64,000 bases of DNA from Candidatus Avidehalobacter gallistercoris (GCA_018715045.1 DVMH01000033.1:749-64748), one strand, 5' to 3'. Positions 1 through 64,000 are shown, counted from the first letter of the stretch. Numbers and translations are program-made. Notes: generated by a model from the sequence alone, not told the origin.

Positions 1-1065
1 CGCAGCATAAGCGCCGCTGGTCAACGGCCGCCAGCTTTCAATGCGTGCACGCCACGTTTCATGCTTCTGCTGCTCCAGATAATCCAGCATATCATGCAGT
101 ACGCTGGCCGCATCGCCCACAATAGGCACGTCGCTCGGCACGTTTTTGCCGATTTCTGCCGGGTCGACATCCACATGGATAATAGTAGCCGCGTGGGCGA
201 ATTTATCCACATTGGCGGTAACACGGTCATCGAAGCGCGCGCCGATTGCCAGCAGCACGTCACATTCGGTAACAGCTAAATTGGCTGCGGGTGCGCCGTG
301 AATACCCAACATACCGATATAATGCCCATCGCGGAAAGGATAGGCGGCCTTACCCATCAATGTTACGGCAACAGGCGCGTCCAAACGGTGCGCTACCTCA
401 TGCAGCAGATCCTCCGCTCCGGCGCTGACCACACCGCCGCCCGCGTAGATAAGCGGTTTTTTAGCGTTCATCAGCACCTGGCAGGCGTTTTTGATTTTCA
501 GCGGGTGCCCTTTAAACTTTGGCTTGTAACCCGGCAGGTTAATCACTCCGGGAATTGTGGCGGTACATTCCTGTTCGCTCACATTTTTTGGCAGGTCGAT
601 CAGCACCGGCCCCGGCCGCCCGGTCTGGGCGATATGAAACGCCTCTTTCACGATCTCCGGCAGCTCGTTCACGTTGGTCACCAGATAACTGTGCTTGACG
701 ATCGGACGCGTGATACCGGTGATATCGATTTCCTGAAATGCGTCGGTGCCAATCATCGTGCTGGATACCTGTCCGGTTATCGCAATAACCGGAAAAGAGT
801 CCATATACGCTGTGGCCAGCCCAGTGACCAGATTCGTAGCCCCTGGTCCGGATGTGGCAATACATACTCCGGGTCTGCCGCTTACTCTGGCATAACCGCT
901 GGCTGCATGAGTCGCGCCCTGCTCGGTGCGCGTCAGTACATTCTTGATTTTGGTGGAATTACGCAGCGCCTGAAAAAGCCCCAACACCGCGCCGCCTGGA
1001 TAACTGAACACAATGTTGCAGCCCTCCTGCTCCAGGCAGGCGATAATTGCCTCCGCACCATTCAT
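1..1065 (-). CDS. ilvB: acetolactate synthase large subunit, partial (N-terminal part; gene runs off the window start)
   Basis: Reverse complement of 1021-1080 reads AGGAGTGTCGGCAAT-ATG-AAT-GGT-GCG-GAG... = MNGAEAIIACLEQEG, a typical ALS/TPP-enzyme N-terminus with an AGGAG RBS. The frame stays open to position 1. The listed 298..1134 + ORF is its antisense shadow. Confidence 0.8.
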   Translation of the reverse strand, partial: MNGAEAIIACLEQEGCNIVFSYPGGAVLGLFQALRNSTKIKNVLTRTEQGATHAASGYARVSGRPGVCIATSGPGATNLVTGLATAYMDSFPVIAITGQVSSTMIGTDAFQEIDITGITRPIVKHSYLVTNVNELPEIVKEAFHIAQTGRPGPVLIDLPKNVSEQECTATIPGVINLPGYKPKFKGHPLKIKNACQVLMNAKKPLIYAGGGVVSAGAEDLLHEVAHRLDAPVAVTLMGKAAYPFRDGHYIGMLGIHGAPAANLAVTECDVLLAIGARFDDRVTANVDKFAHAATIIHVDVDPAEIGKNVPSDVPIVGDAASVLHDMLDYLEQQKHETWRARIESWRPLTSGAYAA

Positions 1066-1083
1066 ATTGCCGACACTCCTTTC

Positions 1084-1584
1084 CTATTGCTCGCGTTTGG
1101 CCGCTTTATTTTCGCCGCGCACCATAGCAATTAAGCCAGTGCGCTTGATTTCCTGAATACCAAAGGGGCGAAAAGCGTCCTCAATAGCCGAGAGTTTGCT
1201 TTTGGTGCCAGTGGCTTCAATGATAAAGCTCTTGCGCTGAATATCAACAATCTTAATGCGAAAAATATCGCATAAATTCATGATTTCCAGCCTGTCCTCC
1301 TTGTTAGCAACTACCCGCAGCATCAAAAGCTCACGTCCTACGTATTCATCGTGAGTCACGTCGCTTATTTTCAGCACCTCAACAATTTTGTGCAGTTGTT
1401 TGGTTACCTGCTCGATGATACGGTCGTCGCCCTCCACCACAATAGTCATGGAGGAAACGCCAGGGTTTTCAGTGTTGCCCACCGTCAGGCTGTTGATGTT
1501 GTAGCCCCGGCGGCTGAACAACCCTGCCACACGCACCAATACGCCGGAACGGTCTTGCACCAAAACGTTCAAAATATGTTTCAT
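1084..1584 (-). CDS. ilvN: acetolactate synthase small (regulatory) subunit, ACT domain
   Basis: 166 aa. ILNVLVQDRSGVLVRVAGLFSRRGYNINSLTV...MTIVVEGDDRIIEQVTKQLHKIVEVLKISDV matches the IlvH/IlvN ACT-domain signature. Confidence 0.85.
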   Translation of the reverse strand: MKHILNVLVQDRSGVLVRVAGLFSRRGYNINSLTVGNTENPGVSSMTIVVEGDDRIIEQVTKQLHKIVEVLKISDVTHDEYVGRELLMLRVVANKEDRLEIMNLCDIFRIKIVDIQRKSFIIEATGTKSKLSAIEDAFRPFGIQEIKRTGLIAMVRGENKAAKREQ

Positions 1585-1622
1585 GTCGCCCTCCGCCGCT
1601 AAAGTCGAATTCTAACGCAAAT

Positions 1623-3290
1623 TTAGCGTACAGTGACCGCGCCTGTGGAGGCGGAGGTCACGCGCTGTGCGTATTTGGCCAGATAGCCTTTCTTGATTTT
1701 CGGTTCCGGCTGCTGCCAGGCAGCACGGCGCTTTTGCAGCACGTCGTCCGCCACATTCAGGTTCAGCCGACCCGAGTTGATGTCGATCTCAATTTCGTCG
1801 CCCTCTTCCACCAGGCCGATCAAACCGCCCTCAGCAGCCTCCGGCGATACGTGACCGATAGCGGCTCCGCGGGTCGCACCTGAGAAACGCCCGTCAGTGA
1901 TCAGCGCTACGCTTTCACCCAAGCCCATGCCCTGAATGGCCGAAGTCGGCGTCAGCATTTCGCGCATACCCGGGCCGCCTTTCGGCCCCTCATAGCGTAT
2001 AACCACCACGTCGCCCGCCTTGATTTTGCCACCGGTAATAGCTTCTACCGCTTCTTCTTCGCCGTTAAAAACGCGAGCCGGTCCATTGTGAATCATCATT
2101 TCCGGAGCCACTGCCGCCCGCTTTACAACTGCGCCGTCCGGCGCCAGGTTCCCACGCAATATCTTCAGACCGCCTTTTTGGCTGTAAGCGGTATCTTTAC
2201 TTCGGATAACATTACCATCCAGAATTTTAGCGCCCTTGATATTTTCAGACATAGTCTTGCCGGTCACCGTCATCACGGAAGTGTCAAGCAAACCCAGCTC
2301 AGCCAGTTCAGCCATCAGCGCCGCCATGCCGCCCGCCGCATGCAAATCTTCAATATGGTGTTCGCCCGCCGGAGCCAGCTTGCAAAGGTGAGGCGTCACC
2401 TCGCTCAGCTCGTTTACCATGTCCAAATTCAGCTCCACACCTGCCTCATGCGCAATGGCGGGCAAGTGCAGTACAGTGTTGGTAGAGCAGCCCATCGCCA
2501 TATCGGCCGTCAGAGCGTTTTTGAACGCTGCCGCCGTCATAATGTCATGCGGACGAATATCCGCCTCCAACAGCTTCATAACCTGCATACCAGCCTGTTT
2601 AGCCAACCGCAGCCGCCCGGAATCCACCGCGGCAACCGTGCCGTTTCCGGCCAGACCCATGCCGAGAACCTCAGTAAGACAGTTCATCGAATTAGCGGTG
2701 AACATACCGGAGCAGCTACCACAGGTGGGACAGGCGTTCTGCTCGATCGCCATCAGTTCTGCTGCATCAATTTTCCCGGCGGCAAAAGCGCCGCTGGCCT
2801 CAAAGTTAGAGTTCAGATCCAGCACCCTCCCGTTTAATTTTCCGGCCAGCATGGGGCCGCCGCTAACGAAAATGCAGGGCAGATCAAGACGTGCCGCCGC
2901 CATCAGCATACCGGGTACAACCTTATCGCAGTTAGGAATGAACACCAGTGCGTCAAAAGCATGAGCCAGCGCCATTGTTTCGGCGGAATCAGCAATCAGT
3001 TCACGGCTGGCCAGCGAGTATTTCATGCCTACGTGCCCCATCGCAATGCCGTCACAGACGGCAATGGCCGGAAATTCCAGCGGGGTGCCGCCCGCAAGCC
3101 GCACGCCAGCTTTCACAGCGTCGCAAATGCTCCTGAGATGCATATGCCCCGGTACCACCTCGTTAAACGAATTAACGATACCCACCAGCGGGCGGTCGAT
3201 CTCATCCGGGGTAAGCCCCAGCGCATACAGCAACGAGCGCTGCGGCGAGCGCATATAGCCGTCTTTCATAACTTTGCTTTTCTGTTCCAT
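1623..3290 (-). CDS. ilvD: dihydroxy-acid dehydratase
   Basis: IlvD/EDD family motifs ([24 protein letters not shown], Cys ligands). Likely start is MEQKSK with a GGGAGTG RBS upstream. Confidence 0.9.
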
Positions 3291-3405
3291 GCTTATCACT
3301 CCCATTATTATGCTTCATAATTATCTGTCAAATGCGTTTGATAAAATAATTACCTTATATAGTAACACAAAACGGCGGATAAAACCAGCCGTTTCGCAAT
3401 TTTTT

Positions 3406-5601
3406 TCAGATTATATTGAGCGGTTCCACGTCAACGGCAAGCTTTACATCGTGCGGCAGGCGCAGATCCACCGTTGCCCGCCTTACTGCCTCGCGCAGCA
3501 CGTTCAAATCTTTACCTTTCAGCATGATCTGCAGGCGGAAACGGTCTTTTATCTTGGCGCGGGGGCAAGGCTTGGGGCCAAAATAACGCATTTTATCCCC
3601 GGCCTTTATGTCCTCCACTGCCTGCTGTAACAGCCAAGCCAGCTTTTGGCCGATTTCCAGCGATGCCTGCAAAGTTCCTGCGCTGATCACAATGCGGATA
3701 AGTGCAGCAAACGGCGGATATTCCGCCAACTGCCGCTGCAATATCTCCCGGCGGTAAAACGTCTGATAATCCTCGCCTGCCGCGGCCTTTAATATCTCCG
3801 ACTGTGGCTGATACGTCTGCACAATGACCTCGCCTGCCTGATGACGGCCGGCGCGTCCCGCTACCTGCGTTGTCAGCTGAAAGGCGCGCTCCCCGCTCCG
3901 CAGATCGGGCAGGTTCAGTGTTAAATCTGCTGCCACCACGCCCACCAGCGTAAGATTGGGGAAATCCAGCCCCTTGGCAATCATCTGCGTTCCAACAAGG
4001 ATATCAATATCTCCAGAGAGCATGGCTTGATAAACGCGCTCAAAGCTGCCTCGCTGGGCTGTGGAATCTCTGTCCAGGCGAGCGATGCGCGCCTGGGGGA
4101 TTAGCTGTGCCGCAGCCTCAACTATTTTCTGCGTTCCCGCGCCGAAATAACGGATAGCAAATGAGCCACATTCCGGGCAAACATGCGGCAGCGGCAGCGT
4201 TTGCCCACAGTAATGACATTTCAGCACCTCTTCCCCGATGTGATAAGACATCGCCACCGAACAGTGTGGGCATTGCACCACATAGCCGCAGCTGCGGCAG
4301 GAAACAAAAGATTCATAGCCTCGCCTGTTCAGAAAAAGCAGACTTTGCTTACCTGCCTGCCAGTTTTCTACCAGCTTTTTTTGCAGCATACGGCTGAATA
4401 CGCTGTTGTTGCCCTCACGAAACTCACGGCTCATATCCACCAGCAGCACCTTAGCTGCCGGACGGCCGAAAATGCGTTCGGGCAACTCGCAGAGAAGGTA
4501 TTCGCCGTGCCTGGCTTTATAATAGCTGGTAACGTCGGGGGTGGCACTGCCCAACACCAGCCCTGCTCCGGTCAGGCGGCAGCGTTCCTCGGCCAGTGTG
4601 CGGGTGTGAAAACGCGGTACATTGTCCTGCTTATAGGTGGCCTCATGCTCCTCGTCGATAACGATCAACCCCAAATTTGGCGCTGGTGCAAAAATAGCTG
4701 ACCGCGCCCCGATGATCAAATCATAATGGCCGGACGCAATGCCCAGCCATGCTGCCCGCCGTTCTGCCGCCGAAAGGCCAGAATGCAACACCGCCACACC
4801 GCCGCCCAGACGCTCACGAAAAATATGCACTGTCTGCGGCGTTAACGCGATTTCCGGTACTAATATGATAGTTTGCTTCCCCTGGGCGCGGCAATCCTCG
4901 GCCAGACGCAGGTATATTTCCGTTTTGCCGCTGCCGGTCGCACCATGCAACAGTACAGGTTTACGCTCCGTTTGAAAGTTTTGGCGTATCTCGTCCAGAA
5001 CCTTCTGCTGCCGTGACGATAATTCCCGCCTTTCCGACAGAGAAGATAGCTCTGCGCCTTCCCAAATTTCTTCTTCTATTATGCTGATTATGCCCTGCTT
5101 CTCCAGCGTACGCAGCGTGGCCAGATGAGCCTCCGACTGTCGAAGCAGATCCGTCAGCGGCATTTCGCCCTGTTCGTGCAGAATTGCCACCACACGGCGC
5201 TGCTTCATGCCGCGCGGAATGATTTTGGCGTCATTCAAGCGTACCCGGCGTTTGATCTGAGCGCGCGGCATCTTGCCAGTTAACGTCATGCCGCTGGGCA
5301 GCATTGCCTGCAAAACACTGGCGCGACTGCAAAGATAATAATTCGCAGCAAATTCGGAAAGACACAGCAGATCTTCGCCGAACAGAGGTTTCTCATTTAT
5401 AATAGATAAAAGCGGTTTAAGTTTATCCACAGGACAAGCGTCATCCGCTGTCAGCTGCACCACCACAGCCTCCAGCTTTTGTCTGCCGAATTCCACCCGC
5501 ACAATCTGCCCGGGCAGAACCTGCCAGCCCTCCGGTACGGCATAGTAAAACAGACGATTCAAGGCTGCCGCTTTCTTGTTTATAATAACCCCGGCCAGCA
5601 T
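3406..5601 (-). CDS. priA: primosomal protein N' (replication restart helicase PriA)
   Basis: 731 aa. N-terminal MLAGVIINKK... start, Walker A LHGATGSGKTEIY, DEEH box, Cys4 zinc-binding region (CRSCGYVVQCPHCS...CHYCG), C-terminal helicase motifs. Confidence 0.9.
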   Translation of the reverse strand: MLAGVIINKKAAALNRLFYYAVPEGWQVLPGQIVRVEFGRQKLEAVVVQLTADDACPVDKLKPLLSIINEKPLFGEDLLCLSEFAANYYLCSRASVLQAMLPSGMTLTGKMPRAQIKRRVRLNDAKIIPRGMKQRRVVAILHEQGEMPLTDLLRQSEAHLATLRTLEKQGIISIIEEEIWEGAELSSLSERRELSSRQQKVLDEIRQNFQTERKPVLLHGATGSGKTEIYLRLAEDCRAQGKQTIILVPEIALTPQTVHIFRERLGGGVAVLHSGLSAAERRAAWLGIASGHYDLIIGARSAIFAPAPNLGLIVIDEEHEATYKQDNVPRFHTRTLAEERCRLTGAGLVLGSATPDVTSYYKARHGEYLLCELPERIFGRPAAKVLLVDMSREFREGNNSVFSRMLQKKLVENWQAGKQSLLFLNRRGYESFVSCRSCGYVVQCPHCSVAMSYHIGEEVLKCHYCGQTLPLPHVCPECGSFAIRYFGAGTQKIVEAAAQLIPQARIARLDRDSTAQRGSFERVYQAMLSGDIDILVGTQMIAKGLDFPNLTLVGVVAADLTLNLPDLRSGERAFQLTTQVAGRAGRHQAGEVIVQTYQPQSEILKAAAGEDYQTFYRREILQRQLAEYPPFAALIRIVISAGTLQASLEIGQKLAWLLQQAVEDIKAGDKMRYFGPKPCPRAKIKDRFRLQIMLKGKDLNVLREAVRRATVDLRLPHDVKLAVDVEPLNII

Positions 5602-6767
5602 CAGAGCGCCAGCCGGTAAACAGCCTCTACGTCGGTTGGTGTCATCCGCTTAAAGCTGCCAATAGTCTGATTACCCAGCGCAAAAGCCAGCTCCACCATT
5701 TCTGGTATTCCATCTTCCGGTACGTCCAGCTGAGACAATTTGGTAGGCATACCAATGCCGCGCAGAAAATCCTCATATACGGCAATACCGTCAAGCGCCA
5801 TCTGCTCTTTATTGACACTTTCAGGAACGCCCCATACGTTATGTGCAATGCGGGCAAACATGTCGATATCCTCAGTGTAGACGTATTTCATCCAAGCCGG
5901 GAAAATGACAGCCAGCGCCGCCCCGTGCGCTGCATCGTAAAGAGCGGAAATCTGATGCGCCAGCGCGTGGCTGCCCCAGTCCTGGTCGCGCCCAACGCCG
6001 CAGAGGTTGTTATGCGCCAGCATACCGGCCCACATCAGTGCTGCCTGCGCCTCGTAATCCTCGCTGTCAATAATTATGCGCATGGCCACATCCTTGATAG
6101 CCAGCAGAAGTCCTTCGCACAATCGGTCGGTCACAACGTTTTCCGGCGTTTTAGTGAAATAGCGCTCAAAAATATGCGCCATCATGTCAGAGATACCGCA
6201 GGCGCTTTGATACTTGCTCAGCGTGAAAGTAAGCTCCGGATTCAGCACGGCAAATTTGGGGCGGAGACATTCGCCAGCCGCGCCCTTTTTAATGTGAGTT
6301 GACTCGTCGGTTATCACGGTATTAGGCGAGCCCTCGCTGCCCGCTGCCGGAATGGTCAGCACCACACCGATGGGCAAGGCCTCCTCTACCTTTTTGCCGC
6401 GGTAAAAATCAAGAAAATCGCCCGGATAAGGTACGCCCAGCGCAACCGCCTTGGCCGTATCGATGACCGAGCCGCCGCCTACCGCCAACATAAAATCCAC
6501 GCCCTCATCGCGCGCGCCCTCAATCGCACTGTAAACGAAAGAGCTTACGGGATTGGGCTGCACCCCACCCGCCGAGACATAATCCAGCCCTGCTTCGTCC
6601 AATGACTGCAAAACCACCGGCAGAGTACCGTTCTGAATAGCTGAACCGCCTCCGTACAGCACCATTACTTTTTTTGCGCCCAATGCCGCCACAAGCTGGC
6701 CGGCCTTGCGGTGCGTATCACGCCCGAAAACAAATTTGGTCGGGCTTTGAAAAGTAAAGTTTTTCAT
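5601..6767 (-). CDS. iron-containing alcohol dehydrogenase (butanol dehydrogenase-like)
   Basis: 388 aa with the Fe-ADH family layout (GGGSVIDTAK motif, His-rich metal site). Confidence 0.8.
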   Translation of the reverse strand: MKNFTFQSPTKFVFGRDTHRKAGQLVAALGAKKVMVLYGGGSAIQNGTLPVVLQSLDEAGLDYVSAGGVQPNPVSSFVYSAIEGARDEGVDFMLAVGGGSVIDTAKAVALGVPYPGDFLDFYRGKKVEEALPIGVVLTIPAAGSEGSPNTVITDESTHIKKGAAGECLRPKFAVLNPELTFTLSKYQSACGISDMMAHIFERYFTKTPENVVTDRLCEGLLLAIKDVAMRIIIDSEDYEAQAALMWAGMLAHNNLCGVGRDQDWGSHALAHQISALYDAAHGAALAVIFPAWMKYVYTEDIDMFARIAHNVWGVPESVNKEQMALDGIAVYEDFLRGIGMPTKLSQLDVPEDGIPEMVELAFALGNQTIGSFKRMTPTDVEAVYRLAL

Positions 6768-6781
6768 AGCAATTTCTCCTT

Positions 6782-8392
6782 TTAATAGTTGAGATAAACG
6801 CTCCTGTATACGTCGCTTTGCAGCCAGCGGTAGACGATGGCCGCGCCCTCGCCGCGTGTCATCGTTTTACCCGGCTTAAATATTCCTGCCGCCACGCCGT
6901 TCATGATCTGAAGCTCGGATAAATGGGCAATCGAAGCTGCTGCCCAGCCGTAGCCGTTTGCTGCAACATCACCGTAAGGCGCTGGGGTTCCCACTGTCTC
7001 GCCGCCGATAACACGGCTCAGCATGACCGCCGCCTCGGCGCGGGAGATTTCTACGTCAGGTCGGACTGTACCGTCCGGATAGCCGTTAAGGATACCTCGG
7101 GCAACAGCCTTGCTAACCTCGTTATACGCCCAATGCGTTTCCGGAAGATCACTAAAGCTGAACTCACGCATATCGGCTTTGCTCAAAGGAACGGCGTTAT
7201 CCAACACACGGTTCAGCATAACGGCCAACTCTGCCCGCGTCAGATTCTCGTTGACGCCGAAATAGTTATCAGAAATACCTTTCACCAACTGCGGCGTATT
7301 ATAATAAAGACCCAGCACACTGTCCGCCGCCCAATGATCAACCAGATCCTTAAACGGCAGGATCAGAGAATACAGCGCCAGTTCCGAATGATATGTAACA
7401 TAAGGAGCCGCGCCCTGGTAGGTATATCTGATACTGCTATTGTCCGGCAGCTGGCCGCCTGTATAAACCAAACGGTTGGTAGGAGTTATCTTGGCAAAGC
7501 GATCCCAGTCTACGATTGTGTCGCCGGCTTCTCCATTGGTATAAGAAAACGTGGGATCGGCAACCAGCCAGCCCATGCCGCTGATATAAAACATTACCCA
7601 GCTGTGGCGAATTTTATCCGCATCGATATGACCAGTGGGGCTTAAATAGTTGTTGTTCGTCTGAGCCTCTCGACCGTAAAGATAACCGCTGCACACGCGT
7701 GCCGGAATCCCCAGCGAACGCAGACCGGCAACATACAGGTTGGAATAATCTTCACAGTTACCATGGCGTGTTTGATAGGCTTGGGCGGCGGAATGGCTGC
7801 TTTTTACAGAGTTATCATACGTCATGTATTTATTGACTGCGGCGAACAGCAAGCGCGCCTGCAAATAGTCGTTATCAGTGGAAGCAGCTGCCAGCCGGGC
7901 AAATTCCCGGATCTCCTCCATATCTGAATTGATATTTTCCGTCGGAGCAAGATATGCAGCCAAGCTTTCAGGAACCGGCTCTTCCGTCATCACCTGCGCA
8001 TCAAAGCTGACACAGTAATTACGCACGGCCACTCGCTGAATAAGCTGCACCGTCTCACCCACGTTAAGTTGGTCCAATCTATAAACCGCCACCCGAGTGC
8101 CGGCGGCGTTGGTGGTGATTTCTGCGGGCTGCGGAGAAAACTCTTCGCCCAGAAAATCCTGCCAGACAACGCTTTCCGTCTCTGACAAAGGCACCTCCAG
8201 CCGAATATTGTAAATAGGACGGGCGCTGCGGTTTTCCAGCTGCACGGTGTTGATAACGGTATATATCTGACCATTGGTGCGGATAACGCTTTCCTCCGCA
8301 TTAGCTGCGCCGCTTGGTGCCAAAAACAGCGCCGCCGAAAGCAGCGCCGCCAAAACACAGCGGCAGGCAACTTTAATCAGCCTGCAAATCAT
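6782..8392 (-). CDS. secreted transglutaminase-like cysteine-protease-fold protein with C-terminal SLH repeats (cell-wall anchored)
   Basis: Signal peptide (LLSAALFLAPSGAANA). Transglutaminase-like core (HGNCEDYSNLYVAGLRSLGIPARVCSGY). C-terminal SLH-like repeats (VRPDVEISRAEAAVMLSRV, KPGKTMTRGEGAAIVYRWL). Start taken at MICRL with a GAGAGGA RBS. Confidence 0.65.
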   Translation of the reverse strand: MICRLIKVACRCVLAALLSAALFLAPSGAANAEESVIRTNGQIYTVINTVQLENRSARPIYNIRLEVPLSETESVVWQDFLGEEFSPQPAEITTNAAGTRVAVYRLDQLNVGETVQLIQRVAVRNYCVSFDAQVMTEEPVPESLAAYLAPTENINSDMEEIREFARLAAASTDNDYLQARLLFAAVNKYMTYDNSVKSSHSAAQAYQTRHGNCEDYSNLYVAGLRSLGIPARVCSGYLYGREAQTNNNYLSPTGHIDADKIRHSWVMFYISGMGWLVADPTFSYTNGEAGDTIVDWDRFAKITPTNRLVYTGGQLPDNSSIRYTYQGAAPYVTYHSELALYSLILPFKDLVDHWAADSVLGLYYNTPQLVKGISDNYFGVNENLTRAELAVMLNRVLDNAVPLSKADMREFSFSDLPETHWAYNEVSKAVARGILNGYPDGTVRPDVEISRAEAAVMLSRVIGGETVGTPAPYGDVAANGYGWAAASIAHLSELQIMNGVAAGIFKPGKTMTRGEGAAIVYRWLQSDVYRSVYLNY

Positions 8393-8643
8393 CGTAAAAC
8401 GTCCTCTCTTGTTAACACAAACATACACTTTTAAAAGGGAAAACTATCACTCTTGGTCATTGTAACATATATTTCGTCAAATTTCAATCTTTGCAGCGAA
8501 CGGCCACTCCCTTTTACCTTTTGTGTTGATGAATGCTGATTAAAAAACACTTCATCAAAATAGCCAGACGGACACTTGCCCAATATAGGCAACCATCCGC
8601 CAAACCGTGAGTTGTCTAATTATATATAAACACTTACCAAATT

Positions 8644-9249
8644 TTATTTGAGCATAAAATCTGCCCACGTACCCTGGTAATCACATAGATGCTCATTCCA
8701 GTATATTATCTTTTCTATATATTCCTGTTTTCGTTTCTCTACGGCTTCTTTACAATTTTCGATCCCTAATTTATATATAAGTGCAGTAAGGTCATATATG
8801 GGATAGCCTATTGCATGTCCAGCCGTATGCACTACTGCACATGCTTGTCCTATCGAATGACAAATTGCAATATCTTCTTTATTTTCGATTTCTTTTGCAA
8901 ATGCATGACAATCTAATATTTTTCGTTGTGCCAGGCGCATTTTGACTCTTCCGAATGCCCAATCTCTGGCTGTTTCCAAAGCCTCTCCTGGACGATTTTC
9001 CTCTGGATATTTATCTTTAAGTTTTACAATAGATCCATACGCAAAATCAAATGCCCATAGTGCCATAACTCTATGGCTTTGAGTTTCAAATAGCATGATT
9101 AGATCCTGCATATATTCTGAACTCCTGGAAAACAGAACTTGGTTTTTCCTTTTAAGTTTTATCGATACTTCATCTATCCAATTCATTTTTCTACTCCGTA
9201 AATTCGTATTTACCGTCCTGATCATATCACAGTCAACTCTGCAATTCAA
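8644..9249 (-). CDS. hypothetical alpha-helical protein in an AT-rich islet; possibly a polymorphic-toxin immunity-type protein
   Basis: 201-aa ORF in an islet of roughly 35% GC, against a genome average near 56%. No catalytic motif recognised. The real start may be an internal Met. Confidence 0.4.
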   Translation of the reverse strand: MNCRVDCDMIRTVNTNLRSRKMNWIDEVSIKLKRKNQVLFSRSSEYMQDLIMLFETQSHRVMALWAFDFAYGSIVKLKDKYPEENRPGEALETARDWAFGRVKMRLAQRKILDCHAFAKEIENKEDIAICHSIGQACAVVHTAGHAIGYPIYDLTALIYKLGIENCKEAVEKRKQEYIEKIIYWNEHLCDYQGTWADFMLK

Positions 9250-9379
9250 TGTACATATAGATAAACTCGCCGGAGATTTTGTGCGGCAACACTTTGGGTA
9301 AAAGGGCGGACGGCAAAACGGACTGGATTTTGCCAGCAGAATGTGTTATGATATAAGGCGCTGAAAAAACCAGCAAAAA

Positions 9380-9619
9380 ATGACCGCAACGGAAGGAATG
9401 TATTACATGAGCAGAAAGAATCGAGAAAAGCGCGCGCGGCAGAATGCCAACCCCAGCGTCAAAAAAAAGGAGACCGCCTGGGAAGCCATAAAAGATCTGT
9501 TACTACACCCGTTTAAAGAAGATTATAATAAGAACAATACCATTGGCAAGTTTCTGGGAGCGGTTTGCCTGATTGCGGCATTTTGCCTGCTCTTTTATAT
9601 AACCGGGCATATGATATGA
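9380..9619 (+). CDS. small membrane protein, hypothetical
   Basis: 79 aa. Lys/Arg-rich N-terminus and one C-terminal TM helix (FLGAVCLIAAFCLLFYITG). Followed by a strong terminator. Confidence 0.35.
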   Translation: MTATEGMYYMSRKNREKRARQNANPSVKKKETAWEAIKDLLLHPFKEDYNKNNTIGKFLGAVCLIAAFCLLFYITGHMI

Positions 9620-9637
9620 GACCGGACGCGTCAAAAA

Positions 9638-9680
9638 TAAAAGCGGCAAACTTTTTTTGGTCTGCCGCTTTTATTTTTTG
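9638..9680. terminator. bidirectional rho-independent terminator
   Basis: aaaAGCGGCAaactttttttggtcTGCCGCTtttatttttt: a GC-rich stem flanked by an A-run and a T-run, sitting between convergent genes. Confidence 0.6.
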
Positions 9681-9686
9681 CGTTTT

Positions 9687-11549
9687 TTACTCCAACTCAA
9701 AAAGACCGTTATAAAGCTGATAATAACGTCCCCGCTGTGCCAGCAACTCGTCATGGTCGCCACGCTCCACCACCTGGCCGCCCTCCAGCACCAAAATGGC
9801 ATTAGCGTTGCGCACAGTGGAAAGCCGGTGTGCAATCACAAAGACGGTTCGGTTTTCCATAAGCCGATCCATGCCCTTTTCGATCAGGCGCTCTGTCCGC
9901 GTATCTACAGAGCTGGTGGCCTCATCCATCACCAGCACTGGAGTATCGGCCAGCGCTGCGCGTGCAATTGTCAAAAGCTGGCGCTGCCCCTGCGAAAGGT
10001 TGCCGCCGTCACCGGAGATGACCGTTTCATAGCCATGCGGCAAATGACGAATAAACACGTCGGCATTGGCGAGCTTTGCCGCCGCTTCCACCTCAGCGTC
10101 CGACGAGTCCGGCCGGCCATAGCGGATATTATCGCGTATAGTGCCGCTGAACAAATGGCTGTCTTGCAGGACAAAAGCCATCGAGCGCCTAAGATCCTGT
10201 TTTTTAATATCCTTAATATCAATTCCGTCGTATAATATCTGCCCCTCGCCAATGTCATAGAAGCGATTGATCAGATTGGTTATCGTGGTTTTACCCGCGC
10301 CGGTACTGCCCACCAGTGCGATTTTCTGGCCAGGCTTGGCGTAGAAGCTGACGCCATGCAACACTGTTTTTTCCGGCACATAGCCGAACACCACGTCTTG
10401 CAGCCGCACGTCGCCTTTGACTTCAGTATAGCGTTCTCCTTTCTTCCACAACCAATAGCGGCCTTGGGGCGCTTCCTGCCAAACGCCGTCCGCGTCCTTT
10501 TCCGCCCGCACCAGCGTCACGTTGCCCGCGTCGCTTTCCGGCGCCTCGTCCAAAATTGCAAAGATACGCTCAGCCCCAGCCAGTGCCAGCAACACATTGT
10601 TGAACTGCTGCGATATCTGGGCGATAGGCTGGGAGAATTGACGGGTAAACTGCAAAAACGAGGCCAGCGTGCCAAGGTCGATCAGCCCTGCTACACCAAG
10701 CACCGCGCCCAGTACGGCCGTCAGCGCGTAATTGACATAGGACAGATTCATAATTACCGGCATCAGGATATTGGCAAACGTGTTGGCGTTGGTAGAAGCA
10801 TGACACAAAGCGTCGTTAAGCCCGGCAAATCCTTTCTGCGTCGCGTCCTCATGCCCAAACACTCGCACCACTTTCTGCCCCTCAATCATTTCCTCGATAT
10901 AACCGTTCACCCGGCCAATCGCTTTTTGCTGCTGCTGAAAATAGTGCGAACTTCTTTTGCCGATCAGTTTTACGGTAACAAACATCACGCACAGCATCAG
11001 CAGAATCAGCAGCGTCAGCAGCGGACTTAAAATCAGCATAGCGCCAAACACGCCGATAGCTGTGGCCGAACAGGAAAGCAGCGACGGCAACGTCATCGAA
11101 AGAGCGTCATGCAGCGCGTCAGTATCGCTGGTATATCGGCTCATCAGCTCACCATGCGGGTGTTTATCAAAGAAAGCCAGCGGCAGCTTCTGCATATGCG
11201 CGAACATATCCTTACGGATCGTTGCCAGCGTTTTGGTCGCCACCACCACCATCAAACGGTTATAAATATAGGTACCAGCCGCACCAGCCAGATAAATGCA
11301 GGCCATCAGAGCGATTAGCCGGATAAAGCCGGACAGATCGGGGTTTTCCTGCCCGATAAACGGTACAACATAATCGTTGAAAAGCGGCTTCAAAAAATAG
11401 CTGCCAGCCACTGCGGCGGCAGAAGACAGCAAAATTGCCGGAAGCACCAACATCAAGCGCAGCTTATGCGGTGCAAGGTATTTCAGCAGCCTTTTCAGAG
11501 TTCCCAGTATATCGTTTGGGCGCGCTGTGCCTTTATTTCTGTGCGGCAT
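9687..11549 (-). CDS. ABC transporter ATP-binding/permease protein (type I exporter half-transporter)
   Basis: Six-TM N-terminal domain plus a C-terminal NBD (Walker A GSTGAGKTT, signature LSQGQRQ, Walker B VLVMDEATS). Likely start is MPHRNKG; it overlaps the upstream partner gene by 17 nt. Confidence 0.85.
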   Translation of the reverse strand: MPHRNKGTARPNDILGTLKRLLKYLAPHKLRLMLVLPAILLSSAAAVAGSYFLKPLFNDYVVPFIGQENPDLSGFIRLIALMACIYLAGAAGTYIYNRLMVVVATKTLATIRKDMFAHMQKLPLAFFDKHPHGELMSRYTSDTDALHDALSMTLPSLLSCSATAIGVFGAMLILSPLLTLLILLMLCVMFVTVKLIGKRSSHYFQQQQKAIGRVNGYIEEMIEGQKVVRVFGHEDATQKGFAGLNDALCHASTNANTFANILMPVIMNLSYVNYALTAVLGAVLGVAGLIDLGTLASFLQFTRQFSQPIAQISQQFNNVLLALAGAERIFAILDEAPESDAGNVTLVRAEKDADGVWQEAPQGRYWLWKKGERYTEVKGDVRLQDVVFGYVPEKTVLHGVSFYAKPGQKIALVGSTGAGKTTITNLINRFYDIGEGQILYDGIDIKDIKKQDLRRSMAFVLQDSHLFSGTIRDNIRYGRPDSSDAEVEAAAKLANADVFIRHLPHGYETVISGDGGNLSQGQRQLLTIARAALADTPVLVMDEATSSVDTRTERLIEKGMDRLMENRTVFVIAHRLSTVRNANAILVLEGGQVVERGDHDELLAQRGRYYQLYNGLFELE

Positions 11550-13281
11550 CGTCCTCGCCCCCTTTCTGCTGTGAATAATAAACCTCCTGATATATTTGGT
11601 TTTTGGCCAGTAATTCGTCATGCGTACCGACGGCTGAAATTCTGCCATCGTCCAGAACTACGATTTTATCGGCGTCCATTACAGAGGTTATGCGCTGCGC
11701 TACAATAATGGCAGTGGTTCCGCTAAGTGTTTCTTTAAGCGCGCGGCGAATGGCGCTGTCCGTTGCGGTATCCACTGCACTGGTACTATCGTCCAAAATA
11801 ATGATTTCAGGGCGTTTCAAAAGAGCCCGGGCAATGGTCAGACGCTGCTTCTGCCCACCGGAAAGGTTCACGCCGCCCTGTCCCAGCACTGTATCATAAC
11901 CGTCCGGAAAGCTCATAATGAAATCATGTGCCGCCGCCTGCTTGCAGGCCGTCTCAATTTCCGCCTGCGTCGCATCCGGATTGCCCCAGCGCAGGTTTTC
12001 GGCAATAGTACCGGAAAACAGCAGATTTTTTTGCAGCACCATACCAACTCTGGCGCGAAGCTCTGCAAGGTTCTGCTCTTTTACGTCCACACCGCCCACC
12101 AGAACTCGCCCGGCCGTCGCATCATAAAGCCTGGGGATCAACTGCACCAACGTGCTTTTGCCGCTACCCGTGCCGCCGATAATGCCAACCGTTTCGCCCG
12201 CGTTGATGGTCAGGTTAATATCCGAGAGAACATTTTCCGCTGCCGCATCACCAGCACCGTAAGCAAAGCTGACATTCTCAAACTGAATGTCTGATTTGAC
12301 CGAAGGCTTTTGGGGGTTATCTGGTTCCGTCAAATCGGGTTCTTCGTGCAGCACCTCGCTAATACGGCGAATAGATGCACGGGAAAGTATCAGATTGACG
12401 GAGATCATTGCAATCATCATCACCGCCATCAGAATCTGCGATATATAGCTGATAAAGCTCATCAAATCGCCCACCAGCATAGTACCGCCAATAATCTGCC
12501 GGCCGCCAAACCACGCAATAGCCAGCATACAGCCATACATCACAAGCTGCATAATGGGCATGACGGTGATAATCAGGCTTTCACCGCGAAACGATGCTGC
12601 CTGCAATTCGTCTACGCTGTCGGCAAAAATTTTTGTCTCATAGTCGCCGCGCACAAATGCTTTGACAACACGTATAGCGCTCAGATTTTCCTGCGTACGG
12701 ACATTCAAAGCATCGTATTTATCCATCATCCGTTGGAAACGCGGAAATGCCTGACTGAAAATAATAAATATGGCCACTGCCAAAATGGGCAGCGCCACCA
12801 GCAGCACCAATGCCAGCCGTTTGTTGATATAAAACGCCATCGCCGCACCGAAAATCAGCATCATTGGCGCGCGGAACAGCATACGCAGCCCCATCATCAC
12901 TGCCATCTGCGTGTTGGTAACGTCTGTTGTCAGTCTGGTAATCAGCGAGGCCGTACTGAATTTATCCAAACAGCGAAATGAGAACTCCTGGATATGCGCA
13001 AACATTGTGCTGCGGATATTTTTGGCAAAGCCCATGCCGGCCACTGCCGCAAACCGCCCGGCCAGCACGCCGAACAGCAGCGAGCAAAACGCCATCAAGA
13101 GCATCAGCGCGCCCATTTTGCAGATATAGGTCACATTCCCCTCAGCCAGCCCCACGTTGATAATAGCAGCCATCACCAACGGGATAAGAATATCTAACGC
13201 CACCTCTCCCACAATGCAAAGTGGTGTAGCCACTGCCGCCAGCGTATAGCCCCGCATACAGGCCAACAGCTTTTTTGACAT
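11533..13281 (-). CDS. ABC transporter ATP-binding/permease protein (heterodimer partner)
   Basis: TMD plus NBD (GGTGSGKST, LSGGQKQRLTIARAL, IIILDDSTSAVD). Forms a pair with the downstream gene. Confidence 0.85.
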   Translation of the reverse strand: MSKKLLACMRGYTLAAVATPLCIVGEVALDILIPLVMAAIINVGLAEGNVTYICKMGALMLLMAFCSLLFGVLAGRFAAVAGMGFAKNIRSTMFAHIQEFSFRCLDKFSTASLITRLTTDVTNTQMAVMMGLRMLFRAPMMLIFGAAMAFYINKRLALVLLVALPILAVAIFIIFSQAFPRFQRMMDKYDALNVRTQENLSAIRVVKAFVRGDYETKIFADSVDELQAASFRGESLIITVMPIMQLVMYGCMLAIAWFGGRQIIGGTMLVGDLMSFISYISQILMAVMMIAMISVNLILSRASIRRISEVLHEEPDLTEPDNPQKPSVKSDIQFENVSFAYGAGDAAAENVLSDINLTINAGETVGIIGGTGSGKSTLVQLIPRLYDATAGRVLVGGVDVKEQNLAELRARVGMVLQKNLLFSGTIAENLRWGNPDATQAEIETACKQAAAHDFIMSFPDGYDTVLGQGGVNLSGGQKQRLTIARALLKRPEIIILDDSTSAVDTATDSAIRRALKETLSGTTAIIVAQRITSVMDADKIVVLDDGRISAVGTHDELLAKNQIYQEVYYSQQKGGEDDAAQK

Positions 13282-13357
13282 ATACTATCACTCCCCCCAA
13301 CATCATTCTTGAACGACTATTATAGCAGAGAATAATTTTAATTGCAAGCCATTTTAT

Positions 13358-13386
13358 TTGACAAACCGCGTTGTTTATATTATGAT
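13358..13386 (+). promoter_or_regulatory. sigma-A-type promoter for metA (TTGACA-17-TATGAT)
   Basis: -35 TTGACA at 13358-13363, a 17-nt spacer, -10 TATGAT at 13381-13386, about 35 nt upstream of the metA ATG. No SAM riboswitch or T-box fits in the 140-bp divergent spacer. Confidence 0.4.
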
Positions 13387-13421
13387 AAGAAATTATTTTA
13401 CTTTTTAAGGAGCTGTGCCCT

Positions 13422-14336
13422 ATGCCAATCAAAATCCCTAACGATTTGCCCGCCCGTTCTATTCTGGAGAGCGAGCATATATTCGTAATGACAGAAACAC
13501 GCGCGCTTACGCAGGATATCCGACCGCTGCGAATTGCCCTTGTGAACCTTATGCCTACCAAAATTGCCACCGAAACGCAGATTCTGCGTTGTCTGGCCAA
13601 CACGCCGCTGCAAATCGAGGTTCATCTTATCCACACCAAAAGCTATGTGGCCAAAAACACCTCAGAAGAGCATCTTTCCGCTTTCTACCGCACGGCAGAC
13701 GATGTTCTGGAGGAAAATTTCGACGGCGTTATCATCACCGGCGCACCTGTGGAAAACATGGCGTTTGAGGAGGTGGAATACTGGCCGGAACTTTGCCGTA
13801 TTATGGAATGGACGAAAACTCATGCCCACAGCACCATGCACATCTGCTGGGCGTCGCAGGCCGGACTTTATTACCACTATGGCGTGCCTAAGCGTCAGCT
13901 TCCTGGTAAGCTCTCCGGCGTGTACAGCCACTATATGCTGAATCCCAAAGCACGTCTGTTCCGTGGTTTCGACGAGGAATATTTTGCGCCCCATTCCCGC
14001 CACACTGAATCCGACCCGGAGGCCATTGCCAAGGTACCGCAGCTGCGCATTTTATCCGTCTCGCCGCAGGCTGGTATCCACATCGTCAGTGATCATGACA
14101 ACAAGCAATTTTTTGTCAGCGGCCATTCGGAATATGACCTCTATACGCTGCGCGACGAATATTTCCGCGATCTGGCCAAGGACATAAACGTCAAACTGCC
14201 ATTTAATTACTTCCCCGGCGACGACCCGGCGCAGAAACCAATCAACCGCTGGCGGGCACATGGCCAGCTGTTGTTCACCAACTGGCTGAATTATTATGTC
14301 TACCAGACAACTCCTTACGATTTGCAAAAGTTGTGA
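13422..14336 (+). CDS. metA: homoserine O-acyltransferase (MetA family; O-acetyl type expected in Firmicutes)
   Basis: 304 aa. The N-terminus MPIKIPNDLPARSILESEHIFVM...LRIALVNLMPTK is diagnostic of the MetA/HTS family. Confidence 0.85.
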   Translation: MPIKIPNDLPARSILESEHIFVMTETRALTQDIRPLRIALVNLMPTKIATETQILRCLANTPLQIEVHLIHTKSYVAKNTSEEHLSAFYRTADDVLEENFDGVIITGAPVENMAFEEVEYWPELCRIMEWTKTHAHSTMHICWASQAGLYYHYGVPKRQLPGKLSGVYSHYMLNPKARLFRGFDEEYFAPHSRHTESDPEAIAKVPQLRILSVSPQAGIHIVSDHDNKQFFVSGHSEYDLYTLRDEYFRDLAKDINVKLPFNYFPGDDPAQKPINRWRAHGQLLFTNWLNYYVYQTTPYDLQKL

Positions 14337-14373
14337 ACAGATTTTACCACTGTAATATAAACCAAATATTAAA

Positions 14374-14410
14374 GGCTCCCGCCTGCCGCACAGCAAGGGG
14401 AGCCTTTTGC
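14374..14410. terminator. rho-independent terminator after metA (probably bidirectional)
   Basis: GGCTCCCgcctgccgcacagcaaGGGGAGCC followed by TTTTGC. Confidence 0.5.
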
Positions 14411-14430
14411 ATTAAATTTTCGTCTGCTGT

Positions 14431-14766
14431 TCAGCGGTTGCCCTGATTTTCGTCCCCAGCGTTATATACCGCTTCTGCTCCATACATTTCAATGCGGTTG
14501 ACCATCTCCGGGGTAACGCTCTCAATACCGCCCAACTGGGCGCTTCCAGCCATGGCAGCCGTATATGCCGCCGTTGGCGCGTCATTGTTTACCGCAGGTT
14601 TCCTGGCCTGAGAACTTCCATTGCCAGCGGTAGCCGTGGGCGGATTTACGGTCTGCGAGGGAAGCCCCGGCTGAAGCGGCCTGCCATCCGGCAGATAACC
14701 TGCGTCGCCTCCTGGCACGGACTGCTCCAGCTTTTTCATCAAATCGTTTTCCTTGTTCGTATCCAT
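14431..14766 (-). CDS. hypothetical low-complexity (Pro/Ala/Gly/Asn-rich) protein
   Basis: Start MDTNKEND is preceded by a GGAGG RBS. No TM segment and no known motif. Confidence 0.4.
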   Translation of the reverse strand: MDTNKENDLMKKLEQSVPGGDAGYLPDGRPLQPGLPSQTVNPPTATAGNGSSQARKPAVNNDAPTAAYTAAMAGSAQLGGIESVTPEMVNRIEMYGAEAVYNAGDENQGNR

Positions 14767-15035
14767 ATGCTTGGCCTCCAATAATTCTAAAAAATATATC
14801 ATAAAACGGCAGCTGCGCGGCAGCAAATTTTTTAGACCGGCGCTACAGCCTTTACGTGGCTCTTTCTGCCGTATACCGCTATTTTTCGCGGGAAAGCCAT
14901 CGCTTATGCGCTACTGCTTTGCGGCAAAAAATAACAACCAGTTCAACCAGCCAAAAGAGGAATTGGGCATATTTTGTAGAAATTAATTTGTTAATAAAAT
15001 TGCACATTTTATAATAAACTAAACGAGGTCATATT

Positions 15036-16187
15036 ATGAAAAAAACTTTTATGCGCGGCTTTGCCGCTTTTCTTTTGGCTGCAGGGCTTTCAGCAACCCC
15101 TGCTCTAGCCGCCGATATTCAGATCACAGTAAACGGCAGCGCACTATCCTCCGACGTGGCTCCGATAGTAATCAACAACCGCACAATGCTACCGCTCAGA
15201 GCATGTGCAGAGGCGCTTTCCGCCACAGTAAATTACGATGCATCCGGACGTATTGATATTTACCGCGGTAATGACAAGATAGTTTTACTGCTGAACACAC
15301 CCTCAGCCTGGCTTAATGGCGAAAAACGCCCGCTGGACGTTGAACCGCAGGTGACGGATAACCGTACGCTGGTGCCGCTTCGCTTTATCGGCGAGGCGTT
15401 TGACTGTGCGGTGAACTGGCAGCAGGAGAATAATACTGTCAGTATCGTTGCCGCCGCCGGCAGCGGCCAGCAGGACACGGACGCACCCACGTTTCCATCC
15501 GACACGGATATAACACCGGAGAATGTGCCGGCTGACGTTACCATTACTAATCAGGCTTTGCAGCAGCTGAACAGCGTGCGTCTGCAAAAAAATTTGGACG
15601 CGCTCTCCACCGCTGCTGAGCTGAAAACAATGGCCGATGCGCACAGTAAGGATATGGCAGAGAACGGTTATTTCAGCAGCAATTCACCCACTGAGGGTAC
15701 TTTAAGCAGCCGTGCCAAGGCGCTTAATCTGCCACAACCCACTGAGATTATTGCCAAAATTGATTATCGCACTGAAACAGTATATCAGGCCGTTATGGAG
15801 TGGCTGACCAACGAGAACACGCGTTCCATACTGCTGGACGCCTCGGCAGGCTATATTGGTATCGGCGCCTATCAGCAGCCCGATACTACCTATGTTTATC
15901 TAACAGCAGAGATCATGCCATCCCGCGCCTATTTTACTGAGCTTCCCTCCTCTGCCGTCACCGTGCCAAAACTCACGGTGCGCGGCCGCAGTCAGCGCCT
16001 GACGGAGAATGTTATCGTCTATCAGCTGTCCGACGAGAACACTTATATGTATAGCGAGCGCAAAACGTATACCGCCAAGGGCGACGGTACTTATTTTTAC
16101 ACAGAGGTGGAGTTTGACGACCCCGGCAGGTATGCTTTGCAGGTGGGTAACTGTCTGGTCAAAGTAACGTACAAACCGGCTGAATAA
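15036..16187 (+). CDS. secreted protein with copper-amine-oxidase N-terminal-like repeats and a CAP/SCP-like domain
   Basis: Signal peptide (AAFLLAAGLSATPALA). Two repeats of the Cu_amine_oxidN1-type (NNRTMLPLRACAEAL, DNRTLVPLRFIGEAF). C-terminal CAP-like region. Confidence 0.6.
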   Translation: MKKTFMRGFAAFLLAAGLSATPALAADIQITVNGSALSSDVAPIVINNRTMLPLRACAEALSATVNYDASGRIDIYRGNDKIVLLLNTPSAWLNGEKRPLDVEPQVTDNRTLVPLRFIGEAFDCAVNWQQENNTVSIVAAAGSGQQDTDAPTFPSDTDITPENVPADVTITNQALQQLNSVRLQKNLDALSTAAELKTMADAHSKDMAENGYFSSNSPTEGTLSSRAKALNLPQPTEIIAKIDYRTETVYQAVMEWLTNENTRSILLDASAGYIGIGAYQQPDTTYVYLTAEIMPSRAYFTELPSSAVTVPKLTVRGRSQRLTENVIVYQLSDENTYMYSERKTYTAKGDGTYFYTEVEFDDPGRYALQVGNCLVKVTYKPAE

Positions 16188-16200
16188 AGGAGAATGGGCA

Positions 16201-16722
16201 TTGATCAAGTCATTTCTGCAAATGCTGGCACGAGTGGATACGTTTTTCTTCAACTTTTTCAATCAGAGCGTTAAATGCCATTTTCTGGACATAATCATGC
16301 CCTTGTTCACGCACTTAGCCGGTCTCGTGTCGGTGGTGGGCATTTGCCTTTTTCTACTGTTGTTTCTGCCATCCATACCTGGCACCAATGTGCTGGGCGC
16401 AGTGTTTTTTGCTCAGTTAGCCGCGCAGAGCATAAAGTTTATTATCAAGCGTGTGCGGCCGCATATCAAGCTGCCCAATGTCAACATTTATACCAAGCTA
16501 ATGCAATACGACCCCTCTTTCCCCAGCGCTCACACCGCCACTATCACGGCCGTAGGCGGGGTTATTGCCATCTTGCAGCCTGGATACGAGAATATTATCG
16601 CCGGCATATGCACGATGGTAGGCATATCTCGCATTTATCTGGGTCAGCATTATCCCGGTGATGTGCTGGCAGGCGCAGTTATCGGCATTGGTGCGGCATG
16701 GCTTTCCTGCCAGATTTTCTGA
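16201..16722 (+). CDS. PAP2-family phosphatase (undecaprenyl-diphosphatase-like)
   Basis: PAP2 motifs KRVRPH, PSAHT and SRIYLGQHYPGDV, with 4-5 TM helices. Confidence 0.75.
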   Translation: MIKSFLQMLARVDTFFFNFFNQSVKCHFLDIIMPLFTHLAGLVSVVGICLFLLLFLPSIPGTNVLGAVFFAQLAAQSIKFIIKRVRPHIKLPNVNIYTKLMQYDPSFPSAHTATITAVGGVIAILQPGYENIIAGICTMVGISRIYLGQHYPGDVLAGAVIGIGAAWLSCQIF

Positions 16723-16776
16723 TAAGCCCAATTTCGGATAAACTACTACATAAGTTCCGCTTCGCCGCAATAAATT

Positions 16777-16818
16777 GTAAAAAACAGGTATTCCCGGATA
16801 GGAATACCTGTTTTTTAC
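16777..16818. terminator. strong bidirectional terminator
   Basis: AAAAAACAGGTATTCCcggataGGAATACCTGTTTTTT: a perfect 15-bp stem flanked by an A-run and a T-run. Confidence 0.6.
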
Positions 16819-17094
16819 AACGTTTATAATATAACATCAATAAATACTATGCGCCGCATCTTACAGAAATAACTTCCATTCCGGACTCTGCTTTGCCAAA
16901 ATCAGGTGAAACTGCCAGACCGCATATTTCCAGATTTTCACGGCTTAGGACTATCTTACTTTTCATATCCGTTTATGGCAAGGCGCAGACACCCTAATGG
17001 ATTATCTGCGCCCGCCGCGGATTTATTTATCCGTCTTTAACATAATGCTGTAATTTTCAGCTGTAATATTCATCCCCCTTATTTCACTATCAGC

Positions 17095-17190
17095 TTAACC
17101 AAACGCTGCATAGTGGTGGCAACCTCGGCGCGGGTGGCATTATGCCCTGCCAATAAGCTCCGAGCAAAATCAGTAAACTGCGCCAACAGC
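17095..17190 (-). pseudogene. remnant of an SLH-domain protein C-terminus (gene fragment)
   Basis: Minus-strand translation gives F*LLAQFTDFARSLLAGHNATRAEVATTMQRLVKLIVK*, which has an SLH-type ...TRAEvAtmL.R.l signature. It is interrupted by a stop and lacks a start, inside a 700-bp non-coding gap between convergent genes. Confidence 0.3.
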
Positions 17191-17437
17191 TAAAGGCGTG
17201 TGCAGAAAATTATCCTTAACGTTATCTGCTAACTGCCTCAACGTAACATTACCGAAAATCATCTTAGTTAAATCATCCTAAACTCATTGTTTTATGCCCA
17301 AAACTGCCAAACCCATAAGTATATTCGCTGTACAGCATCCAACAGAAGCAGCAATCTGCCACCTTGCCGCCCATTTAAAAATGGGCGGCAAAAGCACTTA
17401 CATGTTATCCGTGAGCCTTTAAGGGAAAGTTTTATGT

Positions 17438-18595
17438 CTAAAGCGTCATCATAGCATTAAATATCTCCCGCCAAGCTTGTGACAAGCTGATTTTCTCAAC
17501 ACTCTCTTTGGCGAGCAACGGCAGCGTATTAACCACCTGACCGTCTTTCAATATCTGCAATTCGCCAAGAACAGCGCCCTGCTCCACCGGAGCGGAAGGA
17601 AATTCCGTCACGTTGATGTTAGTGGTGTATTCGCCGCCTTCGCCTGCTTTGCTTAAAACTCCGGCATTAGCGTCAATCACGGCGTCTACCTTTGCCTGCG
17701 CGCCTTTTTGCACCGGCACTGCACAGACCGCCGCCCCTGCCGGATAAAGCAGTTGATAGGCATAATTGTTGAAACCGTAGTTCAATAACTTCATCGACTC
17801 CGTAAAATGACCATGCAACGGCTGCACACCCATCACAACAGTGATCAGCCGCATGTCGCCGCGTTTGGCAGTAGCCACCAGGTTGCGCCCCGCTTCGGAG
17901 GTATATCCGGTTTTCAATCCGTCAGCGCCATCGTACCATTTAAGCAGACGGTTGGTGTTCCATAATACCAGCGGCTTAGGATCACCGCGGAACTGATACT
18001 CGTAAATTCCGGTGTAGTCGAGCAGCTTCGGCACGGTAATAGCGTGATGCGCCAGAATTGCCATATCACCCGCCGTGGTGTAATGCTCCGGATCATGCAG
18101 ACCATGCGGATTAGCGTAATGCGTTCCGTTCATTCCCAGCTCTGCCGCGCGTTTGTTCATCATATCGACAAAATTGCCCACACTGCCACCGATATGCTCC
18201 GCTACCGCAACGCTGGCGTCATTACCACTGCCTACAGCTACTGCAATCAGCATTTCATCCAGAGTACGGGTCTCGCCAGGATAAAGATATACCTGCGAGC
18301 CACCCATGCTGGCTGCGTATTCGCTGGTAGTCACGACGTCCTCCAGCGTGGCGTCACCACGCTCCACTGCCTCCAGCGCCAGTACCAACGTCATGATTTT
18401 GGTAGTGCTAGCCGGATAGCGCTTAGCATCGGCATTTTCTGCCGCTAATATCTCGCCGGAATCTGCCGCCATTAGCACGTAGGCCGCCGCGTCAATTGCC
18501 GGCAATTCTTCCGCATAGCTGGCAGCCGGCCAACACAGCATCGCTACCAATAACATCAGCCCCAAAAGCTGTTCCCTGCGCCTGATTTTGCCCAT
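17438..18595 (-). CDS. dacA: D-alanyl-D-alanine carboxypeptidase (PBP5/6-type, serine peptidase S11)
   Basis: Signal peptide; SxxK (STTKIMT), SGN and KTG motifs; C-terminal beta-sandwich domain. Start MGKIRR with a GGAGGG RBS. Confidence 0.85.
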   Translation of the reverse strand: MGKIRRREQLLGLMLLVAMLCWPAASYAEELPAIDAAAYVLMAADSGEILAAENADAKRYPASTTKIMTLVLALEAVERGDATLEDVVTTSEYAASMGGSQVYLYPGETRTLDEMLIAVAVGSGNDASVAVAEHIGGSVGNFVDMMNKRAAELGMNGTHYANPHGLHDPEHYTTAGDMAILAHHAITVPKLLDYTGIYEYQFRGDPKPLVLWNTNRLLKWYDGADGLKTGYTSEAGRNLVATAKRGDMRLITVVMGVQPLHGHFTESMKLLNYGFNNYAYQLLYPAGAAVCAVPVQKGAQAKVDAVIDANAGVLSKAGEGGEYTTNINVTEFPSAPVEQGAVLGELQILKDGQVVNTLPLLAKESVEKISLSQAWREIFNAMMTL

Positions 18596-18665
18596 AAAAA
18601 AACCCTCCAAACCTGCAAATAGCTTACGCTATATTGCTATGCCGGAGGGTTATCCTTTTAGAACG

Positions 18666-19832
18666 CTAAAAAAGCTTGACATTGCTTCTGATGTTAACTG
18701 AGAGTATCATCCCCACCGCCAGCATATTGATCAGCAGGCTGGTGCCGCCATAACTGAAAAACGGCAGCGTAATACCGGTAACTGGCATCAAGCCCACTGT
18801 CATGCCGATGTTGGTGAAAATTTGAAACAGCAGCATGGCCACAATGCCGGAGACGATCAGTGAACCAAACATGTCCGCTGCTCTCATGGCTATACGCATG
18901 GCGCAGAGCAACAGCAGCAGATAAAGCGCCAGCACGATGATCGCACCAACGAAACCCAGCTCCTCGCCCACCACCGCGAAAATAAAGTCTGTATGGTGAG
19001 TGGGCAGAAAGTTATTCTGTACCTGAGAACCCTCGCCGTATCCCTTGCCAATAAGCCCACCAGAGCCTATCGCCACCTTGGATTGAATTATTTGATAACC
19101 AGTGTGCGTCGGATCCATTTCCGGATTAACGAAGATAATCAGGCGATTCAGCTGATAAGTGCGTAGCGGCAGTGGGAACGGCAGCTCTTCAGCCAAATGC
19201 GTGAAACCATCGGTGGCAAACCACAGGTCAATAAAAACTACGCCAACCAGCAACGCCACAATAAGCAACAGCACCAGCACGCGCCGCCGGGGAATACCAC
19301 CCAGCCATAGCATGGCCACCATAATGAAGCCGAACACAAGAGCAGTACCCAGATCAGGCTCGGCCATCACCAGAAGCATCGGCACACACGTAAGCACCAG
19401 CGCCCCAAAAAAGACGCGCCATTCTCGGATGCGGTGCTGGTTCTGCGCCAGATACGCAGCCAGCGCCACAATAACCACCAGCTTGCCCAGCTCCGACGGC
19501 TGAAACGAAAATGAGCCAATATAAAACCAGCGGCTGGCGTCCGCTCCGTTCCTGGGCGTCACAAACAGCACGAGCACTAGCAGCAACAGTATCAAGGCAT
19601 AGCCCGGCTTAACAAAACGCTCTAAATCGTGGTAATTGAACCAGGATGCCGCTGCCGCCACAATAATGCCAAGCAAAAGCCACACTGCCTGACGCTGCAC
19701 AAAATAATACGGTCTGCCGTCAACTACATTGCCGGAGGCTGAGGCCAGCACGAACAGGCTTGTCCCCAATAGCAGCACCAGTAAGGCGAGGAACAGCCAG
19801 TCCAGATTTTTCAACATTTTTTTTTCGAACAC
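18666..19832 (-). CDS. rodA: SEDS-family peptidoglycan glycosyltransferase (RodA/FtsW/SpoVE)
   Basis: 388 aa, about 10 TM helices, FtsW/RodA family. Lies downstream of minCDE as in Clostridia and Bacilli. Confidence 0.85.
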   Translation of the reverse strand: MFEKKMLKNLDWLFLALLVLLLGTSLFVLASASGNVVDGRPYYFVQRQAVWLLLGIIVAAAASWFNYHDLERFVKPGYALILLLLVLVLFVTPRNGADASRWFYIGSFSFQPSELGKLVVIVALAAYLAQNQHRIREWRVFFGALVLTCVPMLLVMAEPDLGTALVFGFIMVAMLWLGGIPRRRVLVLLLIVALLVGVVFIDLWFATDGFTHLAEELPFPLPLRTYQLNRLIIFVNPEMDPTHTGYQIIQSKVAIGSGGLIGKGYGEGSQVQNNFLPTHHTDFIFAVVGEELGFVGAIIVLALYLLLLLCAMRIAMRAADMFGSLIVSGIVAMLLFQIFTNIGMTVGLMPVTGITLPFFSYGGTSLLINMLAVGMILSVNIRSNVKLF

Positions 19833-19877
19833 GTTGTAACTCCCAATCTATCCCCAAAATATCACGAATATTCTAAT

Positions 19878-20162
19878 CTATTGTTTTATCCGCACAACCG
19901 GGATACTGGCAACCAGCGCGATTTCCCCTTCGCTCTTGTTGAACCCCATATCCAGCTGAGTCTCATCAATCACCATATAGCGGGAGATAACGTCAATAAG
20001 CTCTGAGCGAAGCCTTATCAGCGTATCGTCCGGTATGCTGTTGCCTCTGTCCTGCACCAGCACCAGACGCAAACGCTCCTTGGCAATCTCCTTGCTGCTG
20101 TGCGGTTTGATTCTTGCTTCTTCTTTCGGGAAGAATTTAGTCAGTAATTCCGAAAAACTCAT
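19878..20162 (-). CDS. minE: cell division topological specificity factor MinE
   Basis: 94 aa. MSFSELLTKFF...KERLRLVLVQDR matches MinE. Confidence 0.85.
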   Translation of the reverse strand: MSFSELLTKFFPKEEARIKPHSSKEIAKERLRLVLVQDRGNSIPDDTLIRLRSELIDVISRYMVIDETQLDMGFNKSEGEIALVASIPVVRIKQ

Positions 20163-20177
20163 ATTGCGCCGCCTCCT

Positions 20178-20972
20178 TTAACGCCCTGCGAATAACGTTT
20201 TCAACCGGCTAAAAAAGCCGTCTTTTTCCGAAAGATCCAAAAGCGGCACGTTTTCGCCGCAAAGCCTTCTGGTGATATTGCGGTAAGCCTGCCCTGCGCG
20301 GGAAAATTCGTCCAGCACAGCGGGCTCCCCCCGGTTAGTGGAGGTGACTATGGAATCGTCGTCCGGCACGATTCCCAGAAGCTCCACCGCCAGAATTTCC
20401 AGCATATCCTCCACGGACATCATATCGCCGCTTTCCACCATACGCGGGCGAATACGGTTGATGATAAGATGCGGTTCAGTTAAACCGTGTGCCTCCAAAA
20501 GGCCGATAATACGGTCGGCATCACGCACGGCGGAAACCTCCGGCGCCGTCACCACAATGGCCTTGTCTGCCCCGGCGATGGCATTTTTGAAACCATGCTC
20601 AATCCCAGCCGGACAATCGATAATTATGTAATCAAATTCTGGCTTCAGCGTATTAATCAACTCAATCATCTGCGCTTCCGAGACTGCGGTTTTATCTTTC
20701 GTCTGTGCCGCAGGCAAAAGATACATATTCTCAAAACGTTTATCACGAATCAACGCCTGCTTCAAACGGCAACGCCCCTGCACAACATCCACCACGTCGT
20801 AAACGATACGGTTTTCCAGCCCCAGCACTACGTCAAGGTTCCGAAGGCCTATATCAGTATCCAGCATGGCCACCTGCTTGCCCATTTTGGCCAAACCAGC
20901 CCCAATATTGGCGGTGGTGGTGGTTTTGCCGACGCCGCCCTTGCCGGAAGTCACGACATATACAACTCCCAT
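20178..20972 (-). CDS. minD: septum site-determining ATPase MinD
   Basis: Deviant Walker A SGKGGVGKTT; ParA/MinD family; 264 aa. Confidence 0.9.
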   Translation of the reverse strand: MGVVYVVTSGKGGVGKTTTTANIGAGLAKMGKQVAMLDTDIGLRNLDVVLGLENRIVYDVVDVVQGRCRLKQALIRDKRFENMYLLPAAQTKDKTAVSEAQMIELINTLKPEFDYIIIDCPAGIEHGFKNAIAGADKAIVVTAPEVSAVRDADRIIGLLEAHGLTEPHLIINRIRPRMVESGDMMSVEDMLEILAVELLGIVPDDDSIVTSTNRGEPAVLDEFSRAGQAYRNITRRLCGENVPLLDLSEKDGFFSRLKTLFAGR

Positions 20973-20998
20973 AAAACTTCCTCCTCGCTAATTTCAGC

Positions 20999-21364
20999 TT
21001 ATTTGCTGACGACGTACTTTTCAATCACCACTTCGCCGTTTTTCAGCCTTGCCATCTCGGGTCGGTAAACGTCCTGAGTGGGCTGTCCGTCCGGTGGGCG
21101 GGTGATGCAGGAGGCTATGCGGATCTGCGTCGGCAGCAAGGAAAGTGCAGTTACGGTGGCAGTTTCGTCACCCTCGGCTCCGGCATGAACAACGCCCCGA
21201 AGCGTTCCCATAACCACCACGCACCCAGCGGCAATGATCTCCGCGCCGGGATTAACGTCGCCCAGCACCAGAACATTGCCCGCCGAACGCACTTTTTGGC
21301 CAGAGCGTAGCGTTCTTGCCACCAAAGCTGTATCTTCTTTTAATACTTCTCCTGTGATAACCAA
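20999..21364 (-). CDS. minC: septum site-determining protein MinC, short form (C-terminal beta-helical MinD-binding/dimerisation domain only)
   Basis: 121 aa with a TTG start. Matches the MinC C-terminal domain (VLVLGDVNPGAEIIAAGCVVVMG). An in-frame TGA lies immediately upstream, and the 195-bp upstream spacer is non-coding in every frame. Confidence 0.7.
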   Translation of the reverse strand: MVITGEVLKEDTALVARTLRSGQKVRSAGNVLVLGDVNPGAEIIAAGCVVVMGTLRGVVHAGAEGDETATVTALSLLPTQIRIASCITRPPDGQPTQDVYRPEMARLKNGEVVIEKYVVSK

Positions 21365-21559
21365 ATCGCAGTACCCCCTTCAAGAAAAATTCGTCGCTTG
21401 CTTTTGTCTGAAAAATTCTGAAAGCATATGGAGTTTTCCTTGGGAAAATACCGGGAGATTTGCGCCAAATTACGCTATTATCAGCTGTATTCGTAAAAAT
21501 TGCGGCAATATTCAGTTTTTAAGCGTTAAATACGTCAGAATTACCCTAAAATCACTCCT

Positions 21560-23485
21560 TTATTCCACCACAGCAGAATACACAGTAGAAGACGTTGTCT
21601 GCGAGTCAAACCCAAAATAAGCGTCAAAAGCCGCTTTACACACGGCGCCCGCCGAGGAATAGCCGTGGAATCCATATTCAACCATACCGGCAAACGCCAC
21701 CTGCGGGTCCTCAGCCGGAGCAAACGCGATGAACCAGCCATGATAATCCTCGTTTTTGTCATCGCCCACCAGTCCGGTCTGCGCTGTACCAGTTTTGGCG
21801 GCCACGGTCACGGGATAATTGCCAAACACCGAATACGCCGTGCCGCCCTGCTGCGTTACAGACACCATACCTTCATACAAAACGTCCAGCGCATAGTCGC
21901 TAACAGCGATCTCATCCATTATGCGCGGCTCCCACTGATATACCGTCTCACCCTGATAATTAACAATTTTATCCACCAAATGAGGCTGCATACGCACGCC
22001 CCGATTGGCGATAGTGGCTACGGCCTGCGCCGCCTGAAGCGGTGTGTAATAGCTGTAACCCTGTCCGATAGCCATATAGTAAGTGTCATAACGGTGCCAA
22101 ACGGCATCATCACCCTCGAAATTGAGTTTTTTATATTCTGGGTTGGCTAACAGACCTTTAGACTCCCCGGTTAACTCAATACCAGTCAGCTGTCCATACC
22201 CCAGCTTTTTGAATGTATCATACATGCTGTCAATACCAGCCTGAGCCGCCACTTTCTCAAAGTAAGTGTTGCAGGAAACGGCCAGCGCCCTCTGCAAATT
22301 CACTGTGCCGTGGGGTTTGGGGCATTTGGCAATATCCTCATCCCAAGCCTCCGGCCCGCAGTAAACGGTGGTATTACGGTCAATAACGCCGCTTACCAGC
22401 GCCGCAAGAGCCGTGGATACCTTAAACGTCGAACCGATAGGATAAGCGGCAGAAACGGCACGGTTATAGGTAGGCTTCAATGTCTCGTCATAATAGTATT
22501 GGGAAAGCTCCGGGCTTAGCCCTGTGATAAAATCTTCCGGGTTATAATCTGGATAAGAAGCCAAACCCAGCACGGCTCCGGTTTTCACATCCAGCAGCAC
22601 ACCCGCGCCCGCCTGCGCCTTGGGCCGCGTCTTAGAGATACCTTGTATCGTTTGAGCCAAAGCGTCTTCCATTGCCTGCTGAATATTAGCATCCAAAGTC
22701 AGCACAAGCGAGTTGCCGGAAACGCTCGGCTCGTTGGAAATGGTGCGGACAATGCGGTTGCTGGAATCTACCTCCAAAAGCTGCAAACCGTGCTGACCGC
22801 GTAGACCAATCTCATTGCCTTCGCTGTCGCTAAAACGTTCCATGGTCTTCTCCAGACCGGCCTTACCCACCAAATCAGTGGCCAGATAACCATAGCTATC
22901 CAGCAAATCAGCATCAGCATCACTGATCTGACCCATTTGCCCCAGAATATGGCTGGCCAGTTTGCCCTCAGGGTAAATGCGGCGCGGTTCCTCCATAATC
23001 AGCAGCCCAGGCAATTCTGTGCGGTGCTCCTCCAGTACTGCCACCAAATGCTGGTTACCCTCCGCCGGGATACTGGTAATAACCACCGGCTGATAGCTGC
23101 GGGAATTGGCGGTGATTTTCTCCAATATCGCTTCGGCAGGCAGCGCCGGATCTTTCAGGTAGGCAGATAAACGAGCAGCCAGCTCGTCCGCCTCGTCGCC
23201 TTTCACCTGTGTAGCCGCCACACATATGTCGTAACATATCTCCGACCCTGCCAGCATCACGCCGTTTCGGTCGTAAATATCGCCTCGCTTGGCCGGTTGC
23301 GCCACCATACGCATTTGGTTGCGGCTGGATATCGAGGCATAAACGTCGGTGTTTAATATTTGCAAAGCAAACAGCTTGGCCGCCAACACAAAAAACAGCA
23401 GCCCCAGCACCGCTACAAACAACGACACCCGACGGTCAAATTGCGTTTCCTTGGCGGCTTTTGCCGCCTTGTCCGGTTCGAACAT
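21560..23485 (-). CDS. mrdA: penicillin-binding protein 2 (elongasome transpeptidase)
   Basis: N-terminal TM and PBP dimerisation domain; transpeptidase motifs STFK, SCN and KTGTA. Confidence 0.85.
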   Translation of the reverse strand: MFEPDKAAKAAKETQFDRRVSLFVAVLGLLFFVLAAKLFALQILNTDVYASISSRNQMRMVAQPAKRGDIYDRNGVMLAGSEICYDICVAATQVKGDEADELAARLSAYLKDPALPAEAILEKITANSRSYQPVVITSIPAEGNQHLVAVLEEHRTELPGLLIMEEPRRIYPEGKLASHILGQMGQISDADADLLDSYGYLATDLVGKAGLEKTMERFSDSEGNEIGLRGQHGLQLLEVDSSNRIVRTISNEPSVSGNSLVLTLDANIQQAMEDALAQTIQGISKTRPKAQAGAGVLLDVKTGAVLGLASYPDYNPEDFITGLSPELSQYYYDETLKPTYNRAVSAAYPIGSTFKVSTALAALVSGVIDRNTTVYCGPEAWDEDIAKCPKPHGTVNLQRALAVSCNTYFEKVAAQAGIDSMYDTFKKLGYGQLTGIELTGESKGLLANPEYKKLNFEGDDAVWHRYDTYYMAIGQGYSYYTPLQAAQAVATIANRGVRMQPHLVDKIVNYQGETVYQWEPRIMDEIAVSDYALDVLYEGMVSVTQQGGTAYSVFGNYPVTVAAKTGTAQTGLVGDDKNEDYHGWFIAFAPAEDPQVAFAGMVEYGFHGYSSAGAVCKAAFDAYFGFDSQTTSSTVYSAVVE

Positions 23486-23545
23486 CTGGGCTCACCCCTT
23501 TATCAGTTATACACTATAACAATTATCACAATAAACAATTAGCCT

Positions 23546-24079
23546 CTAGACCCGCTTCGGCACCGGCTGTAGCCAACCATAGGCCAGCGAACGGTATACC
23601 GGCAGGTAGATAATCGGCGCGATGAAGCAATTTACCAACACCCCGCCCATAATAATACGGCTGATAAGCGTCATTGAGAAAAAGCTGCCGGAAACCAGCC
23701 CGGCCAGCATCGCATAAAACAGTGAGCTGAACGCGTAGGAAAGCAGCACAGAAATAACGGCAATAAGATAGTTTTCCTTGAACAAACTGGTAGTGAAACG
23801 TCCAACCAGAAAGCCCGCCGCGCCCCAAACCAGCGCGTTCAGCCCGAGGAACCGACCGATTACCAAATCCATCAAAAGACCGGCGAACAGCCCGTGCGCC
23901 AGGCCATACCAGCGTCCTCGCAGCAATCCGGCAAACACCGGGAAAAACAGCATCAGTTGCGGACAGAAAACACCCCAGCCAAGGTTATTTAAAAAGCCGT
24001 ATTGCAGCAGGAAAGCAGCCAGATATAACACCGTCAGCACCAGCCGTCTGCGCAGGTTTCTCATAAGCTCTCCTTTCAA
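23546..24079 (-). CDS. mreD: rod shape-determining protein MreD
   Basis: 177-aa polytopic membrane protein directly downstream of mreC and overlapping it by 4 nt. Confidence 0.75.
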   Translation of the reverse strand: MKGELMRNLRRRLVLTVLYLAAFLLQYGFLNNLGWGVFCPQLMLFFPVFAGLLRGRWYGLAHGLFAGLLMDLVIGRFLGLNALVWGAAGFLVGRFTTSLFKENYLIAVISVLLSYAFSSLFYAMLAGLVSGSFFSMTLISRIIMGGVLVNCFIAPIIYLPVYRSLAYGWLQPVPKRV

Positions 24080-24903
24080 GCCTTTGGCTTCAGCACCATC
24101 ACTTCTTCCAGCCTGTTAAAATCAACATAAGATCGTACGTCAATATCTAACATCAGACCGTCACTTTGCAGCGTAATGCTATTGATGTAACCAACCAGCA
24201 ACCCCTTAGGATAAACGCCGCCGTAACCGGAGGTGATAATCTGCTGATAGTTCTCGATTTCCGCGTCATACGGCACGCGGATCATGCTGAGCTCTGACGT
24301 TTCGCCGTCGCCCTCCACCACGCCGACGGTACGTGTGTTCTGCACCATCGCACTGATAGCACCCTCACGGTCGGTTATCAGCAGAACCTCGGCAGTGTTT
24401 TCCGACGTGTTGATAATACGCCCCACCAGCCCCTGCGCAGATACAACAGGCATACCAACGGCAAAGCCAGCGTCCTCACCGCCGCTGATGACCAGCGTCT
24501 TATACCAGCTGCTCTGCGAACGATTCACCACAGTTGTGGTCACATACTCAAACTGCGATTCAACATTCTCAGCCATATTCAGTAAATCACGCAGGCGCTC
24601 GTTTTCCTGCTGATATTCCGCCAGATCGACCAATTGCAGACGCAGCTCGCTAATTTCCTTGCGAAGCTCATCATTTTCCGCCCGAATATTGTCCACACCT
24701 TGCAAATACGCGCCCCAGTTGCGAATGTTTCCTGATACAACACTAGCCCCGTTTTGCAACGGAGCCAGCATATCGCGCAGAAACTGCTCAGGTTTGGATA
24801 TATTCTCACGCTCGGTGGAAGTGAGCCCTGCTAAAAAAAGCAGAGCCAAAACCAGCACCCCTGCCAGAGTGCCAATCAATATTTTCTTTCGTTTCGGAGT
24901 CAA
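24076..24903 (-). CDS. mreC: rod shape-determining protein MreC
   Basis: N-terminal TM, coiled coil (ENDELRKEISELRLQL), C-terminal beta domains. Confidence 0.85.
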   Translation of the reverse strand: MTPKRKKILIGTLAGVLVLALLFLAGLTSTERENISKPEQFLRDMLAPLQNGASVVSGNIRNWGAYLQGVDNIRAENDELRKEISELRLQLVDLAEYQQENERLRDLLNMAENVESQFEYVTTTVVNRSQSSWYKTLVISGGEDAGFAVGMPVVSAQGLVGRIINTSENTAEVLLITDREGAISAMVQNTRTVGVVEGDGETSELSMIRVPYDAEIENYQQIITSGYGGVYPKGLLVGYINSITLQSDGLMLDIDVRSYVDFNRLEEVMVLKPKA

Positions 24904-24933
24904 ACCAACCGCCCTCCAGCTATCACAACCAGA

Positions 24934-25953
24934 TCACTTACGCAGGCTGCTGTCCAACACATGAATATTCTCCAGCACCTTACTTGTTCCCAGCACCACG
25001 GCGTTCAGCGCCTGATCGGAAAGATGTACCATAATGTGCGTCTCCATGGAAACCAATTTGGGCAGACCTCTCAAAAGCGAACCGCCGCCTGCCATCACGA
25101 TACCTCTGTCCATAATATCGGCAGCCAGTTCCGGCGGCGATTTCTCCAGACAGCTTTTGATCGCGTCAATGATGGCGGCAACCGGCTCTGAGAGCGCTTG
25201 ATTCATTTCCTCCGCCGTTATAGTGATAGTTTTGGGAAGCCCCGTCATCAAATCGCGTCCGCGCACAGAATACGTCTCGCCTTTTTCATCCTCCTCCAGA
25301 TAGGCCGAACCGATTTGAATTTTGATCTCCTCCGCCGTACGCTCACCGATAGCAAGGTTAAAATTCTTCTTAATATAATTAACTATAGCTTCATCCATCT
25401 TGTCGCCCGCCATGCGTACGGAATGAACTGTAACCAGCCCCCCCAGCGAAATCAGACCCACCTCGGTAGTGCCGCCGCCAATATCGACTATCATATTGCC
25501 TACCGGCTCCATAACCGGAAGCCCAGCGCCAATAGCAGCCGCCATCGGCTCCTCAATAAGATAAGCCTCTTTCGCCCCGGCATTCAATGCCGCCTCACGA
25601 ATAGCGCGTTCCTCCACCGTTGTGACGCCGGAAGGCACGCAGATAACAATACGCGGGCGCGAGAAAATGGAACGGTTCTTCACCGCCTTGTCGATAAAAT
25701 ATTTCAACATACCTTGCGTGATGTCAAAATCCGCAATTACGCCGTCCTTTACAGGGCGGATCGCCATAATATTGCCAGGCGTCCTTCCCAGCATTTTCTT
25801 AGCCTCATTGCCCACGGCAAGGATTTTTTTACTGTTCTTCTCCACCGCCACCACTGAAGGTTCGGTAGATATCGTGTCTTTGCCCTTAACATAAACCAGT
25901 GTATTCGCAGTACCGAGGTCTATGCCGATATCAATGTTAAACAAGCCACACAT
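24934..25953 (-). CDS. mreB: rod shape-determining actin homologue MreB
   Basis: IDIGIDLGTANTLVYV phosphate-1 motif; actin/Hsp70 fold. Start MCGLFNIDIG with an AAAGGGG RBS. Confidence 0.9.
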   Translation of the reverse strand: MCGLFNIDIGIDLGTANTLVYVKGKDTISTEPSVVAVEKNSKKILAVGNEAKKMLGRTPGNIMAIRPVKDGVIADFDITQGMLKYFIDKAVKNRSIFSRPRIVICVPSGVTTVEERAIREAALNAGAKEAYLIEEPMAAAIGAGLPVMEPVGNMIVDIGGGTTEVGLISLGGLVTVHSVRMAGDKMDEAIVNYIKKNFNLAIGERTAEEIKIQIGSAYLEEDEKGETYSVRGRDLMTGLPKTITITAEEMNQALSEPVAAIIDAIKSCLEKSPPELAADIMDRGIVMAGGGSLLRGLPKLVSMETHIMVHLSDQALNAVVLGTSKVLENIHVLDSSLRK

Positions 25954-26098
25954 ACCCCTTTCAAAACTATAACTATTGCACATTTACAGTATATCCACAA
26001 CTATGATCTACCAAAACTTTGTAACTTATATTATATTATACTTAACGCCGCAAATACAACAATATTTTACTATTTTTTGCAAACTTTTTATCTGCTGG

Positions 26099-26677
26099 TC
26101 AGGCGTTTTTTGATTCGACAAATTCTGCCAAAGATATCATTCCGCTCACCAGACGCATCGGCAACCCAATCACGTTATCCAGATCTCCATCAAGCTGCTG
26201 TACAAAACGGCCCGCCCCTCCTTGCACGGCATAAGCGCCAGCCTTGTCCATGGGCTCTCCGGTAGTAACATACGCGGTAATTTCCGCATCATCCAGCTGG
26301 CGAAATGTCACTTTGGTTTCCGCCGCACCGCAGGTGATACTGCCATTTTGATATACTGCGACCCCTGTGAACACGCTGTGCGTGCGTCCGGAAAGTTCGT
26401 TAAGCATATGCGCTGCGTCCGCTGCATCCTTAGGCTTGCCAAAAATTCTCCCGCCCAGCGCCACCACGGTGTCTGCCGCCAGAATAAGACTATGCGGCTT
26501 CAGTTTCGCTGCCGCTTCAGCCTTTAAGCGCGCGTTAGCAATAACCAAATCACATGGCGGCATATCAGCCGTCAGCTCAAGCACGTCAACCACCAGCACT
26601 TCCGGTTCAATGCCCGCTGCTCGCAAAATCTCCAAACGCCGGGGCGAACCGGAAGCCAAAATCAGTTTTTTACACAT
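26099..26677 (-). CDS. maf: Maf-like nucleoside-triphosphate pyrophosphatase (septum formation protein)
   Basis: LILASGSPRRLEIL start region, Maf family. Start MCKKLILASG overlaps the folC stop by about 8 nt. Confidence 0.8.
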   Translation of the reverse strand: MCKKLILASGSPRRLEILRAAGIEPEVLVVDVLELTADMPPCDLVIANARLKAEAAAKLKPHSLILAADTVVALGGRIFGKPKDAADAAHMLNELSGRTHSVFTGVAVYQNGSITCGAAETKVTFRQLDDAEITAYVTTGEPMDKAGAYAVQGGAGRFVQQLDGDLDNVIGLPMRLVSGMISLAEFVESKNA

Positions 26678-27998
26678 CAGGTTCCACCCCCAGCAAATAA
26701 GCCCGCGCGTCCGCCAGCATATATAACGAGCCGCTGACCAGCAACATATGGTTATCATCACGCAGCAAAGACCTGCCGGTATCGACAGCCGCCGTCACAT
26801 TCTCTACCAAGCGGCATTTTACGCCGCTCTCCCGGCAGACGTCGCCCAAAGTCTGCCAATCGCCCGCGCGATAGCTGGGAACGCGGCAGATAACGGCTTC
26901 GTCCAGCAAAGGCAACAGGTGTTGCAGCGCTTCGCGCCGTTCTTTATCGGCCAGCATACCCAGTACGGCCACAATACGCCGCCCCGGCCAGTACTCTTTA
27001 AGCGCCTTTGCTAACGCATGCATTCCGGCAGTGTTGTGCGCGCCGTCCAGCACGATGAGCGGCTCTCGGGATATGACTTCCAGCCGCCCCGGCCAGCGCG
27101 CGGCAGCCAAACCGGAGTGTATTGCGTCTTGCGGCAGGCCAAGCTCCCGCGCGGCAGCCACTGCCAGCGCCGCGTTAACTAATTGATGCTCGCCCAGCAG
27201 ACTGACTGTCAACCCAGATATTTCGTCACTCCGCCGCACATCACGAAATGTGAACGTCTGCGTTTTCTCCGTATGGCTGGCATTGGTCACGGTAAAGTCA
27301 CGCCCAAATTGATAAAGCTGCGCACCAACCTCCTGCGCCTGTGAAGAGAGAACAGCCAGCACATCCGCGTCCGCCGACGCAGTGAAAGCAGGACGTTCCG
27401 GTTTGATGATGCCTGCTTTGATACGGGCAATTTCCGCCGGGGTATGGCCAAGATAATCCATATGATCCATCGCCACGTTGGTAATGACAGATAATTCCGG
27501 CATTATCACGTTGGTAGAATCAATTGCTCCGCCTAGGCCTACCTCAATCACGGCATAATCCACCTGCTGTTCGCTAAAATATTGCAGCGCCAACGCGGTG
27601 CTGACTTCAAATTCCGTCGGCTGCTCCGCGCCCTCCCGCTGCATTTGCGCCAGTAATGGCTGCAAGCGTTTGACACGTGCAGTCAGCTCCGCCCGGCTGA
27701 TGTTTTCACCATTGATGCGATAACGCTCGCGATAGGAATGAAGGTGCGGCGACGCGAAAAAGCCGCATTTGTAGCCCGCCGCCTGTAGACAAGACGCCAG
27801 CATGGCCGCCGTCGAACCTTTGCCGTTAGTACCGCCGATATGCAGGTATTTCACGCCCTGGCGCTCCGGATTGCCCATCAAAGCGAGCAGGCGTTCAATA
27901 CGCTGAAGCCCCAGATTTATGCCGAATTTAGTACAATCCTCAAGAAATTTGAGGGCTGCGGCATATTCCCAGCGCTCCTGTTCCGTTTCGTTAAGCAT
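26670..27998 (-). CDS. folC: bifunctional folylpolyglutamate synthase/dihydrofolate synthase
   Basis: Mur-ligase-type P-loop HIGGTNGKGST; 442 aa. Confidence 0.85.
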   Translation of the reverse strand: MLNETEQERWEYAAALKFLEDCTKFGINLGLQRIERLLALMGNPERQGVKYLHIGGTNGKGSTAAMLASCLQAAGYKCGFFASPHLHSYRERYRINGENISRAELTARVKRLQPLLAQMQREGAEQPTEFEVSTALALQYFSEQQVDYAVIEVGLGGAIDSTNVIMPELSVITNVAMDHMDYLGHTPAEIARIKAGIIKPERPAFTASADADVLAVLSSQAQEVGAQLYQFGRDFTVTNASHTEKTQTFTFRDVRRSDEISGLTVSLLGEHQLVNAALAVAAARELGLPQDAIHSGLAAARWPGRLEVISREPLIVLDGAHNTAGMHALAKALKEYWPGRRIVAVLGMLADKERREALQHLLPLLDEAVICRVPSYRAGDWQTLGDVCRESGVKCRLVENVTAAVDTGRSLLRDDNHMLLVSGSLYMLADARAYLLGVEPDV

Positions 27999-28001
27999 GG
28001 C

Positions 28002-30680
28002 TCACTCCAGCCCCTTAAGTTCAGCCACACGCTTCAGCAGGCTTTGCCGCTTTTCGGTATAGGCGGCCAGCTTTTCGCGCTCACCCGCCACAACGGTCTC
28101 CGGCGCCTTGGCCAAAAACCCCTGATTAGACAGCTTACTCTCCAGACGCTTAATTTCCTTATCCATATTGGCAATTTCCTTATTCAAACGGGCAATTTCT
28201 TTATCCAGATCAATCAGACCTTTCAGCGGCAGGTAAATATCCACGCCGCGGATATGAGCAGCCGCAGCCTGTTCCGGCTTGTCGGAACAGGCGGACATGA
28301 TACTCATGTTCTCCGCCCCGGCCAGCGCCTTGATATACATTTCGCCCTGCTCAAGCCCGTCTGCCGCCGTGTCGGTGGCAAAGATAAGCTCCACCTTTTT
28401 ACCAGGCTGCACGTTCATTTCCGCCCGGATATTACGGATAGCACGCACAGCGTCCATATTCAGACGCATAATCTCGGCCTCTGCCGGGTAATCTGGCATA
28501 GCTTCAGCATCCGGCCATGCAGCCAGCATAATCGTCTCGCCATCATGCGGCAGCGCCTGCCAGATCTCCTCAGTAATAAACGGCATGAACGGGTGCAGCA
28601 GACGCAAGATATTGTCCAGCACCTGCACCAGCACAGTCTGCGCGGTATAGCGTTCCACTTTGTCCTCGCCATAAAGACGCGGTTTGGCAGTTTCAATATA
28701 CCAGTCGCAGAAATAATCCCAGGTGAAATCATAAACGGCACGCGCCGCCTCGCCCAGTTCATACTTGCCAAGGTTAGCGGAGATAGCAGCAGCCGCCGCT
28801 TTCAACTCGGAAAGTATCCACTTATCAGCCAGAGAATATTTCAGATCCCCCTCTCCCGGCTGATAATCATCAAGATTCATCAGCACGAAACGGCTGGCGT
28901 TCCAAATCTTGTTGCAGAAGTTGCGGCTGGCCTCCAGGCGCTCCATCTGGAAACGGAAATCGTTGCCGGGCGTGTTGCCGGTTATCAGCATAAAACGCAG
29001 CGGGTCGGCGCCATACTGCTCAATAATTTCGATCGGGTCAATGCCGTTGCCCAGGCTTTTGCTCATCTTGCGCCCCTGCGCGTCCAGCACAAGGCCGTGA
29101 ATGAACACGTCGGAGAACGGCTTTTCTTCCATAAAATGGAGACCAGTAAAAATCATGCGCGCCACCCAGAAGAAGATAATGTCACGCCCGGTGACCAGCA
29201 CCGACGTGGGATAAAATTTCTGAAGCGCAGCCATTTTTTCTTTGTCCGGCCAGCCCAGCGTCTCAAACGGCCAAAGCCCGGAGGAAAACCAGGTATCCAG
29301 CACATCCTCGTCGCGGCTTAGCCTGGCCGAGCCGCATTTGGGGCAGGCCTGCGGTTCATCCTTTTGGCAGATAACCTCGCCGCAGTCGCCGCAATACCAT
29401 ACAGGAATACGGTGTCCCCACCACAGTTGGCGGGATATGCACCAGTCGCGGATATTTTCCAGCCAGCCAAGATATATCTTCTCAAAGCGCTGCGGCACAA
29501 AACGTATCTCGCCGTTTTTCACCGCCTCGATTGCGGGTTTGGCAAGAGGTTCCATCTTCACAAACCACTGCGGCGATATCAACGGTTCGATAACACTGCC
29601 ACAGCGGTAACATTCGCCCACCGCATGAGTAATATCCTCAATTTTTTCTAACAGGCCAAGCTCGTCCATCGCCTTAATTACGGCGGCACGGCATTCATCT
29701 CTGTCCATGCCCTGGTACGCCCCGGCGTTTTCATTCATTTTGGCGTCTTTGCCAATAACCGTGATCTGCGGCAGGTTGTGGCGAAGCCCCATCTCAAAGT
29801 CGTTAGGATCGTGCGCCGGGGTAATTTTCACCGCGCCCGTGCCGTATGCCATATCCACGTAATCGTCAGCAATAATCGGAATTTCGCGGTTCATCAGCGG
29901 CAGCATAATTTTCTTGCCCACCAGCGCACTGAAACGCTCGTCCGCCGGGTTAACGGCCACGGCGGTATCGCCCAGCATGGTCTCCGGCCGTGTTGTCGCC
30001 ACGGTGACAAATCCCGTACCATCGGCCAGAGGATATCGCAGATACCAGAGATGTCCGGCGTGGTCGTTGTGTTCTACCTCGATATCGGAAATTGTTGTCT
30101 GGCATTTGGGGCACCAGTTGATGATGTAGGTACCGCGGTAAATCAGCCCTTCGTTGAAAAGGCGCACGAACACCTCATTCACCGCATCATTACAACCCTC
30201 GTCCAGCGTAAAGCGTTCCTGTTCCCAGTCACAGGAAGAACCGAGCATTTTCAACTGACGTACAATGCGGTCATGATACTGGTGTTTCCATTCCCACACC
30301 TTGTCCACAAACGCCTCGCGCCCCAAATCATATTTGCTGACGCCGTCTTTTGCCAAATGCTCTTCCACCTTAGCCTGGGTAGCAATGCCCGCGTGATCAC
30401 ATCCAGGCACCCAAAGCGTCTGATGCCCCTGCATACGATGCCAGCGCGTCAGAATATCCTGCATGGTATTGTCCACCGCGTGCCCCAAATGCAGCTGGCC
30501 GGTGACATTCGGCGGTGGCATAACGACCGAAAAAGGCTGACCGCCAGCGTTGTTTTTATGGCTGAAACAGCCGTGCTCCTCCCAGAATGCATACCACTTC
30601 TGCTCCACTTCACTGTGGTTGTAGGTTTTGGGCAGTTCGTGCCCCTTACAGCAATCACACATGTTCAAATACCCTCCCAT
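28002..30680 (-). CDS. valS: valine--tRNA ligase
   Basis: 892 aa. HIGH motif (PPNVTGQLHLGHA), KMSKS, C-terminal coiled coil. There is no room for a T-box leader because the upstream gene overlaps by 16 nt. Confidence 0.95.
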   Translation of the reverse strand: MGGYLNMCDCCKGHELPKTYNHSEVEQKWYAFWEEHGCFSHKNNAGGQPFSVVMPPPNVTGQLHLGHAVDNTMQDILTRWHRMQGHQTLWVPGCDHAGIATQAKVEEHLAKDGVSKYDLGREAFVDKVWEWKHQYHDRIVRQLKMLGSSCDWEQERFTLDEGCNDAVNEVFVRLFNEGLIYRGTYIINWCPKCQTTISDIEVEHNDHAGHLWYLRYPLADGTGFVTVATTRPETMLGDTAVAVNPADERFSALVGKKIMLPLMNREIPIIADDYVDMAYGTGAVKITPAHDPNDFEMGLRHNLPQITVIGKDAKMNENAGAYQGMDRDECRAAVIKAMDELGLLEKIEDITHAVGECYRCGSVIEPLISPQWFVKMEPLAKPAIEAVKNGEIRFVPQRFEKIYLGWLENIRDWCISRQLWWGHRIPVWYCGDCGEVICQKDEPQACPKCGSARLSRDEDVLDTWFSSGLWPFETLGWPDKEKMAALQKFYPTSVLVTGRDIIFFWVARMIFTGLHFMEEKPFSDVFIHGLVLDAQGRKMSKSLGNGIDPIEIIEQYGADPLRFMLITGNTPGNDFRFQMERLEASRNFCNKIWNASRFVLMNLDDYQPGEGDLKYSLADKWILSELKAAAAAISANLGKYELGEAARAVYDFTWDYFCDWYIETAKPRLYGEDKVERYTAQTVLVQVLDNILRLLHPFMPFITEEIWQALPHDGETIMLAAWPDAEAMPDYPAEAEIMRLNMDAVRAIRNIRAEMNVQPGKKVELIFATDTAADGLEQGEMYIKALAGAENMSIMSACSDKPEQAAAAHIRGVDIYLPLKGLIDLDKEIARLNKEIANMDKEIKRLESKLSNQGFLAKAPETVVAGEREKLAAYTEKRQSLLKRVAELKGLE

Positions 30681-32101
30681 TGATTTTTATGGCAGGTGAG
30701 AACGTCGCCCCAGCCCGCGCTTTGATAGTCTACAATACCGTCAGCGTAAACCAACCGCCCTTTCACGATAGCAGCCTCCACACGTCCGGTCATTTCCATG
30801 CCGTCGAACAGGCGGCAAGCTTCACGCGCTTTTGTCTGCATTTGTCGGTGATCAAAACGCCAAGTCACGTCAGTATCGATCACCGTCAAATCAGCATCAG
30901 CGCCGGTGGTTATACATCCCTTTTGCGGATATAGCCCCATAGCTTTATAGCCGTTTTCAGAGATGAGCTCCGCCAAGCGCTCCATTTTCAGCTTGCCCGA
31001 CTTGACTGCCGAAAGCAGCAATGGAAGCATAATTTCCATATGTGCCACACCAGAAGGAGCCAGCCAAATATGCTTCTCACCAGCCTGCTTTTGTCTGAGC
31101 AAATGCGGCGCGTGGTCGCTGCCCAGATAATCGACAGTACCGTCGTTCACAAACCGCCAAAGACCCTCAACGTCTGCTTTGGAGCGCAACGGCGGATTGC
31201 ATTTTGCATAAGGCCCGAATTTATCCAGCCAGCTGTCGTCAAAAAATAAATGATGAAAGCAAACCTCGCAGGTAACGTCGGCGCCTGCCCGCTTGGCAGC
31301 GCTGATCGCTTCCGCCGCAGCCACAGTCGATACGTGTACAATACCAACTTTAGCCCCGGTCTTCGCAGCGGCGGCGAGCACCCTGCTTACCGCGTTAAGC
31401 TCCGCCTCGTTTGGCCTCGTCTTATAATGAAAAGAATAATTCTCCTGTCCGGACTCATGAGCCTGCTGTTCCAGTTTGCCGATCAACGCGTAGTCCTCAC
31501 AATGAAAGAAGCAACGCAGCCCTGCGCTTTTTCCTGCGGCAAGCAGCGCACAAAGCTCCGCGTCGCCGTCATCCTGCGCCACGGTGATATATTGCGGCTC
31601 ACCGGATTTGCCCGGCTGCAGAAAAGTTTTCAGTCCGCATATCCCGGCTCTGGCAAGCGCAGCAAATTCCCGCGTGTTATCCGCCCCCGCTGCCGCGTAA
31701 ACCGCCACGTTACAAAGCGCTTTGTTAGCAGCCGCCTGTCTGGTGACCTCAAGGCTTGCTACATCATGCGGTATGGGATTCACATTCGGCATCTGGCAGA
31801 TAGTGGTGACGCCAGCCGAAAGCGCCGCCGCCGTTCCGGTCAAGAAATCCTCCTTTTCCGGGCTACCCGGCTCCCGTACATGAACATGGGTATCAATGCA
31901 TCCCGGCAGCACCAGCCGCCCTGTTGCATCATAACGTTGAAAGTCAGCGTCCACTGTCATATCCGGCGGCAGTTCGTCATATATCGCGGCCACCTTGCCG
32001 TCTGCAAGAAGCAAATGACCATAGTGCATTTCGCCCGCACTATAATACGAAGCGTTTTGCAGCAGCAAAGGACGGTCGAACATCGTTTTATCCGTCATCA
32101 A
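30665..32101 (-). CDS. cyclic amidohydrolase (dihydroorotase/allantoinase/dihydropyrimidinase family)
   Basis: 478 aa. Metal-binding HxH (DTHVHVREPG), carboxylated-Lys region, amidohydrolase fold. Co-transcribed with valS. Confidence 0.65.
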   Translation of the reverse strand: MMTDKTMFDRPLLLQNASYYSAGEMHYGHLLLADGKVAAIYDELPPDMTVDADFQRYDATGRLVLPGCIDTHVHVREPGSPEKEDFLTGTAAALSAGVTTICQMPNVNPIPHDVASLEVTRQAAANKALCNVAVYAAAGADNTREFAALARAGICGLKTFLQPGKSGEPQYITVAQDDGDAELCALLAAGKSAGLRCFFHCEDYALIGKLEQQAHESGQENYSFHYKTRPNEAELNAVSRVLAAAAKTGAKVGIVHVSTVAAAEAISAAKRAGADVTCEVCFHHLFFDDSWLDKFGPYAKCNPPLRSKADVEGLWRFVNDGTVDYLGSDHAPHLLRQKQAGEKHIWLAPSGVAHMEIMLPLLLSAVKSGKLKMERLAELISENGYKAMGLYPQKGCITTGADADLTVIDTDVTWRFDHRQMQTKAREACRLFDGMEMTGRVEAAIVKGRLVYADGIVDYQSAGWGDVLTCHKNQWEGI

Positions 32102-32364
32102 CAGCCCCTCCGAAGCATAAAAATTACGGCAAAATAGTGCCGCAAGCTACAGTATTTGTGAAAAAATTGGCTAATAATTTATTATATCATAATATATAAG
32201 TAATTACCAGTTATTTCACATAAATAATAATAAATAATTTTGTATATAAAACCTCTTTATTTTTCCGAATTTATAGGGTATAATATTTTTAAGGTATTAT
32301 GATGTTTTATGCTATGCGAGCATCATAAGGACATAATTTATCAAATTTTATGGAGGTATGTGTT

Positions 32365-33885
32365 ATGGATTATGAACACAGAATCAGATGCAAGGAGCTG
32401 CTAAAAAAGGTCGTTACGGCAGAAGAAGCTGCTAAAATGATTAAAGACGGCGATACTATCGGCTGCTCCGGTTTTACCCCTTCCGGCTATCCGAAAGCCG
32501 TGCCGCTGGCTCTGGCTGAGAGAGTTAAGGCCGGCGAAAAAATCAAGGTTCAGATTTTGACCGGCGCTTCTGTGGGCCCTGAATTGGACGGTCTGGCTGC
32601 TGTTGGCGCTATAAGCCGCCGCAGCCCTTATCAGACCAACAACGACATGAGAAACGCTTTGAACACCAAAGGCGAGGCTGGCGTTCTCTATAACGACCAG
32701 CACCTCTCCAACGCTCCGCAGGATACCCGCTACGGCTTTATGGGCGATGTTGATATCGCTCTGATTGAAGTTTGCGCCATTACTGAAGAGGGCAATCTGA
32801 TCCCCACCACTTCCGTGGGTTCCTCGCCGACTTTCGTTAAAATGGCAAAGAAAGTTATCGTTGAGCTCAACACTTCTCAGCCGGAAGCAATGGAAGGTAT
32901 GCACGACATTTACATTCCGCTGGATCCGCCGAACCGTCGTGAGATCCCGATCTACGCCACTGGCGACAGAATCGGTACTACTTACATAGAATGTGGCGCT
33001 GACCGTATCGACGCTATCGTCGTTACCGACATCACTGATAAAGTTCGCCCTCTGCCTCCGATCACTGAGACCGAGCAGGCTATGGCCAACAATATCGTTA
33101 AATTCTTCGACGGCGAAGTTAAGGCCGGTCGTTTGCCGAAAAACCTGTTGCCCTTGCAGTCTGGTGTTGGCGGCGTAGCCAATGCTGTTATGGCTGGTTT
33201 TGTTAATTCTGACCTGGAAGGCCTGACTTTCTATTCTGAAGTTATTCAGGACGGCGCTCTTGATCTGATTGACTGCGGCAAGTTCGTAGCCGTATCCGGC
33301 ACTTCGCTGACTCCCTCCGTGGACGGTCTGGAGCGCTTCAAGGCTAATGTTGAGAAGTATAAGAAGACCATTGTTCTGCGCCCGCAGGAAATCTCCAACA
33401 ACCCCGAGGTTGCCCGTCGTATCGGCGTTATCTCCATGAACACCGCTATCGAGGTTGATATTTACGGCCATGTAAACTCCACCCACATCATGGGCACCAG
33501 AATGATGAACGGTATCGGCGGCTCCGGCGATTTCACCCGCGCTGCTTATATCTCCATCTTCATGACCGCTTCCACCGCCAAGGGCGGCGACATTTCCTCC
33601 ATCGTACCGATGTGTTCTCATATCGACCACACCGAGCATGACGTTAACGTAATCGTTACCGAACAGGGCTATGCCGACCTGCGCAATCTGGCTCCCAGAG
33701 AAAGAGCTTTGGTCATCATCAACAACTGCGCTCATCCGGATTACAAGCCGATGCTGCTTGATTACTACAATCGCGCTCTGGAAGCTTGCCCGGATGGCAA
33801 GGCTCATACTCCCCATATTCTGGAGGAAGCTTTGTCTTGGCATGTTCGCTTCAACAAGACCGGTACAATGAAGCTGGAGAAATAA
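32365..33885 (+). CDS. acetyl-CoA hydrolase/transferase family enzyme (AarC/Cat1-like succinyl-CoA:acetate CoA-transferase)
   Basis: Strong similarity in signature blocks to AarC/Cat1 (ILTGASVGPELDG, LQSGVGGVANAV, MNGIGGSGDF). GGAGG RBS before MDYEHRI. The 480-aa antisense ORF 32401..33843 is a shadow. Confidence 0.8.
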   Translation: MDYEHRIRCKELLKKVVTAEEAAKMIKDGDTIGCSGFTPSGYPKAVPLALAERVKAGEKIKVQILTGASVGPELDGLAAVGAISRRSPYQTNNDMRNALNTKGEAGVLYNDQHLSNAPQDTRYGFMGDVDIALIEVCAITEEGNLIPTTSVGSSPTFVKMAKKVIVELNTSQPEAMEGMHDIYIPLDPPNRREIPIYATGDRIGTTYIECGADRIDAIVVTDITDKVRPLPPITETEQAMANNIVKFFDGEVKAGRLPKNLLPLQSGVGGVANAVMAGFVNSDLEGLTFYSEVIQDGALDLIDCGKFVAVSGTSLTPSVDGLERFKANVEKYKKTIVLRPQEISNNPEVARRIGVISMNTAIEVDIYGHVNSTHIMGTRMMNGIGGSGDFTRAAYISIFMTASTAKGGDISSIVPMCSHIDHTEHDVNVIVTEQGYADLRNLAPRERALVIINNCAHPDYKPMLLDYYNRALEACPDGKAHTPHILEEALSWHVRFNKTGTMKLEK

Positions 33886-33905
33886 TTTCTCACCCAGCGT
33901 TAATT

Positions 33906-33942
33906 AAAAGAGGAACGGGTTTCTGCCGTTCCTCTTTTTTTG
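33906..33942 (+). terminator. rho-independent terminator
   Basis: AAAGAGGAACGGgtttctgCCGTTCCTCTTTTTTT. Confidence 0.6.
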
Positions 33943-34010
33943 CGGCTTGCAATCCAGCTTATTAAATGCTATGATTGTTTCACAGTATATTTTTAAGGAA
34001 GTTTGCTTAA

Positions 34011-35180
34011 ATGAAATACCCCATCAAAAAATTTGCCATGCTGGCCGTGTTGTTGCTGGGGGTGCTCGCCAGCTGCAATATGCCGGAAGAGTACGCACCT
34101 AATATCCGCCCTACCCCTCCGCCGTTTGATTTTAGCAGCAAAGTGGAGCTTTCACTGATTGCCGCAGGTGATAATCTGATACATGCGCCGATATACCGGC
34201 AGGCCAAGGAACGCGCGGGCGGCAACGGATTTGACTTTACCGACGCCTATCAACCTGTAGCCGAGCTCATCGCCGACGCTGACCTGGCCTACATAAATCA
34301 GGAAACACCGCTTGGCGGTACTAAGCTTGGGCTGAGTAATTATCCACTGTTCAATTCGCCGCAGGAATTGGGCACTCACCTTGTCAACATGGGCTTCAAC
34401 CTGATCAGCCAAGCCAACAATCATGTGCTGGACGCAGGCAAACAAGGCTTTTATAACACTATCAGCTTCTGGCGGGCACAGCCCGATGTGCTCATGGCCG
34501 GCATTGTGGCCAACGCAGAGGACGATGTTATACAGGTTTTGGAATATCAGGATGTCAAAATCGCTCTCCTTGCCTACACCTACGGTACTAACGGTCTCGC
34601 ACTACCCGCTTCAGCCGAGGGCAGTGTAAAATATATCGACGATGATTTGATCAAAACGGAACTGGCGGCAGCCCAGGAACAGGCGGATATCGTTCTGGTC
34701 AGTATGCACTGGGGCGTGGAATATCAGGCCAGACCCAACGATGAACAGCTACGTCTGGCGCAGCTGTTGGCTGATAACGGCGCTGACATCATTATCGGCA
34801 CCCATCCGCATGTGCTGCAAACAGCGGAAATGCTTACCGCCGCTGATGGCCGCAAGGTACCGGTATTCTATTCGCTGGGCAATTTCATTTCCGCACAGGA
34901 TCAACCCGCCACCATGCTTGGCGGCCTGGCCGAGGTAGATATGACGTACAACAAAGCTGACGGCAGCCTGGAAATCGACCGTATGGCCGTACTGCCAGTG
35001 GTCACGCATTACACAGGGCATTACGATAATATCACCGTTTACCCTCTGACCACCTACACCGCTGAACAGGCCGCATCACACGGTATCCGAAGCAAACATT
35101 CTTTCAGCCGGGAATATCTGGTAAAGCTGTTCGATGAGCGTATTCCCGCCGAATTGCAGGACAGACGCACCAATTTTTAA
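34011..35180 (+). CDS. CapA/PgsA-family metallophosphatase lipoprotein (poly-gamma-glutamate capsule-synthesis-type)
   Basis: Lipobox LASC; PGA_cap-type calcineurin-like phosphoesterase motifs (GDNLIH, MHWGVEY, GTHPHV). Confidence 0.75.
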   Translation: MKYPIKKFAMLAVLLLGVLASCNMPEEYAPNIRPTPPPFDFSSKVELSLIAAGDNLIHAPIYRQAKERAGGNGFDFTDAYQPVAELIADADLAYINQETPLGGTKLGLSNYPLFNSPQELGTHLVNMGFNLISQANNHVLDAGKQGFYNTISFWRAQPDVLMAGIVANAEDDVIQVLEYQDVKIALLAYTYGTNGLALPASAEGSVKYIDDDLIKTELAAAQEQADIVLVSMHWGVEYQARPNDEQLRLAQLLADNGADIIIGTHPHVLQTAEMLTAADGRKVPVFYSLGNFISAQDQPATMLGGLAEVDMTYNKADGSLEIDRMAVLPVVTHYTGHYDNITVYPLTTYTAEQAASHGIRSKHSFSREYLVKLFDERIPAELQDRRTNF

Positions 35181-35187
35181 GTACATT

Positions 35188-35222
35188 AAAACCGCCCGGC
35201 AGAGTACCGGGCGGTTTGTTTT
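35188..35222. terminator. bidirectional terminator between convergent genes
   Basis: AAAACCGCCCGGcagagtaCCGGGCGGTTTGTTTT. Confidence 0.6.
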
Positions 35223-35235
35223 ATGTTTATTAATT

Positions 35236-36168
35236 TTATAACTCGCTCTTCGCCGTTAACACAAGCTTCTCTGATTTACTTTTTGCCGGTAACTGCGCCA
35301 GCATCACAGCTGCAAACATCATAATGCAGCCAAAGTATTCCCGCCCCGTCATGTGGTCATGCAGAATAATTGCCCCAGCCAATGTGGCAAACACAGCCTC
35401 CAAACTTAACAACAGCGAAACGGTAGTAGGATTGCTGCCTTTCTGAGCTAGAATTTGCAGCGTATAAGCTACACCGCTGGAAAGAATACCAACATAAAGT
35501 ATCGATCCCATTGCCGGCAACAGCGTTTCCCAAGACGGAGTTTCCGTCAACAGCATGCCAACCGATGAAAAGAGCATCATCACGAAGAACTGCGCACAGG
35601 AAAGCTGTATGCCATCCACCCGCACGGTGAAATAGTCGATCAACAAAATATGCCCGGTGAAGCAAAATGCGCACAGCAATACCATAAAATCGCCGGAGCT
35701 AATGGTAAAACCGCCGTTTATGCAGAGAAAATACAGACCGCAGACAGCAAGAGCCACGCTAAGCCACACCAAGCCCCGCACCTTTTTATGCAAAAACAGG
35801 CCGCATACCGGCACAAGAACTATATACAGCGCAGTAATGAAACCCGCTTTACCTGCCGTTGTCGTCTCCAGACCCTTTTGCTGTAAATATGTGGCTGTGG
35901 CCAGCGCCAGTCCACAGCACACGCCGCCCAAAAGAAGATCCTTGCGATAAGCAGAGCCTGATGGGATTATATCGTCTTTGTGCTGCCGCCAGCTTCTGAT
36001 GCATACGCACAGCATGAGCAAAAACAGAAACGCTACCGCCGAACGCGCCGCGTTAAACGTAAACGCCTGCACACTCTCCGCGGCCACGCTTTGCGCCACA
36101 AAAGCTATACCCCATATAAACGCCGCCAATGTCGGAAATACATTATGCCGGATAAAATCGGACTGCAT
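35236..36168 (-). CDS. DMT-superfamily (EamA-like) transporter
   Basis: 10-TM protein with duplicated EamA halves. Start MQSDFIR with a GAGAGGTG RBS. Confidence 0.7.
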   Translation of the reverse strand: MQSDFIRHNVFPTLAAFIWGIAFVAQSVAAESVQAFTFNAARSAVAFLFLLMLCVCIRSWRQHKDDIIPSGSAYRKDLLLGGVCCGLALATATYLQQKGLETTTAGKAGFITALYIVLVPVCGLFLHKKVRGLVWLSVALAVCGLYFLCINGGFTISSGDFMVLLCAFCFTGHILLIDYFTVRVDGIQLSCAQFFVMMLFSSVGMLLTETPSWETLLPAMGSILYVGILSSGVAYTLQILAQKGSNPTTVSLLLSLEAVFATLAGAIILHDHMTGREYFGCIMMFAAVMLAQLPAKSKSEKLVLTAKSEL

Positions 36169-36287
36169 AAACAAAACACCTCTCACCAGTATCAGCATAA
36201 ATAATAACAAATAATGCAAAGTTATTCTCATAGTATATACTATTGTCATACAATTTGCAATACCTAATAAAAAATTATAAAATCCCC

Positions 36288-36316
36288 TTGATTTTGTGTA
36301 AAAAACATGATATAAT
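36288..36316 (+). promoter_or_regulatory. near-consensus sigma-A promoter for tRNA-Ala (TTGATT-17-TGnTATAAT)
   Basis: -35 TTGATT at 36288-36293, a 17-nt spacer, extended -10 TGATATAAT at 36308-36316, about 12 nt before the tRNA 5' end. Confidence 0.6.
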
Positions 36317-36328
36317 GGTTTTCGTCTT

Positions 36329-36404
<76 letters not shown>

Positions 36405-36416
36405 ACAGGAAACCAG

Positions 36417-36459
36417 AAAAAGCATTGAAAACTCTATGTTTTCAATGCTTTTTCTTTTT
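36417..36459 (+). terminator. rho-independent terminator after tRNA-Ala
   Basis: AAAAGCATTGAAAACtctatgTTTTCAATGCTTTTTCTTTTT. Confidence 0.65.
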
Positions 36460-36485
36460 ATATTCGCCTTCTCCGCTCTGCTATC

Positions 36486-36597
36486 TGTTCCAGAACAATA
36501 CCAGAACAGATATACTGTCACGGAAAGATACTGGACAGGATAGCCTATCATCCATCATAAACCATCCCTTAAATTCTGGTACTGTACCAGAATTTAA
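36486..36597. repeat. cluster of CCAGAA/TTCTGG motifs including a 29-bp perfect palindrome (putative protein-binding site)
   Basis: TGTTCCAGAACA at 36486-36497 is a 5-2-5 palindrome. CCAGAACA is directly repeated at 36491-36498 and 36501-36508. TTAAATTCTGGTAC-T-GTACCAGAATTTAA at 36569-36597 has perfect 14-bp arms. All sit in a non-coding spacer between the convergent tRNA-Ala and araC-family genes. Confidence 0.5.
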
Positions 36598-36730
36598 GAG
36601 AAACACAGTGAATTTTCTGCGTTATCAGCATGAGCTTCCAAAGGTCTTACTGAATTTTTCGGCGGCGCACAGCCAAAATAAATCTCATTGCACGATTTGT
36701 TTGTCGAAACTTCCCTCAATTTGCGGAACA

Positions 36731-37600
36731 TTATTTTCGTTTTCCTCGGAAGTCTTTTGGTGAATATCCAGTTTGTTCCTTAAAAAGTTTACCAAAGTGA
36801 CTTTGAGACTGAAAGCCCACGGCCTGGGCTACCTCCCCAATGGGGAGTGCCGAATCCGTCAGAAGTACGGCGGCCATTTGCAAGCGGTATTTAAGCAGAT
36901 AACGATAGGGCGTGTCCTGCATGGACAGCTTAAAGCACCGCAGACATTCCGATTTGCTGACCCTGGCGCTTTGGGCCAAGTCACCCAATGTTATGGCTTC
37001 GGTATAATGCTCTTTGATATAATTTAAAAATATGTGCATTCGATGTACGACCATATCATGGACTGGGGCCGCCGGCACAGAAATGTTTTGCGCAAGCTCC
37101 AGCCAAATAGCAGCCAGCAGCGTTAATACTTCATATTCATAGCAGGCGGCTGCAGCCGGGTCAATTTCCGACAGCTGTTTCAGCCGTATAAGCACTCTCT
37201 CCTGCCAGGAGTTTGCCGCGTCAAATTGCAGGCAGGTGATCTGCTGACAGCTTGCGATCCTTTTCACATATTTCGCGGCCGGACAGCCAGGGTAAAAGGA
37301 TACTAACTGCTCCGGGAACAGGATGCTTTTATAATGACAGCTGGCCGAAGCCGAGACCATGTGGACAACATTTTTGTTGAGAAACACTCCTTGCCCAGTG
37401 GGAACCATCTTTGTCTGGGTCAGTGTGTGGAGATATAGTTCCCCTGCCAGCACATAGATGAATTGGAAGTCCTCGTGCCAGTGCATTATGTGAAAACCCG
37501 GCGGCTCAGGTACGCTTTTTCCGTTTTCAATATCCATGCACAGATAGGGAAAGTCCTGTCCTGTATTCAGATTGACAGAGTTCAAATAATTGTTCTGCAT
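36731..37600 (-). CDS. AraC-family transcriptional regulator (cupin sensor plus HTH)
   Basis: N-terminal cupin/AraC-binding-like domain; C-terminal AraC HTH (ITLGDLAQSARVSKSECLRCFK...IGEVAQAVGFQSQSHFGKLFKEQTGYSP). Confidence 0.8.
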   Translation of the reverse strand: MQNNYLNSVNLNTGQDFPYLCMDIENGKSVPEPPGFHIMHWHEDFQFIYVLAGELYLHTLTQTKMVPTGQGVFLNKNVVHMVSASASCHYKSILFPEQLVSFYPGCPAAKYVKRIASCQQITCLQFDAANSWQERVLIRLKQLSEIDPAAAACYEYEVLTLLAAIWLELAQNISVPAAPVHDMVVHRMHIFLNYIKEHYTEAITLGDLAQSARVSKSECLRCFKLSMQDTPYRYLLKYRLQMAAVLLTDSALPIGEVAQAVGFQSQSHFGKLFKEQTGYSPKDFRGKRK

Positions 37601-37723
37601 ATCCAGCCACCTCGCATTTTGGCGATATTATGATAAAATAGACTCGTATTCTTATAGATTATTCTAAACGGTTATGATATGATTATAGCAAAGATGGCTT
37701 TATTTGTATAGGGGGGCTTTGTG

Positions 37724-38938
37724 ATGCGATACGATTTTGAGACGATGATTGACCGCCGAGGCATGGATTCCATTGCCGCCGATATGAACGAAAATGATTT
37801 CTGGACGCTGCCTAAGGGAACTGTGCGGGCGGGCTTTGACAAAATCCCCATGTGGATCGCAGATATGAATTTTCCCACTGCTCCGGCGGTCAGCAAGGCT
37901 CTGGCTGAGCGGATCGCCCATCCGATTTACGGCTATTTTGTTCCACGTAACGAATACTACGACGCCATCATCCGGTGGCACCAGGATTCCCATGGCGTGA
38001 CCGGTCTGGAAAAAACCCACATCGGCTATGAAAACGGCGTTTTGGGCGGCATCACCAGCGCTTTGCGGGTTCTGTGCTCTGAGGGCGAGTCCATCCTCGT
38101 CCACTCGCCCACCTACACCGGCTTTACCACCCAACTGGAGCGGAATGGATTCCGTCTGGAGCTCAGCCCCCTGAAAAAAGACGGCCAGGGGATCTGGCGC
38201 ATGGATTTTGAGGATATGGAGCGCAGGATACGGGAAAACCATATCCACACCGCGCTGTTCTGCTCTCCGCACAATCCCACCGGGCGGGTATGGGAGCGTT
38301 GGGAACTGGAACAGGCCATGGAGATTTTTCAGCGCAACCAGGTCTATGTGGTCTGTGACGAAATTTGGTCAGACCTTGTATTCTCCGGCGGGAAACACAT
38401 CCCGCTGCAATCCATTTCCAGCGAAGCGCGAGAGCGGACTATAGCGCTCTATTCCCCGTCAAAGGCGTTCAATCTGGCAGGACTGCTCGGCAGCTATCAC
38501 ATCATATATAATCCCTGGCTCCGCGACCGGGTAAAACGGTATTCCAGCTTCTCCCACTACAACGACATCAATGTGCTGTCCATGCACGCATCCATCGCCG
38601 CCTATTCTCCCGAGGGCCGGGATTGGATGGAGGCGTTGAAAGTGGTATTAGAGCGGAACGCACAGTATGCCTGTGATTTTTTCGAGACGCGCTTTCCGGG
38701 TGTTGAGGTATACCGGCCCCAGGCCACATTTATCCTTCTGATCGACTGCGAGACATGGTGCCGGGAACATGGAACGGAATTCGAGGTACTGCTGGAACGC
38801 GGCGTCAGTGTGGGCGTTATATGGCGAGATGGACGGGCTTTCCATGTTCCCTATGGCATTCGGCTCAACCTGGCTCTACCTTTCGATAAGCTGCAAGAGG
38901 CGCTGAACCGGCTAGAGCGCTTTGTATTCACGGAGTGA
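37724..38938 (+). CDS. PLP-dependent C-S lyase, MalY/PatB family (cystathionine beta-lyase-like aminotransferase fold)
   Basis: Aminotransferase class I/II fold with the MalY/PatB N-terminal signature (DRRGMDSIAADMNENDFW...PMWIADMNF) and an SPSKAFNLAG Lys region. Confidence 0.8.
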   Translation: MRYDFETMIDRRGMDSIAADMNENDFWTLPKGTVRAGFDKIPMWIADMNFPTAPAVSKALAERIAHPIYGYFVPRNEYYDAIIRWHQDSHGVTGLEKTHIGYENGVLGGITSALRVLCSEGESILVHSPTYTGFTTQLERNGFRLELSPLKKDGQGIWRMDFEDMERRIRENHIHTALFCSPHNPTGRVWERWELEQAMEIFQRNQVYVVCDEIWSDLVFSGGKHIPLQSISSEARERTIALYSPSKAFNLAGLLGSYHIIYNPWLRDRVKRYSSFSHYNDINVLSMHASIAAYSPEGRDWMEALKVVLERNAQYACDFFETRFPGVEVYRPQATFILLIDCETWCREHGTEFEVLLERGVSVGVIWRDGRAFHVPYGIRLNLALPFDKLQEALNRLERFVFTE

Positions 38939-38944
38939 TGAAGT

Positions 38945-39589
38945 ATGGGATCGCTATATTTTCAATATGGCGAGCAGGAGCTCGCGTATCTAAAAAGCAA
39001 GGACAAAAAGCTGGCCGCGGTTATCGAGCGGGTAGGCCCCATTAAACGGGCGGTGGACGGCGACCTGTTCTCATCTGTGCTACATCACATCATCGGCCAG
39101 CAGATCTCCACAAAGGCTCAGCAGACCATTTGGACCAAGCTGACCGCCGAGTTGGAGTTGATCACCCCAGACACCATCCTGGCCTGTGGCCGAGACCGTC
39201 TCCAGGCCTTTGGCACCACATGGAAAAAGGCAGACTACATCCTGGACTTTGCCCAAAAGGTACAGTCTGGGAAGTTCGGCATAGAGGCGCTGAATGGCAT
39301 GACGGACGCAGAAGCCATTGCCGCGCTTTGCTCTCTGAAGGGCATCGGGGTGTGGACGGCGGAGATGATCCTGCTGTTTTGCTTCCAGCGACCCAACATT
39401 TTCAGTTATGGCGACCTGGCCATTCAGCGCGGTGTGCGTATGGTGTACCGCCATAAGGAATTACCCAAGGAGCGGTTCGAGCGGTACCGCAGGCGGTTCA
39501 GCCCCTATTGCAGCACGGCCAGCCTTTACTTCTGGGCCGTGGCCGGAGGGGCTGTTCCGGAGCTGACCGATCCGGCGGCGAAGAAATAG
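38945..39589 (+). CDS. alkA: DNA-3-methyladenine glycosylase II (HhH-GPD)
   Basis: HhH-GPD motif LKGIGVWTAEMILLF...GDLAIQRG with the catalytic Asp region. Confidence 0.8.
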   Translation: MGSLYFQYGEQELAYLKSKDKKLAAVIERVGPIKRAVDGDLFSSVLHHIIGQQISTKAQQTIWTKLTAELELITPDTILACGRDRLQAFGTTWKKADYILDFAQKVQSGKFGIEALNGMTDAEAIAALCSLKGIGVWTAEMILLFCFQRPNIFSYGDLAIQRGVRMVYRHKELPKERFERYRRRFSPYCSTASLYFWAVAGGAVPELTDPAAKK

Positions 39590-39598
39590 GAGGCGCTT

Positions 39599-39817
39599 AT
39601 GACAAGAGAGGAAATGGTGGCGGCGTGCCAGCGTCGAGCCAAAAGCTGTGTTGGAAGATTCTATCTCGCTGTAAAAAGCACAAAGATCGTCTGCCATCCA
39701 GACTGTTCTTCCAAGGTGCCTTTAGAAAAGAACATGGTCTTTTATGACACATTGGAGGCGGCGCTGGCGGACGGCTACCGCCCCTGTAAACGCTGTATGA
39801 AAGAAATGTGGAGGTAG
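39599..39817 (+). CDS. stand-alone Ada-like Zn-binding (methylphosphotriester-sensing) domain protein
   Basis: 72 aa. FYLAVKSTKIVCHPDCSS...GYRPCKRC matches the Ada_Zn_binding Cys4 pattern. It is not fused to an AraC HTH or to Ogt. Confidence 0.6.
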   Translation: MTREEMVAACQRRAKSCVGRFYLAVKSTKIVCHPDCSSKVPLEKNMVFYDTLEAALADGYRPCKRCMKEMWR

Positions 39818-39823
39818 TGGATC

Positions 39824-40177
39824 TTGGGAAATATGATCGTGCTGTTTGAAGTCACCGTTAAGGACGGTAAAATGGAGAACTACCAGAAAATGGCGGCGGG
39901 TCTGAAAGACGCGCTGTTCCAGGCCGACGGATTTATCCGCTCCGAACGGTTCTCCTCTTTAAAAGATAAGGGCAAGCTGCCCAACATGTCTGTGCGGGAG
40001 AACAAGGCCAGCGTAAAGCGGTGGCGCAATCTGACGGCTCATCGAATGTGCCAGAAGCACGGGCGCATGGAGGATTTAGCCGGCTATGCCATCACCGTTG
40101 TCACGCCCAAGCGCACCTACTCCATGACCCGGCGGCAGGGTGCGCCGGTGGACTCCACCCGCTTTTTGGAGGTGTAA
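39824..40177 (+). CDS. small ABM/Dabb-like (antibiotic-biosynthesis-monooxygenase fold) protein, hypothetical
   Basis: 117 aa (TTG start, or ATG at 39833). A weak ABM-fold impression only. It sits between ada-Zn and ogt. Confidence 0.4.
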   Translation: MGNMIVLFEVTVKDGKMENYQKMAAGLKDALFQADGFIRSERFSSLKDKGKLPNMSVRENKASVKRWRNLTAHRMCQKHGRMEDLAGYAITVVTPKRTYSMTRRQGAPVDSTRFLEV

Positions 40178-40179
40178 GT

Positions 40180-40713
40180 ATGCAGTACACAACTACGTAT
40201 CAATCTCCGTTGGGAGCCATAACGCTGGCCGCCGACGGCGAGGCGCTCACCGGACTGTGGTTTGAGGGTCAGAAATACTACGCGCTCTATCTGGACAAGG
40301 AGCATGAAGAAAAGGACTTGCCTGTGTTCCAGCAGGCCAAGGAATGGCTGAACATCTATTTTTCGGGCAAAGACCCAGATTTCACCCCACCTTTACGGTT
40401 TACCGGTTCAGCTTTTCAAAACGAGGTTTGGGCCATTTTGGCCGCTATACCCTACGGCAAGACCCGCACCTACGGCGACATCGCTCAGGAGCTGGCCCAG
40501 AAACGAGGACTGCCCCGGATGTCCGCCCAGGCGGTAGGAGGAGCCGTGGGGAAAAACGAGATCTCCATCATCGTTCCCTGCCATCGGGTGGTGGGCGCCA
40601 ACGGTAGTTTGACAGGCTATGCCGGCGGGATCAGCAAGAAGATCGCACTGCTAAAACTTGAGGGGGCTTTCAAGGAAGCATACTTTATCCCCAAGCACTC
40701 CACAGCGCCATGA
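40180..40713 (+). CDS. ogt: methylated-DNA--protein-cysteine methyltransferase (O6-alkylguanine repair)
   Basis: Active site IVPCHRVVG and HTH-like DNA-binding region. GGAGGTG RBS before MQYTTTY. Confidence 0.85.
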   Translation: MQYTTTYQSPLGAITLAADGEALTGLWFEGQKYYALYLDKEHEEKDLPVFQQAKEWLNIYFSGKDPDFTPPLRFTGSAFQNEVWAILAAIPYGKTRTYGDIAQELAQKRGLPRMSAQAVGGAVGKNEISIIVPCHRVVGANGSLTGYAGGISKKIALLKLEGAFKEAYFIPKHSTAP

Positions 40714-41666
40714 ACAATACGATGAAAAAAATCGAGCTGGGCCTTTTTCCCACACCGCTGCAAAAGTCATCGCTCAGTATAGAGTTAGGAAATATTTGCC
40801 TTTATCTAAAGCGGGATGACCTGTGCGGAATCGGCTTTGGTGGAAACAAGGTGCGCAAGCTGGAGTATATCCTGGCGGATGCCATCGCAAAGGGCGCGGA
40901 CTGCGTGGTGACAGGCGGCGGTTCACGTTCCAATCAGACCGTGGCAGCGGCGGCCTGCTGCGCCAAGGCAGGGCTGGAGGTCCATATTGTCATACCAGAG
41001 AGTGCGCCCAATGTGACCAAATCTCTGATCACACTGTCCGGTGGGATATTGCATACAACGCCCGACGGTCAGAGAAGCACTCTGACAAAAACCATGCGCA
41101 ACGTTGCAAAAGAGCTCCAAGCCCAGGGGCAAACGCCCTACACCATTCCCGTTGGAGCTTCGTCTCCGTTAGGCGCCGTTGGCTATGTGGAAGCCATGCG
41201 TGAAATATGCAGCCAAGCTGCTGAACTGAATATTGCGATAGACCACGTGATTTGCTGCGGAGGCACCGGAAACACCTATGCAGGTGTGGCTTTGGGTGCA
41301 AAACTGTATAGCCCCAAGACCAGAGCAACTGTTATTTCCATTGGGCGGCGTTTTGCCCACAAGGAGACTTTGCTCCGCCAGATCCATAAAACTGAAGCCC
41401 TTTTGAAATGCGAAAGCGGCATTGAACTGGACGATCTGCATATCCATTTCTCCTGCGGCAAGGGTGCGGGATTGCCATCCGTCAAGGGATGGGAGGCAAT
41501 AAAGCGCATGGTGGCGGCAGAGGGCATTTTCTTAGATCCCTACTACACAGGAAAAGCCTTTGCGGGATTGATGGAATTATCCCAATATGAAACGTTACAT
41601 CCCGGCGAAAATGTGGTATTTCTTCACACAGGCGGTATGGTTTCCCTTATTGGCGAGACTTCATAG
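40710..41666 (+). CDS. PLP-dependent ACC deaminase/D-cysteine desulfhydrase family enzyme
   Basis: Trp-synthase-beta-II fold with the ACCD/DcyD N-terminal signature (LFPTPLQK...LYLKRDDLCG..GGNKVRKLEYIL). Confidence 0.75.
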   Translation: MNNTMKKIELGLFPTPLQKSSLSIELGNICLYLKRDDLCGIGFGGNKVRKLEYILADAIAKGADCVVTGGGSRSNQTVAAAACCAKAGLEVHIVIPESAPNVTKSLITLSGGILHTTPDGQRSTLTKTMRNVAKELQAQGQTPYTIPVGASSPLGAVGYVEAMREICSQAAELNIAIDHVICCGGTGNTYAGVALGAKLYSPKTRATVISIGRRFAHKETLLRQIHKTEALLKCESGIELDDLHIHFSCGKGAGLPSVKGWEAIKRMVAAEGIFLDPYYTGKAFAGLMELSQYETLHPGENVVFLHTGGMVSLIGETS

Positions 41667-41834
41667 AATTATTAAAACATACCTCAAATTGAGGGGCATT
41701 TTGTCAAAAATATGTCTCAAGCCGAAACGTATTTTATTTCCGCTTCATGAAATTATGCACTATAATTTATTTCGAGGAGTTTTATCTCTGCTTGATGTTC
41801 CCTTTCAGCTTGATGACAAGGCTATACCAGCCCT

Positions 41835-43088
41835 TTACAGTTCAATCCTGTCTGGAAACGCTTCCTTTCGCATAATGCCCCACATTTTGTCGATATAGGA
41901 CAGGGTATAGAAGTTCTCGTAATAATGGTAATAGAACGCGCCTTTCAAGGTCATGGCGTATGTACCATTTTCTTCGGTCACAAAGCCCAAGAGTTTGGCG
42001 ATCCATAGCTCGAAGCAATACATCTGCTTCAATGGTACACCAAAGAACCTTTCAAAGTCCTTTACGTTTACTTTCGTGCTGTATGCTGTCCAGAACAGCC
42101 AGTAAATCATTCGCTGTCGCTTCGTGAAGCGAATGGTCAGAGAAGTAGCCAGCGTTCCGCTGTTGATCCGATCGCAATAGGATTCAATATCAAATGTATT
42201 GATCTTAAACTGATCTCTCAGCAGGGTTGTTGCAGAACAGCCGAAGCCCAAGAAGTTGTCTCTTGTCATAGAAGAATAATTGGCTTCCGGTTCGCTGAAG
42301 AATGTCCAGATAGAGCTGCGGGAATATCCTTTGCTCATGCAATACCTTGTAATGCTGTCAAGAAGCTCTCGCTTTTCCTTTTTCGGCATGGTTTTTATAG
42401 GGCTTGCCGTAAAGGTGAAATCAATAAACGGATAGATGGCAACATGATTGGCGCCCAGAAAAAAGGCTTCGTCAATGTCGGATTTCAAATCATCGTAAGT
42501 CTGCTCTGGAAGGGCAAAGATAAAGTCCATAGAAACAGTTTCAAACTTCACCGCGTCCAATGCCTTTTTCATTTTATTGGTATCGACAGTCTTTCTTCCA
42601 AGGATGCTCTGATACTTATTGCGGAAAGACTGAATGCCAATGCTGATCTTGGTCACACCGGCAGCCCTTAACACCGCCAGAACTTCCTCTGTCACATTAT
42701 CAGGGTGCAGTTCCAACCCGATTCCCTCTGTAATGATAAAATGCTCGTTCAGAGCTTCGATGATTTCACCAATGCGGTCAACTGCCAAAGCCGGTGTGCC
42801 GCCGCCAAAATATAAACTGGTTACTCTTTTCTTGCCCGGATGCTGATTTCCTACAAGATGAATCTCCCTTATCAGGGAATCTATGTACCTGTCGCAAAGC
42901 TCTTTGGAATAGCGAACTTTACAATAGGGGCAAAAATTACATATACTTTTACAAAACGGAATGTGAACATACAATCCGAGGTTTTCACATTCAGCAAAGG
43001 GCAGTATTTGGTCGTATTCATTTTTGAAAGTAAATGGCTGTACTGTTCGGGTAAGCCACATTCTTGTCAGACTTGTGATAAAGCTCAT
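41835..43088 (-). CDS. HemN-like (class C) radical-SAM enzyme with a HemN_C-type C-terminal domain; function unknown (methyltransferase-type candidate)
   Basis: 417 aa. YVHIPFCKSICNFCPYC (CxxxCxxC), GGGTP, G-rich SAM motifs. About 42-45% GC against a 56% surround. Start lies 8 nt after the upstream SPASM gene stop, so the two are translationally coupled. Confidence 0.8.
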   Translation of the reverse strand: MSFITSLTRMWLTRTVQPFTFKNEYDQILPFAECENLGLYVHIPFCKSICNFCPYCKVRYSKELCDRYIDSLIREIHLVGNQHPGKKRVTSLYFGGGTPALAVDRIGEIIEALNEHFIITEGIGLELHPDNVTEEVLAVLRAAGVTKISIGIQSFRNKYQSILGRKTVDTNKMKKALDAVKFETVSMDFIFALPEQTYDDLKSDIDEAFFLGANHVAIYPFIDFTFTASPIKTMPKKEKRELLDSITRYCMSKGYSRSSIWTFFSEPEANYSSMTRDNFLGFGCSATTLLRDQFKINTFDIESYCDRINSGTLATSLTIRFTKRQRMIYWLFWTAYSTKVNVKDFERFFGVPLKQMYCFELWIAKLLGFVTEENGTYAMTLKGAFYYHYYENFYTLSYIDKMWGIMRKEAFPDRIEL

Positions 43089-43095
43089 ATTACTC

Positions 43096-43998
43096 CTAAA
43101 TATACTTCAAATATGTACGAAGCATCTCAATGATTATTTTGGGCTTTCCCCTGAACAATAGTGTGTATTCTGCAACAAAGAAATAGCCGCACTGTTCGCA
43201 AAGACCGGGAACATCTATGCATCGTCCACAAGTGGACAGTTTCCCGTTTTCCATAACAACACACTGATGGCAAGGTGTGGGGAAACGATTTTCGATAAGA
43301 TAGGGAAACGCACTTTTTAGATTGAATACTGGTGCGCCCTCTTTCATCATTTGAGTTATCGTATCGCAACACTTGGCTTTTTCTTCTTTACTCAAAGACA
43401 ATTCCTTGGTATCGGGATAAGGTGTATGGAAATTGAAAGATACAGCACGAACATTTTTGGTATCACGTGCAGTTAAGCATACATCCCGTACATAGTTTTT
43501 GTTGATTTGATTGATTGCCATATAAAAGCAGATATTTTCTGCTGTAGCGTTGTTGATGTTCCTCATAATGGTATCGTAAGTGTCGCCACGGATTTCATTA
43601 TGACGTTCTCTATCACCGTCTAAACTCAAAAGAATTAAATCTGCTTCTGGAAGATCAATGGTACATGTTCCATTCGTAACGACATTGACGATAAGGAACC
43701 CCATAGCTTTTGCTTCAATGACCAAATCTCTTAATGTGCGCTCGCCATCTTTCCAGAGAAATGTTTCCCCGCCGCAGAAAAACAAAATGCGTACTCCCAT
43801 ATCATATAGCTGCTGCATTTCTTGGCTAATTTGTTTGTATGGATAAACGATTGCCGTGATATTGTTAACGGAGCAATGTTTACAATGCAAATTGCATTTA
43901 TCCGTAATAATCACAGTTCCAAGAATTGGAGCCTTCTTGCCAAAAAGGATTGTCTTGATCCCAAAGGAGGCAAAGCGCAAAAAAGATGACAGTTTCAT
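43096..43998 (-). CDS. radical-SAM protein with a Cys-rich SPASM/twitch-like C-terminus; uncharacterised maturase candidate
   Basis: 300 aa. DKCNLHCKHC (CxxxCxxC) at residues 34-43, FFCGGETFLW, and seven C-terminal Cys (KCCD, CHQC, CGRC, CEQCGYF). Low GC. Own RBS GGAGAT. Confidence 0.7.
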   Translation of the reverse strand: MKLSSFLRFASFGIKTILFGKKAPILGTVIITDKCNLHCKHCSVNNITAIVYPYKQISQEMQQLYDMGVRILFFCGGETFLWKDGERTLRDLVIEAKAMGFLIVNVVTNGTCTIDLPEADLILLSLDGDRERHNEIRGDTYDTIMRNINNATAENICFYMAINQINKNYVRDVCLTARDTKNVRAVSFNFHTPYPDTKELSLSKEEKAKCCDTITQMMKEGAPVFNLKSAFPYLIENRFPTPCHQCVVMENGKLSTCGRCIDVPGLCEQCGYFFVAEYTLLFRGKPKIIIEMLRTYLKYI

Positions 43999-44045
43999 GT
44001 TCTATCTCCATAAGATAAATGAATTCAACTGTGTATCCATACTTT

Positions 44046-44074
44046 ATTATATACGATTATTGCAGTTTCTTCAA
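44046..44074 (-). promoter_or_regulatory. sigma-A-like promoter (TTGAAG-17-TATAAT) reading into the rSAM pair
   Basis: On the minus strand: TTGAAG aaactgcaataatcgta TATAAT, about 40 nt upstream of the SPASM-gene RBS. Preceded by a weak hairpin plus T-run (CCAAGgtattCTTGGaacgtgttttt) downstream of the small ORF. Confidence 0.4.
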
Positions 44075-44156
44075 ATTGGTACGCCAAAATTTACCGCATT
44101 AAAGTGTAAAATTTTAAAAACACGTTCCAAGAATACCTTGGAGCGTGTATAAATCA

Positions 44157-44285
44157 ATCAAGTGGTCTGTATTATGTTACCGCTTTTAGACAGAGCTTCG
44201 GTATTGCTGTTGAGTATCAGATCAGCGTATGCAATCGGAACATTGTAGATGAGCATATTGAACTTGCAAGATAATAAACACTTCA
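44157..44285 (-). CDS. small ORF (42 codons) with a strong RBS; candidate precursor/substrate peptide for the adjacent rSAM enzymes
   Basis: AAGGAGG-8nt-ATG. Translation: MKCLLSCKFNMLIYNVPIAYADLILNSNTEALSKSGNIIQTT*. Same strand as, and about 160 nt upstream of, the SPASM gene. Too short for the 60-aa ORF track. Coordinates may be off by 1-2 nt. Confidence 0.3.
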
Positions 44286-44318
44286 TAGAAAAACCTCCTT
44301 AATTTCAATGTTTTGGTG

Positions 44319-44359
44319 GTAAAAAAGAACGATGCCGGTCATAAGACTCGGCATCGTTC
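44319..44359 (-). terminator. rho-independent terminator after the anti-sigma gene (potential attenuator before the small ORF)
   Basis: On the minus strand: AGAACGATGCCGagtcttatgacCGGCATCGTTCTTTTTT, a 12-bp stem. Ends about 35 nt before the small-ORF RBS. Confidence 0.6.
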
Positions 44360-44494
44360 TATCGTTGTTGTTTTCCAACCCTGTCAGACAGATGCCGTAA
44401 AATCTAAATCTTTTAGAATTACTGTCTTACGAGCACCCGTCTAACGCCCGGCTTTTTTCATTTTACATAGTCTGATTTATTCAGGCTTCAGCAA

Positions 44495-45340
44495 TTATTT
44501 GGCATTGATAATTTCCTCGGCCATCGTGAATATATCATCAGCGGTCAATGTCAGATCCCAGCCAAACAGGTTGTAATGTACGCCGTCCGCGTACCAGTCA
44601 GCGGCTTTCAGATACTTTTCTTCCACTTCAGCAGAGCCATAGCTCATAACCAAGTCACCCCGATCCATTGCAGCCTGCTCTTCAGCAGAAATTTCATAGT
44701 CCGGCGGCACAAATTTGTACTGGTATTCCGAGTATGTAATGGTAATATCGCCCACCGTTTGGGTAATGACATTCTTGGCAGCAGGGTCAACATAATCCGC
44801 CGGGAACGCCGTCTGAGGAATACTGTCGGTATACAGATTAAGTTCCTCGCCGGTTTCCGCGTTGATATAGTTCAAATCACAATTAGTATACTGTTTACCA
44901 ATGTCATTATGGTTCTCATCCGTTCCCTGTGATACACTCAGCGATGCCGACTCAAAGGTAAATCCGTTAGTAAATTCTTCCACTGACTTTGGTGTATATT
45001 CCAGCTGCGGCAGAAGTTTTTCAGCCACATCAACGTATACCTTGGTATCGCTGCCGATGATATTGTGACTGTGCCAGCCATGTACAATACCAGTAGCAGC
45101 CATTGCCGTCATGCACATCAGGCAAAAAACAGCGCAGAACGCCACGATAAAGCGTTTACTGAATCTTTTCATAAATATTCTCTCCTTCCACGAAGCATTT
45201 GCCCCGTCTTGCTTATAATCTTTGATTTTTGCCATCAATCTGGCCTCCGCAAAGGACGAAACCTCCATGCTGTCAACAGCGTGGTGCAACGCTGCAGCAA
45301 TTTTACGGTCAGGCTCGGTTGGATATTTTTGGCAATCCAT
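44495..45340 (-). CDS. membrane-anchored anti-sigma factor with an extracytoplasmic domain
   Basis: Short cytoplasmic N-terminus, one TM (FIVAFCAVFCLMCMTAMAA), acidic extracellular domain. Overlaps the 3' end of the sigma gene. Start uncertain (TTG at the ORF top, or an internal Met). Confidence 0.6.
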   Translation of the reverse strand: MDCQKYPTEPDRKIAAALHHAVDSMEVSSFAEARLMAKIKDYKQDGANASWKERIFMKRFSKRFIVAFCAVFCLMCMTAMAATGIVHGWHSHNIIGSDTKVYVDVAEKLLPQLEYTPKSVEEFTNGFTFESASLSVSQGTDENHNDIGKQYTNCDLNYINAETGEELNLYTDSIPQTAFPADYVDPAAKNVITQTVGDITITYSEYQYKFVPPDYEISAEEQAAMDRGDLVMSYGSAEVEEKYLKAADWYADGVHYNLFGWDLTLTADDIFTMAEEIINAK

Positions 45341-45896
45341 GGTATGTTTCCCCCTTCCCTGCGTCAGCAAGATAACCGCGCAGATTCTGCCGCGCCATAA
45401 ACAGACGGCTTTTCACTGTGCCGGTCAGCGCTCCAGTGGCGGCAGCAATCTCCCCTACTGAAAGCTCATTGTAATAATAAAGAATAATAACAGTTTTTTG
45501 TTTTAAGGGCAGACGGTTTATGGCAGCCAAAAGCTCGTGTTCCTGCTCCTGGTCGGTCAAAATATCCAACGTCGAGCGCCCTTTTGGTTCTTTAGCCTGA
45601 TAAGCGTCGAATACGTCGGCCACCGGGCTTTCCCTATCGCGCTTTTTGCAATAATCCCAAGCCGTGCGAGTAAGTATGCGATAAAACCAGCTCTTAAAGC
45701 CCTCGGCATCGCGCAGACTGCCAATCGACTGGTAACACTTCAAAAACGTGTCTTGCAGCACGTTTTCGCTATCACATTGACTGCCCGTAATAAGATAAGC
45801 CGCCCGGATTGCCGGGGTTTTGTAAAGCTGATAAAGCTCGGTAAAGGCGCCTTCGTCACCAGCCTGCCAGCTTTTCATTAACCTCGTCTCATCCAT
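45309..45896 (-). CDS. ECF-type RNA polymerase sigma-70 family factor
   Basis: Region 2 (FTELYQLYKTPAIRAAYLITGS..DTFLKCY) and region 4 HTH (LSVGEIAAATGALTGTVKSRLFMARQNLR). AAAGGTGG RBS before MDETR. Confidence 0.8.
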   Translation of the reverse strand: MDETRLMKSWQAGDEGAFTELYQLYKTPAIRAAYLITGSQCDSENVLQDTFLKCYQSIGSLRDAEGFKSWFYRILTRTAWDYCKKRDRESPVADVFDAYQAKEPKGRSTLDILTDQEQEHELLAAINRLPLKQKTVIILYYYNELSVGEIAAATGALTGTVKSRLFMARQNLRGYLADAGKGETYHGLPKISNRA

Positions 45897-46024
45897 GTTC
45901 TCGCCACCTTTCATTTAAGGCTTTGGCGTTTTAGTTTCAGTAGCTACTGTATATAAGACAACTGATAGTCCGTTTTGGTTCAAAAAAATTTTGCCATGAT
46001 TTGGCGCAGGGTGAAAAACGCATA

Positions 46025-46822
46025 CTACCTTGTCATCAGCTGCCATACGGTGCGGGCGAAAAACATGACAATCACCAGCAGAATAAGCGGCCGGCCCACC
46101 TTGGCGCCACTCTGCACAAAACAGGCTGCTCCGGCCAGATTGCCTGCTATATTGAAAACGCCGGCCACTAACCCCAGCAGGAATATAACCTGCCCGTTTA
46201 AAACGAAGACCAGCAGCGCGGCCAGATTTGTCGTCAGGTTGATGACCTTGGTGAGCCCGTTAGCCTCTTTCAGCGGCAGATGCGCGAATCCGGAGAGCAG
46301 CAAAATCAGGAACGTGCCCGCGCCCGGCCCATACATCCCATCATACACGCCCATAGCAAACGCCACCGTCACTGCCAGCGCCAGCGTGGCGCCAAAGGCA
46401 TAGCGGGGCTTGTCCGTGTCACTGGCCAGCCCCTGGCAGCGCAGCACATAAAGCGCCGTCAACGGCAGAACGGCAAGCATGGCCTTTTGGAACACACCGT
46501 CCTCGATTAGCAGCGCCAGATTCGCCCCCAGAGCCGAGCCGACAAACGCCGCGATAACACAGCCCGGTGCCAAGCGCCAGTTAACAAAGCCCATTGTGGC
46601 ATAACGCCAGCAGGAGGTAGCCGTACCCAGCGAAGAGCTTAGCTTATTAGTGGCGATAGCCATATGCACCGGCAGCCCGGCCAGCATATAGGCAGGCAGC
46701 GAAATCAGCCCGCCGCCTCCGGCAATCGCATCGACAAATCCGGCCAGAAATACCAGTGGACAGATAATCATAAAATGCAACAGATCCAGCTCCAAAGGAC
46801 ACCCCTCCACCCTATTGATCAA
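46025..46822 (-). CDS. TauE/SafE (DUF81) family anion exporter
   Basis: Polytopic membrane protein with duplicated Gly-rich helices (FLAGFVDAIAGGGGLISLP). Confidence 0.7.
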   Translation of the reverse strand: MINRVEGCPLELDLLHFMIICPLVFLAGFVDAIAGGGGLISLPAYMLAGLPVHMAIATNKLSSSLGTATSCWRYATMGFVNWRLAPGCVIAAFVGSALGANLALLIEDGVFQKAMLAVLPLTALYVLRCQGLASDTDKPRYAFGATLALAVTVAFAMGVYDGMYGPGAGTFLILLLSGFAHLPLKEANGLTKVINLTTNLAALLVFVLNGQVIFLLGLVAGVFNIAGNLAGAACFVQSGAKVGRPLILLVIVMFFARTVWQLMTR

Positions 46823-46902
46823 TCTATGTTGATTTTATATTGTACCACATTTTCAGCGACAAGAAAAGACAAAACCCCCGCCGCTTGGCAGAGGTTTCGA
46901 GT

Positions 46903-49056
46903 TCAGACGATAAGGCGCGAAAGCGTAGCAACTATAAAGCAAAGAGCAAACCCCAACGCCGTTGGTATTGCGGCAGCCAGCGCCGTCCATTTCAGGCTTG
47001 CCGTCTCCTTGCGTATCGTCAAAAGAGTGGTAGCGCACGGCCAGTGGAACAACATGAACAGCAGAGTGCAGCAAGCAGTGGTAAACGTCCAGCCATTAGC
47101 CAGCAGCAGCTCTTTGATGCCGGCGAGGCTTGCCGCGTCAACCAGCGTACCCTCTGCCAGATAGCACATTAGCATGATCGGCACAACAATTTCATTCGCT
47201 GGCAGTCCAAGTATAAATGCCAGCAATATTACGCCGTCCAGCCCGAATATCGCAGCAAACGGGTCAAGAAATGCCGCCACCTGCGTGAGCATGCTTCCCC
47301 CGGCTATGGGAATATTCGCCAGCAGCCAGATGAGCAGACCGGCAGGAGCCGCAGCCATCACTGCCCGCCCCAGCACAAACAGCGTCCTATCCAGCACCGA
47401 GCGCACCAGCACACTCAATATCTGAGGCCGGCGGTATGATGGCAGCTCCAGTGCAAAAGATGAAGGTTCTCCGGCAAGTACGGTGTCCGAGAGCAGCCGT
47501 GTGACCATAAACGTCGCTGCTACAGAAATCATTATCAGCAGCGTCAGCAACATTGCGGCGGAAAAGCCTGCCGCCACACCGCCAGACGCCCCCACGCAAA
47601 ACAGCGTCAGCAGCGATATCAGCGTCGGGAAGCGACCATTACAGGGCACTAGACTGTTCGTCAGTATCGCGAGCAGGCGTTCCCGTGGCGAATCAATTAT
47701 CCGGCATCCAATAACTCCCGCCGCGTTGCAGCCAAAGCCCATACACATAGTCAGAGCCTGTTTGCCGCAGGCTTTGCAGAGCCGGAACGGTTTATCCAGA
47801 TTATAAGCCACGCGCGGCAGATAGCCAACATCTTCCAGCAGCGTAAACAGCGGGAAAAATATCGCCATCGGCGGCAGCATGACCGAAACAACCCACGCCA
47901 CCGTACGGTAGACGCCCAGAACCAGCATATCATGCAGCCATATTGGCACGTTTCCGAACAGCAGGCTGGACAGCACCTCCTGCCCCCGCGCAAACAGCGC
48001 TGACAGCATCTCCGACGGGTAATTTGCGCCTATAATACTCAGCCAGAACACTCCGGCCAGCCCCAAAAGCATAAAAGGATAGGCCGTAAACCGCCCACAG
48101 AACAGTTTATCCAGACGCATGTCGCGTTCTATGACCTCGCCATGGCAATGCACCGTATCTCCGGCAATTTTCTCCGCCCGCCGCACCAGACCGTTCACAA
48201 TCGCATCTTGCAGCGTCCGTCCGGATAGCCCCGCCGCTTGCAGACATTCACGGCTCCATTTCAGAGCCAACTGCAATCCCTTATTAGCGGCAAAATCCTG
48301 TGATAGCGCCCGTTCTAAGTCAGCAATCAGGTTTTCATCGTTTTCCAGCAGGCGCAGCGCCAGCCAATATGCGTCAATCGACGGCGCACTCTCCGGCAAG
48401 TTCAGAATACCTGGCAACACATAGCTCAACCGCCGCGCCACTTCCTCCAACGCCGGAGGATATGCCGCCTGTGCCACATCCCCTGGCTGATAGGCGCCGT
48501 CCAGCACCTCATCCAACGCCGCAAGCATGACAGAAAGCGTTTGCTGCTCCCGTGCCACTACACCTACTACTGGAACGCCCAGCAACTGAGATAAAAGCGG
48601 AATATCCACTTCGATATGCTTTTTGGCCGCCTCGTCCAGCAGGTTCACGCAAACCACTACGCGCCGCGTGACTTCCAGTGTTTGCAGCACCAAATTCAGA
48701 TTACGCTCCAGCCGCGTCGCGTCACAGACGACGATTACTGCGTCCGCTCCGCCAAAACAGATGAAGTTACGGGCAACCTCCTCTTCCGCCGAATGTGCCA
48801 ACAGAGAATACGCCCCCGGCACATCGGCCAAAAGCAGCGAATGTTTTGTAGTTTGGGCATAGCCGGAAGCGCTGGCCACAGTTTTCCCCGGCCAGTTGCC
48901 TGTATGCTGATTAAGCCCGGTCAGCGCGTTGAAAATAGTGCTTTTGCCCACGTTGGGATTGCCGGCCAGCGCCACCAGCTTATCCCGCGACCGGCGTTTC
49001 AGCAGAGTATTCCCCTCGCGCGCCCTGCTGCCAACCGAAGCTTTAGTCAAGCCCAT
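46903..49056 (-). CDS. feoB: ferrous iron transporter B
   Basis: N-terminal G-domain (ALAGNPNVGKSTIFNALTG, DVPG) plus a polytopic permease domain; 717 aa. Confidence 0.9.
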   Translation of the reverse strand: MGLTKASVGSRAREGNTLLKRRSRDKLVALAGNPNVGKSTIFNALTGLNQHTGNWPGKTVASASGYAQTTKHSLLLADVPGAYSLLAHSAEEEVARNFICFGGADAVIVVCDATRLERNLNLVLQTLEVTRRVVVCVNLLDEAAKKHIEVDIPLLSQLLGVPVVGVVAREQQTLSVMLAALDEVLDGAYQPGDVAQAAYPPALEEVARRLSYVLPGILNLPESAPSIDAYWLALRLLENDENLIADLERALSQDFAANKGLQLALKWSRECLQAAGLSGRTLQDAIVNGLVRRAEKIAGDTVHCHGEVIERDMRLDKLFCGRFTAYPFMLLGLAGVFWLSIIGANYPSEMLSALFARGQEVLSSLLFGNVPIWLHDMLVLGVYRTVAWVVSVMLPPMAIFFPLFTLLEDVGYLPRVAYNLDKPFRLCKACGKQALTMCMGFGCNAAGVIGCRIIDSPRERLLAILTNSLVPCNGRFPTLISLLTLFCVGASGGVAAGFSAAMLLTLLIMISVAATFMVTRLLSDTVLAGEPSSFALELPSYRRPQILSVLVRSVLDRTLFVLGRAVMAAAPAGLLIWLLANIPIAGGSMLTQVAAFLDPFAAIFGLDGVILLAFILGLPANEIVVPIMLMCYLAEGTLVDAASLAGIKELLLANGWTFTTACCTLLFMLFHWPCATTLLTIRKETASLKWTALAAAIPTALGFALCFIVATLSRLIV

Positions 49057-49361
49057 TGCGCATCGCCCCGCCCGGTGTCGTCCAGCAGTATCATAGCGCT
49101 GTCACCCGCGCGTAAGGCGATCACCGCACCGCGGATAAGATAAGCCGATGGATCACCCGCCGGGCTTTGCCCTACGCACTTAACTACGGTTCCCCTCACC
49201 AAACCAAGGTCAAGCAGACGGCGGCGCAAGGCTCCTTCCACCAGTAAAGCGCCTATCCTGGCCGATTCACCAGGCTTTAGCCCTGCCAAATTGAAAGCTG
49301 CCTCAGGCGCTGCACCTGCTATACTCATGTCCAGACTTAATTCCGGGCTCATATTCAACAC
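49047..49361 (-). CDS. feoA: FeoA-family small SH3-like protein
   Basis: LAGLKPGESARI...GLVRGTVVKCV core. True start probably an internal Met (about 49328). Overlaps feoB by 10 nt. Confidence 0.7.
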   Translation of the reverse strand: MLNMSPELSLDMSIAGAAPEAAFNLAGLKPGESARIGALLVEGALRRRLLDLGLVRGTVVKCVGQSPAGDPSAYLIRGAVIALRAGDSAMILLDDTGRGDAQWA

Positions 49362-49431
49362 TCCTTACCCATAAATTTAGCTGACGCCAACTTTTTTACC
49401 CATTCCATAATATTCAGCAAAGCATAAGGCG

Positions 49432-49914
49432 GTGAGCAATTTGCGGGAAAATAAACAGAACAAGCCAGAAGACGATTTTTACACGCTGACGGGCTATCAA
49501 CAGAGGGAGCAGCCAGAGCTTACCCCGGCAATGGAAGATTATCTGGAAATGATATGCCGTCTGGCTGAGGAAAGCCCCGTAGTGCGGCGGCGGGAAATTG
49601 CCGGGCATTTGCACGTCAGTCCCGCCAGCGCCAGCAAAATGACACAGCAACTGAAAGAAGACGGTTACATCAATGCAGAGAGATATGGCTACGTCAGCCT
49701 GACGGATAAAGGACGGCTCGTGGGCCAATACCTGCTGTTTCGACATCAGGTGCTGCACCGTTTTCTCTGTGCGTTGAATGGAAGCAGCAATGAATTGGAA
49801 CAGGCCGAAAAGCTGGAACACTTTCTGAACCCCATTACCGTGGAGAACCTCTGGCAACTGACTAAACGCATGGAAGCCGGCGATCCGCTTGACAAAACAC
49901 CGGCCGAGTATTAA
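49432..49914 (+). CDS. DtxR/IdeR/MntR-family metal-dependent transcriptional regulator
   Basis: TPAMEDYLEMICRL...REIAGHLHVSPASASKMTQQLKEDGYI winged HTH plus a metal-binding/dimerisation region. Divergent from feoAB. Start may be later than 49432. Confidence 0.8.
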   Translation: MSNLRENKQNKPEDDFYTLTGYQQREQPELTPAMEDYLEMICRLAEESPVVRRREIAGHLHVSPASASKMTQQLKEDGYINAERYGYVSLTDKGRLVGQYLLFRHQVLHRFLCALNGSSNELEQAEKLEHFLNPITVENLWQLTKRMEAGDPLDKTPAEY

Positions 49915-49926
49915 ACTTGAGTTTAG

Positions 49927-49972
49927 ACAACGTACAAATAAATGAAGCGGCGCTAATTAAAGCCACCGCTTC
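49927..49972 (+). terminator. rho-independent terminator after the dtxR-family gene
   Basis: AAATAAATGAAGCGGcgctaattaaagccaCCGCTTCATTTATT. Confidence 0.55.
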
Positions 49973-50035
49973 ATTTATTAAGGAAAAAAGAGAAAAAATA
50001 GATAGATTCAAATTTATGATAAAGGACTGCATAGC

Positions 50036-50590
50036 ATGACCTACAACACCAAAAGCCAGCTGACCAAGCAGGCGTTGTGCGACGCGCTGAAAAAGCTGTT
50101 GACCAAGAAAACTATTGATCAAATCACCATCGGCGAGATAACCGCCGAAGCAGGCTTCAACCGCCAGACGTTTTATTATCACTTTCGCGACATTTATGAT
50201 TTGTTGACGTGGGTATTCAATCAAGAACTAAGAGTTATCCGCCCTTATTTGGACAAGCCTAACGTGAACTGGCAGGAAACGCTGAGGCAATCGATAATCT
50301 ACCTAAGCCACAACAAATATCTGTGCAGCTGCGTTATTCACGGCGTTGGACGCGAACAACTGATGTTTACTCTGCATGACAGCATTTATGATCTGATTAA
50401 ATACGTTATTATACACGAAAACGATATCCGCCCCATACCGCCCAAACATCTGGATTTCACCGTGGAATTCTACACTCACGCAATCAGCCACAGCCTCTAT
50501 AACTGGATATCAGACGGTATGCGTGAAACACCGGAAGAACTGCTTGAACACCTTAGCTTTGTTATCAGCAGGGCCACACAACAGGATTAA
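50036..50590 (+). CDS. TetR/AcrR-family transcriptional regulator
   Basis: N-terminal TetR HTH (ITIGEITAEAGFNRQTFYYHFRDIYDL); 184 aa. Confidence 0.7.
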   Translation: MTYNTKSQLTKQALCDALKKLLTKKTIDQITIGEITAEAGFNRQTFYYHFRDIYDLLTWVFNQELRVIRPYLDKPNVNWQETLRQSIIYLSHNKYLCSCVIHGVGREQLMFTLHDSIYDLIKYVIIHENDIRPIPPKHLDFTVEFYTHAISHSLYNWISDGMRETPEELLEHLSFVISRATQQD

Positions 50591-51732
50591 GCTTCCGCCA
50601 TACGCCGCAGTTTCCTTACTTTCCACGCATAGGCAATTATGCCCGCTGGCAGCCAGAACGCCGCAAATTTTAAGCAGCCCGCCGCATACGTCAGAACCTG
50701 CTCAATCCCACAGCCTTTCAAAATGATATCGCGCATGGGGTTGGCGTAATAATACAGCGGCCAGATGTGCGTGATGACCACGCGGAAAGGCTCCGGCATC
50801 AGATAAACCGGCCAGGCGTAACCACAGCTTAACAGCGTGGGGATCGTCAGAAACATATTGAACTGCGTGCAATGCACCGGATCGTCAAAAATGCTGGTGA
50901 TCACCAGCGCCATACCCGTCATCGCCAATACAAGCGGCAGATGCACAAGCAATATCAGCCACATGTTCCCCTTAAACTGGTAATCGAATACACCGGCTAA
51001 GGTCAGCGACCACAACATCAGACCGATCACCGTACACACAAGGAAAATGCCAAGCTGCCCCGCCATACGGCCAAAGCTTTTCGCAGATAGCGGCTTTTGC
51101 GCCAATTCCGCCTTGGTTTCGATCAGATAAGGCGACACTCCGGCCAGCCAGCTCTGCTGCACAAAAATAGCCAGCAGCGCCGGGAATAGAAAATAAATGT
51201 AGCCATAGGTGGGATTATACATACCACGATCCACTACGCTTAAGGTGGTCACGTTATCCATCGCCTCAGATGGTTTTTGTCCTCCCGCCTCCAGAAGCTG
51301 CAAACGCAGAGCCGCATTCAATGTGCCACTGACAGTGCTGGTTGCCGTCATCACGGAGGTCATATTCATGAAGTTGCAGGAATCCAGCATCACCAGCAGA
51401 TCGGCGCCGCGTTTGGCGTGCAGATCGGCGCCAAACCCCTCCGGGATAATGATTGCGCCAATAATATTACCGTAGAGGAACTGCTGCTCAACCTCGTCCA
51501 GCGAAACAGCCGTCTCCCGCATGTCCAGATAGGGATAACGTTCCAACTGCTCCACCACCTGGCGCGAAGCAGGCGACGCGTCCATATCGTACAGCATAAC
51601 CGGCAGGTTGGTATTATAAACCGGGCTCATCGCACCGCCGAACAGCAGAACGAACAGCAGCGGCACCACCGTCAGCACCAGATACGGCTTCACTCGCATA
51701 AACAGATTGCAAAGCTTATTGATTATACTCAT
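50587..51732 (-). CDS. ABC-2-type transporter permease (YbhR/YbhS-like)
   Basis: N-terminal TM, large extracytoplasmic loop, 5 C-terminal TMs. No NBD. Confidence 0.7.
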   Translation of the reverse strand: MSIINKLCNLFMRVKPYLVLTVVPLLFVLLFGGAMSPVYNTNLPVMLYDMDASPASRQVVEQLERYPYLDMRETAVSLDEVEQQFLYGNIIGAIIIPEGFGADLHAKRGADLLVMLDSCNFMNMTSVMTATSTVSGTLNAALRLQLLEAGGQKPSEAMDNVTTLSVVDRGMYNPTYGYIYFLFPALLAIFVQQSWLAGVSPYLIETKAELAQKPLSAKSFGRMAGQLGIFLVCTVIGLMLWSLTLAGVFDYQFKGNMWLILLVHLPLVLAMTGMALVITSIFDDPVHCTQFNMFLTIPTLLSCGYAWPVYLMPEPFRVVITHIWPLYYYANPMRDIILKGCGIEQVLTYAAGCLKFAAFWLPAGIIAYAWKVRKLRRMAEA

Positions 51733-52856
51733 GCCGCTGCCTCCTCTGCCGACGACCGCTGCCATTTCCGCTTAATCAACAGCAGTGCGCCTAAAAGAGC
51801 CAACAACCCTGCCGCCATCAGCAGCAAAATGCTTAAATGCGGCAGCACATGCCTAAACTGCATTGGCTTCAGGCAAAGCGCCCGCAAATCGGCGCCCATG
51901 TATGTGTATGGCAACAGTTTGGCCAACATTTGGAAACCATGCGGCATAGCAGTCAGCGGATAAGAATAACCGCCCAACACACTGGTGGGCAACACCAGCA
52001 GTGACGCCAGCTGCACCGCAAACAGCTTATCAGGGATCAGCAGACCCATAATGTAGCCCATAGCAGTGATGACAAGGGAATACGCGAATAGCAGCAGCAT
52101 ACCACCCGCCAACGTGCCGCGGAAAGGCAAACCAAACGCAAACTGCACGCCCAGGCACACCATAACGCCCAGCATCCCCAACAGCCCCCACAACAGCAAA
52201 TTCAGCAAATGTACGCTGAATTTGCGTTCTTTTTTGTTTTCGAAGCCGCGCTCCGCCCCCAGCATAACGATACCGACCTGCAAAACTGCCAGCAGCATAC
52301 CGGGCAGCAGATAATAGCGGAAGCTTTTAACGGGGTTATATAAATTACGGTAAACAATATTCACCGGAAGAATATTGCCGGCAAGCTCCGCCGGCATTAC
52401 CCCAAGTTTCCCCGCGAAAATCTGCTGCAAATACGCGCCATTCATCGTCATCATGATTTCCGTCATGGCAGGTTTAGCCACCGAAAGCGTCACCAGCTGC
52501 GACGCGTCGTACAAAATCAGCATATCTGGCGAATTGCCGTTCTTCATGTTTTTGGCAAAATCCTGCGGTATGATAACCCCGGCCATTGCCTGGCCGCTTT
52601 GGATAAGCTGCTCTGCCTCTCTAGCGCTCTCAGCGCGTGTTATGACAGCAAAAGTGGCCGCTTTATCAACCTGCGAGATGAACTCGCGCGAGAACTCGGA
52701 ATTATCCGCGTCCACCACCACCGTAGGTATCTCAGCTGGCGTGTCGCCATGCATTTCATAACCCAACGCCAGCCCCATAACCAGAGGAACCGCCACATAG
52801 AGCAACAGAACCATCACCAGCTGCGGATGCTGCCGCTTGAAATGGTAAAAGTCCAT
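51729..52856 (-). CDS. ABC-2-type transporter permease (YbhS/YbhR-like)
   Basis: Same architecture as its paralogous downstream neighbour. No NBD. Confidence 0.7.
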   Translation of the reverse strand: MDFYHFKRQHPQLVMVLLLYVAVPLVMGLALGYEMHGDTPAEIPTVVVDADNSEFSREFISQVDKAATFAVITRAESAREAEQLIQSGQAMAGVIIPQDFAKNMKNGNSPDMLILYDASQLVTLSVAKPAMTEIMMTMNGAYLQQIFAGKLGVMPAELAGNILPVNIVYRNLYNPVKSFRYYLLPGMLLAVLQVGIVMLGAERGFENKKERKFSVHLLNLLLWGLLGMLGVMVCLGVQFAFGLPFRGTLAGGMLLLFAYSLVITAMGYIMGLLIPDKLFAVQLASLLVLPTSVLGGYSYPLTAMPHGFQMLAKLLPYTYMGADLRALCLKPMQFRHVLPHLSILLLMAAGLLALLGALLLIKRKWQRSSAEEAAA

Positions 52857-53944
52857 TATTGCTCATCTCCGGCGTTGAAATTCACCAGCACTGTCATACC
52901 GGCGTAAAGCTGCTCCTCCATATCATCCGGCTGGATTTTCACGCAATAGGAAAGCACATCGAACGCGCCATTCTCATTGGTGGCTTTCTTAGTGGCAAAA
53001 TCCGGGTTTTTGTTCACGTTGCTCACATAGCCGCGGAACGTCTGCCCCTCGTAGGCAGGCAGCGTGAACTCCACGTTCTGCCCCTCGCTTATCACGCCCA
53101 ACATCGTCTCCGGCACATTGACCTCCAACCATGCCGCGTCGTCTGCGCGAAGACTGGCCAGCGCCATGCCGGTGGAGACCAATTCGCCAGCCTCCACATT
53201 CACTGCCGTCATCGTGCCGTCAGAAGGAGCTTTGATCTCGGTGTGCTCCAGATAAGAGCTGGCCTCGGCCACTGCCGCTTCGGCCTGCTTAATTGCCGCC
53301 TGATACTGTTCTACCGCGCCGTTAGCCTGCTGTAACTGTGCCGCTGCCGCATCGATATCCTCGCCACGCGCTCCGGCGAGAGCTTCATTATAAACCGCCT
53401 CGGCTGCCAGATACTTCGCCTCCACCTCGTCAAACGTGTTCTGAGAGATAGCTCCGTCGGCCAGCAGATTCTTCATACGAGCATAGCTTTTGGCTGCATA
53501 ATCATACTGCGCCTTGGCCTGCGTCACATCCTCAGAACGTGCACCGTTTTTAGCCTTGTTCAGCACAGCCTGCGCTGCAGAACGTGCAGCTTCAGCCTGC
53601 GCCAAACCGGCCTTGGCCTGACCAAGAGCCGCCTCAGCCTCCCAAACCTTGGCCTGCACTATATCGGCCTCCAGCCGCAGCAACACCTGATCTTTAACAA
53701 CGTGGTCGCCCTCCGACACCAATACCTCGTCTATGTAACCGTCCAGCATGGAATTCAAATCAATTTCCGTCATTTTAACGCTGCCCTGCACCAGCCCCGT
53801 ATCAGTCTCGCCGGAAACACGACCAGCATTGAACAAACCAAACAGCAGAGCCGCTGCCACAAGCACCAGCGCCACAGCGACAATACGCTTGACCAGCGCC
53901 TTGCTTTCTGTGCTTTCCTGCACCAAAATATCCTTTTCCACCAA
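52856..53944 (-). CDS. HlyD-family membrane fusion protein (periplasmic adaptor subunit)
   Basis: N-terminal TM, biotinyl/lipoyl-like hairpin, long Ala/Gln-rich coiled coil, beta-barrel domain. Confidence 0.75.
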   Translation of the reverse strand: MVEKDILVQESTESKALVKRIVAVALVLVAAALLFGLFNAGRVSGETDTGLVQGSVKMTEIDLNSMLDGYIDEVLVSEGDHVVKDQVLLRLEADIVQAKVWEAEAALGQAKAGLAQAEAARSAAQAVLNKAKNGARSEDVTQAKAQYDYAAKSYARMKNLLADGAISQNTFDEVEAKYLAAEAVYNEALAGARGEDIDAAAAQLQQANGAVEQYQAAIKQAEAAVAEASSYLEHTEIKAPSDGTMTAVNVEAGELVSTGMALASLRADDAAWLEVNVPETMLGVISEGQNVEFTLPAYEGQTFRGYVSNVNKNPDFATKKATNENGAFDVLSYCVKIQPDDMEEQLYAGMTVLVNFNAGDEQ

Positions 53945-54076
53945 AAATCACTCCTTAGCCCGTGGCCAATTCTCTTTTTCTTCCTATATTTACATTATAG
54001 CGGGTTTGTGAGTTTTGCCAATCTACAAACTTTTACAGCTGTATATATTTTTGACACTTTCGTTATTTTGTCTAAT

Positions 54077-54108
54077 AAAAAAGACCGCTCCGAAAGAACG
54101 GTCTTTGT
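54077..54108. terminator. bidirectional terminator (downstream of tRNA-Leu on the minus strand)
   Basis: AAAAAGACCGctccgaaagaaCGGTCTTTgtatt. Confidence 0.5.
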
Positions 54109-54112
54109 ATTA

Positions 54113-54199
54113 TGGTGCGAGAGACGGTACTTGAACCCGTACAGGAAATTTCCCACTACCCCCTCAAAGTAGCGCGTCTGCCGATTCCGCCACTCTCGC
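54113..54199 (-). tRNA. probable tRNA-Leu (anticodon GAG), class II with a long variable arm
   Basis: An 87-nt cloverleaf folds by hand: acceptor GCGAGAG/CUCUCGC, 3-bp D stem with GG in the D loop, anticodon stem CUACU/GGUAG with loop UUGAGGG, variable hairpin GGAAAUUUCC, T loop UUCAAGU, encoded CCA. The T-stem loop-closing pair is G:A rather than G:C, so it may be slightly degenerate. A TTGCAT-17-TATAAT promoter lies upstream at about 54210-54240. Confidence 0.6.
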
Positions 54200-54543
54200 A
54201 AGGCTTATAATATTATACCAGCTAAGCGAGCAAAATGCAAGCAAATTTTTGCCCAGACAACCTAATAAAACACCAAAAGCGCGCAAGTTCTGACCTGAGC
54301 GCTTTTATTTTACGCCCAATTTCCTTTTGCGTTCCCGGAGCAGGGCCAGTTTGACCGAGTGCAGATTTATTCATTAGGGCTATAAAGGCATTTTCGCCAC
54401 CGTTTCAGCTTACGAGTCCTCTCTTATGCTGTATTATTACTGGCTATGTCTCTCTGCCGATATAAAAGGACAGGCGATTATCAGCCGTTCCTTATGGATG
54501 GTTTATTGTGTTTTTATTGTGTGCAGCTCGATAATTCTTTTAC

Positions 54544-54783
54544 TTATTCTTTTATCTTTTTAGTATCTTCAAGATAGAATTCAAGATATCCGCAGTCAGG
54601 ACATACAGCAACATGAACCTTGCCAAGATTATCTTTGAAAATTCCCTGTTTTGTTATCTTTAGGCCATATGCACCGCCCTCGACCTTTACATCATAATTT
54701 TCGATCATATCGCACTTACAGCGAATACACATTCTCATATCTATTGCTCCACATTCTTGTTTGTTGTTTTCCAAGAAAAGCAT
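54544..54783 (-). CDS. small zinc-ribbon protein, hypothetical (AT-rich islet)
   Basis: Two CxxC pairs (CIRCKC...CPDCG) in 64-79 aa; GC about 35%. Confidence 0.4.
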   Translation of the reverse strand: MLFLENNKQECGAIDMRMCIRCKCDMIENYDVKVEGGAYGLKITKQGIFKDNLGKVHVAVCPDCGYLEFYLEDTKKIKE

Positions 54784-54951
54784 AACACATAACTATGAAC
54801 AAATCTACATCATTTCAACCTGTCAGCCACTATGATACGATATCTTTGACCTTCTTGCCAGTGTATGACCAATAACAAATACCAATATCAGGACGATTTA
54901 TAGTTTATGACCGGGAACACAAGATCGAATTGGAACTTATTTAAATTGAAA

Positions 54952-55998
54952 TTACTTCATTCTTTGCAGGACATTACTGAATGTCTCGCCTGGTATACGT
55001 CCACGTTTGGCAACTGGCTTACCGTCCACCTCTTTCAAATCCATCGTCATGTCGATGGCCGGAGCGCCAGAAATATAACTCCCAACACCAAAAGCATCCG
55101 CACCCGCCTCCGAAAGCTCCCGCACACGGTCAGGCGTCAAGCCTCCGGTAGCAAAAATCTTAACATGCTGATAGCCTGCCATGTCCAGCCGCTGCCTAAG
55201 CTCGCTGATCAGTCCGGCAGTAACGCCGCCACGTTCCGCCGGAGTATCCAGCCGCACACCGGCCAACTTATCGCCCATGGCCTCCGCCACCCGCAGCGCC
55301 TCTTCAATCTCGTCCTTAAATGTATCAATCAAAATCGTCCGCGCCGCACCCTCAGGCATATATTTGTCATAGGCCAGCGCCGCCTCCACGGTATCTCCCA
55401 CTGTCAGGAACAGCGCGTGCGGCGTGGTTCCGGCAGGATATTGACCCAGCAGTTTTGCGCCCAGCACGCAGCTGCAAGAATCGCATCCGCCCAGCACAGC
55501 AGCACGCTCCATAACGGGAGCCACCGACGGATGGATATGCCGCGCGCCAAAGCAGCCCACAGGCTTGTCCGGGCAGGCAGCCTTGATTTCCCGAGCAGCC
55601 GTCGCCCAACCGCTGGCACTGGCCAGCATACCCAGAATGGCCGTTTCGTACACGCCGAAATCGGCATAACGCCCCTTGATACGGCAAAGCACCTGCTTCG
55701 GCACAATTTCGCTGCCCTCTGGCTGCGCCCAAACATCTACCGGCGCGTCCTGCAACAGCCCTAAAACCTCCTCAATACCGACGAACACACCGGGTTTGCG
55801 CGCAAAAATTTCCGCTGTCACTACACAGTCACCCTTGTTCATGCGACGCAGAATTTCCTGCGTTTTGATAAAGTAAATATCGCTGGTCGCTCCGGCGATT
55901 ATCTCATCATGTGTAGCAGAGTGAATACGACGTTCCTCACCCACTGTCAGCTCATCCACTTCAGACAAAGAGTCTATCAGTTTGATTTTTTCCGGCAT
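54952..55998 (-). CDS. nicotinate phosphoribosyltransferase (short NAPRTase/QPRTase-fold family)
   Basis: 348 aa, type II PRTase TIM-barrel signature blocks (GTSDIYF, CFGARHIHPSV, GVRLDTP, GGL). Confidence 0.75.
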   Translation of the reverse strand: MPEKIKLIDSLSEVDELTVGEERRIHSATHDEIIAGATSDIYFIKTQEILRRMNKGDCVVTAEIFARKPGVFVGIEEVLGLLQDAPVDVWAQPEGSEIVPKQVLCRIKGRYADFGVYETAILGMLASASGWATAAREIKAACPDKPVGCFGARHIHPSVAPVMERAAVLGGCDSCSCVLGAKLLGQYPAGTTPHALFLTVGDTVEAALAYDKYMPEGAARTILIDTFKDEIEEALRVAEAMGDKLAGVRLDTPAERGGVTAGLISELRQRLDMAGYQHVKIFATGGLTPDRVRELSEAGADAFGVGSYISGAPAIDMTMDLKEVDGKPVAKRGRIPGETFSNVLQRMK

Positions 55999-56013
55999 GA
56001 TTATCCCCTCATT

Positions 56014-56586
56014 CTAATATAGTTTGTGATACTCATTATAAACCGCCAGCACACGGCGCACATAATCGCGCGTTTCATCAAACGGTATCTGCCTGGCGTT
56101 TGCCTCCGTGCCATCCCATACTCCATCCGAAAGCCAGGCCGAAACCTTGGTCTGCCCCGCGTTATATGACGCCACGGCCAGGCAAACGTTCCAATCCCAA
56201 TACTCCAACAGATAACGCAGATATTGACAGCCCTGCCGCACGTTGTACTCCGGATCAGTCAGCATATCCTCCGTAAATTCATAGCCGCCCTTTTCCGCCA
56301 GCCATGCCCCAGTATCCGGCATCAGCTGCATAATACCAACAGCACCCGCGGACGATATGGCTTCCGCCTGAAAATTACTCTCCACTTTAGCCACGGCCAG
56401 CGCCAGATATGGGTCAATCCCCGCGTTGGCGGCAGCGATCTCAATTTCGTCAAAATACTCCGTGGGATACAGCCAATACGGCAGCCAGCGCTGCCAAATC
56501 AGCACCAGCAATATGATAAGCAGCGCCGCGGGCAGCAGCAGCCTGAGGTTCAGGCGGCGGCGTCTGCGTGTTGTTTTCTGTATCAT
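56014..56586 (-). CDS. membrane-anchored lytic transglycosylase (SLT domain)
   Basis: N-terminal TM. SLT catalytic region ES (VAKVESNFQAEAISSAGAVGIMQLMPDTG) and AYNAG. Confidence 0.75.
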   Translation of the reverse strand: MIQKTTRRRRRLNLRLLLPAALLIILLVLIWQRWLPYWLYPTEYFDEIEIAAANAGIDPYLALAVAKVESNFQAEAISSAGAVGIMQLMPDTGAWLAEKGGYEFTEDMLTDPEYNVRQGCQYLRYLLEYWDWNVCLAVASYNAGQTKVSAWLSDGVWDGTEANARQIPFDETRDYVRRVLAVYNEYHKLY

Positions 56587-56589
56587 GCT

Positions 56590-57189
56590 TTACCGGCAAA
56601 AATCCTGCCAGACGTCCTCCAGTTCTCTTTTCAAGTCTTTTATACTACCATTATTATGCAGAATGTAGCGCGCATATTTAGCCTTTTCAGCCTGCGGCAT
56701 TTGGTTATCCATACGCGCCTGAGCCTGAGCCGCCGAGATCCCATCCCGCGCCATCACACGTTTCAGGCGCACCGCGTCGTCAGCCCACACCAGCCAAAGC
56801 TGGTCTAAAATGTCCAGGTAATTCGCCTCAATCAGCAGAGCCGCCTCCACTACCACGATTTGCTCCATGTCGCGCGCCGCAATTTCGCTGATCGCCCGTT
56901 TCAGACGCAGCAGCACTGCCGGGTGAATGATACTATTGAGCATGGCAAGCTTGTCCTTGTTGTGGAAAACAAGCTCCGCCATTTTAGGGCGGTTTAGCTG
57001 ACCATCCGGCATAAAATATGCCGAACCGAAAGCCTTCTGCAACTTCGGATACGCCTCACCCTCCGGTTGAGCCACCAGACGGCCGAACTCGTCCGCATTC
57101 AGGCACAGACAGCCTTTTTCCTCGTTCAGCAGGCGGCCAACTGTCGTTTTGCCGCTGCCAATATTGCCCGTCAACCCGATAACTGTCAT
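56590..57189 (-). CDS. coaE: dephospho-CoA kinase
   Basis: P-loop VIGLTGNIGSGKTTV; 199 aa. Confidence 0.85.
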   Translation of the reverse strand: MTVIGLTGNIGSGKTTVGRLLNEEKGCLCLNADEFGRLVAQPEGEAYPKLQKAFGSAYFMPDGQLNRPKMAELVFHNKDKLAMLNSIIHPAVLLRLKRAISEIAARDMEQIVVVEAALLIEANYLDILDQLWLVWADDAVRLKRVMARDGISAAQAQARMDNQMPQAEKAKYARYILHNNGSIKDLKRELEDVWQDFCR

Positions 57190-57282
57190 ACCGCCGCCCC
57201 CGTGTTGTTATAGTATCGTCTATTATTATACATGATATTTCCGGCAAAAACAATCTTTCAGGGCAAGTATACAAAAATTAGT

Positions 57283-57816
57283 TTAACCACGCTTCAGCTC
57301 CCGCACCAGCAGCCGTCCCAGCATGTTCGCCCCAGCAAGCAGCGCAAACGTCACCGCCGCGGCCATGCCCGCCCAAAGGGCCGGCTTTTCACCAAGCAGG
57401 CCGAACGCCAGACCACCAGAGATATTATCCAGCGCCAGTGCCAGCGAAAGCAAAAATGCCTCCATCGCAGAAAGCGTTTTATCAGCATTACTGTCCAGCT
57501 TTTCTGGCCGTCGCCATAAGCCAGATATGCCGTTGCCGCCCTTTTTACCGCAAAAGCTGACTATCCAGCCCAGCGTCAGCAACAGCAACAGCACCAGCCC
57601 CAGGCTATGCAGAAATTCCACCGGCAGCCATGCCAGCAACTGCTCGCCAAGCGCCATGGTCGTGCCGAAACAAAACGCCGAACAGCCCGCCACCAAGAGA
57701 CTTGCCCTCATGCTTATCCGAATACCCGACACTCCCAGCGCCAACCCGGATACAAAGCAATCGAAATTCAACGCCAATAAAAAACAAAAAAGCTCCCGCA
57801 TAAACCCACCCCACAC
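57283..57816 (-). CDS. ytaF: YtaF/MntP-family membrane protein (sporulation protein YtaF-like)
   Basis: 6-TM protein with duplicated halves. Position between coaE and mutM matches the Bacillus polA-mutM-ytaF-coaE arrangement. Confidence 0.7.
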   Translation of the reverse strand: MWGGFMRELFCFLLALNFDCFVSGLALGVSGIRISMRASLLVAGCSAFCFGTTMALGEQLLAWLPVEFLHSLGLVLLLLLTLGWIVSFCGKKGGNGISGLWRRPEKLDSNADKTLSAMEAFLLSLALALDNISGGLAFGLLGEKPALWAGMAAAVTFALLAGANMLGRLLVRELKRG

Positions 57817-57875
57817 AAAATTGACATTGCGTCTATTTTGTTATATGAGATGGGTCAGGCCGAAGCGATTATTTT

Positions 57876-58706
57876 TTATTTAGCCTGCTGGCAATGCGGG
57901 CAAAAGCAGCTGCTGCGCCCTGCCACCCTGATGCGCTCAATGATATGGCCGCAATCAGGACAAGGCTCGCCCTGCTTCTGAAAGACTTTCAGCTGCTCCT
58001 GATAACCGCCGCGCTGGTTGTTGCCGTCCACATAATCACGGAAAGTTGTGCCCCGGCTGGCAATGGCCTCCGTCAGGATTTCCCGCATAGCGGCAGTCAG
58101 ACGTTTCTCCTCCGCCGGTGTTAATCCTGCCGCCGAACGCTCCGGGTGAACACCAGCACGGAACAACACCTCATCGGCGTAAATGTTACCCAAACCTGCC
58201 ACCACTGTTTGGTCGAGCAGCACGGCCTTAAGTTTGGCTTTGGGGTGACGTGCCAGCTGAGCATGCAGATACGCAGCGGAAAATTCCGCGTCAAGCGGCT
58301 CCAGCCCAAGAGTGGAAAGTCCTCTGACATCGGCCAGCCCAGCCTCATCCGTCAACCAGAATCGTCCAAACTTTCTTGTATCGTTATAAACCAGCTCCGA
58401 ACCATCATCAAAACTGAAACATGCATGATCATGCTTATGCCGCTTCTCTGCCACCGGATGATAGAGAAGCTTGCCCGTCATTCGCAGATGTACTACCAGC
58501 CGCTCCGCGTTATCAAACCCGAACAGCAGGTATTTGCCCCGACGCCAGAAATCAGTAAATTCATGCCCTGCAAGCGCTGCAAAGGCTGCAGCGTCACCCG
58601 CTGCCAGCAACGTTGGTGTGAAAATCTCCACCTCGCTGATTTTTTTATGTGGCAGCAACGAAAGCAGGCTGCGCCGCACAGTTTCAACCTCTGGTAATTC
58701 CGGCAT
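57876..58706 (-). CDS. mutM: formamidopyrimidine-DNA glycosylase
   Basis: MPELPEVETVRRSL N-terminus (catalytic Pro2/Glu3), H2TH, C-terminal Cys4 zinc finger (CPDCG...CFCPHCQ). Confidence 0.9.
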   Translation of the reverse strand: MPELPEVETVRRSLLSLLPHKKISEVEIFTPTLLAAGDAAAFAALAGHEFTDFWRRGKYLLFGFDNAERLVVHLRMTGKLLYHPVAEKRHKHDHACFSFDDGSELVYNDTRKFGRFWLTDEAGLADVRGLSTLGLEPLDAEFSAAYLHAQLARHPKAKLKAVLLDQTVVAGLGNIYADEVLFRAGVHPERSAAGLTPAEEKRLTAAMREILTEAIASRGTTFRDYVDGNNQRGGYQEQLKVFQKQGEPCPDCGHIIERIRVAGRSSCFCPHCQQAK

Positions 58707-58727
58707 TTCTATCCCCCCAAATTCATG

Positions 58728-61319
58728 TCAAATTTTCTGCATATCGTACCAGTTTTCGCCCACCTTAACGTCAACCACCAGAGGCACGGAAAGTTCAAAC
58801 GCACTCTCCATAGCCTCGCGCACCAACGCAGCCATAGCAGTAATTTCCGCCTCCGGTACGTCAAAAATCAACTCGTCATGCACTTGCAAAAGCATACGGC
58901 TTTGCAGACCCTGTTCCCGCAGCATTCTATCAGCCTTAAGCATAGCCAGTTTGATAATATCTGCGGCCGTACCCTGTATAGGCGTGTTCAGCGCCGTCCT
59001 CTCAGCCATACTGCGCAGGTTAAAGCTGCGGTTATGCAGATCGGGCAGCCAGCGTTTGCGGCCGCACAGCGTTTTAACGTACCCCTGCGCTTTACCCTCC
59101 GCCACAATGTCGCTCATATAACGGCAAACTCCAGCATAACGTCCCAGATACGCATCAATATACGCCCCGGCCTCGGCGCGTGTTATGCCCAGGTCTTTAG
59201 AAAGCCCGTAATCGCTTATGCCGTAAACAATGCCAAAATTGACAGCCTTAGCGCTCCGTCTTTCCTCCGGGGTTACACTTTCTATAGGTTTGCCCAACAC
59301 CTCTGCCGCCGTCCGGGCATGAATGTCCTCGTTGTTGAAAAAGCTCTGTTTCAGCATGGCGTCATCGGAAATATGCGCCAGTACGCGCAGCTCAATCTGC
59401 GAATAGTCCGCCGCCAGCAAACGGCAGCCGTCAGAAGCATGAAAAGCACGGCGCAGGCGTCTGCCCATCTCAGTCCGCACTGGTATATTCTGCAAATTCG
59501 GCTCGGTAGAGGATAAGCGGCCTGTCTCGGTCACCGTCTGATTGAAAGTCGTGTGAATACGCCCGTCTGCGCCGATAAGCTCCTGCAAACCAACGGCATA
59601 GGTGCCCCGCAGCTTACTGGCCGAACGGTAATCAAGGATTTTTCCCGCAATTTCATAGCCCATTGCCGCCAGGTTCTCCAACACCTCAACGTTAGTGGAA
59701 TAACCGGTTTTGGTTTTCTTGAGTGCAGGGAGACGCATTTCCTCAAATAAAACCTCGCTGAGCTGCTTGGGCGAATTAATATTAAACTCCCGCCCTGCCA
59801 ACGTATAAACGCGCGCCGCCGCGTCTGCCTCCAGCGCGGCAAACTCATTGTCCAATTCCTGTAACGTCGCCAGATCAGCCCGTATTCCAGCAGCCTCCAT
59901 GCCGGCTAAAACGTCAGCCAGCGGCAGTTCGACATTCTGGTAAAGCTGCGTTAGCTCCTCCGCTTGCAGTCTGTCAAAAATCACATCTTTAAGCTCCGGC
60001 AAATAGCTTAATCCCAGCGCCGCCAGCTGCTCAGCCAAGTGCGCTTTTTCCACCGGCTTTGCTTTGTTCAGATAAACCGCCGCCAAAGCCAGCGCCTGAT
60101 AATCATTCGCCGCCGGGTTCAGCAGATATGCCGCCAGCGTCAGATCCTCCCTCTCACCGCAGAACTTTGCTCCTCCGGCTGTGAGTAATGCCGTTTGCAG
60201 AGGTTTTACGTCACAGATCAGCAGCTTCTTAGCTGAGAGCCAGCCAGCGTTTTGCAGCAATTCCTCCTGTCCGGCAACATATATCTCCTCTGGCGCCGCT
60301 GCGTCAGCCAGAGCGATTTGACCGCCATAAGCGTTCAGCAGCAAAGCATTAGCCCCTGATAGCCGGGCAGCCGCTTCATCCGGCATCACCGTAATATATG
60401 CAGGGATCGTCGCATCCTCATTCATGGTAAGCCGGGCAGGCGAAGCGTTTTCTAACGGCTTCAGCAGGCTGGAAAAGCCCAAACGGCGGTAAAAATCAAT
60501 CAGCGGTTGGTTCTCAGCCAGAGGCTTATCCGTATAATCGTATTTCGTCAAATCATCAAAGCCCGGCATATGACAGTCGATTATCGCCAGTTTACGCGAA
60601 AGCAGCGCACTTTCCCGCCCCTCGTCCAGCTTTCTATGCAGCGCCTTGGCAGTTATATTGTCAATATTAGCAAGAACGTTGTCCAAATCGTGATATTCAG
60701 CAAGCAGCTTCAGCGCCGTTTTTTCGCCGATACCGGCTATACCAGGGATATTATCTGAGGCATCGCCCATTAACGCTTTCAAGTCAATCATCTGAGCGGG
60801 AGCAAGACCATAATGCTCCATGAGAGCTGCCTCATCCCAAAGCTCCGTCTGGCTGATACCCTTTCTGGTCATAATAACGTTAATATGCGGCTCGATCAAC
60901 TGAAAACTGTCGCGGTCGCCGGTCAAAATCAGTACGTCTCCTCCGGCCGCCGATGCATTTTTGGCAAGAGTGCCAATAATATCGTCAGCCTCAAAGCCCG
61001 CAACTTCCTCCCAAACAACGCCCATCGCATCCAGCATTTGCTTGCACGTTTCAAACTGTGGCGAAAGCTCAGACGGCGTGGCAGAGCGCTGCCCCTTATA
61101 GTCCGCATACATATCGGTGCGAAATGTCCGGCGGCTTTTATCAAAGCACACGGCCACACGGCTGGGGCGCACCTCCGCCAGAATGCGGTTAAACATTGTG
61201 GCAAAACCATACACCGCATTGGTGTATTCTCCCTGTGCGTTGGTCAGAATCGGCAGGGCGAAAAAGGCACGGTGCAGCAATGAACTGCCGTCCACGATAA
61301 GAAATTTTGCATTTGCCAT
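58728..61319 (-). CDS. polA: DNA polymerase I
   Basis: 863 aa. 5'-3' exonuclease (MANAKFLIVDGSSLLHRAFFA), then the polymerase domain (motifs A DYSQIELR, B, C QVHDEL). Confidence 0.95.
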   Translation of the reverse strand: MANAKFLIVDGSSLLHRAFFALPILTNAQGEYTNAVYGFATMFNRILAEVRPSRVAVCFDKSRRTFRTDMYADYKGQRSATPSELSPQFETCKQMLDAMGVVWEEVAGFEADDIIGTLAKNASAAGGDVLILTGDRDSFQLIEPHINVIMTRKGISQTELWDEAALMEHYGLAPAQMIDLKALMGDASDNIPGIAGIGEKTALKLLAEYHDLDNVLANIDNITAKALHRKLDEGRESALLSRKLAIIDCHMPGFDDLTKYDYTDKPLAENQPLIDFYRRLGFSSLLKPLENASPARLTMNEDATIPAYITVMPDEAAARLSGANALLLNAYGGQIALADAAAPEEIYVAGQEELLQNAGWLSAKKLLICDVKPLQTALLTAGGAKFCGEREDLTLAAYLLNPAANDYQALALAAVYLNKAKPVEKAHLAEQLAALGLSYLPELKDVIFDRLQAEELTQLYQNVELPLADVLAGMEAAGIRADLATLQELDNEFAALEADAAARVYTLAGREFNINSPKQLSEVLFEEMRLPALKKTKTGYSTNVEVLENLAAMGYEIAGKILDYRSASKLRGTYAVGLQELIGADGRIHTTFNQTVTETGRLSSTEPNLQNIPVRTEMGRRLRRAFHASDGCRLLAADYSQIELRVLAHISDDAMLKQSFFNNEDIHARTAAEVLGKPIESVTPEERRSAKAVNFGIVYGISDYGLSKDLGITRAEAGAYIDAYLGRYAGVCRYMSDIVAEGKAQGYVKTLCGRKRWLPDLHNRSFNLRSMAERTALNTPIQGTAADIIKLAMLKADRMLREQGLQSRMLLQVHDELIFDVPEAEITAMAALVREAMESAFELSVPLVVDVKVGENWYDMQKI

Positions 61320-61435
61320 AGCGACACCTCAACTGTTTTATTAATATAATTATAACCCAAAATCTCCGTCACATCAATATAAAAACAGAGCGCGGTTTTT
61401 GAGCCGCGCTCTGCACAATTTGCGTTGATTTTATC

Positions 61436-62188
61436 TTAGATATCCAGTTTTTCAATCAATTCCTCCGGGATATCGGCGTTGCTATACACATTTTGAATAT
61501 CGTCATAATCCTCCAATTTACCCAGCAACGTCAGCACTTTTTGCGCCGTTTCCTCGTCGGTGATTTCAATGGTATTGGCGGGAATCATGGTAATTTCCGC
61601 CGTTTCGGTAATAAAGCCAGCCTCCTCCACTGCGTTTTTCACAGTCTCAAGCTCGTCTGGCGCGGTGATAATTTCAATCTGCTCCTCGTCGGGGATAACG
61701 TCTTCAGCCCCTGCGTCAAGCGCAGCCAGCATCAACTCATCAGGATCAACGCTCTCTGCCGGCACTGTCATGCGGCCTTTGCGCTCAAACATATAAGATA
61801 CGCAGCCGGTCTCGCCCAGATTGCCGTTATTACGGGAAAAAATATAACGAACATCGCTGGCCACACGGTTGCGGTTATCCGTCAGCAACTCGCACATGAT
61901 AGCCACGCCACCCGCGCCATAGCCCTCGTAAACGATTTCCTCATAGGCCACGCCCTCAATATTGCCCGCAGCTTTCTGAATGGCACGGTTAACGTTATCC
62001 ATCGGCATATTGGCAGCTTTAGCTTTCTGCACACACAAACGAAGCCGGAAGTTGGCAGCAGGATCAGGACCAGCCTGGCGCACCGCTACAAAAATCTCCT
62101 TGGAGATTTGGGTGAAAACCTTAGCGCGCGCTGCATCAGCCTTGCCTTTCTTATATTTGATGGTTGACCATTTATTATGTCCCGACAT
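61436..62188 (-). CDS. yebC: YebC/PmpR-family DNA-binding transcriptional regulator
   Basis: MSGHNKWSTIKYKKGKADAARAKVFTQ N-terminus is the family hallmark. Confidence 0.85.
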   Translation of the reverse strand: MSGHNKWSTIKYKKGKADAARAKVFTQISKEIFVAVRQAGPDPAANFRLRLCVQKAKAANMPMDNVNRAIQKAAGNIEGVAYEEIVYEGYGAGGVAIMCELLTDNRNRVASDVRYIFSRNNGNLGETGCVSYMFERKGRMTVPAESVDPDELMLAALDAGAEDVIPDEEQIEIITAPDELETVKNAVEEAGFITETAEITMIPANTIEITDEETAQKVLTLLGKLEDYDDIQNVYSNADIPEELIEKLDI

Positions 62189-62284
62189 ATTGAACCTCCC
62201 AAAGTGCAAAAAATCTGTTTCTAAATTATTTTACTCCAAAACTTGTCCTATGTAAAGACGGTTTACAATTTTTTTGCCGGAAAT

Positions 62285-63001
62285 TCACTTGCCGCCACCG
62301 GAAATCAGACCGGATAAACCGCCTGTTCCAGATATACCGCCAAAATTCATATACGTTTCCGGTATCGGTCCCACAATGACGCTCTCCACCAGCGGCAAAG
62401 TGTCGGTTATCTTGGTAAACGTGGTCTGAAACGGCAGCAGAATACCAACCTCCACCTCAATATCCAGCATGACGGTGTGCTTGGTCTGGTTGATACCAGC
62501 AGCGGTGAACTCATCGCGTATCTCGGTGGAAACCGAACCAATCGGCAGCAGCGCCACCACCAGATTCGGTCCCTTGTCCGCCAGCAGCAAATGCCCTGTT
62601 AAGAGACCCAGCGGCACCTCGATATCACTGCGAGAAAGGTTAGAAAGTTTCTCTTCCAGATCGCGCGCAATAGAAGTTACCAAACGGGTTATTTTCACGG
62701 TATCCGGCTGCATAAGTGTGACACGTCCGTTTTCATCAGTGGACACATTAATAAGCTGCTGATAGGCCACGCCGTTACCCAGCTGATCGTATACGGCCTC
62801 ATTGATCAGCCGCACTACCGCCAGATGCACGCGCTGCGCCGCCACTTTCTGCACAATCGGACGCAAAGCTCCGTCCAGAAATACGCAGCCGGCAATAAAG
62901 CAGACCAGCACGGCCAGCACCAGCGGCCAGGACGGTTTTCTAAAGCCTCCGCGCCGCCCGAAGCCCTGCCTTTTCAGCGCACCTCTCATAGCCTCACCCA
63001 A
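62285..63001 (-). CDS. yunB: sporulation protein YunB
   Basis: N-terminal TM and YunB-family core; 238 aa. Confidence 0.7.
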   Translation of the reverse strand: MGEAMRGALKRQGFGRRGGFRKPSWPLVLAVLVCFIAGCVFLDGALRPIVQKVAAQRVHLAVVRLINEAVYDQLGNGVAYQQLINVSTDENGRVTLMQPDTVKITRLVTSIARDLEEKLSNLSRSDIEVPLGLLTGHLLLADKGPNLVVALLPIGSVSTEIRDEFTAAGINQTKHTVMLDIEVEVGILLPFQTTFTKITDTLPLVESVIVGPIPETYMNFGGISGTGGLSGLISGGGK

Positions 63002-63162
63002 ACCGGAGTTTTCTTCTTAAAACCCTATGCCGCGCCGCTTTTTATATGACAGCGGAAAAATATTGCCACTTCACAAGAGTTGTGATATACTATGAAATAA
63101 TGGTTTTATTTATGGCCTAAGCAGCGCACAGCGCTATGTGTGATATTGCAGGAGGTATAGAC

Positions 63163-64000
63163 TATGACAACAGATAATAAAAGGCCAAAACCGGGGGCGG
63201 CAACCTCCGCGGCTTCACCGGAAGCACCCAAGCCTAAAAAGAAACGCAAGCTGCGGAAGAAACGCGTTCTGGCAGCCATTCTTTCGGTATTTCTTATTTT
63301 ATGTGTTCTGGCTGCCGTGGCCACGGTCGTTTATGTGGCCATCGTGCTGAAAGATCTGCCGGATTGGGACGAGACAGTGCTGCTTTCCGATAAGACCACG
63401 TTCCTCTATGATGAAAATGGCGAGATCTTCTCTGAGCTTCATTCCAGCGAGAACCGCACCTACGTTACGCTGGACGATATGCCGGATTATCTGATTGACG
63501 CTTTCCTCGCCACCGAGGATACACGATTCTATCAGCACCACGGTATTGATATTATCCGTATCGGCGGAGCTCTGCTGGCAGATATTAAATCCGGCGGCGC
63601 TTCACAGGGCGCCAGCACCATAACCATGCAGCTGGCTCGTACCGCAATTTTGAACGATTACGACAAAAAGCTGGCAAGAAAAATCAAAGAGGCTGTGCTG
63701 TCTCTCCAGCTGGAGAGCGAGTATTCCAAGGACGAAATTCTGGCGCTTTACCTGAATGAAATCTACTTTGGCCACAGTGCTTACGGCGTACAGGCCGCAA
63801 GCCAGACCATCTTCGGTAAGGACGTTAAGGATATAGACATGGCCGAGGCCGCCACTCTGGTAGGCGTTATCCGTAACCCCAAACTCTATTCGCCGCTTTA
63901 TGATCCAGAGGCGTCTGACCGGGTGAAGCGTCAGGTGCTGAAGAACTTAAGCGAGTATACCGATAAATACCCGGAGGCCGATATTGAGGCCGCCAAGGAG
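63163..64000 (+). CDS. class A penicillin-binding protein (PBP1A-type), partial; glycosyltransferase domain start, gene runs off the window end
   Basis: GGAGGTATAGACT-ATG. Lys-rich N-terminus, TM, then GT51 motifs (EDTRFYQHHGID, GASTITMQLAR, RKIKEAVLSLQLE, EILALYLN). The frame is open to 64000. Confidence 0.8.

Follow-up and report, generated by a model that had tools for sequence, protein, structure and literature searches.

What does a pair of radical-SAM enzymes act on when the only other gene beside them is a very small ORF that could be taken for a peptide substrate? The question is raised by three minus-strand ORFs in the 64-kb window (the whole stretch of DNA that we analysed): a 42-aa ORF (44158..44286), the gene for a 300-aa twitch/SPASM-type radical-SAM protein, here called A (43096..43998; deposited as HIU10918.1), and the gene for a 417-aa HemN-like (class C-type) radical-SAM protein, here called B (41835..43088; deposited as HIU10917.1). 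ORF calls at these coordinates agree with the original prediction of the three genes. That prediction pointed to a RiPP cluster, in which the 42-aa ORF would encode a precursor that A crosslinks and B C-methylates, and offered as an alternative a module of two enzymes that mature a small molecule or a cofactor.

An operon that arrived with a phage-type gene

The two enzyme genes are tightly coupled. B starts 7 nt past the A stop codon, so the coupling proposed earlier stands and only the gap, given as 8 nt, needs correction. Together A and B are 41.7% GC (GC3 0.40 and 0.51), and their flanking genes are 52-58% GC (GC3 0.56-0.69) within a window mean of 51.4%; the low GC of the unit had been recognised correctly, but its surroundings had been placed at 55-58%. 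A sigma-70-type promoter-like element, TTGAAG-17-TATAAT, lies on the minus strand at 44046..44074, some 48 nt before the start codon of A, and across 134 non-redundant loci TATAAT clusters at positions -57 to -38 upstream of A. No operator common to the upstream regions of these loci was found, only generic -35/-10 elements, and an Rfam scan of 41000-46000 returned neither a riboswitch nor a leader. The data support a compact, coupled two-gene operon with its own promoter and a foreign base composition.

The promoter had been attributed to the three-gene unit as a whole. The element is where it was predicted to be, but it lies downstream of the 42-aa ORF and of a terminator-like hairpin with a U-run just past that ORF (44115..44148, minus strand; -14.3 kcal/mol, z = -5.0), and therefore drives A and B alone. 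The hairpin between the 42-aa ORF and the enzymes is thus real; what the earlier description lacked is a second, stronger intrinsic-terminator-like hairpin followed by U6 (44320..44360, minus strand; -25.3 kcal/mol, z = -9.4), which precedes the 42-aa ORF and is kept in three related loci (L009, L017 and L025). With a terminator and the A/B promoter between them, the 42-aa ORF is predicted to be transcriptionally insulated from the enzymes, and the idea of an attenuator-like arrangement giving a high precursor-to-enzyme ratio fails on that insulation.

The stronger terminator lies at the upstream end of a low-GC block, defined by blastn and the GC profile, that is common to the closest loci, L017 and L025. 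Its boundaries (about 41826..44457, minus strand) differ slightly from the extent of 41667-44360 first proposed, and it comprises, in order, a terminator, a DUF6061 gene, a terminator, the promoter, A and B. Alignments to intact genes place the 42-aa ORF as what is left of this DUF6061 gene (PF19537; phrog_28749), a family that includes gp89 of Faecalibacterium phage FP_Toutatis. The ORF retains two blocks of the family, one N-terminal (MK..SC.FN) and one C-terminal (LIYN.P.AYADLILN), but compared with intact copies it has a 114-nt in-frame internal deletion (38 codons) and is thrown out of frame over its last ~12 codons by a 1-nt insertion; its Pfam DUF6061 match covers only profile positions 47-72 of 81, short of the full length of about 81 aa. 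Intact copies are 81-84 aa long and under purifying selection (dN/dS ~0.10). Just four loci have one, of 81 aa (L017, L025, L121 and L175), at the same position in the closest relatives, and in L018/L019 the gene has been deleted altogether. In its intact form DUF6061 belongs to the moron-type genes of phages; a literature search on the family gave nothing relevant. A and B reached this genome in a low-GC block that also brought in a phage-type DUF6061 gene, and this gene later decayed to the 42-aa ORF. Among strains with an identical neighbouring PALP gene we found no empty insertion site, as A and B are present in all of them.

This history has direct implications for the RiPP reading. There is a good deal that invites it: the 42-aa ORF has a strong RBS (AAGGAGG) and lies 159 nt upstream of A, much as the original prediction described it, SkfB and SuiB, both RiPP maturases, are among the structural neighbours of A, and B resembles the class C enzyme NocN. 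RiPP methylation is a known activity of class C enzymes (NosN, NocN and TbtI among them), and thiopeptide and sactipeptide clusters, with their maturase and class C methyltransferase, present the same combination of a SPASM/twitch-like and a HemN-like protein beside a small ORF. In contrast to those clusters, however, A and B come without a conserved precursor, RRE, transporter, protease or immunity gene, and searches of both proteins against Pfam and NCBIfam gave no PqqD/RRE match. In protein databases the 42-aa ORF matches itself alone, with no homologue outside the species, and the co-occurrence that a precursor should show does not materialise, since none of about 160 other A/B loci has a counterpart and no other recurrent small ORF was found beside A and B. 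The alignments show the 42-aa ORF to be a pseudogene that stands outside the enzyme system and encodes no precursor peptide. In other words, because it is the remnant of a broken phage-type gene, the A/B locus is no RiPP cluster, and we leave that reading next to no probability. The case illustrates that a small ORF in the right place and with a good RBS may look like a RiPP precursor even though it is a decaying phage gene.

Family placement of the two enzymes

A has the radical-SAM motif Cx3Cx2C at C35/C39/C42 and a GGE motif. Its C-terminal region had been described as seven-Cys and SPASM/twitch-like, and neither the count nor the SPASM label survives closer comparison: the region contains eight Cys, of which three are kept family-wide (C267 in 38 of 38 members, C270 in 37 of 38 and C257 in 25 of 38), it lacks the 7-Cys motif, and the SPASM profile (PF13186) finds no match. 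Twitch enzymes are recognised by a short beta-hairpin/helix region with 3-4 conserved Cys that comes after the radical-SAM core, and by a fold like that of BtrN, MoaA, BlsE or SkfB. A shows this pattern, and its C-terminal region seems better described as twitch-like with three conserved Cys, which probably hold one auxiliary Fe-S cluster. In the predicted structure only one N-terminal helix lies ahead of the radical-SAM core, and when tested as an amphipathic membrane anchor this helix was no different from control segments.

Among curated models, A scores best against TIGR03961 (the PTO1314 family), as do 36 of 38 diverse members of its own family (best E = 2.6e-41). The two families are similar in size and in their radical-SAM core. 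With 43.5 bits where the cutoff is 306, however, A belongs to a sister group of PTO1314 and is not a member, and other scores within the A family (60.5, 63.9 and 72 bits) also fall far short. Since PTO1314 is itself annotated as a "hypothetical equivalog" and is uncharacterised, no function can be transferred from it; a literature search on PTO1314/TIGR03961 returned nothing relevant. The solved twitch/SPASM structures (BlsE, GDGT-MAS/Tes, SkfB, SuiB, anSME, MoaA and viperin) are 13-21% identical to A, which differs from them in combining a twitch-like set of three conserved C-terminal Cys with neither the 7-Cys SPASM pattern nor an RRE. Because these relatives act on nucleosides, lipids, peptides and proteins, the fold leaves the substrate of A unfixed.

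B is HemN-like, as was proposed from the outset. It has the motifs C46x3C50x2C53x2C56 and YFGGGTP and a Pfam PF04055 match, and shares with HemN-like families the Cx3Cx2C radical-SAM core, the region around YxGGGTP and a C-terminal half of the HemN type; its fourth Cys is in CxxC instead of CxC spacing and is not conserved. A PDB sequence search with A and B gave only distant radical-SAM matches, which for B include HemN (1OLT; E = 7e-23, improving to 3.7e-40 when the family profile is used) and NocN (E = 5e-20). All HemN-like NCBIfam models match B at E = 1e-36 to 1e-56, and none reaches its curated cutoff: the best, PRK08629, scores 191 bits against 355, and the STM4012, HutW, HemW and HemN models likewise stay below theirs. 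The HemN_C profile (PF06969) does not match, and a literature search on STM4011/4012 gave nothing relevant.

These similarities raise the question of whether B is simply a housekeeping protein, HemW or coproporphyrinogen dehydrogenase, with A as an unrelated Fe-S neighbour. The automatic UniRef name of B is indeed "Heme chaperone HemW", and the HemW and HemN models match at E = 1e-36 to 1e-38. The scores, however, are 129.6 bits against a cutoff of 205.4 for HemW (TIGR00539) and 125 against 325 for HemN (TIGR00538), the HemW motif HNxxYW occurs in 0 of 17 B orthologues, and the HemN motifs GPRYTSYPTA and RNFQGYTT (PMC10320005) are absent from all 17. ChuW/HutW fits no better, with 140 bits against the TIGR04107 cutoff of 400 and no chu/hut-type neighbours in any locus. 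The distribution of A and B is patchy, their GC is foreign, and the obligate adjacency and co-divergence described below are incompatible with chance neighbours. The profile searches place B outside HemW, HemN and HutW, its conserved synteny is with A and includes no small ORF, and a housekeeping role is very improbable.

A relationship to quinone enzymes was considered in the same way. Of the six MenK/MqnK/MenK2 signature motifs of Wilkens et al. (2021), tabulated in PMC10320005, NxFxxxxY is present in 15 of 17 B orthologues and the other five in none, which sets B apart from MenK/MqnK as well. Having neither the HemN and HemW motifs nor five of the six MenK/MqnK motifs, B can be given no quinone or heme role by homology. 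The literature that we searched describes no HemN-like family whose members are obligately paired with a twitch-type radical-SAM protein. The scores, with B below every curated cutoff and A far short of that for PTO1314, support the view, already put forward in the original prediction, that neither would fall in a characterised family.

An always-paired module under strong purifying selection

B lies directly downstream of A in 84 of 85 genome loci, the single exception being at a contig end, and in all 74 metagenome loci with room downstream. The adjacency holds even in branches where A is 48-52% and B 31-37% identical to the present proteins, and over 137 loci the two diverge together (Spearman 0.89, Pearson 0.95). 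The flanks of distant loci are unrelated, and flank clustering of 83 loci revealed no recurrent third gene, whether transporter, protease, immunity gene or other. Between genomes whose labels put them in different families and phyla, amino-acid identity is 78-91%; dN/dS is ~0.04-0.07, and synonymous sites are mostly saturated. A and B are thus an always-paired module under very strong purifying selection with no other conserved partner, and sequences this strongly conserved imply a function that is both important and precise. An apparent A-B fusion, P0153, was down-weighted as Rosetta-stone evidence because both of its halves carry internal deletions.

We considered whether the pair might be a phage-borne moron or an anti-phage defence system, in which a viperin-like radical-SAM protein and its partner make a modified nucleotide or other antiviral product. 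The similarity of A to viperin and pVip is confined to the generic core, with 32.9 bits against 180 for NCBIfam viperin_w_prok and a PADLOC pVip match (E = 3e-10) that spans residues 31-151 and not the full length. Defence genes usually evolve fast, unlike A and B with their extreme purifying selection. Moreover, the loci show no recurrent defence-island context, only one viral contig was found, and plasmids and complete phages, searched by tblastn with A, gave no match. A defence role is therefore quite improbable.

The conservation is more readily matched by another explanation, in which A and B modify a conserved macromolecule whose gene lies elsewhere (rRNA or tRNA, or a protein of the ribosome or another housekeeping function) in the manner of Cfr/RlmN or of protein-modifying enzymes, perhaps conferring resistance or tolerance. 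Sequence identity this high across such labels is typical of enzymes that dock on conserved macromolecules. A standalone pair found in varied contexts under distant taxonomic labels is also reminiscent of resistance genes, and both proteins are mildly basic (pI 8.3 for A and 7.9 for B). On the other hand, neither has an RNA-binding or RRE domain, and we know of no HemN-like enzyme that acts on RNA. The pair is absent from sequenced plasmids and complete phages, and in other genomes the GC of A and B is matched to that of the host, which indicates long residence and argues against recent resistance-type spread. Together with the coupling of remote A relatives to membrane prenyltransferases, described below, these observations make a macromolecular target unlikely, although it is an alternative to be taken seriously.

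A candidate pathway on a small molecule or cofactor

The reading that we prefer is that A and B form a self-contained two-enzyme module acting in sequence on a small molecule or cofactor, to which we assign a probability of about 0.5. It corresponds to the alternative in the original prediction, and it is the one favoured by the evidence: as A and B have neither a precursor nor an RRE, a transporter or any further partner, a ubiquitous substrate that is not genetically encoded is the most likely. The extreme conservation, it should be said, would equally fit a macromolecular target, such as an RNA or protein encoded elsewhere.

In this two-enzyme module A would abstract hydrogen by means of a 5'-deoxyadenosyl radical, or add that radical to the substrate, at a site beside its auxiliary cluster. 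B would use the two-SAM chemistry of HemN and class C enzymes, in which a SAM-derived methylene radical could bring about methylation, cyclopropanation or ring opening; alternatively, it may carry out an oxidative decarboxylation of the HemN type. 

Remote branches of the A family provide some indication of what the substrate might be. In six of the seven distinct neighbourhoods sampled, these proteins, only ~30% identical to A, are coupled in an operon to MenA-like UbiA (naphthoate) prenyltransferases, one of which passes the TIGR00751 MenA cutoff, and one remote locus sits between nqr and hemN-hemH-hemY. From this coupling, and because characterised relatives of B act on menaquinone or tetrapyrroles, a hydrophobic aromatic cofactor would be the likeliest substrate class, and by analogy a quinone-like or porphyrin-like compound may serve as a lead. 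The present locus has no such context: as noted originally for cofactor-pathway genes, no heme or quinone genes lie within ~10 kb of A and B, and searches of the 64-kb window and the flanks of all HemN-paired loci (by tblastn for MenA/UbiA) detected no MenA/UbiA-like, men/mqn or heme genes.

A more specific proposal is that A and B carry out a two-step radical pathway, so far undescribed, for making or remodelling a membrane redox cofactor in strict anaerobes of gut and rumen that lack the canonical pathways. This is a doubtful extension of the small-molecule reading, and we hold its odds to be low. If it were true, the cofactor would be quinone-type (salvaged or novel) or porphyrin-type, the wider A family and its MenA-like partners would represent a branch not recognised before in the biosynthesis or modification of quinones, and might supply the missing enzymes for one of the rare quinones. 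The coupling of remote A relatives to MenA-like proteins in any case offers a concrete starting hypothesis.

Carriers of A and B include many gut, rumen and sediment anaerobes. A single cluster at 90% identity has more than 4,400 member sequences, and a relative is found in more than 550 species-level genomes, so that, if they act as inferred, A and B would count among the commoner radical-SAM systems still uncharacterised in the microbiomes of gut and rumen. Some of the carriers are in culture (Stomatobaculum longum ACC2, Allofournierella massiliensis DSM 100451, Colidextribacter sp. OB.20 and Pseudoflavonifractor sp. 60), which makes the function of the pair directly testable.

Linkage and distribution of the radical-SAM pair

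The genes for the 300-aa twitch/SPASM-type radical-SAM enzyme (A, 43096..43998) and the 417-aa HemN-like radical-SAM enzyme (B, 41835..43088) form an autonomous, co-inherited and strongly constrained two-gene operon on the minus strand, with 7 nt between them. The proteins are deposited as HIU10918.1 (A) and HIU10917.1 (B) of 'Candidatus Avidehalobacter gallistercoris', class Clostridia, and many gut-metagenome contigs encode exactly this 300-aa protein in identical synteny. Homologues of A with 78-91% identity are found in at least 80 species-level genomes among at least 556 confirmed matches, including the cultured carriers Stomatobaculum longum, Allofournierella massiliensis, Colidextribacter and Pseudoflavonifractor. 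The genomes are labelled as Oscillospiraceae, Lachnospiraceae, Eubacteriaceae, Treponema/Spirochaetota, Kiritimatiellia and Coriobacteriia, although MAG labels may be wrong; two of the compared loci, L016 and L018, match at equal coordinates and are alike in the structure of their upstream regions, yet their bins belong to different phyla. The 90%-identity database cluster of A has 4,413 members, a size that needs care because its mixture of 300-aa and 417-aa sequences, represented by a 417-aa protein, is probably a clustering artefact.

The B gene directly follows the A gene in 84 of 85 loci, the single exception being a contig end, and in all 74 metagenome loci with room downstream; in L010 and L046, the 5' part of B looks damaged. 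The pairing holds even in metagenome branches whose A and B share just 48-52% and 31-37% identity, respectively, with the window copies, and the identities of the two proteins to those copies are correlated over 137 loci (Spearman 0.89, Pearson 0.95). In most loci, DNA similarity ends at the A start codon and the B stop codon; a wider block, 41826..44457, is common to the closest lineage only. Clustering of all flanking ORFs revealed no other recurrent gene and no common mobility gene. Within the representative library, a 537-aa protein (P0153) consists of one ORF in which an A-type radical-SAM domain runs straight into a HemN-like domain; internal segments are missing from both halves, which points to either a degenerate fusion or a decaying pair with read-through.

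The small ORF and its DUF6061 relatives

The original prediction described a third co-directional minus-strand gene, a 42-aa ORF, which is indeed present (44158..44286), with an AAGGAGG RBS and an end 159 nt from the A start. The attenuator layout proposed for it is not borne out. A good terminator-like hairpin with a U-run (-14.3 kcal/mol, z = -5.0) lies 3' of the small ORF, and a stronger one (-25.3 kcal/mol, U6, z = -9.4) just upstream of it. A promoter-like site, TTGAAG-17-TATAAT (44074..44046), sits in the gap that separates the small ORF from the A gene. The positions of these elements thus place the small ORF between two terminators and give the enzymes their own promoter, downstream of the 3' hairpin. 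Downstream of B, the PALP and HemN-like genes converge on a short palindromic hairpin (41682-41694) that is flagged as terminator-like on both strands and may be a shared bidirectional terminator.

In Pfam, the small ORF matches DUF6061 at profile positions 47-72 of 81 only, and a search of 5.8 billion proteins gave no match but the ORF itself, on 45 contigs that seem to belong to one species. A tblastn search pointed to Faecalibacterium phage FP_Toutatis, in which a DUF6061 gene is annotated at the right-hand end, directly after the lysis genes. The nearest relatives of the window block (L017, L025 and the metagenomic loci L121 and L175) carry an intact 81-aa DUF6061 gene (phrog_28749) in the position of the small ORF, ~160 nt upstream of A. 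Where intact, the gene evolves under purifying selection (dN/dS about 0.10) and so is functional there. Aligned with the intact copies, the window copy is missing 114 nt (38 codons) in frame and has a 1-nt insertion, with the last ~12 codons frame-shifted. Within the same lineage, the whole gene is gone in L018/L019 and only frame-broken traces are left in L009. The small ORF is therefore a pseudogene passenger, and the DUF6061 gene is dispensable for A and B. The deletion and frameshift argue against it as a RiPP precursor, the locus has no RiPP architecture, and no such ORF accompanies the enzymes at ~160 other loci bearing the pair. A RiPP cluster in which the 42-aa ORF encodes the precursor is essentially refuted.

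Composition, transfer and neighbouring genes

The pair has 41.7% GC (GC3 0.40 and 0.51), compared with 52-58% (GC3 0.56-0.69) for the genes around it and a window mean of 51.4%. By composition, the window copy is foreign and probably a more recent acquisition. Elsewhere, the GC content of the pair follows the host (53% in L010, 38.5% in L011), and dN/dS is 0.04-0.07 wherever dS is measurable, with synonymous saturation in most comparisons; low dN/dS and host-matched GC together indicate that the A-B family is old and tightly constrained. The window pair is a mosaic, with A closest to the L017/L018/L023 lineage (dS 1.1-1.3) and B closest to L025/L053/L009 (dS 0.8-1.5); when either gene is compared with the other's nearest lineage, synonymous sites are saturated. 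Thus, the segment 41835-43998 looks recombinant. The insertion is present in all sampled strains with an identical neighbouring PALP gene.

The pair was not found on sequenced plasmids or complete phages. In one IMG/VR contig (L095), it lies just past a prophage lysis cassette; this placement and the DUF6061 passenger hint that transfer is occasionally linked to phage. Some phage association would also suit a defence or moron module, a role argued against by the conservation of the pair and the lack of defence context. The prophage end in L095 (4412-10583, the single IMG/VR match) encodes tail fibre, holin and endolysin, and also a diversity-generating retroelement with Avd, reverse transcriptase and a tail target.

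Several other features of the neighbourhoods were recorded. A DNA-alkylation repair cluster in the window (38945-41666) comprises an HhH-GPD glycosylase, an Ada Zn-finger protein, an ABM-domain protein and MGMT. Behind it comes the gene for a PLP enzyme (D-cysteine desulfhydrase / XcbE / CuyA type), with a 4-nt overlap between its start and the MGMT stop. At 44495-45914, an ECF sigma factor gene overlaps that of a 291-aa putative anti-sigma protein with no Pfam or NCBIfam family; at 46-50%, their GC content falls between that of the host and that of the low-GC block, and they may be a separate acquisition. Two more low-GC patches (0.39-0.45) occur at 36000-37700 and 49750-50500. In L009, the A-B pair is followed ~4-5 kb downstream by a Gabija-like defence pair (14113-16960), made up of a UvrD-type helicase and an OLD-family ATPase/TOPRIM protein.

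Predicted chemistry and remote relatives of A

B is clearly HemN-like yet falls under every curated cutoff, the nearest model being PRK08629 (191 bits against a cutoff of 355). We checked B and 16 orthologues for the published HemN, HemW and MenK/MqnK signatures, as quoted in PMC10320005; all of these proteins lack the motifs of HemN and that of HemW, and of the six MenK/MqnK motifs five are missing as well. The scores and missing motifs place B, at the sequence level, in a distinct HemN-like clade of uncharacterised chemistry. Together with the obligate pairing to A, they exclude plain HemW/HemN housekeeping.

For A, PF04055 is the sole Pfam match, with no SPASM match, and every NCBIfam model scores far below its cutoff. 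The best of these, for the uncharacterised PTO1314 family, is also the best for 36 of 38 diverse A-family members; an exhaustive search gave 109 representative clusters at E < 1e-30. Only C257, C267 and C270 are conserved among eight C-terminal cysteines, which fits one predicted auxiliary cluster that may, as in MoaA, leave a coordination site open. A and B are both members of known superfamilies; neither their obligate pairing nor either subfamily appears to have been described in the literature searched.

We suggest that A and B would act in sequence on one ubiquitous, non-encoded substrate, most plausibly a hydrophobic aromatic cofactor that is quinone- or tetrapyrrole-like. A would contribute a 5'-dA-radical step beside the auxiliary cluster, and B two-SAM chemistry of the class C/HemN type. 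The extreme conservation of the pair also fits a macromolecular target encoded elsewhere.

The partner of A differs in remote branches (~30% identical to A). In six of seven distinct neighbourhoods sampled, the A relative is tightly coupled to a UbiA-family prenyltransferase gene, with gaps of 2-40 nt or 4-nt overlaps, in place of the HemN-like B of the window clade. These units, with MenA-like UbiA prenyltransferases, lie at L177:3970-5894, L178:4003-5894, L179:5001-7225, L181:4001-6073, L182:3012-4900 and L183:4001-6258. This pairing appears undescribed, and suggests that the wider A family acts on membrane aromatic or prenylated cofactors. No MenA/UbiA-like gene was found in the window or at any A-B paired locus, and transfer of the MenA link to the window clade is purely hypothetical. 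MenA models are the top NCBIfam hits of the partners in L177, L178 and L179, the three that were scanned, and one of these partners exceeds the TIGR00751 cutoff. The L183 unit lies between an Na+-NQR operon (nqrB-F) and hemN-hemH-hemY.
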